This document shows positions 1 to 64,000 of a stretch of 64,000 bases of DNA, one piece after another. The notes under the pieces were generated by a model. The model had not been told where the DNA came from, made no database searches, and saw nothing but the letters and a program-made list of their open reading frames with translations. Positions within the stretch are counted from its first letter, which is position 1; each line of letters begins with the position of its first letter. Source of the DNA: Centroscyllium fabricii. Its lineage: Eukaryota. The stretch is taken from contig JBNRSN020000018.1 in the NCBI GenBank assembly GCA_051313645.2, positions 15,500,001-15,564,000 on the forward strand, read 5' to 3'. Position numbers and translations under genes: made by a program.

Positions 1-1345
1 AGGCACAAGAATTGTACAGCAGCCAGCATTAAAACGATTTGCACCCTTAGAAAACAATGGAGCTCTAACGGGAGAGGTTAGGGTTGCCATTAAACCATTA
101 CCAGCGGTTTAGCTGGACAAAAGGATGCAGTAACCGTTTTTAAAAGACAATACCTGCAATAATTGGAAAGACATTAGGCACTCAACATTTTGGGTATAAC
201 TGTTGGACATTTTGAACAGTTCGCTCTCTTATGATTTAGGACTCTTGGAATCGACCTCTTGAAGCAGTGAGGTCTGTAGCTCTCTTCTCTTGATTCTTTG
301 GAAGCGGTTGGAGCTCTTGGAGAAGGCTCTGGAATCTTGATCTCGAAGCTTGAGGGTAGCTCAGTGAAGGTATAGCAGTGACTTTGGGTGGGCCCTCCTT
401 TCGAAGACTCCCGTTCAGCTTTCTGGGTGCAGGGCAAGCAGGGTGTAGGTTCTGGCAGGACAGTAGAGCTGGGTCAGGGCTGTATCGCATCGGAAGACCA
501 TTGCTGGTGAGGTAGTTGGTTGTTGGGGCCCCGTAGCAAAGCAGCTAATTGAACACTGCGAATAAGCTGACGTTCGAAGAGTGGGAAAGGCGAGTAAGCT
601 AGCAGCCCATTACAGTTGGCTCGAGAGGGCAGGATCGGCATACCCCAGGGTCCGGTTCAGCCAGGGAGACGGTGCGGTTGGTGCGAGGAGGTAGAGAAGC
701 CTCGAGGAACCCGTCCGGGACCAGCCCGAGCAGAAGCAGCCACCGCCAAGAGGGAGAAGAAAACAAGTGGGCTCCCGAATCTTCCACAGCCACGTGACGA
801 CCGACGCTGCAGCCGAAGGACGAAGAAGCTTCGTAGCTGACCCTGAGTTTGACCGAGTGGTGAGCATGTGCCCCGATCCTACACACCTGGACATAGCTAG
901 GCAATAGAGGGAAGGGTGGCTTATTTGGGTGAATTTATAGAGTGATTGCCCCGATTTACGATGTGCCGTGCGTTCCCCATCCTATAAGTTGCTTGTGTTT
1001 ATGTTTATATATATATTTGGGAAACGACTGTTTGCATATGATACTGTGTTGGTTTTATGAAGTACAATCTAACTGCTGTATATATATATCTGTTGTGGTA
1101 ATAAAATCATCCAATTTTCGAAACTCTTATTCAAAGTGTCAACTTGAGTCCAACCTTTATCCATCACGTTTCACGTCACGTCTCTCTTCCTGCATCTAAG
1201 TCCAGCATCTAGAACCGTAAGGGTGAGCGATTCGAACCGCTCACGGGGGAGGAGGTTATTGCGCGAGGCCTAGCGGACGGCTAGAGCAAGGCAGTAACGG
1301 ACCCCAAGTCGTGAATAAAACACACGGCGCACGCCCCTTACAACA
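1..1345 (+). mobile_element. 3' part of a long LTR-like element (probably Gypsy-type), left end outside the window
   Basis: Non-coding. AATAAA near 1100 and 1314. Ends ...TTACAACA abutting the middle of an HE1 SINE that resumes at 1346. Confidence 0.55.
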
Positions 1346-1428
1346 CAGATAGTACCCGAGGCTGGATTTGAACCCGGGTCTCCAGTGCTGTAAGGCAACA
1401 GTGCTAACCACTATGCCACCGTGCCGCC
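1346..1428 (-). mobile_element. HE1-type SINE, tRNA-derived head only
   Basis: Reverse complement has GGCATAGTGG (A box) and GGTTCAAATCC (B box), same as the other copies. Confidence 0.85.
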
Positions 1429-1429
1429 C

Positions 1430-1690
1430 TATGTCTGAGAGGGGAGAAATTCCTTCACTCAGAGTGTGGTGAATCTTTGTAATTCTCTGCCCCAAAGGGC
1501 TGTGGATGCTCAGTCGTTGAGTATACTCAGGGCTGAGATCGATAGATTTTTGGACTCTCGGGGGGAATCAAGTGATATGGGGATCGGGCGGGATAGTGGA
1601 GCTGAGGTCAAAGATCAGCCGTGATCTTATTGAATGGCGGAGCAGGCTCGAGGGGGCTGTGTGGCCGACTCCTGCTCCTAATTCTTAAGA
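1430..1690 (+). mobile_element. CR1 LINE 3' fragment
   Basis: Degenerate FFTQRVVNLWNSLP region plus CR1 3' UTR (gatcagccgtgatcttattgaatggcggagcaggctcg). Confidence 0.8.
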
Positions 1691-2338
1691 TTTTTTAATT
1701 TGCTTATGTGATGTGGGCGTCGCTGGAAAGGCCAGCATTTATTGCCCATCCCTAATTGCCCTTGAGATATGTTCTAATGTTCTTATTGCATATCCCTTCT
1801 GTGGGCCAATTAGATTGTAAAATTTAGGAAGCCTGAGAAAGAACTTTATTATTAAAAACAAGAAGAGGCAATGATACAAAAATTACAAGTTCAGGCGAAT
1901 ACAACTACATAGGTTGTTTTGCTACCTGTTGTAAAAAAATGTTTTGTTGGTTTTAGATCTGCCCAAATGACATTCTTCCAGTAAAATAGCCGAAAGTAGC
2001 AGGAAATTCAATCATCTTTGCAAATACTTACACAAGTTCTGACTTCTGTGTGCGACCTTTGCCCTTCCAACCCATTTTACCGAACAAACCAAAAAGAGTA
2101 AAATTCCTCTTATTGCGCAGTGTCTCAAATCGGCATTTAATTATTTGTCCTTTTATTTAAGCACAATGCAAAGTTTGACTGTGTGTGCTTCCTGTAAGTG
2201 CAGGTGCAACGGTTACGCTAAAGCTAATGTACAACTGAGTGGTCGACCTGCAAAAACCGTACCAAACAGCCACTTCGCTGGCATAATAGCACTCCGAGTG
2301 GACAAAATGGAAGAGCAGTGCGAACAAGATAAACCAAG

Positions 2339-2606
2339 TGTTACTGAATTAACGACCTCAGAGACGAGATATTAAGAGGTGAAACAATCGGCTTTTATTA
2401 GCTAAAGGTGGGCATGCACCAGCTAGTCGACCGTCCCCAGGAATGGCTGGGGGAAGGGAGACGGCCGCTTATGTACCTGATCCAGGGGAGGAGGAGTCAC
2501 AGGCGGGGCCAGCATGGGCATGTCCAGGTAGCAATACACAGTGAACTATTGTACAACATGGTTACAGAGATATATACATATATATATTACAACATGGTTT
2601 ACCACA
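2339..2606 (-). mobile_element. Solo LTR (268 bp)
   Basis: TG...CA ends, 5-bp TSD CCAAG at 2334-2338 and 2607-2611, AATAAA on the minus strand. Confidence 0.8.
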
Positions 2607-3279
2607 CCAAGATTCAGTGATGACTTTCTGCAACTTATAGTAGATGGTGTGAGGGGCAATGCCAGGTGTTCTGGACGGAGCTGTCCCCGGGGGTAAAAGG
2701 GAGCAGGCCCTGCGATTCCTGGGGCTTACCTTGAGATGCAAGCCCATTGTGCTCGAGTAAACGAGGCGCATGGGGGGCATTCCTGGGACGCCTCCTCAAT
2801 TCCCTGGCAATGTGGCGTAGGGGAAGCCAGATGCCCCAAGAAGCTGGCAGTGGGCTTGCGCTGGGGACACCGTCATCACCTCCCGCCCCCCGCCCCCAGC
2901 CCAATCAGATTGGAGAGCCTGAGGGGCCTGGTTGCAAGCTAGAACCAGGAAATTTAGTCCGACTGGGTCAAACGTAGTATGCTTCAGCAACTGCTTGCCA
3001 CAGGAGATTAAGACACTGCCCTTTGAACTCTGGAACTAGGGATTGAATCCAGCCCACCCAGGCAGGATGAACGTCTCTTCACTCTATTGGATGTAAAGGT
3101 TCTGCATGAAATGAACTTGGACTCGCTTTTTAACATTCGTTTATGGGATGTGGGTGTCGCTCGCAAGGCCGGCATTTATTGCCCATCCCTAATTACCCTT
3201 GAGGAGGTGGTGGTGAGCCGCCTTCTTGAACTGCTGCAGTCCGTGAGGTGAAGGTGCTCCCACAGTGCTGTTGAGAATA

Positions 3280-3697
3280 CAGGACCAGGCCCGTGCCGGG
3301 AAAGTGAAAAAAACGGTAGAATGAAGTCGGTCAGTGCGCATGCGCGCACCATTCAAAATGGCCGCGCGCATGCCCACAACATTGGAAATGGCCGCCGAAC
3401 GTCCTTGCTGAGTCTCGGCTGCGGTTTGTGCCTCCTGATGACGGCTAGCAGGCTGCTCCGGGGAACTGCGCACTTCACCATGGCGGGTGCTCGAGACTCG
3501 CACATTCAAAACCCGGCGCGAGCCGCCGCGCCCTGATGCCATGGAAGTCCCGGCTCGTCCGGCAGCCGTTTTGAATGATCTGCCGAAGCCTCGATCGTGG
3601 CTGCCATTTTGCGCATGCGCAGGGCAGTCGGGGCAATTTATTCCAGACCACTAAAGTTGCCGGCGTTTCGGGTAACGGATTACCGGTGCTCAACCTG
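3280..3697. mobile_element. pogo/Tigger-like MITE with degenerate left end
   Basis: TA|CAGG ... CAACCTG|TA. Right end resembles the CAGGTTGAGCA Tigger terminus; left TIR matches only 4 bp. Confidence 0.5.
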
Positions 3698-3788
3698 TAT
3701 AAGAACATAAGAAATAGGAGCAGGAGTAGGCCATTTGGCCCTTCGAGCCTGCTCTGCCACTCAATGAGATCATGGCTGATCTTCTGCC

Positions 3789-4745
3789 TCAACTCCATTC
3801 ACCATATCCCTTGATGCCCTTACTAATCAGAAATCTATCGACTTCTGTTTTGAATATACCCAATGACTGAGCCTCCAGAGCCCTCTGGGGTAGAGAATTC
3901 CAAAGATTCCCCACCCTCTTTGTGAAGAAATTTCTTCTCATCTCAGTCCTGAATGGCCTACCCTTTATCCTGAGGCTGTGGCTCCTGGTTCTAGTCTCCC
4001 CAGCCAAGGGAAACCTTTTCCCAGCATCCACCCTATCAAGCCCTGTAATAATTTTGTCTGCTTCAATGAGATCCCCTCTCATTCTTTTGAATTCAAGAGA
4101 ATACAGGCCTAGTTTACTCAATCTCTTCTCATACGACAGTCCCACCATCCCAGGAATCAATCCCGTGAACCTTCGCTGCACTCCCTCAATGGCACATATA
4201 TCCTTCCTTAGGTAAGGAGACCAAAATTGTACACAGTACTCCAGGTGTGGTCTCAGCAAGGCCCTATATAATTGGTGTAAGACTTCTTTACTCCTGTACT
4301 CAAATCCTCTTGTAATGAAGGCCAGCATACCATTTGCATTCCTAATGGCTTTCTGCACCTGCACATTCACTTTCAGTAACTCATGTACAAGGGCACCCAG
4401 GTCCCTTTGAGCATCGGCATTCCCCAATCTTTCACCATTTAGGAAATACTCTGCCTTTCTGTTTTTTCTATCAAAGTGGATAACTTCACATTTATCCACA
4501 TTATATTCCATCTGCCATGTTCTCGCCCACTCACTGAGCCTGTTGAGATCCCCTTGAAGCCTCTTCACATCCTCTTCACAACTGACACTGACACCTAGCT
4601 TTGTATCATCCGCAAATTTGGAAATGTTACATTTAGTCCCCTCATCCAAATCATTGATATAGATTGTGAATAGCTGGGGCCTAAGCACCGATCCTTGCAG
4701 TATCCCACTAGTCGCAGCCTGCCACCCTGAAAAAGACCCGTTCAT
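3789..4745 (-). pseudogene. CR1 ORF2 reverse transcriptase C-terminal fragment
   Basis: LQGSVLRPQLFTIYINDL, KFADDTK, RPHLEYCVQFWSP. Frameshifted from the upstream 4829-5230 piece. Confidence 0.9.
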
Positions 4746-5800
4746 CTCTACTCTTTGTTTTCTGTCAGTTAACCAGTTCTCAACCTATGCTAGTATATTA
4801 CCCCCAGTTTCATGTGCCCTAATTTTGTTCACCAACCTCTTGTGTGGGACCTTATTGAAGGCCTCCTGAAAATCCAAATGCACCACATCACTGGTTGCCC
4901 TTTGTCTACTCCACTAGTTACTTCCTCAAAAAACTCCAATAGGTTTGTCAAACAGGATTTCCCTTTCATAAATCGATGTTGACTCTGCCCAATCTTACTA
5001 TTAGTTTCTAAGTGCCCCGTTATTGCATCCTTTACAATAGATTCCAGCATTTTCCCAACTACTGATGTGAGGCTAACAGGTCTGTAGTTCCCCGTTATCT
5101 CTCTCCCTCCTTTCTTAAATAGCGGGGTTACATTTGCTATCCTGCAATCTGCAGAAACCGTTCCAGAATCTATAGAATTTTGGAAGATGACAACCAATGC
5201 ATCCACTATTCCAATGGCCACCTCTTTCAAAACCCTAGGATGTAGGTCATCCGATCCTTTGAGATTTATCGACTTTTAGTCCCATTAATTTTGCTAGTAC
5301 TGTTTTTTTACTAATAATAATTTCTTTAAGTTCCTCATTCTTGCCACACCCTTGGTTTTCTTGAATTTCTGGGAGGTTTTTTGTCTCTTCCTCCGTGAAG
5401 TCAGAAACAAAGTATTTATTTAATTTCACTGTCATTTCCTCATTCCCCATTATAAATTTTCCCATCTCTGACATTTACCTTCGCCAGTCTTTTCCTTTTC
5501 ACATACTTATAGAAGATTTTACAATCCGTTTTTTTAATTTTTCGCTAGTTGGTGCTCATAATGCATTTTCCCTTTTTTATTAATTTCTTGGTCCACCTTT
5601 GCTGATTTCTAAAAAGATCTCAATCCTCAGGCTGACCGCTTTTTCTGGCAACTTTATAAGCTTCCTCCTTTGACTTAATACTAGCTTTAATGTCCTTTGT
5701 TAGCCCTGGTTGGATCACTTTTCCTTCTGGGTTTTTATGCCCTAGAGGAATATATGTTTGTTGCAAATTATGCATTATTTCCTTGAATGTTAGCCATTGT

Positions 5801-6200
5801 ATAGAAACATAGAAACATAGAAACTAGGAGCAGGAGTCGGCCTTTCGGCCCTTCGAGCCTGTTCCGCCATTCAATGAGATCATGGCTGATCATCCAAACC
5901 CAGTACCCCACCCCTGCCCTCTCCCCATATCCCTCGATCCCTATCGAGCCTGCATCGACACATATCCCACCCTATCCCTGTAACCCCACATATTCAATTT
6001 CCCTAACACTAAGGGTCAATTTATCCTGGCCAATCAACCTAATCCACACATCTTTGGACTGTGGGAGGAAACCGGAGCACCCGGTGGAAACCCACGCAGA
6101 CACGGGGAGAATGTGCAAACTCCACACAGATAGTACCCGAGGCTGGATTTGAACCCGGGTCTCCAGTGCTGTGAGACAACAGTGCTAACCACTGCGCCAC
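5801..6200 (-). mobile_element. HE1-type V-SINE, full length, inserted in CR1
   Basis: tRNA head, V-core (gtggagtttgcacattctccccgtgtctgcgtgggtttcc), CR1 tail, (TTTCTATG)n. Confidence 0.9.
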
Positions 6201-8439
6201 CTTCATACCCTTTAGTGTAGTCTCCCAATCTACCATGGCCAATTTGTCCCTCTTACCCTTGTAGTTTCCTCTGTTTATGTTGAATACCTTAGTTTCAGAT
6301 TGGATGACATCGCTCTCAAACCTAATGTAAAATTCAATCATATTATGGTCACTTATCCCTAAAGGCCCCTTTACCCCAAGATTATTGATTAGCCCTTTCT
6401 CATTGTACGGTACCAGATCCAGAATAGCCTGTTCCCTGGTTGGTTCCTCCACATACTGATCCAGGAAACCATCTCGTATGCATTCCAAGAATTCGTCCTC
6501 CACACCATTAGTGGTAATTTGATTTGCCCAGTCAATATGTAGATTAAAGTCCCCCATGATTACCGTATTGCCCTTGTTACATGCACTTTTAATTTCTTTA
6601 TTGATACGGTGCCCTACATTACTACTACTGTTTGGTGGCCTATACACAACTCCCACCAATGTTTTCCGCCCTTGGTTGTTTCTTAGCTCCACCCAAACTG
6701 ATTCCAGTTCTACATCACGATCTGTCGAGCCAAGATCTTTTATCTCTACCGTACCGATCTCATCCCTTATTAACAGCGCTACACCACCTCCTTTTCCTTT
6801 TTGTCTGCCCTTCCTAAATGTTGAGTACCCTGGAACAGTCAGTTCCCAGCTTTGTTTACCCTGCAACCATGGGCTCGATTTTGCCAGGCCCGAGGAGGCG
6901 GAATTGGAGGCGTGTGAGGTGGTAAAATCGCAAAAGATGGCGGGCGGGCCTGTTCCTGCCTCCATCCCGCCTCTGAGCAATTTTCCCAAATTACTGTTTT
7001 CCGACCCCATTTCCATCCCGCTTGCAAGAGGCGGGATAGACCTGTAAGGCCCTTAATAACCACTTAATTGCCTCTATAATCCCATTTTGAGAGGCCTTTC
7101 CAATTTTACCACTTTTTCCACCTGCTGCACGTCTCTTCTGGAACACGCCAGTGGATCCTGCCAGCCTCACAAGTGGACTGCTTACTAACAGCTGCAGCTC
7201 CACCATTGAAAAGGAGTTTTCACCAATCATCATTTGCAGGTGGCAGAACTTTGCTGTCTCAGGTCTGGGGGAACTTTTAGCCGGCCTACTCATTGTTGTG
7301 GAAGTTTGGAGCCTGAGACTCATCTCCAGTGTGACCTCCTGGGAAACCTCTCTCCCCACCTTGACTGAGCACTTCTTCTTCAACTGAAGCATATTCCAGA
7401 AGCATGGGAACCATTTATTTCCTTTCCTTCTGGACATCAGATTCAGACAAAGATCAGTCGTGGCAGCAGCAGAACCATAAACAACAGCAGCACCAACAGC
7501 AGCAGCAAAAACAGGAGCACCAAGTGGCTGCTCACCCACCTGAAGCTGCACAGGCCAGAAGGAGCCAACATACGACTACATTGCTGCCCGGGATGTAAGG
7601 GACGCACTCATCTTGGCCAGATTTGCTTAGTCTGCACAATCAAACACTTTGGCCTCGCAACTTCTTATCAGATCATCGATAATGGCCAAGAACCTGCAGA
7701 TTCCTATCACCCTGACCACCATGCTAACTAATGCAAGTCACCCTAAGCCCTCAATGTGGAAGTCTAATTTGCGAAATGACACACGCCACAACTGCAACAG
7801 TTTGCCATCAGAACTTTTTATGACAATAAGCAATTGATGGCATTTTTAAAATAAACACACAAGTGACTACCCTTGTGACTACTTGTGCATTCTCTTACTC
7901 TTATGCGTGCTCCTACGTGGTGCTTCCCCTGCGGCTTCAGCAGATGTGGAGGCCCCCTGCTCACGTTCTTGCTGCTCCTGTCTCGACACCTTTGGCAGGC
8001 ATCCTCTGAGGTTATGAGCCTGTGAGGGCTCGGCAACAGTCTGCTGCTCCTGCGGCTATGCAGGAGTTGAGACACTGATCCCAGTTGGGTGGGGACTCTG
8101 GTGGGGCTCTGACCGAGGGCTCTGCAGTGGCATGGTTGTGTGAGCACTTGGAGAGGAGCCCCCACTTCCTTGATGTCTGCTACCAACATCCCTCTCATGG
8201 GTCAGCCCCACTTCAGAGCTAGCAAGTGGGTGGACAGCATGTTGTAAGTTGTTGTCATTGCATCACAGTGATAGAGAGTGTGGGGGCTGCATGGTCAAAT
8301 AATTAGGTGAATGTGACTGTAGAGAGAGAGGGAATGGGTAAAGGTGCAAGGATGTAAGTGTCAAGTGGGATGTGGAAGAAGAGTGCTTGTGAGGAGAGGC
8401 GATGGGGATGAGATTGAGGGTGATGGGAAAGTCATACTC

Positions 8440-8606
8440 ATTTTTCCTGTGTGGAGAAGGTCAGGAAACCTCTTCCTGCACTGCAGCCAGGTTCTGCGGC
8501 ACTTAGAGATGGAGTTGACCTCCTGGGCCAATTGCAGCCATGCAGCTTTAGTCTAGAGGGAGGGCTCATCAGAGCGAGGTGCACACTTTTGCTTGCTGGT
8601 GGACAT
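8440..8606 (-). pseudogene. Harbinger Myb/SANT-like DNA-binding protein remnant
   Basis: Manual translation MSTSKQKCAPRSDEPSL*TKAAWLQLAQEVNSISKCRRTWLQCRKRFPDLL; W..A..V...R.W.QCRKRF.DL signature. Confidence 0.75.
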
Positions 8607-8772
8607 GGTCGGTAAATGAAGTCCTTCATACAATATCCAAAGCATTTCCAGTCTCCAGAAGAAGCATGGCTGCTTGCAGGCCTTAAATCCAGCAGCACTG
8701 ATGGTGTCATCAGAGGCGACTTTCAGGATGGAAAGATTAATTGGGCCAGGGGTTCCCACACACTGGAAATCA

Positions 8773-10088
8773 AACATAGAAACATAGAAGATAGGAGCAG
8801 GAGTAGGCCATTCAGCCTCACGAGCCTGCTCCACCATTCAATGTGATCATGGCTGATCATCCAAATTCAGTACCTTGTCCCTGCTTTCTCCCCATACCCC
8901 TTGATCCCTTTAGCCTTAAGAAATATATCTAACTCCTTCTTGAATATATTTAAGGAATTAGCCTCTACTGTCTTCTGTGGTAGAGAATTCCACAGGTTCA
9001 CCACTCTCTGGGTGAAGAAATTCCTCCTCATTTCTGTCCTAAATGGGTTACCCCTTATCCTTAGACTGTGACCCCTGGTTCTGAACTCCCCTACCATCAG
9101 TAACATCCTTTCTGCATCTATTCTGTCCAGTCCTGTCAGAATTTTATAAGTTTCAATGAGATCCCCTCTCATTCTTCTAAACTCCAGTGAGTAGAAGCCC
9201 AATCGACCCAATCTCTCCTCATACGTCATTCCTGCCATCCCAGGTATCAGCCTGGTGAATCTTCGCTGAACTCCTTCCATGGCAAGAACATCCTTCCTCA
9301 GATAAGGTGACCAAAACTGCACACAATACTCAAGATGTGGTCTCACCAAGGCCCTGTACAACTGCAGCAAGACATCCTTGTTCCTGTACTCAAACCCTCT
9401 CGCTACGAAGGCCAACATACCATTTGCTTTCTTAACCGCCTGCTGCACCTGCTTACCTTCAGCGACTGGTGCACAAGGACACGCAGATCTTGTTGCACTT
9501 CCCTTTCTCACAATTTACTGCCATTCAGATAATAATCTGCCTTCCTGTTTTTGACACCAAAGTGGATAACCTCACATTTATCCACATTATATTGCATCTG
9601 CCATGCTTCTGCCCAATCACCCAACCTGTCCAAATCATACTGGAGTTTCTCAGCATCCTCCTCACAGCACACACACCCATCCAGCTTTGTGTCATCTGCA
9701 AACCTGGAGATATTACATCTAGTTCCCTCGTCTAGATCATTAATATATATTGTGAATAGTTATGGTCCAAGGACCGATCCCTTAGGTACCCCAGTAGCCA
9801 CTGCCTACCACTCGGAAAAAGACCCATTTGTTCCATCATTTTGCTTCTGTCTGCCATCCAGTTCTCTATCCAAGTTAATACCTTGCCCCCAATCGCATGT
9901 GTCTTAACTTTGCATGCTAATCTCTTATGCGGGACTTTATCGAAAGACTTCTGAAAGTCCAAATACACCACATCCACTGGTTCTCCCGCATCTATTTTAC
10001 CAGTTACATCCTCAAAAAATTCCAGTAGATTAGTCAAGCACAATTTACCTTTTGTAAATCCATGTCGACTTTGTCCGACTTTGTCAAG
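8773..10088 (-). mobile_element. 5'-truncated CR1 LINE nested in the Harbinger element
   Basis: ORFs 8867-9511 and 9732-10112 (LDFQKSFDKV, RPHLEYCVQFWSP), CR1 3' UTR and (TTTCTATG)n tail. Confidence 0.9.
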
Positions 10089-10970
10089 TGCCGAACTAGG
10101 AAAAAATCGCACTTTTTGCCCACTTCACATCGGAGTCGGGTTCCTAACACGAAAACCACCTGACACGCTCCAGCCCGCCCCATGGCAAAGTCCAGCACCA
10201 TGTCTCTGTAATGGCAATTACATCATACCCATTTACTTCAATCTGTACCATTAATTCATCCACCTTGTTGCGAATGCTACGTGCGTTCAGATAAAGTGCC
10301 TTCAACTTTTCCTGTTTAATATTTTTCCGCACTTTGACCCTCTTTACTGTTGGCCTTTGTTTCTGTTCCCTACTAGTTTTGCTGGCTATTTTTCTAACTT
10401 GCACCTCCAGGGTTGTTTCTGTCCTTTTTGGGTCCATACTTAGGTTCCCAGCCCCTTGACAAACTAGTTTAATTCCTTCCCAACGGCATGAGCAAACCCC
10501 CCTGCGAGGATATTGGTTCCGGTTCTGCCGAGGTGTAATCCATCCAGCTTGTACAGGTCCCACCTTCCCCAGAATCACTCCAAATGCCTCAGGAACTTAA
10601 ATCCCTGCCTCCTGCACCATCTCTCTAACCACGCATTCATCTGGTCTATTATCCTATTTCTGCTCTCGCTAGCATGTGGCACTGGGGAGTATTCCTGAGA
10701 TTACTACCTTTGAGGTCCTGTTTTTTAATTTATTTCCTAGCTCCCTATATTCTGCTTGCAGGACCTCGTCCCTCTTTCTATATATGTTGTTGGTACCGAT
10801 ATGGACCATGACCTCTGGCTATTCACCCTCCCCCTTCAGAATGTCCTGCAGCTGCTCAGTGACATCCTTGACCCTGGCAACAGGGAGGCAACATACCATC
10901 CTAGAGTCATGTCTGTGGCCACAGAAACGTCTATCTGTTCCCCTTACGATAGAATCTCCTATCACTATAT

Positions 10971-11223
10971 CAGGTTTAGAGGGGATTTGAGGAAAATGTG
11001 TTTCAGCCAGAGGGTGGTTGGAATCTGGAACTCGCTGCCTGAAAAGGTGGTAGAGGCAGGACCCCTCACAACATTCTAGAAGCATTTAGATAAGCACTTG
11101 AAACGCCATAGCATACAAGGCTATGGACCAAGTTTTGGAAAATGGTATTAGAACAGACAGGGCTTGATGGCTGGCGCAGACACGATGGGCCGAAGGGTCA
11201 CTTTCTGTGCTGTATAACTCTAT
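10971..11223 (+). mobile_element. CR1 3' fragment inserted in CR1 ORF1
   Basis: FSQRVVGIWNSLP; tail ...ataactctat resumes after the MITE at 12059. Confidence 0.8.
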
Positions 11224-12058
11224 GGGCTGGATTTTGTCAATGGGGATGTGATGGAGGCGGGACTCCCCCTTTTTGGGTTGTAGTCCCTCCTCCATCGATT
11301 TGTGGCCAACCCATGTGATTTTGCCTTGATTGATCTTGTTGAGCCTGCCCAGTGGACTCAGCAGGCCGTTTAAGGGCAACCTGGTTACAGGTGAACACAC
11401 AGATTGACATTTCATTTGTCAAGAGCTTTTGACAGATGAAATATCAGTGTTTGACAGCTCTGTGAAGCTGTCAAACACTGACAATCTGACTTCTAACTTG
11501 AGTCCTTTTCCACAGACTCAGTTAGAAACCTCTCCAGAACAGAAAGCAGAATGCTGCAGATTTTGACAGCTCACGGCCATTCTGCTTTCTGTGCCGGTGA
11601 GATGGGGGACTCCCGAGACCTGAAGGAAGGAAGGCTGCATTAGTAAGCAAAGGTTAGTAAAACTTATTTAAACACTTTACACACACCAAACACACTTACC
11701 TCTGCACTCATGCACCCATCACTCACCTGAACACCGGACATCTCGAACCCTCCAAGCCCTTCAGCCCGACGGTCCGCCTCGCTAACTTGGCGTGGTTTGG
11801 CAGCCCACACACTTCAGGGCTAAATATAGGGATTAGGCCAAAAACTGCCTGTTACCTACCCGTTAACAGGCAGTTAATTGGCACCAAACCCCTTCCTGCC
11901 TCGGGGAGGCGGCTCTCAGCACAGGTCGGGTACCCGCCTCTTGGGAAACGGGCATGGAGGCAGGTTAGGGAGGGAAGGGTTTGTGCCCCCCGATTCTGCA
12001 ATTTCCCTCCCACTCCCGCCTCCAAACCCGCCTCCATGGGGCTTGGAATTTCGAGCCC
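11224..12058. mobile_element. Harbinger-type MITE
   Basis: GGGCTGGATTTT ... AATTTCGAGCCC, TSD TAT/TAT; same family as 22865. Confidence 0.75.
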
Positions 12059-12450
12059 TATGACTCTATCGCTATTGCTCTCCCACTCTTTTTCCTCCCC
12101 TCCTGTGTAACTGAGCCACTCGCCGTGCCATGGACTTGGCTCTTGCTGCATTCCCCTGAGAAACTATCGCCCCCAGCAGTATTCAAAACGGAAAATCTGT
12201 TGGAGAGGGAGATGGACCCAAGCGACTCCTGCACTACCTTCCTAGTTCTTTTACTCTGTCTGGCGGTCACCCATTCCCTTTCTGCCTGTGCACTCTTTAC
12301 CTGCGGTGTGACCACCTCATTAAACATGCTATCCACATAGATCTCAGCCTCGCGGATGCTCCACAGTGACTCCAGCCGCAGCTCCAGATCTGAAATGTGG
12401 ATTTCGAGTAGCTGCATCTGAAGACACTTCCTGCACACATGTTCACCCTG

Positions 12451-12842
12451 GACAGGGAGGGTGTTCCAGGATTTTGACCTAGCAATGATGAAGGACCGGT
12501 GATATACTTCTAAGTCAGGATGGTGTGTGACTTGAGGGGAACTTGGACGTGGTGGTGTTCCCATGCGCCTGCTGCCCTTGCCCTTCTAGATGGAACAGGT
12601 CGTGGGTTTCAGAGGTGTTGCCAAAGAAGCCTTGGTGAGTCTGCTGCAGTGCATCTTGTAGATGGTACACACTGCAGCCACGGTGCGTTGGTGGTGGAGG
12701 GAATGAATGTTGAAGGTGGTGGATGGGGTGCCAATCAAGCGGGCTGCTTTGTCCTGGATGTTGTCAAGCTTCTTGAGTGCTATTGGAGCTGCACTCATCC
12801 AGGCAAGTGGAGAGTATTCCAGCACACTCCTGACTTTCAACC
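12451..12842 (-). mobile_element. CR1 family-B 3' fragment
   Basis: VRSVLEYSPLAWMSAA...HHQRTVAAVCTIYKMHCS, homologous to 28700-29100. Confidence 0.85.
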
Positions 12843-12897
12843 TGGGCATGAGTCCACAGAACAAAACTGCTCATACAATTTAGCACAATTTGCCAAT

Positions 12898-13310
12898 CAT
12901 AGAAACATAGAAACATAGAAACATAGAAGATAGGAGCAGGAGTAGGCCATTCGGCCCTTCGAGCCTGCTCCGCCATACAATGAGATCATGGCTGATCATC
13001 CAAACCCAGTACCCTGTCCTTGCCTTGTCCCCATATCCCTTGATCCCTGTCGAGCCTGCACATATCCCACCCTATCCCCGTAACCCCACATATTCAATCC
13101 CCCTAACACTAAGGGTCAATTTATCCTGGCCAAGCAACCTAACCCTCACATCTTTGGACTGTGGGAGGAAACCGGAGCACCCGGAGGAAACCCACGCAGA
13201 CACGGAGAGAATGTGCAAACTCCACACAGATAGTCACCCGAGGCTGGATTTGAACCCGGATCTCCAGCGCTGTGAGGCAACAGTGCTAACCACTATGCCA
13301 CCGTGCCGCC
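12898..13310 (-). mobile_element. HE1-type V-SINE, full length
   Basis: A/B boxes, V-core, CR1 tail. Confidence 0.9.
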
Positions 13311-14065
13311 GTCAAAGAAAATCGCACTCAAAGAAGTCAGGCGGATGACACTGTAGAGACGTAATTGTCACACTGGTTCACTAGAGGCAGCTCACCTGAC
13401 ACTGAGGGTTAAGGAACGTTGTTCGGACATGATACAGAAAGCTTTAGTCTTGCTTACACTAGGTGACAAAACTGGGAAAAAAAATCCTCTCCCCAGGACT
13501 GCTTTGGGCAATAGATTTGTGAAATACGTTGCCAGGGAAGTTTGAAATTACAAATGGGTTCAAGAGAGAATTCTGGAGGCAGCTGGGGTTGAGGGATACG
13601 TTGCACAGGCAGGTAGGTGGGTTTGATTGGTTAAGTATTGGCGCCGATCTTGACAGGGTCGGGTTGTGTAGGCGCCGGCAGTCCGGGTTTCCGCATATGG
13701 TGTGGAGTTTTCGTGCGTATTATTTTTTGCCCGGATTGACAGGCTTGGCTTCCAATCGGGTGGGGTAGACTCTAGAGCAGGCCGCAGCCCCAGGTAGGGA
13801 GTCTGCAGGTGCTAGTAGGGGGGAGTTGGTTCGATCCTTGACTCCAGGGGTCTTCGTATGGGGGGGTGCATCTAATGCGGTGGGGGGCGTCTGATGCGGG
13901 GGTGGGGGGGGGCGGGTCCAATCCAAGGCAAGAGGGTATGCTTGAAATTCATTAAAAACCTTAGTCACTGTAATACTATCATATCATGAGACAAGTGAGT
14001 AAGTGGGAAGAATAGACTGATATGGAATCACTCAGAGTTTAGGTGCCTGGTTCATCTCACCCATT

Positions 14066-14522
14066 CTGTGGCTCAGTGGGCAGCACCCTCACCTCTGAGT
14101 CAGAAGGTCATGGGTTCAAGTCCCACTCCAGAGACTTGAGCACAAAAATCTAGGCTGACATTCCAGTGCAGTACTGAGGGAGTGCTACACTGTCAGTGGT
14201 GCCATCTTTCAGATGCGACGTTAAACTGAGGCCACTTCTGCTCTCTCAGGTGGACGTAAAAGATCCCACGGCACTATTTCTATAGAAGAGCAGGGGGAGC
14301 TATGTCCTGGGGCCAATATTTATCCCTCAATCAACATCACTGAAACAGATTTTCTGGTCATTATCACATTGCTGTTTGTGGGAGCTTGCTGTGCACAAAT
14401 TGGCTACTGCATTTCTTACATTGCAACAGTGACTACACTTCAAAAAAATGTACTTCGTTGGCTGTAAAGTGCTTCAGGATGTCCTGATGTCATGAAAGAC
14501 GCTATATAAATGCAAGTTTTTC
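14066..14522 (+). mobile_element. SacSINE1/DeuSINE-type SINE
   Basis: tRNA head (gtggctcagtgg...ggttcaagtccc), Deu-like core (gtgcagtactgagggagtgct...gccaatatttatccctca), tail gctatataaatgcaag. Confidence 0.85.
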
Positions 14523-14529
14523 TTTCTCT

Positions 14530-14950
14530 ATCTTCATTGCCTCCAGGCTTGACTTCCCTAATGCTTCATTGACCACTATCTCAAGCTCCAGTCTATGCAA
14601 ACTGCAATTTATCCAAAACTCTCGTCCCCTGTGCTTACTGCCCATTGCCCTCCCCATCCCCCAAAGCACTGAATTCAAATCCTCACCCTTGTTTACAAAT
14701 CCTTCCATGTCCTTGCCCTTACCTCTACAAACTTCATCAGCCTCTGTACTCGCACGTGTCCTCTGCCCCTGCATCTGGTGTCTCTGGCCTCCTTTGCATC
14801 CCCTTCCACCCATCTTCATTGGCAGATCCTTCAGCTGTCTTGACTTTACACTCTGGATCTCTGTCCCTTAGCTAGTCACCTTGCTACCTTCCTCCCCACC
14901 TTCTGAAGCCTCCTCAAAATCTACTTCTTCAACCGTGCTTTATCTCCTCT
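14530..14950 (+). mobile_element. Old L2 LINE fragment
   Basis: Degenerate similarity to the L2 3' region (ccaggcttgac...atccaaaactct...attcaaatcctcaccctt). Confidence 0.55.
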
Positions 14951-14994
14951 CCCCTAGTTATTTTTTTGTTTTACTATTCAGCATCTGTCTTTTT

Positions 14995-15368
14995 TTTATT
15001 CGTTTACGCAATGTGGGCGACCCTAATTGCCCTCGAGAAGGTGGTGGTGAGCTGCCTTCTTGAACGGCTGCAGTCCGTGTGGTGAAGCTACGCCCACGGA
15101 GCTGTTAGGGAGGAAGTTCCAGGATTTTGACCCAGCGACGATGAAGGAACGGCCGATATATTTCTGCATCAGGATGGTGTGTGACTTAGGGGGGAACTTG
15201 GAGGTGGTGGTGTTCCCATGCGCCTGCTGCCCTTGTCCTTCTCGATGGTAGAGGTCGTGGGTTTGGGAGGTGCTGTCGAAGAAGCTTTGGCGAGTTGCTG
15301 CAGTGCATCTTGTAGATGGTACACACTGCAGCCACGGTGCGCCGGTGGTGGAGGGAGTGAATGTTTAA
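14995..15368 (-). mobile_element. CR1 family-B 3' fragment
   Basis: HSLHHRRTVAAVCTIYKMHCSN and family-B 3' UTR. Confidence 0.85.
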
Positions 15369-16651
15369 AGTCTCTGCCTCTGCGGAGCACTTAGGCATTA
15401 AGGTGTTATGCAAATGTGAATTATCATTGTAAATTATTATGCAGTCCAGTGAAAAACTGGGCGGCTTAATCTAAACTTGATGGATAGCGACACCCCCGCC
15501 AAGACTGGAAGTGACAATCAGGGGGCTGATTTTAGGAGGTCACTAAAACAAGAAGGCTTCACTATTGTCTGGCTGATCATACAACAGGATCTAGCAAATT
15601 GCAATGCTATTTAAATGTAATCAGTAGAGCCGAAGACATTCAGCTTTTAATTAGATATTGACAATTCTAATATGTAACTCTTCAAGTATTGCTGTTCATT
15701 TTAGAAACTGCACCAAAACCTAAAGACCTTTAGGCCATGTTTTCCATGGTTAATGGGTTCATCTCCGGAATTAAAAATTAAAAATATGAAAATTTCCTTT
15801 TCTCTCATCTGTGCATTAATCTGCATCACTTGCACTTAGTGGACTGGACAGGATGTGCTGGACTGTGCATTGGGAGGTAATTAAATAAATACCAAATAGT
15901 TTCAACATGATGGGTCTTTGCATATATTAATAAATCCCTAAGGCTAAAACACACAAATGCAGCAATGAGGACTGGCCATTCAATCCCTTTCAGCTTTACT
16001 GGTATTTTGGCCGGCATTAAGGATCCACACAGACCAGTTCCATCTCACCCCTGATTTGACCGCAAGTCCTTTCCCTCTATGCCTCAGTGATTCAACAGCC
16101 AGCCCAGTCGATTTTCCATCAAGTCACAATTGACCACGCCAGACGTAAGTAAGTTCTGCAAGTTAGTGACAATTGGGCCAGAAATTCCGATGGCCCCGGG
16201 GCCGCAGTGCGTGAGTACGGAGCGGGTACTCACGCGTGCGGCCCTTGCAATTGCAGGTAGACGCCATTTCCCACGCATGCGTGGGATACCTGCAATTCCG
16301 ATGAAGGCGGTGGGGGGGGGATCGGGTGCTGCAGCACGTTGGTCTGCGCACCAGGAGGTGCGCTGTGCAATTCCGTTTTTTTTTTACAAGTTTTTTTTCC
16401 GGGTAAGTATTGAAGATTTTACGGCTCCTTTTTACCAGCGCAAGGAGCCGATTTCTTCAGGTGAGTGTTTATTTTATTGAATTTAAGTATTTTTTTTATT
16501 TTATTGAATTTAAGTATTTTTTTAACAGGTTTTTAATTTTTTTAAACGTTAAAGACAGGTAAGTAGCTTTTTAGGGCAGTTACAAACTTCAAATAATTTT
16601 TCAAAATTTTTATTTTTGGTTTAAAATAGGTAATTTATGTTAGTTTATGTC

Positions 16652-17081
16652 AAAGTCTGGTATGGAAACTGCACCATTTCGGACTGGAAGGCCCTGCAGC
16701 GGGTAGTCAAAACTGCCCAACAAATCACCGGCACCCAGCTACCATCAATTGAATGCACCTACCTCAAATGCTGCCTACGGAGGTCTCTGAACATTATTAA
16801 AGACCCCACACACCTCAGCCATAGTCTGTTCGCCCCCCTGCCCTCCGGGAGACACTACAGATCAATTTGCACCCGCATGACTAGATTCAAGAACAGCTTC
16901 TTCCCCAGGGCTGTCAGCCTCCTGAACTCTAACAAAAAACTCCAGTATCTGCACACCTGAAAATGTACTTTATTGTAGGAAATTGTATGTAACTTATTTG
17001 CACTACTCTCGGGAGCGGCGAGTCTTCGTTTCGTTGTATTGTACTAGTACACTGCAATGACAATAAAATTGAATTGATTGA
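16652..17081 (+). mobile_element. Rex1/Babar LINE 3' fragment
   Basis: VWYGNCT...LQRVVKTAQ...IIKDPTH...RFKNSFFP; tail tttcgttgt...aatgacaataaa(ttgaa)n. Confidence 0.85.
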
Positions 17082-17138
17082 GTTATAGTAATGTTAAAAA
17101 ATGTGGTTTTAAAAAAATATATATTTTACTGTTTACTG

Positions 17139-17533
17139 TGGCACGGTGGCATAGTGGTTAGCACTGTTGTCTCACAGCACTGGAGACCCGGGTTCAAATC
17201 CAGCCTCGGGTGACTATCTGTGTGGAGTTTGCACATTCTCCCCGTGTCTGCGTGGGTTTCCTCCGGGTGCTCCGGTTTCCTCCCACAGTCCAAAGATGTG
17301 CGGGTTAGGTTGATTGACCATGATTAATTGACCCTTAGTGTTAGGGGGATTGAATATGTGGGGTTACGGGGATAGGGTGGGATATGCGGCTTCATAGGGA
17401 TCGAGGGATATGGGGAGAGGGCAGGGGCGGGGTGCTGGGTTTGGATGATCAGCCATGATCTCGTTGAATGGCGGAGCAGGCTCAAAGGGCCGAATGGCCT
17501 ACTCCTGCTCCTAGTTTCTATGTTTCTATGTTT
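17139..17533 (+). mobile_element. HE1-type V-SINE, full length
   Basis: A/B boxes, V-core, CR1 tail. Confidence 0.9.
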
Positions 17534-18032
17534 CAGGCAGCATCGGTGGAGAGAAACACAGAGTCAACGTTTCGGGTAGTTCCCTTTATCGAGGCCAACC
17601 TTCCTTTACTTCAGTGCACATCAGGGCCATCGTCCACTCATAGCAGGGTCGAATGGCCTACTCCTGCTCCTATCTTCTATGTTTTTATGTTTTTATGTTA
17701 CTGAGTTTTTGGGGCTCTTCCATTTCATAACTTACACAGATCTCTCTGCCAAAGTTATGAATGGAGGATTCTTTCCAGTGATTGGCTCCCCGCGGACCAC
17801 GTGGTCCCGCGCGGAGCTTCCCCACTAACTCTGATGCTGAGTTGCCTCAGCGCGGCGCGTGGGGCCTGGAGCAAGACCTGGAATCGGGATTTCAAATCCC
17901 AGAAGAGGACAACGGCTGGCGCGGTCCGTAAGTGCGGGTTGGAGGCTTGCACTCGCAGGAAGCCGCCAACCCCAATTTCTGGGCCTAGTTAATAGAAGCA
18001 AACCTTGGCTTGCGCTTTCCTCAGTTTATAAT

Positions 18033-18871
18033 GGGCCAGAATTTAGGCTCTGCCGTTTGTGCGGGCGCTAGGACCCTGCGGATCCCTATCGCACCGCACC
18101 AACCTCGCACAGTTTTTGCTCCCAGACTTTCGGCTCGGCTCCGCCCCGTTCCTGCGCTGCGTGGCAGTCCAGCCACGCTAGGAGCGCAGTTGATGCTCTG
18201 CCGTCGTGCGTGGGCAGCAGTGATGCCCCGCCCACAGATCACCAATTTAAATTTTAAAAACGCCCACAGATCCCGAGTCGGACCTTTGAGAGAGCAGGGA
18301 CGTGAGGCGCTGCACTCACAGACTCAGCAGTGAGCAGCGCGGCCAGACCAGCTTTTCACCGAAGGTAAGTCAGCGATTTTTTCTCTTAGTTTTTTAACTT
18401 AACTAAATTAGTTAAAAATTTCAGAACTTTTAATTTAAAAATTAGCGATTTGGAATAGGTATAGCAATTGAAAATCGGATTTGTAAATTAAAAAAAAAAA
18501 CTTTTAACATCCAAATTTAATGATACCTATCTGGCCACATTACTCCCAAAAACTGTTAAAATTTAAAATTAAAGGTAAAAAAGTAACTTACCTTGTTTAA
18601 GAATGCATTGCTCTCCCTCACGCACGAGTTAATACTGGTTTTCTTCCGTGCAGCTTGTGGGCCCGTTGCCCACAGAATCACTCATCAATCATCACCCTTT
18701 TGGATCTCAAATTCTGGGTGCAACTCACTCCTGCGTTTGATGCTGAGGGCCCTTCTCCCTCAGCATCCGAAATCTCCGTTACGTGCGTATGTCCCGTGCG
18801 TTCATCGCACGGGGCATTTTGGACCCCTTCCGTGCGTGTGCAGCTTCTGTGGTCAGCACGAAATCTGGCCC
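18033..18871. mobile_element. Harbinger-type MITE (family F2)
   Basis: GGGCCAGA TIRs, TSD AAT/AAT; inverted homolog at 55080. Confidence 0.8.
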
Positions 18872-19165
18872 AATAGTTTCATGTGGTTCCCTTTCCCAGC
18901 TTCTGCTTTTGATTCTGTTCATAATTTAAAAAAATAAAAATAATTGGATCTCCTGCTCTTTCATTCCCATGTCCCCAGCTTCTTGTTCTTCGGTGAGGAC
19001 CTGCTGAATTACTTTTGTAATTTTGAGCTACGGCCTGGGACTTGGCCTTGTTGCACTTTGACCCTTTTCTCGTGCCCACACCAGTTGACAACACACTCCA
19101 AGCTTAAACAAAATGCCTTAACTGCATTAACTGTTTATATATGCAATGGATCTAATAAACCCTTA

Positions 19166-19944
19166 GGGGGCGATTTTGCCAGAAGGGCGGGAACCTGGCG
19201 GGGATTGGTCTGGGCGGCTTCCTGTCCCGCCTGCCCAAACAGCTGGGAAGGCCACGCAATTTTAATTTAATTGCGTTGTTAAATCCAGGCCGGCAGCAGT
19301 GGGTGGCAACTAGCCCAATCGAGTCGGGCTCCAGTGGGGCTGCGAGGAGTTTGATTGACAGTTCCAGCACTGGTTGTTGACAGCTCCCATGGAAACACTC
19401 CACTGTGACATCACAGTCGAGTGCAACCAATGGGAAAGGTCAAGTGCTGGTGACTGACAGGTGGGCGGGCGGGCTCCGAATCCTTCACAGCTCGGCACCG
19501 ACTGGGAAGAAATCTGCAAAGCTGCGATTTATCAGTTTTTGCTCACAGTTGCTGCAGCAACCACGGAGTAACTAAGGTGCTGGAGGCATGCCAAGCATTT
19601 GGCAGCATGTCCTTCACACCTTGAAGGAGAAAGTAATGGCCAGCGCTGTGCTCCCGCTAGGTTTCACCCAACGGGTTTAAGGTGACGGGGTTAGGGCAGG
19701 AAACAGCTCAAAATGGCTGCGGTCCCTTAAAATGGCATTAAACATGCCAATTAAGGGCCCTTAACGACCTTAACAGCCATCCACACCGGCCGCCGGCGGG
19801 AAAGATTCGGGGCGGGGAAAGAGGCCGCCCAAAAATCGGAAACCGGCGGGGAATTGGCGGGCTTGGGCGGGAACCAAAATTTGGAGATTTTCAGCTCACG
19901 GCCGCCCAAAACCCCGTCTGATGGCGAGATGAATTTCCCCCCCC
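19166..19944. mobile_element. Harbinger-type MITE (family F3, poly-G ends)
   Basis: GGGGGCGATTTT ... AATTTCCCCCCCC, TSD TTA/TTA; homolog at 42460. Confidence 0.8.
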
Positions 19945-20719
19945 TTACATTCTCTTTACTTTGGCCATCTCTGCCATTTAACGTGGCGTTAGTTCCAACA
20001 TTCAACTAGCTGCTGCGACCAGTCTATTTCCTGCTCTGCTTTATTTAATGATGTGCCCTCCGTTATGTAATCATGTTTTCTTTTAGACTGCCAGTACATT
20101 CCACAGCTCTTCGCTTTCTTGAAAGTAATTACAAGCTATTTTGGGAGGCCACACCACTTCGAAGAGAAATTCAGATAAAAGCATGCTTGATCCATTAATG
20201 CATTTTATTTCCCCATTTATTTTCGATGGGATTACATTTCTGTTAAGTACAAGCTGTTTTGTTTTGATGTACATGTTTCTGACTGTTATACACTCCAGCG
20301 AAAATTAAACATGATAGTTAATACCCACTCTACATGAACCCTCAACGCACAATGCTTCCACTCCACCTGTGTCCAACCTGCATTTTATCTCTATGCCAAC
20401 TGTTGTCCCTATTCTAATCCTAATAGTTTTGTGTTTAAATTGATTTCCACTGCATTACCAGATTGGCTTGCACTTAGTGTTTACATTCAGGGCTGCGGCA
20501 GGGATAAAGTCTAGAATGTTCTAAGTGTTTGCTGGAAATATAAACTGTATCTCATGAATTTAAGAATGAAATAAGGCGTCTGCTTTCTTCAGTGTGATAG
20601 CTTACTCTGCCTGGCATTATTCCATTCAGGTGACTGCTTGTTTACCTTCTCAGAAAGGCTGCATTGGAGTTGCTTTGTGAGATGTATTTATCCTCAGTTC
20701 TGTACTCTTTTTCCCTCAA

Positions 20720-21263
20720 CTTCCGGAGAAAGATGGCGGTGCGTGTACACGCAGCGGCTTTGCGTCTCCGGGGGTAACGCTGTCCGCTGCAGTTCTGGGT
20801 CTGTTCGCTCTGAGAGGACGGCATGGTCGGCGAGGTGGTGTACCGGGGTCGGCGCGGCGGAGTTGTCGGAGCACCGGGGTGTCTGCGGTCGGAGTATCGG
20901 GGCACACTGAGGCCGGCACGGTCGGAGCGCCGAGGCCCGAGGGCCTTGAGGACTGTGTATTGGAGCTGGAGCTGGAGCCGGAGCCTGCGAGGTCGCTGAG
21001 GTCGGAGCGCCGGAGCCTGTGTAGCTGGAGCGCCGGGGCTTTGGTCGCCGAGGTCGGAGCGCTGGAGCCTGCGTGGTCGTGGCGCCGGAGGTCGGCGAGT
21101 TCGTATTGCCCGGGCCTGCATGGTTGGAACACTGGGACCGACAGACTGGGACTTCAGTAGAGGACATTTAACATCTGCAAGAACTACATTTCGTTGTATG
21201 GTCTTTTCTGTACAATGACAATAAATTGAACCTAATACCTAATACCTAATACCTAATACCTAA
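20720..21263 (+). mobile_element. GC-rich non-autonomous Rex/Babar-tailed retroposon
   Basis: Starts CTTCCGGAGAAAGATGGCGG, has internal short repeats, ends acatttcgttgt...aatgacaataaattgaa followed by (CCTAATA)n. Confidence 0.7.
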
Positions 21264-21339
21264 CTGAAAGTGCTGACTCATTTTTATAGTTGAGCTTAGG
21301 CACAGAACATTGAAAGGTTGAATAGTGAAAGATTGCGTT

Positions 21340-21967
21340 TGATGCACAATCAATTACAACCAGTCGATGGTTTGATGCAACCGAGGCTTTTATTAGCTTA
21401 GAACTGTTACTACAATTCAATTCAATTCAAGTTTTATTGTCATTGCAGAATACTAGTACAATACAACGAGACGAAGACTCGACTCTCCCGAGAGTAGTGC
21501 AAATAAATTACATGCAAATTGCATACAGTAAAGTACATTATCAGGCGTGCAGGTACCGGAGTTTATTTTCAGAGTTCAGGAGGCTGACAGCCCTGGGGAA
21601 GAAGCTGTTCTGAAATCTAGTCGTGCGGGTGCGAATTGCTCTGTAGCGTCTCCCGGAGGGCAGGGGGGCGAACAGACTGTGGCTGGGGTGTGTGGGGTCT
21701 TTAATAATGTTCAGAGACCTCCGTAAGCAGCGTTTGAGGTAGATGCTTTCCATTGACGATCTAGGCGAATCTTCAAGGTTAAAGTGAAAGCGAAAGAAAG
21801 AGTGCGCAGATTTATACCCAGGTAAGTGGGTGGAGCCTGGAAGGGAAGCTGAGGAGCTGAGTCCTCCCAGACAAGAAGTTATAACCTATATACAGGCACT
21901 GTAATTACAAGGAGGAGGCACAAGGGGGAGACATTATACAATATATACAGTATGGTGGTTTACCACA
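21340..21967 (-). mobile_element. Solo LTR with nested Rex fragment
   Basis: TGATGC...TACCACA, TSD GCGTT/GCGGT; same family as 54810. Confidence 0.75.
21414..21758 (-). mobile_element. Rex1/Babar LINE 3' fragment
   Basis: ORF 21541-21753 IIKDPTHPSHSLF...RFQNSFFP; (TTGAA)n tail. Confidence 0.85.
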
Positions 21968-22336
21968 GCGGTCCTTCGCCTCATCCATGAACAAGCTGCA
22001 AGCCTCTCACTCCCATCATTGCCAAGCTCTTCTGGCACCTCGTGCCCCAAGTGAATCAATTTTAAGACTCTTGTCCTCAACTTCAAATCCCTCATGGTTT
22101 TGTCGCACCCAACCTCACTGATATCTTTGACCTGTACACTCACTGTGTGCATGTTCTGCACACCTGTCCCTCCACCCCCAACAATTACAGTCATTCCTTC
22201 AGGTCCTGTTCTCTCTAACTCCCTCTCTCCCTCAACACATCTACCTTGTTGCTTTCCGACCTTGCATTCAAAGGCCTCCTCAAGACTTTATTATTTAGCT
22301 GTGCTTTTACCCTCCAAAATCCATTTCTAGCTCTGC

Positions 22337-22740
22337 CTTGATTTCAAAATTCTCATCCTTGTTTTCAAATCCCTCCATGGCCTCGCCCCTCCCTATCTCT
22401 GTAATCTCCTTCAGCCTCACAATCCCCGGGATATCTGCGCTCCTCTAATTCTGGCCTCTTGAGCATCCCTGATAATAATCACTCCACCATTGGTGGCCGT
22501 ACCTTCAGTTGCTGAGGCCCTAAGCTCTGGAATTCCCTCCCTAAACCTCTCTGCCTCTCTACCTCTCTTTCCTCCTTTAAGACTCTCCTTAAAACCTACC
22601 TCTAGATTTTGGTCACCTCTCCTAATTTATCTTTATGTGGCTCGGCATCAAAGTTATTTTGTCTTATAATACTCCTGTGCAGCGCCTTGGGATGTTTTAC
22701 TACGTTAACGGTGCTATATAAATACAAGTTGTTGTTGTTG
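22337..22740 (+). mobile_element. L2 LINE 3' end
   Basis: FKILILVFKSLHGLAP-type region; tail gctatataaatacaa(GTT)n. Confidence 0.8.
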
Positions 22741-22864
22741 TCTCCCTCTGGCTTGCTGTTCACCGTTGACTTCCCTGTAAAATGCTCCGAGATAATAGGT
22801 GAGGAGTGCAACAGAAATTGAAATTATTGGTCTTCTTTTGAGATTGCCGTGTGCACGACACCAG

Positions 22865-24573
22865 GGGCTGGATTTTGCCAATGGGGAGCTTTTGGAGGTG
22901 GGACTTCCACTTGTCAGGTTTCAGTCCCGCCTCCATCAACTTCCAGCCAACCCACGCTATTTTCTCTTGATTAACCTTATTAAGCCCGCCCAGCGGGTTT
23001 AGCAGGCCAATTAAGGGAAAGCCGGTTACAGAGAACATCAGCGTGAGACGGTACATCTGTCAAAAATTTTGACAGATGAATTGTCATCGTTTGACAGCTC
23101 TGTGAAGCTGTCAAACACTGACATTCTCTGTAGTTTGATGAGTTCTTGTATTCAAGACTCATCAAACCTCTTTCTTTAGCAGAAATTAGATGGTTGCTGC
23201 ATTGGAGAATGCAGCAACCATCTGTCATCTCTGCCGGGGAGGTGTGAGACTCCGCATCCTCAACGATTGAAGCCTGCAGGAAGAAACAAAGGTAAGTAAA
23301 CTTTTTCTAACACTTTCCGCTTTCGTCACACACTCACCTCTCCACACTTGCACCCATCACTTACCTTCACAGCGCACCTTTGCACCCCTCCAACCCCAGC
23401 AGATCCACTGCTTGCCTCGGTGACCCTGGTGGGGTTCGCAACCTTCGGGAAGCCCACACTTGAGTGGGTAAAATGGGGATACAAGATACAAGATACAAGA
23501 TCCTTTATTTGCCATATGTAACAAGTACAATGGAATGCTTACTCCCCGTTCACTCCCACACTTATAAAGAAAAAAGCACGAGTAAAAGTAGAACAAGTGT
23601 AAGTATAAAAAAAACAATTAATAACAGATAATAACAGTTGCCGTTAGCCGTTCAGTAGGCGCACTGCCTGCGGATAAAAACTGTTTTTAAATCTGCTGGT
23701 CCTGGTTTGAATGCTACGGTACCGACGGCCAGATTGCAGGAGGGAAAACAGATCGTGCCCAGGGTGGTTGGGGTCTTTAATAATAGCACCGGCCTTGTTC
23801 CGACATCTAGTCTGGAAAATCTCTTCAATGGCTGGGAGTGTGCACCCAATGATTTTTTCTGCCGTCCTCACAACCCTCTGGATGGCTTTCCTGTCCTGAG
23901 CAGTGGTATTGCCATACCACACAGTGACGCCACCTGACAAGACGCCCTCTATGGTTCCGCGGTAAAAGTTTACAAGCCATTTTATGCTTATGCCACATTT
24001 CCTCAGGCACCGCAGGGGGTAAAGGCGCTGGTGTGCCTTCTTCAGCATTTCCTTGGTGTTAAAATTCCAAGTTAGATCATCAGAGATCTGCAGACCTAGG
24101 AACCGAAAACAACTGACTCTTTCTACCGGTACCCCGCCTATTGTGATTGGTAGGTGGTTCTTTTGATGGCGTCTAAAGTCCACGATGAGTTCCTTCGTTT
24201 TGCTGACGTTCAGGGCAAGATTATTTTCCTTGCAACATTCCATCAGCTGAACTATCTCATCCCTGTACTCTGTCTCGTCCTCATTACTGATCAGGGCAAT
24301 TACCGTGGTGTCATCGGCAAACTTTATTATTCGGTTGTTACTGTATTGGGCTGTACAATCATGTGTAAACAGAGAGTACAGCCGAGGACTGAGGCAGCAG
24401 CCCTGTGGCGCTCCGGTATAATCCTCTTCCCGGTGTGGGTTGGCTACCCGCCTCCCGGGAAGATGGCACGGAGGCGGGTTGGGGGCGGGATGGGTACTCG
24501 ACCCCAGATTCTGCCATTTTCCCGACAGTCCCTCCTCCAAACCCGCCTCCCCAGAGCTGGCAAGATCGCCCTC
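22865..24573. mobile_element. Harbinger-type MITE (11224 family) with nested Rex1
   Basis: GGGCTGGATTTT start, internal homology to 11224-12058; TSD not recognisable. Confidence 0.65.
23478..24418 (-). mobile_element. Rex1/Babar LINE, 5'-truncated, open RT C-terminus
   Basis: TGAPQGCCLSP, IIKFADDTTVI, LALNVSKTKELIVDFR; (TATCTTG)n tail. Confidence 0.9.
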
Positions 24574-25188
24574 TAAGGCTGTATTGAGGATGTACAGAAG
24601 TGTTTAAAATTGGAACAGTCTTTCCAGAATGATTGGTGTCCGTTCATAAATATATTGAAGGGACATGATCAGTAATAAACTGTTCTTCTAATATTGCACA
24701 CAGGTCAATAACAAATGAGGGCTCATGCAGTTTTATTTATTTTCTTGCACAACATCATTTCAACAGGGCAATAACTTTTCTTTCTCAAAAAGGCAACATT
24801 ACGAAGTTAATATTTAACAGGATAATCGACAAGAGGATTTTCAGCCACCGGAACGGGTTTCCACGAGGAGTGATGGATGTCAAGATACTGATGTATTCTG
24901 GAAGGATGAGATGACATGACATGGGAATTCAACATAAAAGAAATGGAAGTTAGAAATAGACTAAAAAGTCTCAGAAGGAATGGAAACCCCAGAAATGGAT
25001 GCTTTTAATCACCGAGCACGAAAATAAGATTTGCGAGGTGTTGTCAGTCATTATGAGGGAGTCCCAGCATAACATGCTGCTTATTTTCAAATAGGGTGCC
25101 AAAACAGCACAATGAGTCGTACAATGTGTGTCAGCCGTGGCTCAGTGGATTGCACTGTCACCTCTGAGTCAGAAGGTTTGTGGGTTTG

Positions 25189-25760
25189 TGACACGGTTCC
25201 CCAGGATACCTGGACCCACTTGAAGAGACCACACGGCAGGTAAGTGTTCCAAGTCAGACTTTACTCGAGAAGACAAGAGGCTCAGTAGACATGGTACATG
25301 AAAACACAAAGCAAAATAACAGAGAGACAATGCTCAAACTAAACATAAGCCAAAAGTACTAACAAGCAGTGATGTGACAAAAGCGACTTACACATCAAAT
25401 ACTTTAAGCAAAGCTTTAATCAGCTATTTACAGAGTTGAGAGTTTTAACATATTTACATAGGGAAGCATTATCTCAGACTGAATAGCAGCAGAATTTATA
25501 CTACTACACAGGAAGTGACATGTACAGGAAGTGATGTCACTGGAAGTTCATAAGCAGAGTTCATCCGACTTCCTGCCAGAAGTCTCAATATCATTACAAG
25601 CAGTACAGTGTCCATGAGTTCAAGACTAAGCACTGAGTCCTAGAGAGACAGGGTTTAAGTACTCTAGACAACGAGTCCCCAAATGAGGTTCAGGTGGTGG
25701 CAGGTTTCTTTGGGAGGTGATGTACTCTGCTGCCACCTGTCTTCGGGATGGCTCATGATA
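25189..25760 (-). mobile_element. Solo LTR containing a second solo LTR
   Basis: TG...TA ends (CA mutated), TSD GTTTG/GTTTG. Confidence 0.65.
25370..25598 (-). mobile_element. Short solo LTR (229 bp)
   Basis: TG...CA, TSD AGCAG/AGCAG; homolog at 37811. Confidence 0.85.
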
Positions 25761-25845
25761 GTTTGAGTCCCACTCCAGAGGCTTAAAGCACAGAAATCTA
25801 GTGTTGGAGCAGTGCACGATTGGCCGCAACCTCAGGGTTCCTGCC

Positions 25846-26152
25846 TTTCTCCCCGTGTCTGCGTGGGTTTCCTCCGGGTGCTCCGGTTTCCTCCCACAGG
25901 CCAAAGATGTGCAGGTTAGGTTGATTGGCCAGGATAAATTGACCCTTAGTGTTAGGGGTATTAAATATGTGGGGTTACGGGGATAGGGTGGGATATGTGC
26001 AGGTGCATGCTCGATAGGGATATGGGGAGAGGGCAGGGGCGGGGTGCTGGGTTTGGATGATCAGCCATGATCTCATTGAATGGCGGAGCAGGCTCGAAGG
26101 GCCAAATGGCCTACTCCTGCTCCTATCTTCTATGTTTCTATGTTTCTATGTT
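25846..26152 (+). mobile_element. HE1 SINE, 5'-truncated
   Basis: V-core and CR1 tail. Confidence 0.85.
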
Positions 26153-26334
26153 TAGATGCCCATGCGTTAAATGCGGTCAGTTTCAGAGCGGTAATAACAG
26201 CAAACACTGACAGATCGCCGTCATTGCCCACCACAAAATCCGGCCCAATATGTACAATTTAAAAAAATGCTTCTAGCTTGACTGTTAATTGTTTTGATGG
26301 TTTTTCTGTTCAGATGGTCAATTTGTTTATTTGT

Positions 26335-29225
26335 AACAATCCAGACCCACAGCAATGTGGTTGACTCTTAACGGTCCTCTGAAATGGCCGAGCAAGCCAC
26401 TCAGTTGTAAAAAACCGCTACGAGTAACAATAAGAATAAATCAGGATGGACCACCCGGCATCGACCTCGGCACTACGGACACGACAACAGTTCACCCAGT
26501 CCAATCAACCCTGAAAAGTCCTCCTCACCAACATCTGGGGATTAGTGCCAAAATTGGGAGAGCTGTCCCACAGACTAGTCAAGCAACAATCTGACGTTTC
26601 AGCAAATGTCCCAAACTCCTCCAGCACCATCCCTGGGTATGCCCTGTCCAACCAGCAGGACAGATCCACCAGGGGTGGCGGCACTGTGGTATACCATTAG
26701 GAAGAAGCAGCCCTGGGAGTCCTCAACATTGACTCCAGAACCCATGAAGTCTCATGGCTTTGGGTCAAGCATGGGCAAAGAAACCTCCTGCTGATTACCA
26801 CCTACCGCCCTCCCTCAGCTGATGAATCAGTACTCCTCCATGTTGAACACTACTTGGAAGAAGCACTGAGAGTGACAAGGGTACAGAATGTACTCTGGGT
26901 GGGGGACATCAATGTCCATCACCAAGAGTGGCTCGGTAGCACCACTACTGACTGAGCTGGCGGAGTACTGAAGGACATAGCTGCCAGTCTGGGCCTGCGG
27001 CAGGTGGTGAGTGAACCAACATGAGGGAAAAACCTACTTGACTACGTCCTCACCAATCTACCTTTCGCAGATACTTCTGTCCATGACAGCATTGGTAGCA
27101 GTGACCACCGCACAGTCATTATGGAGACGAAGTCCCGTCTTCACACTGAGGACAACCTCCATCGTGTTGTGTGGCACTACCACCGTGCTAAATGGGATAG
27201 ATTCAGAACAGATCTAGCAGCTCAAATCTGGGCATCCATGAGGCGCTGTGGGCCATCAGCAGCAGCAGAATTGTATTCCACCACAATCTGTAACCTCTTG
27301 GCCCGGCATATCTCTCACTCTACCATTACCATCAAGCTAGGGGACCAACCCTGGTTCAGTAAGGAGTGTAGAAGAGCATGCTAGAAGCAGCACCAGGTGT
27401 ACCTAAAAATGAGGTACCAACCTGGGGAAGTGGCATTTTATTGACAGGGCTAAGCGATCTCACAATCAATGGATCTGATTGAAGCTCTGCAGTCCTGTCA
27501 CATCCAGTTGTGAATGGCGGTGGATCATTAAACAACTAATGGGAGAAGGAGGCTCCATGAATATCCCTATCCTCAATGATGGTGGAGCCCAGCATGTGAG
27601 TACAAAAGGCAAAGCTGAAGCATTTTCAACAATCTTCACCTAAAAGTGCCGAGTGGATGATTCATATCGGCCTCCTCCTGAGGTCCCCACCACCACAGAA
27701 GCCAGTCTTCAGCCAATTTGATTCACTCCACATGATATCAACAATCGGCTGAGCACACTAGATACAGTGAAGGCTATGGTCCCTGACAATGTGGAATACT
27801 GCCCAGGTATGTCCTGTCCACAAAAAGCAGGACAAATCCAATCTGGCCAATTACCGCCCCATCAGTCTACTTTCAATCATCAGCAAAGTGATGGAAGATA
27901 TCATCGACAGTGCTATCAAGCAGCACTTACTCACCAATAACCTGCTCACTGATGCTCAGTTTGGGTTCTGCCAGGACCACTCAGCCCCAGACCTCATTAC
28001 AACCTTGGTCCAAACATGGACAAAAGAGCTGAATTCCAGAGGTGAGGTGAGAGTGACTGCCCTTGACATCAAGGCAGCATTTGACCAAGTGCGGCATCAA
28101 GGAACCCTAGTAAAACTGAAGTCAATGGGAATTAGGGGGAAAACTCTGCACTGGCTGGAGTCATACCTAGTTCAAAGGAAGATGGTTGTGGTGGTTGGAG
28201 GTCAATCATCACAGCTCCAGGACATCGCTGCAGGAGTTCCTCAGGGCTGTGTCCTAGGCCCAACCATCTTCAGCTGCTTCATCAATGACCTTCCCTCAAT
28301 AATGTCAGAAGTTGGGATGTTCACTGATGACTACATGGTGTTCAGCGCCATTCACAACTCCTCAGATAATGAAGCAGTCCATGCCCGCATGCAGCAAGAC
28401 CTGGTCGACATTCAGGCTTGGGCTGATAAGTGGCAGGTAACATTTGCGCCACACAAGTGCCAGGCAATGACTATCTCCATCAAGCGAGAGTCTAACCACT
28501 GCCCCATGACATTCAACAGCACTACCATCGCCAAATCCCTCATCATCAACATCCTGGGCGTCACCAGTGACCAGAAACGTAACTGGACCAGCCACATAAA
28601 TACTGTGGCAACAAGAGCAGATCAGAGGCTGGGAATTCTGTGGCGAGTATCTCACCTCCTGACTCCTCAAAGCCTTTCCAACACCTGCAAGGCACAAGTC
28701 AGGAGTGTGATGGAATACTCTCCATTTGCCTGGATGAGTGCTGCTCCAACAACACTCAAGAAGCTCGACACCATCCAGGACAAAGCAGCCCGCTTGACTG
28801 GCACCACATCCACCACCTTAAACATTCACTCCCTCCACCACCGGCGCACTGTGGTTGCAGTGTGTACCATCTACAAGATGCACTGCAGCAACTCGCCAAG
28901 GCTTCTTTGGCAGCACCTCCCATAACCCACGACCTCTTCCACCTAGAAGGACAAGGGCAGCAGGCGCATGGGAACACCACCACCTCAAAGTTCCCATCCA
29001 AGTCACACACCATCCTGACTTGGAAATATATCGGCCGTTCCTTCATCGTCGCTGGGTCCAAATCCTGGAACTCCCTCTCTAACAGCACTGTGGGAGCACC
29101 TTCACCACACAAACTTCAGAGCTTCAAGAAGGCGGCTCACCACCACCTTCTCAAGGGTAATTAGGGATGGGCAATAAATGCTGGCCTTGCCAGTGACGCC
29201 CACATCCCAGGAATGAATAAAAAAT
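26335..29225 (+). mobile_element. CR1 family-B LINE (APE + RT), degenerate
   Basis: TYRPP and SDH endonuclease motifs. ORF 27789-28925 has NYRPISLLS, LDIKAAFD, GVPQG, FTDD. 3' UTR ends aataaaaaa. Confidence 0.9.
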
Positions 29226-29352
29226 ATCCAATCTATCTCTTGAAATTAAGTTTTAAACAAAAAATGTGATGTCAATCGTATCAAGAAGCACAAATGAATC
29301 ATTACATTTTTCTCAGCAAGGATAATTGTTCAAGATAAATGTGAAAAACAAT

Positions 29353-30400
29353 GGCCCAGAAATTCGGGTTGGAGGCTTCCTGCGAGTGAAAGCCTCCAAC
29401 CCACACTTACGGAGTGCACCTGCCGTTCTCCTCTTCTAATAATTAATAATAATAATTCAACTTTATTGTCATTATACAATGTACAAGTACATGAACAACG
29501 AAATGTGATCTTGCAAGCTCCCAAGAGTCCAGCAAAGCCGCTGCGTCTGTGCGCGCCGCCATTCCATCTTTCCATCATTCCGACAATCTTCAGCTAACCG
29601 CCCCTCCCCGGGGCTCCTTTCGTGACCTTCTGCACCTGGCATTCCCTGGTGGTCGCCCCTCCAAGTATTAACCAGGCCTGGCTCTGCTTAGCTTCCAAGC
29701 CTTGCCAGTGGCCCTGTCCCTAGTCCCAGGAACAGGGAGTTGAACTCCCGATGCTAGGCCCTACTCCAGGCCCCACGCGCCGCGCTGAGGCAACTCAGTG
29801 TTGGAGTTAGTGCGAGAGCCCGCGCGGGACCACGTGGTCTGCGGGGAGCCAATCACAGCGAAGAATGCTCCATTCATAACTTTGACAGGCAGAACTGTCA
29901 AAGTTATGAAATACAAGAGCCCCAAAAACACATTAAACATCAAAATAACTTAAAAATTTTTTTTTTTTAACATTACTGTCACTAACATACATTAGCTATT
30001 TTAAACAAAAAATAAAAAATTTGAAAAAATATTTGAAGTGGGCTAAAAAACGACTTACCTTTGTTTAAATTATTTAAAAATAAAAAACCTGTGTAAAAAA
30101 TACTTAAATTGAATAAAACAGAGACTTACCTGATGAAAAGGGGTCGTTAGGGCTGATATTTTCATCCGTACCTTTCCCGATACTTACCCTGCTAAAAAAC
30201 TTGGGAAAAAAATCGGGATTTCAGTGCGCACCTCCTAGCGCGCAGGCCAACGCGCTCCGGCTCCTGACCCCTCCAGACCCGGCATCGGAAGTGCTGGTTC
30301 TGTGCGCATGCTCGGTGTACGCACCGAACCAGCACTTCTGAGGGTCGCACGCGTGAGTACACCGTCCGTACTCGCGCGGTGTGGCCCTAATTTCTGGGCC
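29353..30400. mobile_element. Harbinger-type MITE (F1)
   Basis: GGCCCAGAAATT perfect 12-bp TIR, TSD AAT/AAT. Confidence 0.85.
29438..29736 (-). mobile_element. 5S-rRNA-derived SINE with Rex/Babar tail (copy 1)
   Basis: Reverse complement has GAAGCTAAGCAGAGCCAGGCCTGGTTAATACTTGGAGGGGCGACCACCAGGGAATGCCAGGTGC (5S internal control region) and tail aatgacaataaagttgaa(TTA)n. Confidence 0.8.
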
Positions 30401-30574
30401 AATGTTAAACACTGCAGGTTACCAAAGTTGTTGAAAAAGCGAGAAGAGGGCAAAAGGTGTGTAAGATTTTTCAGTATTTGTTCGGGTCTTTTCTTCAGAA
30501 CTGGTAAAAACTGAGGGACTTATCCCCTCTCCACTGTTTATTACACTCTTCCTAATAGTTCTGAAACCAGTGTA

Positions 30575-30814
30575 CAGGAAACTCTCTTTTAACCAGCACC
30601 TAAATATCCAGAAATCTCTCTTAACCGGCAAAATTCCGGAGTAGGTTCAGGTAAGTTTTACTATATATTAGTGGCCATGTAACCGGGGCTCCTGCATCTG
30701 TGGCCGTGTACGGGGCTCTCGTACCTTGGTAAGTGTACCTCTCTGTAATCCGGACTTTTTGATCAACCGGCACCACGCCGGTCCCGTCGGTGCCGGATAA
30801 AAAAGAGCTTCCTG
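30575..30814. mobile_element. pogo/Tigger-like MITE (240 bp)
   Basis: About 25-bp imperfect TIRs starting CAGGAA, TA TSD. Confidence 0.8.
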
Positions 30815-31427
30815 TATATAGCTTGTTTTGATGTCTCAGAAGAGCCGTGAGTTATTACTTGAAAACCAGAAGGTTTCTTGGTCACATTGGAAAGGGGCAG
30901 TTTTCATCTCGATAGCTTCTATTTGCAGAGCCAGTGTCACCTCCCCCACAAAGAAAGCTGCATATAAACTGATTTACACTTATCTAGAAAGTGGCTCTAC
31001 ATTAGAATGAGAGTGAGCCCTTAGTGAGAGAATATATTCAAACTTGACTCCTTTTATGATGCATTGCGAGCTGCACCAGTAGATTTTACATTAAGCTATT
31101 GTGTGCAACTCATCATTACTTGTTTTTTGAAGGCTGCTGTGGTTTTGTTCAGTTGCAAAACAAGTGGAACAATGGCAGAAGAGCTTTAGGTAGGAGTCGG
31201 GCGTCGTCAGATGTAGACTTCAGCTGAATAGCGGGGTTCACGGTGTGCAGTGCTGAAGCTCGGCATTATTAGGCTATTGCACTGCGCTCTCAAGAGCATA
31301 ACTGCTTTGCTGAAGAAAAGGGAGAATAGTCACACCCAAGAGCTCGGCTTTTGTACCAAGAAAGGATTAAAGATGCCCAAGCAGCTCATGAAAATTCCAG
31401 GGTATATCCTCTCAGTCCTCTGTTGAA

Positions 31428-31750
31428 ACATAGAATCATAGAATCAAAGAAGCATAGAATCCCTACAGTGCAGGTAGAGGCCATCGAGCCTGCACCGACA
31501 CTTATCCCACCCTTTCCCTTAACCCCCACATATTTAATCCCCCTAACTCTAAGGGTCAATTTATCCTGGCCAATCAACCTAACCCGCACATCTTTGGACT
31601 GTGGGAGGAAACCGGAGCACCCGGAGGAAACCCACGCAGACACGGGGAGAACGTGCAAACTCCACACAGATAGTCACCCGAGGCCGGATTTGAACCCGGG
31701 CCCCTGGCGCTGTGAGGCAACAGTGCTAACCACTATGCCACCGTGCCGCC
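31428..31750 (-). mobile_element. HE1 SINE, short-tail variant
   Basis: Head, V-core, tail ...ctgcactgtagggattctatg. Confidence 0.9.
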
Positions 31751-32009
31751 CGATGTTCTATCCCACGTGATATCTGATGAGTTGATCAATAAATGTTTCT
31801 GATAAATGAATAGAAATTGAAACGGGCGAGGTAAAGAAAATCTGGACATTCACTGTGTGCACCTTGACCTCTGATTTGTCACGTGGTGCAGGAGTGTTTT
31901 GGAGAAGTGCAGATGTAAAATTCCTCCTTGTAACACACCTGAAGTTCTCTCCCTTCTGCCAGAGGTGGATTGGGTGTATATAGTATCTATTGTTGGGATG
32001 GACGATTGT

Positions 32010-32722
32010 CGTTAATGGAGTGTATCTTATCTAAGGAAAGATATATTTGCCTTGGAGGCTCTGCAATGAAGGTTCACTAGATTGATCTCTGGGATGAGAG
32101 GGCTGTCCTATGAGGAGAGATTGAGTTGATTGGGCCGATACTCTCTGGAGTTTGGAAGACTGAGAGGTGATCTCATTGAAACTGTGGGGGGATTGACAGG
32201 GTAGATGCTGAGAGATTGTTTCCCCTGGCTGGAGTGTCTAGAACTAGGGGGCGTAGTCTCAGGATAAGGGGGTCGGCCATTTAAGTCTGAGATGAGGAGG
32301 AATTTCTTCACTCAGAGGGTTGTGAGCCTTTGGAATTCTCTGCCCCAGAGGGCTGTGGATGCTGAGTTGTTGAGTATATGCATGATGTGGAGGTGCCGGT
32401 GTTGGACTGGGGTGGACAAATGTAAGAAGTCACACAACACCAGGTTATAGTCCAACAGCTTTATCTGAAATCACAAGCTTTCAGAGCGCTGACGAAGGAG
32501 CAGCGCTCCGAATGCTTGTGATTTCAAATAAAGGTGTTGGAATATAACCGAGTATATTCAAGGCTGAGATCGAGAGATTTTTAGACTCTAAAGGAATCGA
32601 GGGATACGGGGATCGGGCGGGAAAGTGGAGTTGAGGTCGATGATCAGCCATGATCCTATTAAATGGTGGAGCAGGCTCGAGGGGCCGTATGGCCGACTCC
32701 TGCTCCTATTTATTATGTTCCT
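32010..32722 (+). mobile_element. CR1 3' fragment with Penelope-end insertion
   Basis: RFTRLI...LRGDLIE...NFFTQRVV remnants and 3' UTR. Confidence 0.8.
32380..32549. mobile_element. Penelope-like inverted terminal fragment with hammerhead-like core
   Basis: TSD GAGTATAT; inverted arms at about 32443-32490 and 32502-32549; CTGACGA-A-GGAGC-AGC-GCTCC-GAAT-GCTT. Confidence 0.65.
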
Positions 32723-32904
32723 ATGTGGATCTATATTAAGCTGGAGGACAGTGATGCTTTTGGTAGGCCACAGGCCTACAGAACATCAGAGTCACATCCT
32801 CTCAGGTGGGCTCCACTCAGTTAAAACTTATAATTAAATGATCAGTAAAGGTTATACTAACTCCGACTGATGAGATGCAAGCTGGAGCTGGAAGGTCCTA
32901 ATAG

Positions 32905-33742
32905 ATGGGCTGGTCAGAACAGTGGCAAATGGAATTTAACCCTGAAAAGTGTGAAGTGATGCATTTTGGAAGGACTAACAAGGCAAGGGAATACACAATG
33001 AACGGTAAGACCCTAGGAAAGACCGAGGATCAGAGGGACCTTGGTGGGCATGTACATAGATCCCTGAAGGCAGCAGGACAGGTGGATAAGGTGGTTAAAA
33101 AGGCATATGGGATACTTGCCTTCATTAGCCGAGGCATAGAATATAAGAGCAGGAAGGTTATGATCGAGCTGTGCAAAACCCTGGTAAGGCCACAGCTGGA
33201 GTACTGTGTGCAGTTCTGGTCGCCACACTATAGGAGGGATGTGATTGCTTTGGAGAGGGTGCAGAGGAGATTCACCAGGATGTTACCTGGGCTGGAGTGC
33301 TTCAGCTATGAAGAAAGACTGGACAGGCTGGGGTTGTTTTCCTTGGAGCAGAGAAGGCTGAGAGGGGACCTGATTGAGGTTGCAAAATTATGAGGGGCAT
33401 AGATAGGGTAGACAGAAAGGAACTTTTTCCATCAGTAGTGGGGTCAATAACAAGGGGGCTTGTTTCAAGGTAAGGGGCAGGAGGTTTAGAGGGGATTTGA
33501 GGAAGAACTTTTTCACCCAGAGGGTGGTTGGAATTTGGAACTCACTGCCTGAAAGGGTGGTAGAGACATGAACCCTCACAATATTCAAGAAGCATTTAGA
33601 TGAGCACTTGAAATGCCATGGCATACAAGGCTACGGACCAAATGCAGGAAAATGTGATTAGAATAGACAGGGCTTGATAGCCGGCACGGACGTGATGTGC
33701 CAAAGGGCCTCTTTTTGTGTGGTATAACTCTGTGACTCTATG
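32905..33742 (+). mobile_element. CR1 LINE 3' fragment
   Basis: ORF 32905-33393 WQMEFNPEKC...RPQLEYCVQFWSP; tail ctctgtgactctatga. Confidence 0.9.
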
Positions 33743-33932
33743 ACGTTATCAATCGAGGTTATAGTGAGCTGTGGCTCAGTGGGTAGAGACTCTCTCATCT
33801 CGGAGTCAGAAGATTGTGGGTTCATAGTCGCACTCCATGGACTTGAGCACAAAAATCCAAAATAACAACAGAAAATGCTGGAAAAACTCAGCAGGGCAGG
33901 GCAGCATCCATGGAGAGAGAAACAGAGCTAAT

Positions 33933-34652
33933 GGGCCAGAAATTGCAGTCTGCCCATATCGCGCCAGAGCTTAAACCCGCAGGAAGCAGCCGGTTGCGCT
34001 GCTTCGGGTTTTCCTATGCCGACCAGCGGCGGGGTTGGAGTTACTGCGAGGGCTAGCGCAGGAAGCAGCGAACTAGGGGTTGCATCCAGTAATTTGTTTT
34101 TGTTTTTTACTTTTGCTATGGACCAAGATTCTACGCTGGGAAAAAGCAGTCGTAAGTATCCGTTTTTATCTGGTAAGAGTGTATTTTATTGATTTTAATT
34201 GTTGTTTTTTTAGGTTTTTAATTGTTGATAACTTTAAAGACAGGTAAGTATTTTTTTAGACCTGTTGGAAGTTGAAGATTTTCTTTTTTCTTTAAAATAG
34301 GTCATTTGTGTTGGTTGGTGTAATGTTAAAAAAATGTGGTGTTTGTAAAATTTTATTTTTGTGTTTAGATGTCTTTTGGGCAATCTCTCCTTTCAGAACT
34401 TGCACAGATTTCTCTGTGGAAGTTTTGAACGGAGAATTGGTTCCACTGATTGGCTCCCTGCTAATCAGGTGGTCTCAAAACCAATCTCGCACTAATTACG
34501 CCCTTCAGATGCCCATGAAGCTCGCACGGAGCTCTGACAAGCTGGGCTAACGGGAATTTCTCAGTGCAAAAAAGCAAACCTGAATATGGGCAGTTCAAGT
34601 GCGTTAAGCAGGTACTGCACCCGCACGAAGGCTCCACTGCAATTTCTGGGCC
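33933..34652. mobile_element. Harbinger-type MITE (F1)
   Basis: 17-bp TIR GG(G/C)CCAGAAATTGCAGT, flanks AAT/ATT. Confidence 0.85.
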
Positions 34653-34685
34653 ATTGTTTCAGGTCGAAGACCTTTCGTCAGAACT
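34653..34685 (-). ncRNA. Minimal Penelope-type hammerhead ribozyme core, disrupted
   Basis: AGTT-CTGACGA-A-AGGTC-TTC-GACCT-GAAAC, then the MITE. Confidence 0.65.
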
Positions 34686-34848
34686 GGAAAAAAGCAGGAA
34701 AAGGAATAGATTGTGAAGCAAGTGTCGGGGCTGGGAAAAGGGGGAGGGGATGAAAGAACAAAAGGGACGGTCGGTGATAGGATAGAAAGCAGGAGAAATA
34801 AAGAGACATTAAGAGATATTCAGGGCGAGAGGAGGTGGAAATGGGACA

Positions 34849-36627
34849 GGTTAGATACATAGATACATAGATGATAGGAGCAGGAGTAGGCTATTCGGCC
34901 CTTCGAGCCTGCTCCGCCATTCAATGAGATCATGGCTGATCCTTCAGTTCAGTATCCCGTCCCTGCCTTCTCTCCGTAACCTTTAACCCCTTTTGCCTGC
35001 AGAAATATATCTAATTCCCTCTTAAATATATTTAATGAGCTGGCGTCCACTGCCCTCTGTGGCAGTGAGTTCCACAGGTTCACCACTCTCTGGGTGAAGA
35101 AATTCCTCCTCATCTCTGTCCTAAATGGTTTAGCCCTTATCCTTAAACTGTGTCCCCTAGTTCTGTACTCTCCTGCCATCGGAAACATTCCTTCTGCATC
35201 TAGTCTGTCCAGGCCTGTCAGAATTTTATATGTTTCTATGAGATCCCCTCTCAATCTTCTAAACTCCAGTGTGTACATCCCCAAACTACATAGTCTCTCC
35301 TCATAGGTCATTCCTGCCATTCCTGGTATCAGCCTGGTGAATCGCCGCTGCACTCCTTCCATGGCAAGAACATCCTTCCTCAGATGAGGCGACCAAAACT
35401 GCACACAGTACTCGAGGTGTGGTCTCACCAGTGCCCTGTACAGCTGTAGTAAGGTGTCCTTGTTCCTGTATTCTAACCCTTTTGATATGAAGGCCAGCAT
35501 ACCATTTGCCTTCCTGACCGCCTGTTGCACCTGCATGCTCGCCTTCAATGACTGGTGTACAAGAACTCCCAGGTCTCTCTGTACTTCCCCATCTCCCAAT
35601 CGATTGCCATTTAAATAATAATTTGCCCTCCCGTTTTTGCCCCCAAGGTGGATAACTTCACACTTATCCACATTATAGTGCATTTGCCATGTATCTGCCC
35701 AGTCCCCCAATTTGTCCAAATCGCTCTGGAGCTTCCTGATCCCCTCCTCTGAGCCTACCCCCCCTCCTAGTTTAGTGTCGTCTGCGAATTTGGAGATGCT
35801 GCATCCGATTCCCTGATCTAGGTCATTAATATAAATTGTGAACAGCTGGGGACCCAGGACAGATCCCTGAGGTACCCCACTTGTTACTGCCTGCCATTCA
35901 GAAAATGAGCCGTTTATTCCAACTCTCTGTTTTCTATCTGCCAGCCAGTTCTCTATCCACGTCAATACTTTTCCCCTTATCCCATGCGCCTTGATTTTAC
36001 ATGCTAGTCTTTTATGTGGGACCTTATCGAAGGCTTTTTGGAAGTCCAGGTACACCACATCTACTGGCTCTCCCCCATCTATTTTACCAGTTACTTCCTC
36101 AAAGAATTCTAATAGATTCGTCAAGCACGATTTACCTTTTGTAAATTCATGTTGACTCTGTCCTATCCTGTCCCCATTTGCCAAGTGCTCTGCTATTACA
36201 TCCTTAATGATGGACTCTAATATTTTGCCCACCACCGATGTAAGGCTTACAGGTCTGTAATTACCCGCTTTTTCCCTACCCCCCTTTTTAAATAGTGGGA
36301 TAACGTTAGCTACCCTCCAATCCATGGGCACTGTTCCCGAGTCTATCGAATTCTGGAAAATTATCCTTAACGCATCTGCTATCTCTAGGGCCACCTCCTT
36401 GAGTACCCTAGGATGCATGTTATCAGGCCCTGGGGATTTGTCAGCCTTTAGTCCCTTTAGCTTCCCCAACACCATATCCTTAGAGATATTGATTTTTGTC
36501 AGTTCCTCCCTTGCAATTGTCCCTATGGTTCCCAATATCTCAGGGAGGTTTTTTGTGTCTTCCCTTGTGAAGACAGACCCAAAATATGCATTTAATTGGT
36601 CTGCCATTTCCTTGTTTCCCATTATAT
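34849..36627 (-). mobile_element. Young 5'-truncated CR1 LINE
   Basis: 8-bp TSD ATGGGACA; ORF2 uninterrupted over about 560 codons. Confidence 0.92.
34949..36627 (-). CDS. CR1 ORF2 reverse transcriptase, intact reading frame but lacking the endonuclease
   Basis: KSPGPD, NYRPVSLTS, YLDFQKAFDKV, GVPQGSVLGP, KFADDTK. The first ~63 aa of the 622-aa ORF are flank read-through. Confidence 0.85.
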
Positions 36628-37192
36628 ATGGGACAAAGGCTGGCTCTAGATGAAGTGTAAATTGCGCTGGCAGAATGAAGGACAGCTGAAGGGAGGGAAG
36701 AAAGAACAAAATGTGTGGATAAGAAAAAATGTATATATATGTGACAGGGGCCGAGGTTATGATCTGAAATTGTTGAACTCTATGTTGAGTCCGGAAGTCT
36801 GTAGAGTGCCTAATCAAAAGATGAGGTGCTGTTCCTCAAGCTTACACTGAGCTTCTGTGGAACAGTGTAAGAGGCCGAGGACAGTGAGGCCTGAGTGGGA
36901 GTGGAGCGGTGAATTAAAGTGGCAGGCGACCGGGAGCTCAGGGTCCCCCTTATGGACTGAATGGAGGTGTTCTGCAAAGTGGTCACCCCATCTGCATTTG
37001 AGCTCCCCAATGTAGAGGAGACCACATCGTGAGCAATGAATACAGCTAACTAAATTGAGCACAAAAATCCAGGTTGACACTCCAGTGCAGTGCTGAATGA
37101 GTGCTGCACTGTTGGAGGTGCCGTCTTTTGGATGTGACATTAAACTGATGCCTCTCTGTTCTCTTAGGTGGAAGTAAAAGATCCAAAGGCAC

Positions 37193-37468
37193 ATCCTGTT
37201 CCTGGGACTAGGGACAGGGTCACTGGCAAGGCTTGGAAGCTAAGCAAGAGCCAGGCCTGGTTAGTACTTGGATGGGTGACCACCAGGGAATACCAGGTGC
37301 AGAAGGTCACCAAAGGAGCCCCGGGGAGGGGCAGTTGGCTGAAGATTGTCGGAATGATGGAAAGATGGAATGGCGGCGCGCACAGATGCAGCGGCTTTGC
37401 TGGACTCTTGGGAGCTTGCAAGATCACATTTCGTTGTTCATTGTATAATGACAATAAAGTTGAATTAT
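37193..37468 (+). mobile_element. 5S-rRNA-derived SINE with Rex/Babar tail (copy 2)
   Basis: GGAAGCTAAGCAAGAGCCAGGCCTGGTTAGTACTTGGATGGGTGACCACCAGGGAATACCAGGTGC; collinear with copy 1. Confidence 0.8.
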
Positions 37469-37810
37469 TATTTCAAAGAAGAGCAGGGACGTTATCCCCA
37501 GTGCGCCTGGCCAATATTTATCCCTCAACCATCATTACAATAGATGATCTGGTCATTATTGCATTGCTGTTTGTTGGACCTTGCTGTGTGCAAATTGGCT
37601 GCTGTGTTTCCTACATTACAACAGTGACCACACTTCAAAAGTACTTCATTTGCTGTAAAGTGCTTTGGGACATGCTGAGGTTGTGAAAGGCGCTATATAA
37701 ATGCAAGTCTTTCTTTCAAGCTCCAGGAGTTATTTTACTCTCTTCCTTTTATACCTCAGTTGCTCAGTTTTGCCTCCAATACGCAATATTTTACAATCAA
37801 CCATGTGCAA

Positions 37811-38056
37811 TGATGTGACAAAAGCGACTTACACATCAATAACTTTAAGCAAAGCTTTAATCAACTATTTACAGAGTTAGAGTTTAACATGCTTACAGGG
37901 GAAGCATCATCTCAGACTGGATAGCAGCAGAATTTATACTTCTAGACAGGAAGTGACGTCTATACAGGAAGTGACATGTATACAGGAAATGATGTCACTG
38001 GAAGTTCATATGCAGTGTTCATCAGACTTTCTGCCGGAAGTCTCAATATCATCACA
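37811..38056 (-). mobile_element. Short solo LTR (246 bp)
   Basis: TG...CA, TSD TGCAA/TGCAA. Confidence 0.85.
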
Positions 38057-38386
38057 TGCAATTTGCCATTTCTCTGTCCAGTTGCACGATCGACTCAGGT
38101 TGTGCCAAACCTTCACTGTGTGCTCCACCTCCACCCCCTCTCTCTAATTTAGTATCATCTGTAAATTTAAGAAGCTTACAATATCACGTAGCAAGCCTTC
38201 GGTAGCTTGCTCAAATGTCCTCTGCCTGAATGATTAGCCGATGTTGCCTCTGTTCAGAGGGTGAGGAGGCTGCTGTGCATTTGTATCATTTTCTGCTTTT
38301 ATTCTGCTTAGATTCCTGCTATTGTTTGTTCACTTTTGAACACTCTGTTGCATTTCCTGAGTATGACAGTGTGATGAACCTTTTGG

Positions 38387-38663
38387 TGTGGTTCACACTG
38401 TACGGTTATTGTATATAGTTTTGTTTAATGTGTTTGTTATATATCTGTTAATGTCTTTACCTTTCTGTAAGGACCTGTACCGGCTGACCCCGCCTCTGGG
38501 TACTAGTATAAAGGAGAATGCTCCGCCCACTTATCTCTCATTCCGAGCGGGCTCATCGGGGACACGGTTCAGTTCCTTGTGAATAAAAGCCACTTATTTA
38601 AGAACTCGCTGCCGTCTTTGATTTGAGGCATCTCAGACAGGCAAAGAATTATTACTCGTAACA
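38387..38663 (+). mobile_element. Probable solo LTR
   Basis: TG...CA, TATAAA then AATAAA; no matching TSD found. Confidence 0.5.
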
Positions 38664-38689
38664 TATACCATGTGTCGAGGCACATTAAT

Positions 38690-39452
38690 GGCCCAGAAAT
38701 TAGCCTTGGAGTCTTCCTGCGAGTGCAAGGCTCCAAGTTACACTTACCCTGCACTTTTGCCGTTTTGAAATTCTACGATGTGAACTCCCGAGTTGCACAG
38801 CTGCTGAAAGCTCTATGCGACCTGCTGGTGCAACTCAACGGCGCAATTAATGGGAGATATCGCACAAGACCACGTGATCGGCAGGGAGCCAGTCAGTGGA
38901 AGCAATCCTCCATTCAAAACTTACACGGAGAAATCTGTGTAAGTTTTGAAAAGGAAGAGCTTCAAAAACACATCTAAACACAAAAATAAAATTTAAAAAA
39001 CACCACATTTTTGAACAATACTCTAACTAACATAAATGACCTATTTTAAAGAAAAAATAAAAGTTTAGAAACAAATTTAAAGTCTTTAACTGGCCTAAAA
39101 GAATACTTACCTGTCTTTAAAGTTTAAAAAAATTAAAAACCTGTAAAAACAATACTTACATTCTATTAAATAAAGACTTACCTGCTAAAAACAGCTGCTT
39201 ATGTCTGATATTTTTAAGTGTAAAATCTTCAATACTTACTCCGATAAAAAACTCACAAAATAATCGGAAGTGCACTGCGCACCTCCTGGTGCGCAGGCGA
39301 ACACGACCCAGATCACAGCAGCTCTCGAACCCCCGCTGGCCGCCTTCGGAAATGCAGGTAGCAGCTGGAAACGGCTGCTCCCTGCAATTCGGAGCTCGGG
39401 TGCGCTAACACCCAGCTCAAAAACCTCCCGCGCTCATCGGGAGTTCTGGCAC
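38690..39452. mobile_element. Harbinger-type MITE (F1)
   Basis: GGCCCAGAAATT left end, degenerate right end, flanks AAT/ATT. Confidence 0.75.
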
Positions 39453-39510
39453 ATTAAGTGATTTCATGTTCACTTACCCACCAGTCCTACCTTTTTTTAA
39501 AAAGTGTATT

Positions 39511-39734
39511 TGATAGGCTATCAATAATCCAAGCGAGAGGTTTAAGGACTTAAAAGTAGGCTTTTAATAACTAAGAACTGTGGTGCATGATCCTACACTG
39601 AGCTTTCCAGGCCGAATGGCGGAGCCCAACATATACAATAGATAAAGGTGGACGGTACATACATTCCATACATTCACAGTGCAGGTAAATCCAGGTGAAA
39701 AGCACAGTCTGATGAACATATATATTTCATCACA
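39511..39734 (-). mobile_element. Short solo LTR (224 bp)
   Basis: TG...CA, TSD GTATT/GTATT. Confidence 0.8.
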
Positions 39735-40172
39735 GTATTCATTCACGGGATGCGGACGTCGCTGGCAAGGCCAGCATTTATTGCCCACCCCTAATTGCCC
39801 TTGAGCAGCTGGTGGTGAGCTGCCACCATGGACTGCTGCATTTTGTAGCGGTTTGGTACAACTGAGTGGCCATTTAAGATGCCTCTGATCGGGAAAATTC
39901 CATGCACTTACCTGCTGGCTCCGTAGGTCCCGAGACTTCTGATCCTGGGTATCTCCTGGTGCGTGCGCAGAGAGGCCCAGGTATTCCAGGGGCGCAGGCG
40001 GTTTGCAAGCGTCTCTGGGAGCCAATCAAAGGAGGGAATCTCCCCTTCACACTTTTGGCAGGTCTCTCTGTGTAAATCTGTCAAAAGTATGAATGGGGAT
40101 CACTCAGAAAATATACTAAAACATGAAATAATTATTCTTAAATCACATATTCAAAATTAGTTTAATTTACAT

Positions 40173-40463
40173 TGTAGGAATTGACGAATTCCAACGAAAA
40201 ACGGAGATCGACACAAGGGAACAATTAAACAGGTCTTTACTCAACGGAGTGGCCACAGGGACTGCCAGGACAGCCCCCGTGGTTTGCGACATGACGTCAT
40301 CGCGTTTGCCCGCGCTCTTAAAGGAGCCACGCCCTGGACATACAAACACTATATACAAAACACAGTAATGCCTAACACAATGGTACAGGTTTAGGCTGGT
40401 GTTAGAACATCGTTAAAGGGGATTATATACAGTTAGCCAGAGTCATTCTGTGGTTCTGCCACA
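40173..40463 (-). mobile_element. Solo LTR, 4-bp TSD (Gypsy-like)
   Basis: TG...CA, TSD ACAT/ACAT. Confidence 0.75.
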
Positions 40464-40872
40464 ACATTAAATTAAATATTTTAAACCAAAATTAAATTTT
40501 TTGATAAAAATAATTAAGGTTTTTTACAGGGCTAAAAATAAACTTACCATTTTTAAAAGTATTTTAACATTATAAATGAGTGTAATTTTTTTTAAAACTC
40601 TTATGCTGGTGAAAGCAGGCCTTACGCAGGCTTTTACCAGGCGTAAGATTGTTTAAAGGTTTTCAGCGGGCGGGGGTTCTGCGTAAAGCGGAACTCTCCC
40701 CCCACCCCGCGCAGAGGCTCTTCTCCAGGGCAGGCGGATGATCTGTCAAGAGGATTCTTCACAAATCGGAAGTGCCGGGATTCAACGCATGCGCTTCGCA
40801 TGCCTGAAACCGACATTTACGAGGCCCCTGTGGGTGTGAACGCACATCCTACGCTCATGTGGGGGTCACAAT

Positions 40873-41809
40873 GGGCCATGTTTTCCTGTGCTCCAGAGGA
40901 GCTTCACACCCACGAAGGGGGTTCAGAAATGCCTCGTGGGTGTGAAGCACGGGTGATTCCCACAAACGTCAATTTCCTGTGCTGATGGGGAAGGAGCTTC
41001 AGCTTCCAACGCAGGAAGACTTTGAACTGCCGATTTCCTGCAGCTGCTCAAAATGCGTGTGTTATCACGTGGACATTTCTGTCTTGAGCTGCACATTTAC
41101 AAATCAGTCGTTGATGGTGAGAAACATGTTGAAAAGCTTTAAAAGGTAAGTTTTTTTTTAATTCCTTTGGTGATGTGTGTGTGTGGTCTTTCAGCTTTTA
41201 AATGGAAGTGTTTTTTTTTCTTTTTGTTTAATTTTTTAAAAAACGGGTTTTTAAACGGGTTTTCAGCAGTTCTGGTGGCTTTTCTTAAAAGCACTTTTAC
41301 CTTATCTCAGAAGACAGCAGCTGGTTAATTTTTACCTTAGGAATGAGGAACCAGTGTTTAAAAAAGAAAATGCTGCAAAACTGTTAAAAACCTGTTTTTA
41401 AAAAAAAAAAAAAAAAATGGGTTTTTAACAGTTTTACAGCATTTTCTTTTTTAAACACTGGTTCCTCATTCCTAAGGTAAAAATTAACCAGCTGCTGTCT
41501 TCTAAAGTGCTTTTACATAGCTGCTGTTTTTGGTGGGGTTTTCAGATCTTTTCACCTGCTGAAAGCCTTTGCTTTCTGCAGGATTCTGTGCTTTGTGCGG
41601 GGGAAAAAGCCGACCTCAGTGGGCGTGGCCTGCTCACAACCCACGCACAAAGCACCTTGCAGCAACAAAAGCCAGACCCCCACGCAGCAAAAAAACCCGG
41701 CATTTTCAGCAGGAAATCGGCGTCAGAAAAAAAAAAATTACGTGCGCGTGCACCACGGGTGCACGGGAGCGCGCACCCGCGGCAAACGGGCCACAGGAAA
41801 ACATGGCCT
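40873..41809. mobile_element. Harbinger-type MITE (F4) with central palindrome
   Basis: 18-bp TIR GGGCCATGTTTTCCTGTG (1 mismatch), TSD AAT/AAT. Confidence 0.85.
41309..41503. repeat. Inverted repeat, 84-bp arms, 27-bp A-rich spacer
   Basis: 41309-41392 vs 41420-41503, one mismatch seen. Confidence 0.9.
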
Positions 41810-41846
41810 AATATCCGGCCCCATATGTTTTCCACTTCAGCCTGAA

Positions 41847-42195
41847 TCAAGGAGGCCCTCCTCGTTGGGCCTGGCCAAGGTGACCATTGACAGATCCAGG
41901 CAGCTTGCGGACGAGGGGCTCGTTCGGCCCAACTGCCCACCACTCTTCCGCGGCTATGTTCGCGCCCGGGTGTCCCCGGAGATGGAGCGCGCCGGTGTCT
42001 GCCAGCTATCTTGAGGCTTACCACGACCGGCGGGTACCGAAGGGACTGGGAGTGCTTCATCACCCCCCTTCCACCCCTGCCCCCTGAAGCAAAATTTTGA
42101 ATTATTTTTTACGTTTACTTCAAGAGTTTTTGTTCAAGTTACAGTTTTGTCGGCTGTGCCCTTTTACAAGGGGGGCACCTATTTCCTTTTTTTGT
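41847..42195 (+). mobile_element. Tx1/L1-clade LINE 3' fragment
   Basis: LGLAKVTIDRSRQ...LFRGYVRARVSPEME resembles a Tx1 ORF2 C-terminus. Confidence 0.6.
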
Positions 42196-42459
42196 TGGTG
42201 ATGGCACCAGCCCTCAATCACCGAAATTGAACAAAACCAGGCTACCTGAATCAATCAGAACAACAAGCACCAGAGGCCATGCATGTCACCAGGCGAATCA
42301 GCTGACTTTTTGCAGGTTTGACCTTATTATATGTATGGTTCGCAGCTTAACAAGTGGCTCAGTCGCTTAATTCCAGGTGTTTCCTTGATTGGCTCCTCAG
42401 TGGTACATTAATTTCAATGCGCCTGACCTCCATTCTGAGAGAAAAAAATCGCATTCAAT

Positions 42460-43249
42460 CGGGGGGATTTTGCGGGACGAGCGGGAACCTGGCGGGGATT
42501 GGTCGGGGCGGGTTCCTGACCCGCCTGGCCAAGGGCCTGGGAAGGCCACACTATTTTTGACTAATTAGTCAATTAAATTCCCGCTTGCGGGATGCCTGAG
42601 CTAACTGTAGCAGTCCGGCGGCCAATTACGGCGCTGCAACTGCACCTTCAGGGAAATGCGGGAACTGTTTGTTTACAGTTCCCATAGAAACACTCCACTG
42701 TGACCTCACAGTGAAGTGTGACCAATGGGGAAAGGCATGTGCTGCTGAGTGACAGGTGGGCAGGCGGGCTTCAAATTTTTGACAGAGAGCCAGCGTCTGT
42801 CATTGGAGATGGGGAAGGCAGTTTTTGAAGTTTCTGCCCACAGCTGCTGCTGCCCTAAGGGAGTGACTTACTCCTGCAGTGTGGTGAAGGCCTGGGAAGC
42901 ATTTAGCTCCAGGGCCTTCAACACCTGGAAGGAGTAAGTTTTAAAATCATTGTGCTCCCGCTGGGTTTCACCCAGCGGGGTTTAGGATGGCGGGGTTAGG
43001 GTGGGAAGGGGCTGGAAATCCCCAAGGGCCCTTAAAATGGCATTACACATGCCAATTAAGGGCGCTCAATCATCTGATCAGCCATCCCCGCCGACCGCCG
43101 GCAGGAAAGATTCAGGTCGGGGAAACAGGCCAACCGAAAATGGAAAATTGGCGGGGATCCGGCGGGGAGGGGTGGGACCCGCCGGTTCCGCTATTTTGCC
43201 GGCCGGGCCGCCCAAAACCTCGCCTCACGGGGACATGAAAATACCCCCC
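42460..43249. mobile_element. Harbinger-type MITE (F3)
   Basis: Poly-G/poly-C ends, TSD AAT/AAT, homology to 19166. Confidence 0.8.
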
Positions 43250-43253
43250 AATG

Positions 43254-44477
43254 TGTGGTAAACCACTGTTGTTGTTGTTACTGTTGTAGTAACACAGAAG
43301 GTAGGAGCAGGAGTAGGCCATTCGGCCCTTCGAGCCTACTCCGCCATTTTGATGAGATCATGGCTGATCATCCAAACCCAGCACCCCCCTCCTACCCTCT
43401 CCCCATATTCCCGACACCTCCAACTCTAAGAACCATATCTCACACACATAGAATCATAGAATCATGAATCCCTACAATGCAGAAAGAGGCCATTTCGGCC
43501 CATCGAGCCTGCACCGACACATATCCCACCCTATGTTTTTGTTGTACTGATGTTCACTCTTCAATTCAATTCAATTCAATTCAAGTTTTATTGTCATTGC
43601 AGAGTACTAGTACAATACAACGAGACGAAGACTCGACTCTCCCGAGAGTAGTGCAAACAAAATAAATAAATTACATGCAAATTGCATACAGTAAAGTTCA
43701 TTATCAGGCGTGCAGGTACCGGAGTTTCTTTTTAGAGTTCAGGAGGCTGACAGCCCTGGGGAAGAAGCTGTTCTGAAATCTAGTCGTGCGGGTGCAAATT
43801 GCTCTGTAGCGTCTCCCGGAGGGCAGAGGGGCGAACAGACTGTGGCTGGGGTGTGTGGGGTCTTTAATAATGTTCATGGACCTCCGTAAGCAGCGTTTGA
43901 GGTAGATGCTTTCCATTGACGGTAGCTGTGTACTGGTAATTCGTTGGGCAGTTTTGACAACCCGTTGCAGGGTTTTCCGGTCCGAGATAGTGCAATTACC
44001 ATACCAGACAGTGATGCAGCTTGTCAGTATGCTTTCTATTGTGCAGCGGTAGAAGTTGGAGAGGATGCCGGATGACAGCCTGGCTTTCTTCAGCTTCCTT
44101 AGGAAGTACAGGCGCTGTTGGGCCTTCTTAACCAGAGAGGAGGTGTTTAGTGACCAGGAGAGGTCTTCCGAGATGTGGACCCCGAGGAACTTGAAGCTGG
44201 ACACCCTTTCCACCTCAGCCCCTTGGATGAAGATGGGGGGGGTGTCTTCTGCTTCCAGTCCTCCAGTCTTGCCCTGTATGTACCTTGTCTGTACATGTCT
44301 CTGCTGACTCCGCCTCTGGCTCCACCTTCAGGCCCAAGTATAAAGGTGACTGCTTCCCAGCCCCCCTGCATTCAGGACCAGGTGATCAGTAGAGGCAGGC
44401 TCAAGATCTTTAGTAAATAAAAGCCTGTTAGTTACTTTCTTAACTCCAGTCTTTTAGTAGTGATTGACTGAGCATCA
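43254..44477 (+). mobile_element. Solo LTR with nested HE1 tails and Rex fragment
   Basis: TGTGGTAAACC...GCATCA, TSD CAATG/CAATG, TATAAA at ~44339, AATAAA at ~44416. Confidence 0.8.
43560..44262 (-). mobile_element. Rex1/Babar LINE 3' fragment
   Basis: ORF 43704-44213 ERVSSFKFLGVHI...KAQQRLYFLRKL; (TTGAA)n tail. Confidence 0.9.
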
Positions 44478-44714
44478 CAATGTACAACCGTTGTGCTCAG
44501 AGCCAATGTCGTCCTTTATCTCGAGTCCCTTGCTGTTCTCACCGGCCTCCAGTTGCCAGTTACATTTTTAAATCCAGAAAAGATGTGACTATCCCATTAG
44601 TTCTTTCCTAACATTACAAGTGTTGAGTTTTATGTTAAAAGCAGCTCTGTGGACACCTTAAAAATGTCAACAATTTTTCAGGATTATGGCCCATCGCTGG
44701 CAAAGCCGGTGTTT

Positions 44715-46690
44715 ATTGCCCTCATCCATGCCTTTGTTATCTCTAGACTTGACTATTCCAGCGCACTCCTGGCTGGCCTCCCACATTCCACCCTACGCAA
44801 ACTTGAGGCGATCCAAGACTCGGCTGCCCGTGTCCTAACTCGCACCAAGTTCCGTTCAACCAGCACCCATGTGCTCGCTGACCTACATTGGCTCCCGGTT
44901 AAGCAGCACCTCGATTTCAAAATTCTCATCCTTGTTTTCAAATCCCTCCATGTCCTCGCCCCTCCCTACCTCTGTAACCACTGTACATGGCCTTCTTTGA
45001 TCTCACAAAGGCCTTCGATACTGTCAACCATGAGGGATTATGGAGTGTCCTCCTCAAATTTGGCTGCCCTCAAAAGTTTGTCACCATCCTCCGCCTGCTT
45101 CACGACGACATGCAAGCCGTGACCCTGACCGACGGTGCCACCACAGACCCAATTCATGTACGAACTGGGGTCAAGCAAGGCTGTGTCATTGTACCAACGC
45201 TCTTCTCGATCTTCCTTGCTGCAATGCTCCATCTCACCCTCAGTAAGCTCCCCGCTGGAGTGGAACTAATTTACAGAACAAACGGGAAATTGTTCAACCT
45301 CCGTCGCCTCCAGTCCAGATCCAAGGTCGTCCCATCCTCTGTCGTCGAATTACAGTATGCAGATGAAGCTTGCATCTGCGCTCAGTCGGAGGTCGAACTC
45401 CAAACCATCGTCAACACCTCCACCGAAGCATGGGCCTTACACTAAACATCCGTAAGACAAAGGTCCTCTACCAACCTGCCCCGCCACACAGTGCTAACCC
45501 CCGAGTATCAAAATCCACGACAAGGCCTTGGACAATGTGGACCACTTTCCTTACCTTGGGAGCCTACTGTCAAAAAGGGCAGATGTCGATGACAAAGTCC
45601 AACACCGCCTTCAGTGTGCCAGTGCAGCCTTTGGTCGCCTGAGGAAGAGAGTGTTTGAAGACCAGGACCTCAAACCTGGCACCAAGCTCATGGTCTACAG
45701 AGCAGCAGTGATACCCACCCTGCTGTATGCCTCAGAGACATGGACCATGTATAGCAGGCACCTCAAAGCACGGGATAGGTATCACCAACGCTGCCTCCGC
45801 AAGATCCTGCAAATCCATTGGCAGGATAGGTGCACCAACGTCAGTGAACTTGCTCAGGCCAACATCTCCAGCATCGAAGCTTTGACCACGCTTGATAAGC
45901 TCTGATGGACATGTCACATTGTCCGCATGCCCAATACGAGACTCCCAAATCAAGCACTCTACTCGGAGCTCCTGCACGGCAAGAAAGCCCCAGGTGGGCA
46001 GAGGAAATGCTTCAAGGACACCCTCAAAGCCTCCTTGAAAAAGTGTAACATCCCCACCGACACCTGGGAATCCCTGGCCCAAGACCGCACAAAGTGGAGG
46101 AGAAGCATCTGGGAAGGCGCCGAACACCTCGAGTGTCTTCGCCGGGAGCAAGCGGAAGCCAAGCGCAAACAGCGGAAGGAGTGCACATCAACTCAAGCAC
46201 CCCACCCACCCGCTCCTTCAACCACCGTCTGCCCCACCTGTGACATAGACTGTCGGCCCCGCATTGGACTCATCAGTCACCTGCAAATTCATTTTTAATG
46301 TGGAAGCATGCCATCCTCGGTTCTGAGGGACTGCCTAAGAAAGAAGAACCTCCTTCAGCCCCACAACCCCCCAAGATATCTGCGCTCCTCTAATTCTGTC
46401 CTCTTGAACATCCCTGATTATAATTGCTCAACCATTGGCGGCCGTGCCTTCTGTTGCCTGGGCCCTAAGCTCTGGAATTCCCTGCCTAAACCACTCTGCC
46501 TCTCTACCTCTCTTTCCTCCTTGAAGACACTCCTTAAAACCTACCTCTTTGACCAAGCTTTTGGTCACCTGCCCTAATTTCTCCTTATGTGGCTCGGTGT
46601 CAAATGTTTTGTCTTCTAACACTCCTGTGCAGCGCCTTGGGACGTTTTACTACGTTAAAGGCGCTATATAAATACAAGTTGTTGTTGTTA
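44715..46690 (+). mobile_element. L2 3' fragment split by RTE
   Basis: LIHAFVISRLDYSSALLAGLP...LHWLPV; resumes at 46347; (GTT)n tail. Confidence 0.85.
44980..46346 (+). mobile_element. RTE-clade LINE, 5'-truncated
   Basis: FDLTKAFDTV, GVKQGCV, LQYAD, FPYLGS, LLYASETW, C-terminal CPTC..H; (AAG)n tail; AACC duplicated. Confidence 0.9.
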
Positions 46691-47000
46691 TTCCTAGAAG
46701 ATAAAAGACATGTTGAGCATAAGTGGCAGAGTCAGGAGAAAGACATGGAGTGGGGGGGAATAATTTTCACCTTTATCGCCTGGGTGCTAATCCAGTGGAG
46801 TGGATTGCCTGGCCATTGTAGAACCTGCCCGATTTTTAATCTATTGGTTTCAATTGGGTAATAATTGAATGGGTTCTTCAATGGGCCGGCAACCTGCTCT
46901 TCTGTGATGGTGAAAATGAGAGAGGAATGAGACAGAAAGAAAGACCTGCATTTCTATAGCGCCGTTCAGACCTCAATGCATCCCAAAGTGCTTTGAAGTA

Positions 47001-47645
47001 CAGGAATCACTCCCTAACCGCGGGGGATACATCCCTGAAACCCCCCGTGGTTAGTAACATAGAAGATATGAGCAGGAGTAGGCCATTCGGCCCTTCGAGC
47101 CTGCTCCACCATTCAATGAGATCATGGCTGATCATCCAAACCCAGCACCCCGCCCCTGCCCTCCCCCATATCCCTATCGAGCCTGCACCGACACATATCC
47201 CACCTTATCCCAGTAACCCCACATATTCAATCCCTGTAACACTAAGGGTCAATTTATCCTGGCCAATCAACCTAACCCGCACATCTTTGGACTGTGGGAG
47301 GAAACCGGAGCACCCGGAGGAAACCCACGCAGACACGGGGAGAATGTGCAAACTCCACACAGATAGTACCCGAGGCTGGATTTGAACCCGGGTCTCCAGT
47401 GCTGTAAGACAACAGTACTAACCACTGTGCCACCGTGCTGTCGTGCTAGTAAAACCGCAGTTGGCAAATTCAGTCAAACACAATAAAAAAGAATATAAAA
47501 AGCATAAAAATCATGTTACTTACCTTATTCCTAAATTTAAAAACCTTGGATACACCAACTTCACTGGCAAAAATAGTCGCAGAGTGGAAACCGTGTATAC
47601 GTGAAATCCGTGTATGGCAAAACCGCGGTTGGGGCGGGATTCCTG
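47001..47645. mobile_element. pogo/Tigger-like MITE with nested HE1 (47056-47442, minus strand)
   Basis: 23-bp imperfect TIR CAGGAATC...AACCGCGG, TA TSD. Confidence 0.85.
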
Positions 47646-49170
47646 TACTGGTGTAGTCACTCTTGGAAGAGAGAGATTTAGTGAGGAAGTTGAAGGGGGT
47701 GGGCCCAGGACACCTGATAGCTCTGCATCTGATGATGGGATGGAGGGAGCGAGGGAGAGAGGCTGGGAAGGGGTTGCACAGGAGGGCAGAGTTGATGGAT
47801 CAAATCTCTTTGAACAGGACTTAAGGCTAGAGGAGCCCATGGAGTGGAGCGTGGCAAGCTGGTAGAGGGATTTATAAATGAGCATTTTGAAATTGATACA
47901 TGAAGTACAATCATGATTGAAAAATGCAGTAAGTACTGACAAGTTTCTGGAAGGTTCCACTAATCTTCGAAGTAATTGGTAAAAATGTAATTTTGCTGCT
48001 TTTAACAAGCGAGAAATGATCAAAATTTAATTTCCTCTCAAACCACTCTTGGAAATTGCAAAACAAATTATTAGTCCCAGTAATTTTATGATTTAGTTCT
48101 ATTTTCCAAGCTTAGTCGGAGTAGCTGGAAGTGCAGTGACTAATTCTTTTCCAGTACATCAGTCGGGTCAGGGAATTCTGAGAAATCTTGGCAGGAATTC
48201 CTCTTGTAACTTTAGCAAAGAGCTTTATGTATATTCAGCCTGCTTCTCAGCCTCAATGTGCTGACGGTGAACTCAATATTGTGGAGCTTGAGCTGGCTCA
48301 ATGACTTGACATACAATGAAACTCTGGCAGGACCAACGCCAAAAAAACAAATATATGAACTGGGAATAGGCCAGCCAGTGCTTGAAATACCTACGGCTTA
48401 GCAAGCCTCGCTGATGTTACCAGACTGATACCAGCCAAGAGTTCTCTGAATCCCTCACCCAATGGAAAGGCTGGATATGGATCAGTCACTGCCCTTCAGT
48501 CCATTGACCGACTCCTTCCAACATGCCGGGTAAAATCTCACGGCCTCTTCCCAACTCAGGTGAATAAGCACAAAAAAAAATTCCAAGCACTCGGTGAACT
48601 TTCTCTTGACCTCCTGAAGGCATTAAGAAATTTCCAACTATTGGTCTTACATTACAATCTATATTGTTCAACCCTGGCCAATTAAATTGTGCAATACTAT
48701 TTCCGTGGTCCCAACAGGACTATAGCCAGCAGGTTCCACATGGTATTCATCATCTGTCTGAGCTTAGTCTTATAACCTTTAATTCCTTTCTTCACCAGAT
48801 AGGCATGTAACTTTTAAGGAACTAATTAATGTAATCATTTTGATTGATGTCTATTCCACATTGGGGGAAAAAAAACCAAATTTTCCTCTCCCGGTTTCTG
48901 CCCTCCCTGCCTCTCCTGGAGGAATCCATGGACGTTGCCCAGCCACTCGGTAGAAATGACCATTATTCACCCTGAGCTTTGACTGGTTGTGGACACAATA
49001 ACATTTTTTTTAAAATCACGTTTTTAAATTGAGTTAAAATTAAAATAAATTAAATATTTTAAACAAAAATTAAAATTTTTGAAAAAATTTATTGAAGTTT
49101 TTTTTACAGGGCCAAAAATAAACTTACCTTTTTTTAAAGCATTTTTAAATGATAAATGAGTGAAAATATT

Positions 49171-50177
49171 GGGCCGGTATTTCCGACCCACGCATATCGC
49201 GTTTGAGCTCTGGTGCGAGCGCACCAGAGCTTAAACGCGCATGAAGCAGTCCAAAGATGTGCAGGTTAGGTTGATTGGCCAGGATAAATTGACCCTTAGT
49301 GTTAGGGGGATTGAATATGTGGGGTTATGGGGGTAGGGTGGGATATGTGTCGGTGCAGGCTCGATGGGGATCGAGGGATGTGGGGACAAGGCAGGGACAG
49401 GGTACTGAATTTGGATGATCAGCCATGATCTCATTGAATGGCGGAGCAGGCTCGAAGGGCCGAATGGCCGACTCCTGCTCCTATCTTCTATGTTTCTATG
49501 TTTGCGCTGCTTCATCTTTTCCGATGGTGGTCAGCAGGGGGGGCAGAGTTTGTGTGATGGCTATCGCAGGAACCAGCGCAGTACAGGGTGCACTGAAACA
49601 TTCCGATTTAAAAAAAAGTTTTTCTACGGACCAAGCACAGAAGATTTTACACTTGAAAAAAGGAGTCGTAAGCACCCATTTTTATCAGGTAAGTCTGTAT
49701 TTTATTGATTTTAAGTCTCCTTTTTTCAGGGTTTTAATTATTGTTAAATTTAAAGACAGGTAAGTATTTTTTTAGGCCTGTAAAACATTGAAAAAAAATT
49801 CCGTACATTTTTCTTTTTTCTTTAAAATAGGTTATTTAGTTGAAGAAATGTTAAAAAAATGTGGGGGTTTTAAAATTTTAATTTTGAGTTTAGATGTGTT
49901 TTGGAAGATCTCTCTTTTGAAAACTTACACAGATTTCTGTGTGTAAGTTTTTAATGGAGGATTGCTTCCATTGATTGGCTCCCTGCCAATCACGTGATCT
50001 CATGCGAGACTTCGAACTAATTACGCCGTTAAGTTGCCCACGGAGCTTGCACAGAGCTCTGTCAAGCTGTGCTAATCGGAAAGTCACAGTGGAAAAACTG
50101 AAAACTGAAAAAGTACTGGGTATGCGCTGATAAGAGCACTGCACCCGCATGAAAGCCCCAATCCTAATTTCTGGCCC
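49171..50177. mobile_element. Harbinger-type MITE (F1) nested in another MITE ending at 50518; contains an HE1 piece (49247-49502)
   Basis: GGGCC termini, TSD ATT/ATT. Confidence 0.75.
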
Positions 50178-50624
50178 ATTGTTTTTTTTTTCTTTTTTCA
50201 ACTCTTATGCAGGTAAAAACAGGCCTTACGCTTTACCAGGCGTAAGATTTCTAAGGGTTTTCAGTGGGCGGAGGTTCTCCAGAAAGTGGATTTCTCCCCC
50301 CCCCCCTCACCCCCCCGCCCCCCCCCCCCCCCACCCCACCCCCTCCGCAGAGGCCCTTCTCCTGGTCAGGCGGCCGATCTGTCAAGAGCATTCTTGCTGG
50401 ATTGGAGATGGCGGTTTTCAGCGCATGCGCTGTGCATGCGCTGAAACCGGCATTTCTGATGTCCCTACTGGTGTGTACACAGCTCGTACGCACCCATGGG
50501 GATCGGAAAATACGGGCCACTATCTTCCATCGTGGCCAAGTCCAATCCAATCTACCCCTATCCTCCACAGAGGCATACTTCCAGCAGGGATTACAGTCAC
50601 TATGGCCAATTTTGCTTTCCGTAA

Positions 50625-51802
50625 CCCAGGTGGTTCTACCCTATGCAAACGTGAGGTCAACCAAAACTCGGCTGCCCGTGTCCTAACTCGCACCAAGTCC
50701 CGTTCACCCATCACCCCCTGTGCTCACTGACCTACATTGGCTCCCGGTTAAACAACGCCTCAATTTAAAAATTCTCATCCTTGTTTTCAAACCCCTCCAT
50801 GGCCTCGCCCCCTCCCTATCTCTGTAATCTCCTCCAGCTCCACAAACCCCCGAGAGTGTATCTGCGCTCCTCTAATTCTGACCTCTTGAGCATCCCTGAT
50901 GTTAATCACTCAACCTTTGGTGGCCGTGCCTTCAGCTGCCGAGGCCCTAAGCACTGGAATTCCCTCCCTCAACCTCTCCGCCTCTCGACCTCTCTTTCCT
51001 CTGTAAAGACGCTCCTCAAACCCTACCTCTTTGACCAATCATAAGAACATAAGAAATAGGAGCAGGAGTCGGCCAATCGGCCCCTCGAGCCTGCTCCGCC
51101 ATTCAATAAGATCATGGCTGATCTGATCATAACCTCAATTTTATTTTTACTCTCCACCCTGCCCGAACCCATGTGATCTCCCGGGAGAGGCGAAAAACCA
51201 GATAAAAAACCCAGTGGCCAATTTGGGAGAAAAAATCTGGGAAATTCCTCTCCGACCCATCGAGGCGATCGAAAACTGGTCCAGGAGATCACATGGCCGA
51301 TCTGAACCTAGCCTCACATCCACTTACCTGCCTGCTCACTATAACCCCTAATTCCCTTTACTTCCAGGAAACTGTCTATCTCTGTTTTAAATTTATTCAA
51401 CGTAGTAGCTTCCACAGCTCTCTGGGGCAGCAAATTCCACAGCCCCACCACCCTCTGGGTGAAGAAATTCCTCCTCATCTCTGTCCTAAATGAGTTACCC
51501 CTTATCCTTAGACTATGACCCCTGGTTCTGGACTCTTTGACCATCGGGAACATTCTTCCTGCATCAAGTCTGTCCAGACCAGTTAGAATTTTATACGTTT
51601 CGATGAGATCCCCTCTCAATCTTCCAAACTCCAGAGAGTACAAACCCAGTCTACCCAGTCTCTCCTCAAACCTTTGGTCACCTGCCTTAATTTCTCCTTA
51701 TGTGGCTCAGTGTCAAATTTTGTTTGATAATCGAACCTGCGAAGCACCTTAGGACGTTTTACGATGTTAAAAGCACTATATAAATACAAGTTGTTGTTGT
51801 TG
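50625..51802 (+). mobile_element. L2 3' fragment split by a CR1 (51038-51667, minus strand)
   Basis: QNSAARVLTRTK motif, (GTT)n tail; nested ORF 51314-51643 is a CR1 C-terminus. Confidence 0.8.
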
Positions 51803-52731
51803 TCCTGTCCCTACCTGCAATTCCGCTAACTGCCGACCTGACTGAGATTAGCTAACTCAGCATAGACCGGGGATCAAACCATGCCACCTTATCACTTTAC
51901 CCCTGAGCCACTGGGGAACATACAGGAAAAAAAGTAAAAACCATAGTTCCATTTTGCTAGAGTTTATCTTCAGTTCTTTGTCATCTGAGGGTAGACAAAG
52001 AGATATCCAGAATTTAAAATATGGATTTAGGCTGGAGTTTCCACTTGTGTGCTCACTGACTTCAGTTTCCTGCAATTTCACATCAACGGTTACGGGGATG
52101 GGGTGGGATATGTGTCAGTGCAGGCTCGATAGGGATACGGGGAGAGGGCAGGGACAGGGTGCTGGGTTTGGATGATCAGCCATGATCTCATTGAATGGTG
52201 GAGCAGGCTCGAAGGGCCGAATGGCCCACTCCTGCTCCTAGTTTCTATGTTTCTATGTCTGCACACGCGCAGTTAAACGCTGAAATCCAGAAGTTGTTGT
52301 CAGTGATACATGACTCCTCCACAGGCTGCGCTGCTGCAGTCCTCATCGATAGACTCGGTAATCAAATCACTTTCATGGCATGAACTTGGGGTAATTACCC
52401 ACTAGTCTCGCACTAAAGATGGATGAAAAATTTAGGGCTAGTGTAATCAGGAGTAGCTGAGTTTTTAATGGCGTAATAAGTGATCATTTCTGCAGAACAA
52501 CCTTTCTGGCCCTGAAAAAAATAATTTTACAAGTGTGGAGTCTCATTCCCTCAGGAGAAAATTAACATTGCAGATTTTTTTTAAATAACTTTTTATTTTG
52601 TTTCTCTGTTTTTCTCTTTTATGTCTCTCCCTTAATCCCATCTGTATGTCCCAATCTTTATTCTGCTTCCTGTACAATGATTTAAATGTAATTTATATTT
52701 CCTGTTTTTTATTTCTTGCTTTGCAGTCTGC

Positions 52732-54607
52732 GGCCATGATTTTGCCGACTGAGTCAGATCCGGCATGGTTCATAGCATCTTTCTGATGCCTGCTCCAGCC
52801 CACACTCTCCAAATGATTTTATGTTGATTGGGCTTGTTAAGGCCGCCCTACAAGGTTCCCAGCCAATTAAAAGGAAGCGGGTCTGATGATGTCATTTGAT
52901 GACGTGTCATCAGTCAGTTTCCTTAAAGGGCTCATATCCAAATTGATTTTAACATTTGTGCTGTTAATGTTCAACAGCATTGAGGTGCTGCAAACATAGA
53001 AACATAGAAACATAGAAGATAGGAGCAGGAGTAGGCCATTCGGCCCTTCGAGCCTGCTCCACCATTCAATGAGATCATGGCTGATCATCCAAACCCAGCA
53101 CCCTGTCCCTGCCCCGTCCCCACATCCCTCAATCCCTATCGAGCCTGCACCGACACATATCCCACCCTATCCCCTACACTACAAAAAGGTTCAGGGCTGC
53201 ACCCAGGCTTTCCCATGAGTCACTGCACGCAGGGTGAAAGACAACTCCCCAGGACACCAACGCAGCCTGGTTGCATATTGCACAGGAGGGCACAGGCAGG
53301 GATGTCGTCAGAAGGACCAGGCTGCAGTGGCACAAACCTTCCAATGATCTCAGTTGATCACGAAATGTTACTGCCAAGTCACACTCAACCTCATCCTGCT
53401 GTGCCACTCATCACATCCCCATCACTCTGCCTTCCCTACCCTACTCCTGCACATCTTTACTCACACCAACTTACCTTGCACCTCCACCCATCCCTCTCTA
53501 TCTACATTATCGCTTCCCCATCTCACTAGCCGCCTTTCACACTCACCCTCATCATATTGCAAGTATACCAACTAACACACAATTGGTAGGCAATTGGATG
53601 GTTTAGCCAATGTTCATGTGAAGTTTCTAGTAATGTGGTGTCAAACATTGAAACCTTTATTTTCAACACTTTCTGTTCTTGGGCAGATTTGTGTGAACCT
53701 TTGGAAGTGGCTTAGTGAGTTGCAGTGAATGGTGAGACATAACGGTACCCTCCACCCCCAAATGGTGATGAGTGTGGAAGGAATGGCTTGGGCATTGTAG
53801 GGATGCTTTATGATGTTGGTGTGGGGTGGTGCCAATCTGGTGCACCATGTGGCAGCCAGTGTGTGCAGCGTCAAGTGATGTAAATCTGGCCATGGTGAGG
53901 CCATCCCTGGCCACCCGAGCAGCAATGTGGTCGGGTGCTGATGCCTTTTGTCCTGTGCAGCATCAGGTGATTGTGGAGAAGGTTGGTGATGTTGTTGGTG
54001 ATGTTGGTGTGCCTGGTGCTGCTAGTGTGGGGGCTGATTGTGGTGGGATTCTGAGGACCAAGGTGAGAGAGTTTCAAGGACACCAACGCTGATGGAATAG
54101 ATGGCGAGTGAGATGACAGAACTGAATTTGTTCCAATGAGGTGACACTGGATAGAGAGTTTGCTCCAAACATTTGCAACCTGCATAAAGCTCAATCTGTC
54201 TTCCAAATGCATAAGCAACAGCTTCTAACCTTGGAAAGCGAAGCCCTATGAAATGGAAGCTTTTATAGACCATTTGCAACTGTCAAGTTAGTAAATCATC
54301 CCGTGCTGACACAACAGCCGACCTCCTTACCGTGATCCCTGAACAGCGGGGAAGCCATTGGCGAACTCTAAAAATCTAAAGGTAAGCTTAAAATAAGACT
54401 TAATTGCCTCTTAACAATGCATTTAATGATCTAAATTGTCTCCCCGCCACTTGGTGTCTGGTCTGTTCAATGCTGACAGACCCAACACCTGGGAGACTCG
54501 CATGGAGGCGACTTGACAGCGGGTTCTTAACCCGCTGTCAATCGTTTCTATTTTGACAGCTGACCCGTCTCCAATCCCGCCCTCTCAGTACCGGTAAGAT
54601 TCTAGCC
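52732..54607. mobile_element. Decayed PIF/Harbinger element with Myb-like remnant
   Basis: GGCCATGATTTT ... AAGATTCTAGCC, TSD TGC/TGC. 53193-53365 (+) reads RAAPRLSHESL...AAWLHIAQE...VVRRTRLQWHKPSNDL. Confidence 0.65.
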
Positions 54608-54809
54608 TGCGTGGTCTGAGTGAGGAATCTTCAATTGGATTGGTTGAAGAGCTTTGCTGATGCTTGGCCTGCTCACAGATGCCAAAGATCCGCTGTAGAG
54701 GGCACCGGACTGGATCAGACACGGGATTATTAGAAGTCTCCGCCGACAAGCCCACAAAGAGTCTCCGGCAACTGTACGCAAGGTGAACGGCGAAAGGGCC
54801 ATTTACTGG

Positions 54810-55960
54810 TGATGCACAATCAATCACTACCAGTCGATGGTCAGATGTAATCAAGGCTTTTATTAACATAGAACTGGACACAGGTCTGACGCTCTTCCAA
54901 GCCAAAGTGAAAGCACTCAGGTGTGCAGGCACTCTTATACTCTGTGGGCGGAGCCTGGGGAGGAAGCCAAAGAGCGGGGTCCTCCCAGGTGAGTCCTCCC
55001 TGACAAGAAGGCAAGGAGTTGCAACCTTATAGTACAGTTACAGTACAGTTACAGGAAGGGGACACAAGGGGGAGATAATGGGCCAGAAATTCCGATGCCT
55101 AAAGCAGATGCCCACGGCGATGCCCACGAAAAATGCCCACGGATCCAAGATGCCCACGGATCTGAAACTTCCGATGCTGAGGGAGAAGGGCCCTCAGCAT
55201 AATGCCCAGGAATGAGTTGCACCCAAAAATTCCGATTCAAAAAGGGTCAAAAAGGGTCATTTTTTTCCATGATTCTGTGGGCAACGGAGCCCACAGATGC
55301 ACTTGAAAAAAGCTGGAGTAACTCGTTGGTGAGGTAGAGAGAAACGTTCTTAAGCATGGTAAGTTAATTTTTTAACTTTAATTTACATTTTTTACAGTTT
55401 TTGGGAGTAGTGTGGCCAGATCGGTAGCGTTAAATTTTTAAGTTAAAGTTTTTTTTTAAATTTAACAAATCCGATTTTAAGTTAATTTACCTGGTTGAAA
55501 TCGCTAATTTTTAAAGTTAAATTTCTGACATTTTTAACTCTCTAGCTAATTTAAAAAATTTAAAAATCTACAAGGAAAAAATGGCTGACTTACCTGCCGT
55601 TTCTTCCTCTGCGAAGCTGCTGTGCCCCCGCGCTGCTCCCCGCGAGTCTGTTGTGCAGCTCCGCACTTACCTGCTCTCACAAAGGTCCGACTCGGGATCT
55701 GTTCATTTAAATTAGGGATCTGGGGGGCGTTTTTTATTTAAATTTGGAATCTGTGGGCGGGGCTTACACTTCGCACGTAGCGTGGCTGGACTGCCACGTT
55801 GCGAGCGAAGGGGGCGGAGCCAATCGGAAATTTTGAGAAAAAAAAACCTCAGATGTTGCTGGGCTTCTTAAATGCTCCGCATGGTCCTAGTTGCCCACCA
55901 ACCGGCAAACCCGAATTTCTGGCCCAATATACAATATATCCAAGATAGTGGTTTACCACA
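54810..55960 (-). mobile_element. Solo LTR split by a MITE
   Basis: TGATGC...TACCACA, TSD ACTGG/ACTGG. Confidence 0.85.
55080..55925. mobile_element. Harbinger-type MITE (F2)
   Basis: 13-bp perfect TIR GGGCCAGAAATTC, TSD AAT/AAT. Confidence 0.85.
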
Positions 55961-55999
55961 ACTGGAATGAAGCAATTCCTGTATGCAGTTGTGACTTAC

Positions 56000-56160
56000 A
56001 TCAGCTGTAAATAAAGTTGAGTACTTAATTGAAAGGCTGACTGATGGCCTAAGCTTTATAAAGAGCTGTTTGAACTCTGATAAATTCACTTTGTTGACTG
56101 CAGCTAATACTATACTCGTGTACGGAAAGCTGTCTTCCTTAACTGCACAAGATGATCCTC
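56000..56160 (-). other. Candidate internal exon (161 bp) of an unknown transcript
   Basis: Polypyrimidine tract ttttccttctctgcatatttcgtgtttacAG, donor GAT|GTAAGT, open frame GSSCAVKEDSFPY...TLFTAD; lies in non-repetitive sequence. Confidence 0.35.
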
Positions 56161-56700
56161 CTGTAAACACGAAATATGCAGAGAAGGAAAACTAGATTAC
56201 TGGTTAACCCTCTGTATTTGTATCTATCTCCTGCAAGTGAAATGGTTCTCCCAGGAGTGTATCATCGCATTGCAGTTTTCCAAAACTAATCGAGTGAGTG
56301 AATGATAGGTTGATAACTAGAGGGCAGAAGTTTGAGATCATCACCCAGAGAAAGAATGGAAGAGGTTAGCAGAAATTATTTTACGAGGCCGGTTGTCAGG
56401 ACATAAAATGCCCCAGCAGAAACAAAAGTGAAAGCAGAATCCATAATCACTTTTAAAGGGAAGTGTTCTGTGTGCAGCCTCAGACTTTTGCAAAAATACA
56501 AGTAAACACCTTCAACAGTTTTCGGGGTGGGGCCGGGGCGGGGAACCTCTTCCTTTGTTCACTGTTCTTGTGGTATGGTGTTGTTACACAAAGCAGCCTC
56601 GACTGGATAATTACACCACTCACTCCATCCACAAAGCTTGACTGCTATTGTGAGTCCATAACTTTCTTCAAATGTAGCACCAAGAAATAAAAACAATATA

Positions 56701-57790
56701 GGGCGCGAAATTCACGAGCGCACCAATTGGGGCGCTAAAATTGGCGCTGCGCAAAAATTAGCGCTGGCGCTAAATTAGCACTGAAGCGCCTGATATTCAC
56801 TTTAGCGTCGGCCTTGCAGATTTCGGCGCTAAATCAGGTGTTGCACGAGAGCCAGCCAGCCAATTTCGTGGCGCTAATTGCCGATCACCGGCGCAGCGCT
56901 CCTTCAACAACTCCTTGCTTTCCCATGAACTCTGGAGCCGGAAAGGTCTTAAAGTGGGTAGGGGAAACATTGCATGATGTGTCGGCACCCCTCCCTCATC
57001 ATCTCCCCGATCTCTGCCAATACCCCTCATCATCTCCCCGATCTCTGCCAATGCCCCTCATCATCTCCCCAATCTCTGCCAATGCCCCTCATCATCTCCC
57101 CGATCTCTGCCAATGCCCCTCAGCATCTGCCCGATCTCGCCCGATCCACTCATCATCTCCCCGATCTCTGCCAATGCCCCTCATCATCTCCCCGATCTCT
57201 GCCAACGCCCCTCAGCATCTGCCAAAACTCACCCGACCTCCCTCATCATCTGCCCGATCTCTGACAACGACCCTCATCATCTCCCCGATCTCTGCCAATA
57301 CCCCTCATCATCTCCCCGATCTCTGCCAATGCCCCTCATCATCTCCCCTATCTCTGCCAATGCCCCTCAGCATCTGCCAAAACTCACCCGACCACCCTCA
57401 TCATCTGGCTGTTCTCGGGCCTCCCGCCCCCCTCTAGCATCTGCCCGATCTCGGGCCGCCCGACCACCCTCCCCCTCCCGCATCAACTGGCCGATCTCGG
57501 GCCGAAGAGGCTACCGAGGAAAGGGAGTGTCGCCATTTTAGCAGCGCCTGCAGCGGCCACACAAACCCTCAGCAGCGCTTGCCAAAGCTGTCGCTGTTAG
57601 CGCCAGGTGTTAAATCGGCGGCCGCGGCCGAATATGGGGCGCAGGACGGGCGTTGCAGGAGGATCGCGGCTAAGAATCAGGCACTGAAATTGGCGCGCTA
57701 ACAGTTAGCGCCGGCGCTAATCACTAGGTGAATTTAGCGCCCGGCGCTATTTTTGGCGGTAATTCAGCACCGGCCCATTAGCGCCCATTT
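56701..57790. mobile_element. Harbinger-type MITE rich in GCGCTAA motifs, with internal minisatellite
   Basis: GGGCGCGAAATTCAC start, inverted GTGAATTTAGCGCCC at 57728-57742; right end interrupted by CR1. Confidence 0.6.
56992..57410 (+). repeat. Minisatellite, ~31-bp unit, ~13 copies
   Basis: Unit CCCTCATCATCTCCCCGATCTCTGCCAATGC with variants. Confidence 0.9.
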
Positions 57791-57791
57791 T

Positions 57792-58530
57792 TGGTGTATG
57801 GGCTGTGAGGAGGATGCAGAGAAACTCCAATATGATTTGGACAGGTTGGGCGATTCGGCAGATGTATGGCAAATGCCATATAATATGGATAAATGCGAGG
57901 TTATCCACTTTGGTGGCAAGCTCAGGAAGGCAGATTATTATCTGAATGGCAATAGATTGGGAAAAGGGGAAGTGCAACGAGACCTGGGTGTCTTTGTGCA
58001 CCAGTCACTGAAGGTAAGCATGCAGGTGCAGCAGGCGGTGAAGAAGGCAAATGGTATGTTGGCCTTCATAGCGAGAGTGTTTGAGTACAGGAGCAAGGAT
58101 GTCTTGCTGCAGTTGTACAGGGCCTTGGTGAGACCACATCTTGGGTATTGTGTGCAGTTTTGGTCGCCTTATCTGAGGAAGGGTGTTCTTGATTGGAGGG
58201 AGTGCAGCGAAGATTCACCAGGCTGATACCTGCGATGGCAGGAATGACGTATGAGGAGAGATTGGGTCGATTGGGCTTATATTCGCTGGAGTTTAGAAGA
58301 ATGAGAGGGGATCTTATTGAAACTTATAAAATTCTAACAGGACTAGACAGACTAGATGCCAGAAAGATGTTCCCGATGGCTGGGGAGTCCAGAACCAGGG
58401 GTCACTGTCTAAGGATAAGGGGTAAACCATTTAGGACTGAGATGAGGAAGAATTTCTTCACCCAGAGAGTGGTGAACCTGTGGAATTCTCTACCACAGAA
58501 GGCAGTGGAGACCAATTCATTAAATATATT
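57792..58530 (+). mobile_element. CR1 ORF2 fragment
   Basis: ORFs 57753-58226 and 58193-58549, frameshifted. Confidence 0.9.
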
Positions 58531-58870
58531 CGTTGTGGCCTTGAAGTAAGCTTTCCACAAAGATCTTGCAAGCTCTGTGTAGAGACGTTCGGTTGAAATA
58601 AGTGTAAGTTAATGGGGATTCCCTAGTGCGACCTGCTGTGATAGCAACAAGCTGTCTGAGCAGCCAATCACAATGCAGAGTTCTCACAGATGGGGAACCA
58701 GGATGTAAAGAAGCTGTTTTTATTGTAACTTTTTAAAAAATGTTACAGAGAGCAAAACAAAGATTGGGGTTCTCACATGGGGAAAAGGCAAACCTGACAT
58801 AAAGATGAACAAACTCTTTTTTAAATAATTTATTTTAAAGTTTCTTACAAATTTTTATTTTTAATATAAT

Positions 58871-59985
58871 GGGCCCTGTCTTCCTGTGCTCCAGAAGAGC
58901 TGCCCCCCCACGAAAATGCTTCGTGGGGAGGCAGCTCAGGTGCTTACCAGAAACGTGAACTTCCTGTGCTGATGGGCAAGGGGCTTCAGCTTCCTCCCCA
59001 CGAAGCACTTTGAGCTGCAGACTTCCTGTACTCTGATGCTCAAAATTCAGGTGTACAACTTGGGGAAGCCTCCATTTTTCTGCCCACGTAAATACCAGTC
59101 TTAAGAGAGTGCAGGCAGGTTTGAGAAGTGAAAAAAACAGGTTTAAAGTTTTTTAAAAAATTATTCCTTTGGAGATATTTGTTTGTAGTCTTACAGCTTG
59201 TAAATGTGATGGTTTTTATATTTTTTTGTGATAGGTCAAAAATCGGCGATTTGAACCCTTGGCAGCTCTCAGCTGAAACAGCTCTCCCTCACAGCTCTCA
59301 GCGTATAAATCGCCGATTTTTTAACTATCACCAAAAAATAGATAAAGCTTTATGTTTGTTGTCTTACAGCTTGTAAATCTGCTGGTTTATATATTTTTTT
59401 GTGAAATTTTAAAAAATCGGGAATTTGAGCTGTTCAAATTCCCGATTTTTTAAAATTTCACAAAAAAATATATAAACCAGCAGATTTACAAGCTGTAAGA
59501 CAACAAACATAAAGCTTTATCTATTTTTTGGTGATAGTTAAAAAATCGGCGATTTATACGCTGAGAGCTGTGAGGGAGAGCTGTTTCAGATGAGAGCTGC
59601 CAAGGGTTCAAATCGCCGATTTTTGACCTATCACAAAAAAATATAAAAACCATCACATTTACAAGCTGTAAGACCAGCTTCCTACAAACTGAAAAAAAAC
59701 AAAGAAAAACTTCTTCCTTACCTGTTCTTTTCTTTAGTTGAACACTTGATTTTCTTTGATCTGTGCGTTCTGTGGGGGCGTGGTCTCAAAAAGCCGACCT
59801 CAGGGGGCGTGTCCTGCACCCGACCAACGCACAAAGCACTACGCACCAAAAAAAAACAGACCCCTGCCCACGAAAAAAAATCGACATTTCACACAGGAAG
59901 TCCAGCAGATAAAAAAATAAAAAATCTCGGACGGGTGCAAATCTGCACGCACCCGCAGCAACCAGGCCACAGGAAGACAGGGCCC
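58871..59985. mobile_element. Harbinger-type MITE (F4) with giant central palindrome
   Basis: 18-bp perfect TIR GGGCCCTGTCTTCCTGTG, flanks AAT/ATT. Confidence 0.9.
59188..59674. repeat. Near-perfect palindrome, 241-bp arms, 5-bp spacer
   Basis: 59188-59428 vs 59434-59674, spacer GCTGT, one mismatch seen. Confidence 0.92.
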
Positions 59986-60547
59986 ATTGTGTAAATTTGA
60001 CTCTCCACAAAATTAAAATTAGTTTTCCGGGGACAGAATGTTAGCTTAAGGCCCTGTCACACCTTGACGTTTTAGCCAGCGTATGCAAATTTGGCGAAAA
60101 CGTTGGTTTACGTCGGATACGTTATGGGTAAGTTTTGTATACGTTAAGAGCACGCTGGCATACGCTGGCATACGCTGGCATACGTCGTTGAGTCGAGAAA
60201 TTTTGAGCATGCACAAAATTTCTCGACGTATCCTGCGTATGACTCACACGTTCCGCATACGCTGGCCATAAGTTGTAGGCACGTTAGGCGATCGTTGACA
60301 CACGTCGACACACGTTACTTGTAAGTTAGTCATAAGTCAAAATACGTCGAGATAATGTCTAGCGTACCCGAAACTTATTTCTAACCTATGAGTAACGTGC
60401 TTTGAACCTATGTGTAACGTATCTCCAACGCATATTGACGTATGTAGACGTATTTGACGTCTTCCTGACGACCACAGAACTTACTGAATGTGTTTCTAAC
60501 TTACAGCTACCGTATAATGGCGTATTGGCAGCGTTTAGGGGAATTGG

Positions 60548-60556
60548 TATATAAAA
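60548..60556 (+). promoter_or_regulatory. Candidate TATA box of the transposase gene
   Basis: TATATAAAA about 75 bp upstream of the ATG at 60629; AATAAA at 62143-62148 downstream of the stop. Confidence 0.5.
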
Positions 60557-60628
60557 AATGGGGTTCACAGGAGGAACCCGTCAGTGTTCCAGACTCCATG
60601 GTGAGCAGATGTCCATGTCATCCGAGAG

Positions 60629-62115
60629 ATGGAGGATCCGGCAAGACGAGAATACCTACTAGCTGTCCTCCAACATCAACATGCCCTCATCGATTTGACA
60701 CTGTACCAGTTGCGTGCCAATAGAGCCAAGAGAAGAATAGGTGAACGGAGGAGAAGGAACTGGGTGAGACCATGGATCGGGAGGCGACGGCAGTTTGGCA
60801 TGTATGACCAGCTCATGGTGGAACTCCGTAACGAGGACCATGCATCCTTCACCAACTTCCTGCGTATGCCCCCAGCGATGTTCGACGAGCTGCTAGCCAG
60901 AGTGGGTCCAAGGATAACCAAGCAGTACACCTTCTACAGGGATCCGCTTGAGCCTGGCATGAAGCTGGCACTGACTTTGCGTCACCTTGCCTCTGGAAAC
61001 AAGTATGCCTCGATGAAGTTCGCATGGAGGGTCCCTCACAACACCCAGTCCCTAGTGGTCAGAGAAGTCTGTCAAGCCATTATTGACGAATACGTGGATG
61101 AGGTGATGGTTTGCCCAAGTACTCCTGATGGTTGGCGCGCCATAGCTGACAAGTTCTTCCAACGATGGAACTTTCCCCATACATGTGGGGCACTTGACGG
61201 GAAGCACGTGGCCTGCCGCTGTCCTCCAAAGACTGGGTCCCAATACTACAACTACAAAGGATTCTACTCCATTGTTCTGATGGCGCTTGTGGATGCTGAC
61301 TACAAATTCATTTGGGCAGATGTCGGCGGTACTGGATCTGCATCAGATGCGCAGATATACAATGACTCTGAGCTGAAGGAATGCGCTGAAGACGGTACCC
61401 TTCGTTTCACTGACCCTGAGCCTCTTCCCAACGACAACCAGGACGTGCCTTACTTCTTTATCGGTGACGATGCCTTCGCCTTACGACCAACCATGATGAA
61501 GCCATACAGCCTCCGTGGTCTGACGAATGAACAACGCATCTTCAACTACAGGCTTAGCCGAGCAAGGAGGGTAGTAGAAAATGCATTCGGCATCCTGGCT
61601 AACAGATTCCAGGTTCTGCTAAGTACCATGCAGCATCACCCCTCCACTGTCAAGCTCATTGTCAAAGCATGCTTGATCCTGCACAACCTCATGAGGACCA
61701 GGTAATTCATGTTTACATAGCATATATTATACAGTATACAATGAAATTTAACTTTTAGCCTATGCTTATAAACATTATATGATTTACCTTAAATTTTACA
61801 TGTATCATTATATTACTTTTTAATGTACAGCGCATTAGAATATATGTTTTTATTATAGGTGCGCTTTATAAGTAAATAAAATCAAATTCAAATTCCAGGT
61901 ACCCAGGACTACAGAACCAGCAGCTTGACCGGGCAGAGAATGAGAACCGCGACCTTGTTCCAGGAGCATGGCGACAGGGACATCAGTTGGAGGATACACA
62001 GACAGCTACTGGCCCCAACACTGCCTCCAAGGACGGAAGGAAACAGAGGAATCTCCTCAAGCAATGGGTTAACTCCCCAGCTGGCGCAGTTCCGTGGCAA
62101 GATAGGATGATTTAG
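60629..62115 (+). CDS. PIF/Harbinger DDE transposase (HARBI1/ALP1-like family), 2 exons: 60629-61701 and 61899-62115, 429 aa
   Basis: FTNFLRM, GALDGKH (D), YYNYKGFYS, FIGDDAF (D), FNYRLSRARRVVENAFG (E), LHN. A GT-AG intron at 61702-61898 joins in frame to ...WVNSPAGAVPWQDRMI*. Confidence 0.93.
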
Positions 62116-62698
62116 ATATTTGTATTACTGCATTGTTCAGGCAATAAAGGACCTCAGAGACTTTCCTCCTGAAATGAACATCTTATAAAAAGCCTTTTTT
62201 TCAATTATCCACTTTTCAATATACATGTACATTATATTATTATACCTTTTTCAAAGTGTATGAATTTATTATTGTTAATTATTGTTTATGATTTAAATTA
62301 TAAAACAATAACATCAACAAACATCAAGAGTTTGCTCAACTTGATCGTCGGCGAAACGCTGCCGCGCGCTATGCATAAGTTAGACTAGCGTTGGGCATAA
62401 GTTGTGAACGCCGACAACACGCTAAGAATTCGTTGGTATAAGTTGGTATAAGTTATCTGTAAGTTATCGATACGCTCTGTGTACGTTACTAATACGTTAT
62501 GCATACGTCCATCTCGTTATGAATACGCTATTAAACGCCCAAAACTGAAAAAAACATCAATAGTTCAGCGAACGCCAGCGTTTTAGATAAATTTGCATAC
62601 GTCGGCATGCGCTAGCTAATTCGTCAAGGTGTGACAGGGCCTTTAGCAGTCAATGCGCTGTGAAATCCCCAGTTACACCTAACCCAACAAGGTCTAAC

Positions 62699-62799
62699 AT
62701 TTGAAGAAAGGTCATCGACCTGAAACGTTAACTCTGTTTCTCTCTCCACCGATGCTGCCCCGGCCTTCTGAGTTTCTCCAGCGTTTTCTGTTGTTATTT
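62699..62799 (+). mobile_element. Penelope 3'-end micro-insertion with hammerhead-like core
   Basis: 10-bp TSD AAGGTCTAAC; TTGAAGA-A-AGGTC-ATC-GACCT-GAAAC-GTT-AACT. Confidence 0.7.
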
Positions 62800-63091
62800 A
62801 AGGTCTAACTTTTAATGGGGTGTTTAACAGCGATATTACAGCGGAAAAGCCCAAGTTTTCATCAGTTTTACTGGTTTCGCTGATTGCCGGCTGTAAGGCC
62901 GGGGTGTGTTGTGGTGCGGTGTGTCCAAAAGGCAGCCAGTGTCGGAGCAATGAATGACCGACCACAACTTCAGGATTTCCGCGTTGGGATGCGCACGCGC
63001 TACATCCTGAAATTATGGCCAGTTTCAAAGGGGTAATAACAGCGAATGCTGTCCGTTCGCTGTTAGTACGCACCGCAAATTCCAGGCCATT

Positions 63092-63518
63092 GTGTTCAAT
63101 TCTGGGGCACAACACTTTAGGAAGGATGTGAAGGCTTTGGAGAGGGTGCAGTAGAGATTTACTGGAATTGTTCCTGGGATGAGGGATTACAGTTACGGGG
63201 ATAGGCTGGAGAAGCTGGTGTTGTTCTCCTTGGAGCAGAGACGGCTAAGAGGAGATTTGATCGATGTGTTTAAAATCATGACGGGTTTTGATAGAATAAA
63301 TAACGAGAAACTGTTTCCATTGGCTGAAGGGTCGATAACCAGAGGGCCCAGAGTGAAGGTGATTGGCAAAAGAACCAGAGGTGACATGAAGGAAAACTTT
63401 TTTATGCAACGAGTGGTGAGGATTTGGAACGCGCTGCCTGATAGGGCGGTGGATACAGACTCAATAGTGGCTTCAAAAGGGAATTGGAGAAATACGTGAA
63501 GGAGAAAAGATCCCAGGG
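63092..63518 (+). mobile_element. CR1 3' fragment
   Basis: ORF 63179-63499 LEQRRLRGDLI...QRVVRIWNALP. Confidence 0.85.
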
Positions 63519-64000
63519 ATCATAGAATCATAGAATCCCTACAGTGCAGATAGAGGCCATTTCGGCCCATCGAGCCTGCACCGACACATATCCCACCCTA
63601 TCCCCGTAACCCCACATATTCAATCGCCCTAACACTAAGGGTCAATTTATCCTGGCCAATCAACCTAACCCGCACATCTTTGGACTGTGGGAGTACTATC
63701 TGTGTGGAGTTTGCACATTCTCCCCGTGTCTGCGTGGGTTTCCTCCGGGTGCTCCGGTTTCCTCCCACAGTCCAAAGATGTGCGGGTTAGGTTGATTGGC
63801 CAGGATAAATTGACCCTTAGTGTTAGGGGGATTAAATATGTGGGGTTACGGGGATAGGGTGGGATGTGTGTCGATGCATTCTCGATAGAGATATGGGGAG
63901 AGGGCAGGGGCGGGGTGCTGGGTTTGGATGATCAGCCATGATCTCATTGAATGGCGGAGCAGGCTCGAAGGGCCGAATGGCCTACTCCTGCTCCTAGTTT
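63519..64000. mobile_element. Two headless HE1 SINEs fused head-to-head
   Basis: 63519-63693 minus strand, 63694-64000 plus strand. Confidence 0.85.

Follow-up and report, generated by a model that had tools for sequence, protein, structure and literature searches.

The locus is occupied by E2, a MITE-like TIR element whose middle 487 bp form a near-perfect palindrome. It lies in a window of 64 kb, which is the whole stretch of DNA that was analysed (64,000 nucleotides), and its features are collected in Table 1 with those of its relatives. Among all frames of the element, read for length, the longest stop-free one has 113 codons and no transposase coding was found. The usual size limit of MITEs is shorter than 1,115 bp. 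The two target-site copies agree in 2/3 bases and differ in the middle base, so that the flanks are inverted repeats of each other. Within the 64 kb the subfamily of E2 consists of one copy and the full-length AWT elements number seven; no empty site of E2 was found in the window, and Tandem Repeats Finder at score 40 reported nothing in the element. The window is repeat-dense, with 48% of it covered by self-BLAST matches, and on reading many of its long frames look like pieces of LINE reverse transcriptase. For one LINE frame, among the best 120 of 7959 matches, the named ones of highest identity come from sharks and rays: Chiloscyllium (75%), Hypanus (71-72%), Leucoraja (72%), Pristis (65%) and Mobula (62%). 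Named bird and turtle matches stand at 41-54%, and a few further matches at 77-81%. These LINE homologues make a cartilaginous-fish host likely. A degenerate tandem repeat at 56990-57470, whose long open frames encode repeated peptide motifs, is probably the interior of another repeat element.

Table 1. Features of element E2, of its palindrome and of related elements in the window.
Feature	Position	Strand	Basis or remark
Host element E2, non-autonomous TIR element, MITE-like, 1,115 bp	58871-59985	.	TIR pair and flanks
Left target-site copy	58868-58870	+	AAT
Right target-site copy	59986-59988		ATT
Left TIR, 18 bp	58871-58888	+	18/18 identical to right TIR
Right TIR, 18 bp	59968-59985	-	18/18
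Left subterminal inverted repeat	58897-58937	.	Double-sided changes in relatives
Left arm of palindrome	59188-59428	+	Palindrome scan
Spacer	59429-59433	.	Putative role: likely fold-back point of the last round
Right arm of palindrome	59434-59674	-	Palindrome scan; mismatch at 59590
18-bp direct repeat, copy 1	59188-59205	+	Longest exact direct repeat in 59130-59431; outer edge of palindrome, likely return point
18-bp direct repeat, copy 2	59361-59378	+	173 bp after copy 1
Older imperfect hairpin H1	59213-59346	.	u1 (59213-59256) and u2 (59303-59346), 84% alike
Perfect 12-bp spacerless palindrome	59342-59353	.	Joins two 173-bp units; putative role: possible snap-back scar
Central hairpin H2	59361-59501	.	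68-bp arms, u3 and u4
Hairpin H3, mirror of H1	59516-59649	.	u5 and u6
8-nt bulge, then 7 bases complementary to 59181-59187	59675-59689	+	209/10,000 shuffles
Unit u1	59213 (start)	+
Unit u2	59303 (start)	-
Unit u3	59386 (start)	+
Unit u4	59432 (start)	-
Unit u5	59516 (start)	+
Unit u6	59606 (start)	-
Sister element E1, 937 bp	40873-41809	+	TIR 17/18, TSD AAT/AAT, ends ~75% identical to E2
E1 palindrome, 195 bp	41309-41503	.	91-bp arms, 13-nt poly(A) spacer, 88/91 complementary
M18, more distant relative without long palindrome	18033-18871	-	74% over 149 bp to E1 left end
M55, more distant relative without long palindrome	55080-55925	+	72% over 794 bp to M18

The preliminary description of this DNA had reported a 487-bp palindrome with 241-bp arms, a 5-bp spacer and one mismatch, and in each arm a hairpin of its own and a direct repeat. 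The palindrome was reproduced exactly: the spacer reads GCTGT, 240/241 positions of the arms match, and the single mismatch sets G at 59272 against A at 59590. The hairpin was recovered as H1, whose arms were equalled by 0/500 shuffles, and the direct repeat proved to be exact and 18 bp long. In a scan of the window for palindromes with spacers of at most 30 nt, this one ranks first and is the longest; the palindrome of the sister element E1 ranks second. The third rank is held by an inverted repeat at 32443-32549 (49-bp arm, 9-nt spacer, 5 mismatches). As single-stranded DNA the 487 bp have a folding energy of -308 kcal/mol, against -58 +/- 4 kcal/mol for dinucleotide shuffles, none of which (0/20) was as stable. 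The AT content is 65.9% overall and 75% in the central 101 bp, and there is no N anywhere in the window. Another MITE contains a palindrome at 50416-50446 with 13-bp arms and the same 5-nt spacer, which may be chance.

Internally, the palindrome is an array in which a ~44-bp unit occurs six times and switches orientation from one copy to the next. Mirror partners are 98-100% identical and the three unit types 78-84% identical among themselves, which implies at least two age layers, or rounds, of duplication. Predicted folding gives about -30 kcal/mol each for H1 and H3 and -76 kcal/mol for the central H2, so that H2 would be favoured in short single-stranded gaps. E1 has a single-copy stretch homologous to the unit (0/500 shuffles), and the homology to M18 is weak (17/500). 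The unit is closed by a short dyad motif found at the corresponding position in each of the four elements (E2, E1, M18 and M55), and the fold-back axes of both E1 and E2 adjoin copies of this motif.

The kinship of both ends of E2 with the element at 40873 (E1), which had also been proposed, is borne out by 227/300 identical aligned columns at the left end and 187/250 at the right. So is the statement that E1 holds a different palindrome: the two show no detectable common sequence (473/500 and 449/500 shuffles score as well), a common origin was ruled out on these counts, and independent origins are most likely. In E1, positions 41230-41308 repeat the beginning of the right arm directly, in diverged form (0/1000 shuffles), which yields a direct, inverted, direct array, and complementarity resumes for 12 bp beyond an 11-nt bulge (0/10,000 shuffles). 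The left unit of E1 was also compared with its right flank as a candidate older symmetry and was rejected (217/1000 shuffles). A profile of the four elements run against the window found nothing beyond these four, the inverted copies of each, and some weak matches to ends. E1 itself interrupts another GGGCC-ended MITE (40586-41821) at a point ~9 bp within its right TIR. That MITE has a paralog at 50190-50518, and its family has also received the insertion of the element at 49171-50177, so that MITEs nest in each other here.

A long internal palindrome is present in 2/13 MITE segments, namely E1 and E2, and thus in 2/4 of the homologous elements. Hairpin scores in the other 11 segments are 17-33, against shuffle maxima of 21-38, and short hairpins (15-30 bp) lift several of these segments slightly above the shuffles made from them. 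Hairpins with arms of this length occur inside a second group of AWT MITEs, at 29873-29910, 34381-34439, 38899-38963 and 49902-49970; a sequence relationship is visible among the hairpins at 34381, 38899 and 49902. The earlier view that the family generates central hairpins therefore holds for the E1/E2 subgroup, which has two elements, and fails for M18 and M55. As these two retain intact TIRs and TSDs without a palindrome, a long central hairpin is probably not required for transposition, judging from the sequences compared. A whole-element or ancestral family-wide palindrome was considered and rejected: symmetry is not significant between the centre halves of M18 and M55 (323/1000 and 130/1000 shuffles) or in the outer flanks of E2 (327/1000 and 99/1000), though one 20-nt bin of the latter reaches 12/20. 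An exact symmetric 7-mer pair 52 bp outside the E2 arms failed the shuffle control.

Seven full-length elements with GG(G/C)CC ends could be paired in the window. AAT or ATT stands on both sides of all seven and is exact in 5/7, a count conditioned by an end search that specified A[AT]T and left other ANT triplets outside the sample; the candidate end pair 16175/17985 was excluded because its flanks are unmatched. In the remaining 2/7, E2 and the element at 33930-34655, the left copy is AAT and the right copy its reverse complement ATT, and no other kind of mismatch occurs; end-to-end conversion is a possible source of these flanks. The paralogous empty sites of M33 and M55 hold one triplet, which supports a 3-bp target duplication, and the element at 33933 has an empty paralog at 62710-62745 with collinear flanks and a single AAC. 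PIF/Harbinger proper makes a TWA target duplication, whereas the duplication here is AWT; for Pangu the relevant part of PMC4482050 gives ANT and TIRs of 11-40 bp that start with AG or GG. ANT was found at 7/7 elements, and the TIRs are 18 bp long with a GG or AG start. Ends of the E2 type thus fit Pangu, in the PHIS group, through a common 3-bp ANT duplication and TIR type; since E2 differs from Pangu in having no transposase, its putative membership is read from the ends only. Neither an autonomous AWT element nor a cognate transposase was found within the 64-kb window, and section 6 of PMC4482050 gives 15 host genomes for Pangu with no vertebrate among them. Related-looking elements with GGGCT ends at 11224-12058, 6871 and 22865 have other flanking triplets (TAT, CAT and CAG), an indication that a single genome contains more than one PHIS target class.

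The TIRs of E1 and E2 differ from each other at positions 6 and 10, and do so at both ends. In the left subterminal hairpin, a comparison of three elements shows double-sided changes at 5/15 pairs, a number reached by 6/500 shuffles; slid controls gave 1 pair each, and the control covers three related sequences. These patterns suggest that inverted repeats in the E2/E1 family may evolve arm to arm; selection for symmetric transposase-binding sites explains the covariation of the TIRs and subterminal repeats equally well.

A 2.6-kb Harbinger element lies 63 bp from E2 on the plus strand (60049-62642), with a TTA target duplication. Its transposase frame is open, running from 60629 to 61702 and, after a likely GT-AG intron, from 61900 to 62112, and it matches DDE_Tnp_4; no second frame of at least 150 codons was listed that could encode a Myb-type partner. 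The best match is a protein of the prawn Palaemon carinicauda (92% over the whole first exon, 61/71 in the second exon), and the next named matches are proteins of crab, limpet, snail and urchin. These matches make the element a strong candidate for having passed recently, by horizontal transfer, between marine invertebrates and a cartilaginous fish. The part of PMC9179366 concerned gives Harbinger as absent from elephant shark, with other cartilaginous fish still to be tested. As a parent of E2 this Harbinger was rejected: its target duplication is TTA, and BLAST found no other common sequence beyond the start of the TIR. The TIRs themselves (60049-60058 and 58871-58880) match at 9/10 bases with differing target duplications (TTA and AWT), and cross-mobilisation of E2 by its neighbour is possible.

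The reading that we favour, and consider rather probable, is that the palindrome was built by repeated fold-back template switching and is likely a functionless by-product of a non-coding TIR transposon. In a first step, an alternating repeat would have arisen from an older hairpin together with a 173-bp duplication. A nascent strand would next have turned back at the 5-nt loop, taken 241 nt of its own sequence as template, and rejoined the original template by pairing at the 18-bp repeat, for a net gain of 173 bp. Such a step could have taken place during lagging-strand replication or during gap repair after excision of the element, both of which offer single-stranded intermediates, and either at the E2 site itself or in a source element of the subfamily. 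Either arm may have served as template: both unit types of E2 match the unit of E1 about equally (49-50/71), and loop comparisons are weak (755/1000 and 40/1000 shuffles, the central loop against the H1 loop giving 40/1000). The element would have been carried passively by a PHIS-type transposase (Pangu-like, with ANT target) supplied in trans. The repeated fold-back duplication suggested in the preliminary description agrees well with the six alternating units in two age layers and with the independent palindrome of E1 and its direct-repeat copy. The unrelated sequence of the E1 palindrome suggests that palindrome formation is a recurring accident of this MITE family and not a working part of it.

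A model of left flank, mirror and right flank differs at 1 of 601 observed bases, an agreement that holds by construction except at the return point. In favour of fold-back, the outer boundary of the palindrome coincides with the start of the longest exact direct repeat of the arm, whose period is 173 bp. As evidence this coincidence is modest, because the a1/a2 homology in E2 spans ~84 bases and extends 15 bases beyond the boundary, and because in-place correction would also end near the bulge. The length of the tract counts against a long fold-back: template-switch tracts in the cited papers are far below 241 nt, with hairpin stems of 30-55 bases in the relevant part of PMC10710096 and events of <300 bp in a yeast repair mutant in that of PMC5677150. 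The model predicts a precursor 173 bp shorter, that is, a 314-bp form; no such allele was seen in the window, which holds one copy of the subfamily.

Several of these observations could also be accommodated by an old 487-bp structure in which one arm has repeatedly been corrected against the other, by quasi-palindrome correction or by gene conversion, so that the two stay alike without a recent gain of 173 bp. Complementarity that resumes past a short bulge in both E1 and E2, the arm-to-arm covariation of subterminal hairpin and TIRs, and right target copies that are the reverse complement of the left in 2/7 full-length elements all point that way. We nevertheless hold such correction to be unlikely, as it leaves the rise of the six-unit array unexplained, the symmetry of the outer flanks is not significant, and the arms of H1 and H3, which also fold, have stayed only 84% alike. 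An assembly artefact, whether from fold-back or chimeric reads or from polishing that equalised merely similar arms, appears quite improbable. Both ends of E2 are intact and collinear with E1, so that an artefact would require two switches that return in register; a biological repeat marks the edge of the palindrome; the arms are not fully identical, with one differing site, and the E1 palindrome has 3 mismatches and an 11-nt bulge; and the older unit layers, at 78-84% identity, cannot be read artefacts. Near-perfect palindromes are nevertheless a known assembly hazard.

The remaining explanations assign the hairpin a function. If a long central hairpin were a selected trait of the subgroup, inherited by all copies and aiding movement by bringing the ends together, excluding nucleosomes or recruiting repair, its presence in 2/2 members of the closer subgroup, centrally between intact TIRs, would be expected. 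The palindromes of E1 and E2 are unrelated in sequence, however, and unlike in length and spacer; M18, M55 and the other nine segments have none; and synapsis in cut-and-paste elements is performed by transposase bound at the element ends. We consider a selected trait of this kind quite unlikely, and the aid to end synapsis raised in the preliminary description found no support in any tested feature, relatives with intact ends lacking the hairpin. The hairpin may alternatively be kept for dsRNA and small RNAs made upon transcription, which would silence the family or regulate host genes. A read-through transcript would form a 241-bp stem, as modelled from the DNA fold, and template-switch hairpins can become miRNA genes (PMC10710096, in part). 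Against this, the stem of E2 holds the unit common to E1 and not the conserved ends of the family, the stem of E1 shares nothing detectable with that of E2, and 0/36 Rfam matches reach the gathering score, all being sub-threshold matches to generic hairpins; a small-RNA role is accordingly very improbable.

The arms differ by 1 change in 482 sites, or 0.21% (95% range 0.005-1.16%). At the mutation rate of 7e-10 per generation given for epaulette shark in the relevant part of PMC10587355, which is another species, the palindrome would be ~3 million generations old (0.075-16 million), provided that the single mismatch is a mutation; an error of sequencing or copying at that position would invalidate the figure, and conversion would reset it. 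The part of PMC7999016 cited here describes short-spacer palindromes of this size as recombinogenic and reports cruciform extrusion for human PATRRs of 450-595 bp, which makes cruciform extrusion by the E2 palindrome plausible by analogy. According to PMC10766186 and PMC7999016 (each in part), long palindromes with almost no spacer are unstable and seldom occur in natural genomes. A broader proposal, which we regard as doubtful but with some appreciable chance, is that the E1/E2 subgroup acts as a palindrome factory. The central motif would reseed fold-back during post-excision gap repair, and source elements would independently grow nearly spacerless palindromes of 200-500 bp. These would spread as mobile, PATRR-sized cruciform sites tolerated for millions of generations by a slow-mutating vertebrate genome, and self-pairing would also replace one of the two target-site copies by the complement of its partner.

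Should this be true of the subgroup, it would offer many dated, independent natural events for studying the formation, lengthening and decay of palindromes in a vertebrate germline; the palindrome would be no more than an ordinary curiosity if it arose as a single local accident. The long-standing model in which MITEs evolve by fold-back would also become testable through the specific shorter precursor that is predicted. MITEs, template-switch palindromes and palindromic fish MITEs are already known, and the E2 family may already be catalogued in repeat databases such as Repbase or Dfam. What is unusual here is the size of the palindrome, its nested six-unit history and the independent recurrence in the sister element E1. 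In the part of the literature covered, nothing was found on central palindromes in shark PHIS MITEs or on internal palindromes of nonautonomous DNA transposons.

Known systems resemble E2 in different respects, and the papers are cited here for the parts that bear on the comparison. Closest in mechanism are template switching and quasi-palindrome correction (PMC5677150, PMC10710096, PMC13100816), in which a nascent strand copies itself, leaves identical arms, sometimes adds an insertion and acts repeatedly at one locus; nascent-strand fold-back elongates palindromes and inserts sequence in yeast (PMC5677150), and template-switch mutations create hairpins in mammals (PMC10710096; PMC13100816). 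E2 differs in that the tract is 241 nt long, lies in a transposon and is stacked on older rounds as a six-unit alternating array. The fish MITE Angel, for which a fold-back model of origin was put forward (PMC5172404), likewise has a centre rich in A/T, and the model places there the point at which a new strand would turn back and use itself as template. Angel is described as a palindromic element, whereas E2 is symmetric only in its middle and its ends differ beyond the 18-bp TIR, with 2-7/20 complementary bases per bin for 58871-59130 about the axis. Human PATRRs (PMC7999016) are near-perfect, cruciform-extruding palindromes of 200-600 bp, the size range of that in E2, but are >90% AT, and the palindrome of E2 has a lower AT content and resides in a mobile element. 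ODIRA inverted triplications (PMC10766186) share the direct-inverted-direct order and template switching at short inverted repeats; they have an origin and two palindromic junctions that flank an equally old, inverted middle copy, whereas E2 has one near-perfect junction and a scale of hundreds of bases, its other unit pairs being 78-84% identical. Galileo and Foldback elements (PMC4168063) have dynamic inverted repeats in non-autonomous copies, attributed, for the cut-and-paste Galileo, to gap repair with template switching. The TIRs of Galileo lengthen inward from the ends, whereas those of E2 stay at 18 bp and it is the centre that grows.

Follow-up and report, generated by a model that had tools for sequence, protein, structure and literature searches.

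Harbingers with a single ORF, as well as their marine transfer, are already in print (PMC8437027, PMC13668399, PMC4482050 Table S1). In the sea krait L. colubrina, 2,263 intact transposase-only and 452 DNA-binding-only variants of Harbinger-Snek were counted, solo-ORF sea-urchin elements were published alongside, and it was deduced that such transfer is widespread in marine animals (PMC8437027). Further transposase-only consensus sequences are Harbinger-3_Adig (2,883 bp) and Harbinger_PCau (1,953 bp), both listed in Table S1 of PMC4482050. The coding derivatives of Harbinger-1M_cIno keep longer ends than the MITEs (PMC13668399). For fishes, the consulted part of PMC9179366 states that no single-ORF Harbinger was found in teleosts and that Harbingers were not detected in the elephant shark, and its authors asked for checks in other cartilaginous fishes. 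The shark element described here fills this gap.

The window, i.e., the whole stretch of DNA that was analyzed, comprises 64 kb of a Centroscyllium fabricii contig, and positions refer to it unless a related locus is named. The element located in it is real, was correctly described and belongs to an already known kind, the solo-ORF Harbingers.

Boundaries and classification of the element

The element is a PIF/Harbinger DNA transposon of 2,594 bp at 60049–62642, and the coordinates given in the original prediction are exact. The perfect 21-bp terminal inverted repeats (TIRs) and the TTA target-site duplication (TSD) claimed there were both recovered. By end-to-end comparison, the left TIR spans 60049–60069 (plus strand) and the right TIR 62622–62642 (minus strand), while TTA is located at 60046–60048, preceded by a C, and at 62643–62645, followed by a G. 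Beyond the TIRs, the two ends show gapped similarity to about 60 bp. The TIR core has two exact matches in the window, which are the element's own ends, and a third match with three mismatches is at chance level; the copy number of the element within the 64-kb window is one. For an empty-site test, no pre-insertion copy was found within the window, the flanks matching two different resident repeats.

TIRs of PHIS elements are usually shorter than 60 bp and begin with A or G (PMC4482050). The 21-bp perfect TIR found here begins with A, the 3-bp TWA duplication is present as TTA on both sides, and the transposase is of the DDE_Tnp_4 type with an intact triad. Thereby, the element displays all PIF/Harbinger characters given in the consulted part of PMC4482050 except for the second ORF. 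Since no Myb/SANT/MADF ORF, as present in autonomous two-gene PIF/Harbinger elements, is located inside the TIRs, it is a solo-ORF member of the superfamily and not an autonomous element. One intact ORF lies between intact termini, as in the solo-ORF elements of the Harbinger-Snek type.

Membership in the Spy group, whose single-ORF PHIS elements insert into AAATTT without a TSD (PMC4482050), was ruled out by the TTA duplication. A domesticated HARBI1-type gene, which would be single-copy and devoid of TIRs and TSD, was ruled out by the perfect TIRs with TSD and by the multi-copy relatives in shrimp and hagfish. The insertion site reads C-TTA...TTA-G, as in the C-TNA-G target of the NuwaII group, the TIRs of which mostly begin with GG (PMC4482050); this is one site only, and the related loci L001 and L002-B (see below) have a G before TTA. 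Due to the TIR starting with AG and the relatives without flanking C, an assignment of the element to NuwaII is unlikely.

The termini and the TSD differ from those of the resident MITEs, as had been noted. The MITE-like units in the window (29353–30400, 33933–34652, 40873–41808 and 58871–59983) have termini of the GGGCC type and are flanked by AAT/ATT. As the Pangu group is defined by AWT/ANT duplications (PMC4482050), the resident units may, judged by their flanks, be Pangu-type MITEs. In the middle of the 1.1-kb unit at about 58871–59983, a near-perfect 241-bp palindrome with one mismatch and a 5-nt loop was observed (59188–59674), which is either a recent foldback or an assembly artefact. 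The related unit at about 40873–41808 contains a 91-bp hairpin.

Transposase gene and subterminal arrays

The coding sequence starts with the ATG at 60629, stops at 62115 and encodes 429 aa after splicing. The GT-AG intron, which is absent from the original prediction, is AT-rich, comprises 197 bp and is located at 61702–61898 (plus strand); the shrimp (P0125) and hagfish (P0130) predictions, in which the intron is left unspliced, stop at the same residue. According to profile search, alignment and structural model, exon 1 (60629–61701, plus strand, 358 codons) encodes a helical N-terminus, an Arg-rich stretch at about residues 30–53 and the catalytic core. Exon 2 (61899–62115, plus strand, including the stop codon) shows a gap-free alignment with the C-termini of the homologues. 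The Pfam search of the transposase returned DDE_Tnp_4, Plant_tran and DDE_Tnp_1 only (PF13359 with E 1e-30, PF04827 with E 5e-14). For exon 1, AlphaFold gave a confident model (pLDDT 90.7). Among the solved structures no sequence homologue was found, and the fold search revealed only weak DDE integrase/transposase folds (best E 0.01). The DDE triad is complete, as predicted, with D190 at 61196, D280 at 61466 and E317 at 61577 (plus strand), each common to 156 of 158 homologues.

The TATA and polyA signals could be assigned as well. The TATA box at 60548–60558 is part of a core promoter candidate (60548–60585, plus strand) together with TCAGT at 60581–60585, which is presumably initiator-like. 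The polyadenylation signal AATAAA is located at 62143–62148 (plus strand). Three out-of-frame upstream ATGs (60598, 60609 and 60615) are found in the 5′ leader (60598–60628, plus strand), and the translation of the first 12 codons from 60598 is identical to the N-terminus of the Littorina prediction (12/12). An alternative first exon starting with the ATG at 60598 was rejected because the homologues begin at the residue matching 60629. The out-of-frame ATGs in 60598–60617, the first of which is conserved with the snail copy, might damp translation of the transposase.

The description of the copy as intact holds for the reading frame and the triad, but not for a 2-residue deletion and the exchanges G259R and P261T. 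The two residues missing after position 5 are present in the near-identical hagfish and shrimp proteins. Rare residues were found at four conserved columns, including P261T (61409; P in 158 of 158) and G259R (61403; G in 144 of 159). Since the annotated hagfish and shrimp copies carry 2–6 rare-residue changes of the same type each, the changes are the ordinary slight decay of a young copy. Six of the 12 changes specific to the lineage of the window copy lead to residues that are common in distant homologues, compared to 10% expected at random (p 5e-4), so that the lineage likely evolved for some time under transposase selection before this copy inserted. Regardless of whether its own enzyme with G259R and P261T works, the copy can serve as a substrate.

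Both ends are characterized by arrays of the 7-bp motif RYA(A/C)GYY. In total, 39 copies were observed at the two ends compared to 6.1 expected from shuffles, and two in the coding region; the motif was read off this element, which inflates the window count and leaves the count in L001 and the phasing as independent tests. The left array (60078–60525) contains 27 copies phased at 10.5–10.75 bp, which are predicted MADF binding sites, and the right array (62375–62603) contains 12 copies phased at 10.6 bp and no inward-facing TATA. In all three same-strand sets, the copies are phased at 10.5–10.75 bp with p<=0.001. At the left end of L001, 15 copies were counted versus 3.5 expected (maximum 12 in 2,000 shuffles), and the ends of the more distant L002 and L003 contain one and no copy, respectively. 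No description of helically phased Harbinger arrays was found in the literature searched. A 36-bp palindrome is located at 60192–60227 within the left array.

A CG core is present in 27 of the 39 motif copies, and six further sites with a TG or CA core could be decayed copies. The CpG o/e ratio amounts to 1.48 and 1.59 in the element ends, 0.61 in exon 1, 0.44 in exon 2 and 0.53 in the window. Masking of the repeated motif reduced the left-end ratio of 1.63 to 0.94 and the right-end ratio of 1.80 to 1.44. The predicted CpG richness of the ends is thus real, but it is confined to them, and the coding sequence is about as CpG-poor as the host. The enrichment derives largely from the motif itself and is of little value as an indicator of donor or age. 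As the CpGs of the ends lie largely in the repeated motif and the coding sequence is CpG-poor, the argument that a lack of CpG depletion fits a recent arrival is weak.

Distribution of the transposase among marine animals

The protein shares 87–96% identity with its counterparts from hagfish, shrimp, snail and sea urchin. In detail, the identity amounts to 94.4% over 431 columns for Myxine, 89–92% for Palaemon (shrimp), 87–91% for Littorina (snail) and 92% over 217 columns for the partial protein of the sea urchin Lytechinus variegatus. In a tree of 34 rows, consisting of organism-named hits and three loci, the window copy groups with those of hagfish, shrimp, snail and urchin in a single clade (support 99/93), its path length being 0.055 to hagfish and 0.096 to shrimp. 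Features beyond the coding frame agree with this, since 12 of 12 out-of-frame leader codons are as in the snail and the intron donor is as in the shrimp and hagfish predictions. Cartilaginous fishes, which are represented in the collection, are found among none of the 23 organism-named homologue representatives and none of the 19 named members of the two closest clusters. A resident CR1 element of the window, of which an ORF2 fragment with 557 open codons is located at 34952–36622 (minus strand), is only 62–75% identical to named elasmobranch CR1s and 51–54% to turtle and bird proteins. By this similarity, a cartilaginous fish is the likely host.

The horizontal acquisition considered in the original prediction is supported at the protein level by the identity across phyla and the common clade, and by these comparisons a horizontal transfer, whichever its direction, is well supported. 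The prediction's suggestion of an invertebrate donor is not supported, the nearest named relatives being the hagfish, which are vertebrates. The same relationship would also fit vertical descent, either of a domesticated gene or of an element conserved to an unusual degree. This is extremely improbable, however, given only about 0.1 substitutions per site to shrimp, the leader and intron shared across species, the perfect TIRs with TSD and the lack of cartilaginous fishes among the 23 named representatives and the 19 named members of the closest clusters. Furthermore, a grouping of the three jawed-vertebrate rows was rejected (AU p 0.0013), which is a blunt test because the group was named once the tree had been inspected and paralogous families are involved. 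In the open-licence literature, no published Harbinger transfer into sharks or hagfish was found.

The tree also contains fully supported pairs of transposases from catfish and scallop (P0053, P0166) and from oyster and toadfish (P0046, P0112), which suggest further marine transfers in the clade.

Missing partner gene and comparison with known systems

As predicted, there is no second gene: the coding sequence is flanked by 580 bp and 527 bp, in which no Myb/MADF gene or remnant was found. Neither with three partner profiles nor by tblastn could a MADF be detected in the element or in the 2,092 stop-to-stop ORFs of the window, the best E-values in the window being 3.4 and 9.6 for two MADF-partner profiles and 0.24 for the C-terminal profile. 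By comparison with the relatives, an AT-rich segment without coding remnant at 62160–62330 takes the place of the MADF gene in convergent two-gene elements. A remnant of a MADF 3′ UTR in 62116–62345 was considered and rejected, as the related loci gave no real DNA match (best E 0.097). A single AATAAA on the minus strand near 62270 is possibly due to chance and was not counted as evidence.

A scan of prokaryotic genome contigs resulted in eight related loci, of which two are short or truncated, three are distant (36–44%) and three, L001 to L003, are the closest with usable flanks, although only 54–71% identical to the window transposase. All three have a MADF-type gene nearby, two of them inside the element and one in adjacent modules. 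L001 (about 70%) aligns to the window transposase over residues 6–234 and 226–429, and its left end is designed as in the window, with TTA, a similar TIR and the ATG 581 bp in (580 in the window); the contig stops before the right end. For its convergent ORF, PF10545 was found in three of four non-self homologues and a MADF match in 11 of 27 scanned homologues. L003 (59%) has a convergent second ORF with a weak MADF match (E 0.068, below the Pfam cut-off), and its exons resemble those of L002 (E 3e-7 and 0.002).

In L002 (54–57%), a MADF-only module (390–4539; Pfam E 5e-4, below Pfam's cut-off) and a transposase-only module (5408–8709) with TTA on both sides are separated by 866 bp. Each module has one left and one right end, and TTA is missing from the left flank of the MADF module. 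Like ends agree at 76 of 102 and 75 of 112 aligned positions, unlike ends at 57–60. Such an arrangement is expected from two reciprocal deletions in a convergent ancestor, and the extent to which like ends have diverged suggests that the solo forms are old; sister families or a compound element are possible alternatives. The outer ends of L002 (390–8709) are mutually inverted repeats, and the module pair with its spacer might move as one compound unit. In L006, an ORF with a very weak MADF match (522–1379, minus strand; E 1.9) is located between two pieces of a distant transposase and is possibly a partner gene nested in an intron. L001 to L004 are animal-type Harbingers, some with introns, in contigs filed under bacterial MAGs, and one of them was annotated as a Sedimenticola protein (P0314). 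Judged by the introns and the eukaryote-type elements, the contigs are likely misbinned animal DNA or host contamination.

The transposase clade is accompanied by a MADF family of its own in similar hosts, and the hit lists of transposase and MADF share Dendronephthya, Thalassophryne and Lytechinus pictus as hosts. Among 20 looked-up MADF-partner clusters (of 85 hits), 10 have organism names, all of them other marine animals; regarding a cognate MADF, none of the 20 was named from Palaemon, Myxine, Littorina or a cartilaginous fish. Due to the multiple copies of both the annotated transposase and MADF genes, a comparison of scaffolds of the same species is uninformative.

Taken together, the element is probably a solo-transposase derivative of a two-gene ancestor that lost its MADF gene, is mobilized by the MADF protein of a related element acting on the phased arrays, and was brought horizontally into the cartilaginous-fish lineage. 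This is based on one copy in the 64-kb window, so that a movement of the solo form itself is a presumption. By the relatives, the ancestor would have had the layout end-transposase-MADF-end with convergent genes, and the solo form would have kept both ends after loss of the MADF gene. By analogy, a MADF protein supplied in trans by a related element would bind the phased arrays at the ends. As in Harbinger3_DR, it would then bind the transposase and bring the enzyme to the nucleus and the TIRs, where the DDE core would cut and paste at TWA.

The original prediction had left the choice between complementation in trans and Myb-independence. The former is probable, with MADF genes in the relatives and the arrays kept, and complementation by a MADF gene of the family is, by analogy, the likeliest mechanism; the latter is unlikely because the enzyme lacks any additional domain, the relatives are associated with MADF genes and arrays of a binding type were retained. 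An autonomous one-gene element with a Myb-independent transposase, comparable to the Spy elements, would account for the single gene, and the Arg-rich stretch could, by its sequence, act as its own nuclear signal. It is nevertheless very unlikely, as transposases from two-gene relatives have this stretch and domain layout as well, no DNA-binding domain was added, the phased arrays are shared with the MADF-bearing L001, and Spy elements make no TSD (PMC4482050), unlike the window element. Hardly probable either is the replacement of the lost partner by NAIF1 or an MSANTD, i.e., by a Myb-like protein that the host has domesticated: cartilaginous fishes possess NAIF1, MSANTD1, 2 and 4, and an interaction of NAIF1 with a Harbinger transposase was reported (PMC9392472), but the clade has a MADF family of its own in similar hosts.

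A less improbable alternative, though still an unlikely one, is a one-off deletion in place, by which a full two-gene element inserted and then lost its MADF gene, so that the solo form never moved. This would fit the sole copy in the window, its partial decay and the two nearest fetched relatives, L001 and L003, which are convergent two-gene elements, and an internal deletion is also the explanation given for solo-ORF Harbinger-Snek (PMC8437027). On the other hand, the loss is clean, without coding or promoter remnant and with the end array intact, as in the solo module of L002. Furthermore, Repbase Harbinger-1_SP is a consensus of 2,160 bp with a 429-aa transposase and no second ORF in Table S1 of PMC4482050, and a 430-aa S. 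purpuratus protein (P0023), probably of the same family, is 74% identical to the window transposase.

Going beyond the preferred loss of MADF with complementation in trans, it is conceivable, if doubtful, that no two-gene members are left at all. Transposase-only and MADF-only elements would then have been separate for long, mutually dependent and repeatedly co-transferred among cartilaginous fish, hagfish, shrimp, snail and urchin, with the phased MADF arrays as their shared code. In a permanently split family, every transfer would have to include two separate elements, which would bear on the spread of bipartite transposons. In addition, the four-phylum family with 87–96% protein identity is a young and well-conserved set for the reconstruction of an active element, and the phased 7-bp arrays are a direct and cheap handle on what the MADF partner binds.

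As far as the literature was searched, the cartilaginous-fish host, the spread over four phyla at high identity and the phased arrays are apparently new; the supplements of PMC8437027 may already list the family. Harbinger-Snek of the sea kraits is likewise a marine Harbinger that moved horizontally into a vertebrate, but full-length copies exist in Laticauda (269 intact), the host here is a cartilaginous fish, and the two are likened by description only (PMC8437027). Repbase Harbinger-1_SP (Harbinger-1_SPur) agrees in its 2,160 bp, TWA, a 429-aa DDE_Tnp_4 transposase and no second ORF listed (PMC4482050 Table S1); it differs in its TIR of 48 bp, and it too was compared by description, the link being the probable one through P0023. 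In Harbinger-1M_cIno of Caenorhabditis inopinata, the DDE and MADF genes are also located on separate TIR-flanked elements with a proposed supply in trans, which as here was concluded indirectly (PMC13668399). That element belongs to the nematode Turmoil2 lineage, its MADF-only form is the expanded one, only one DDE gene is intact, and the consulted part of PMC13668399 contains no claim of horizontal transfer. Harbinger3_DR belongs to the same TWA superfamily, and a short subterminal motif is recognized there by the Myb-like protein, which also imports the transposase (PMC9710019, PMC9392472). The two genes of Harbinger3_DR are located in one element and its motif comprises 9 bp, whereas the motif of the shark element comprises 7 bp and is organized in helically phased arrays.
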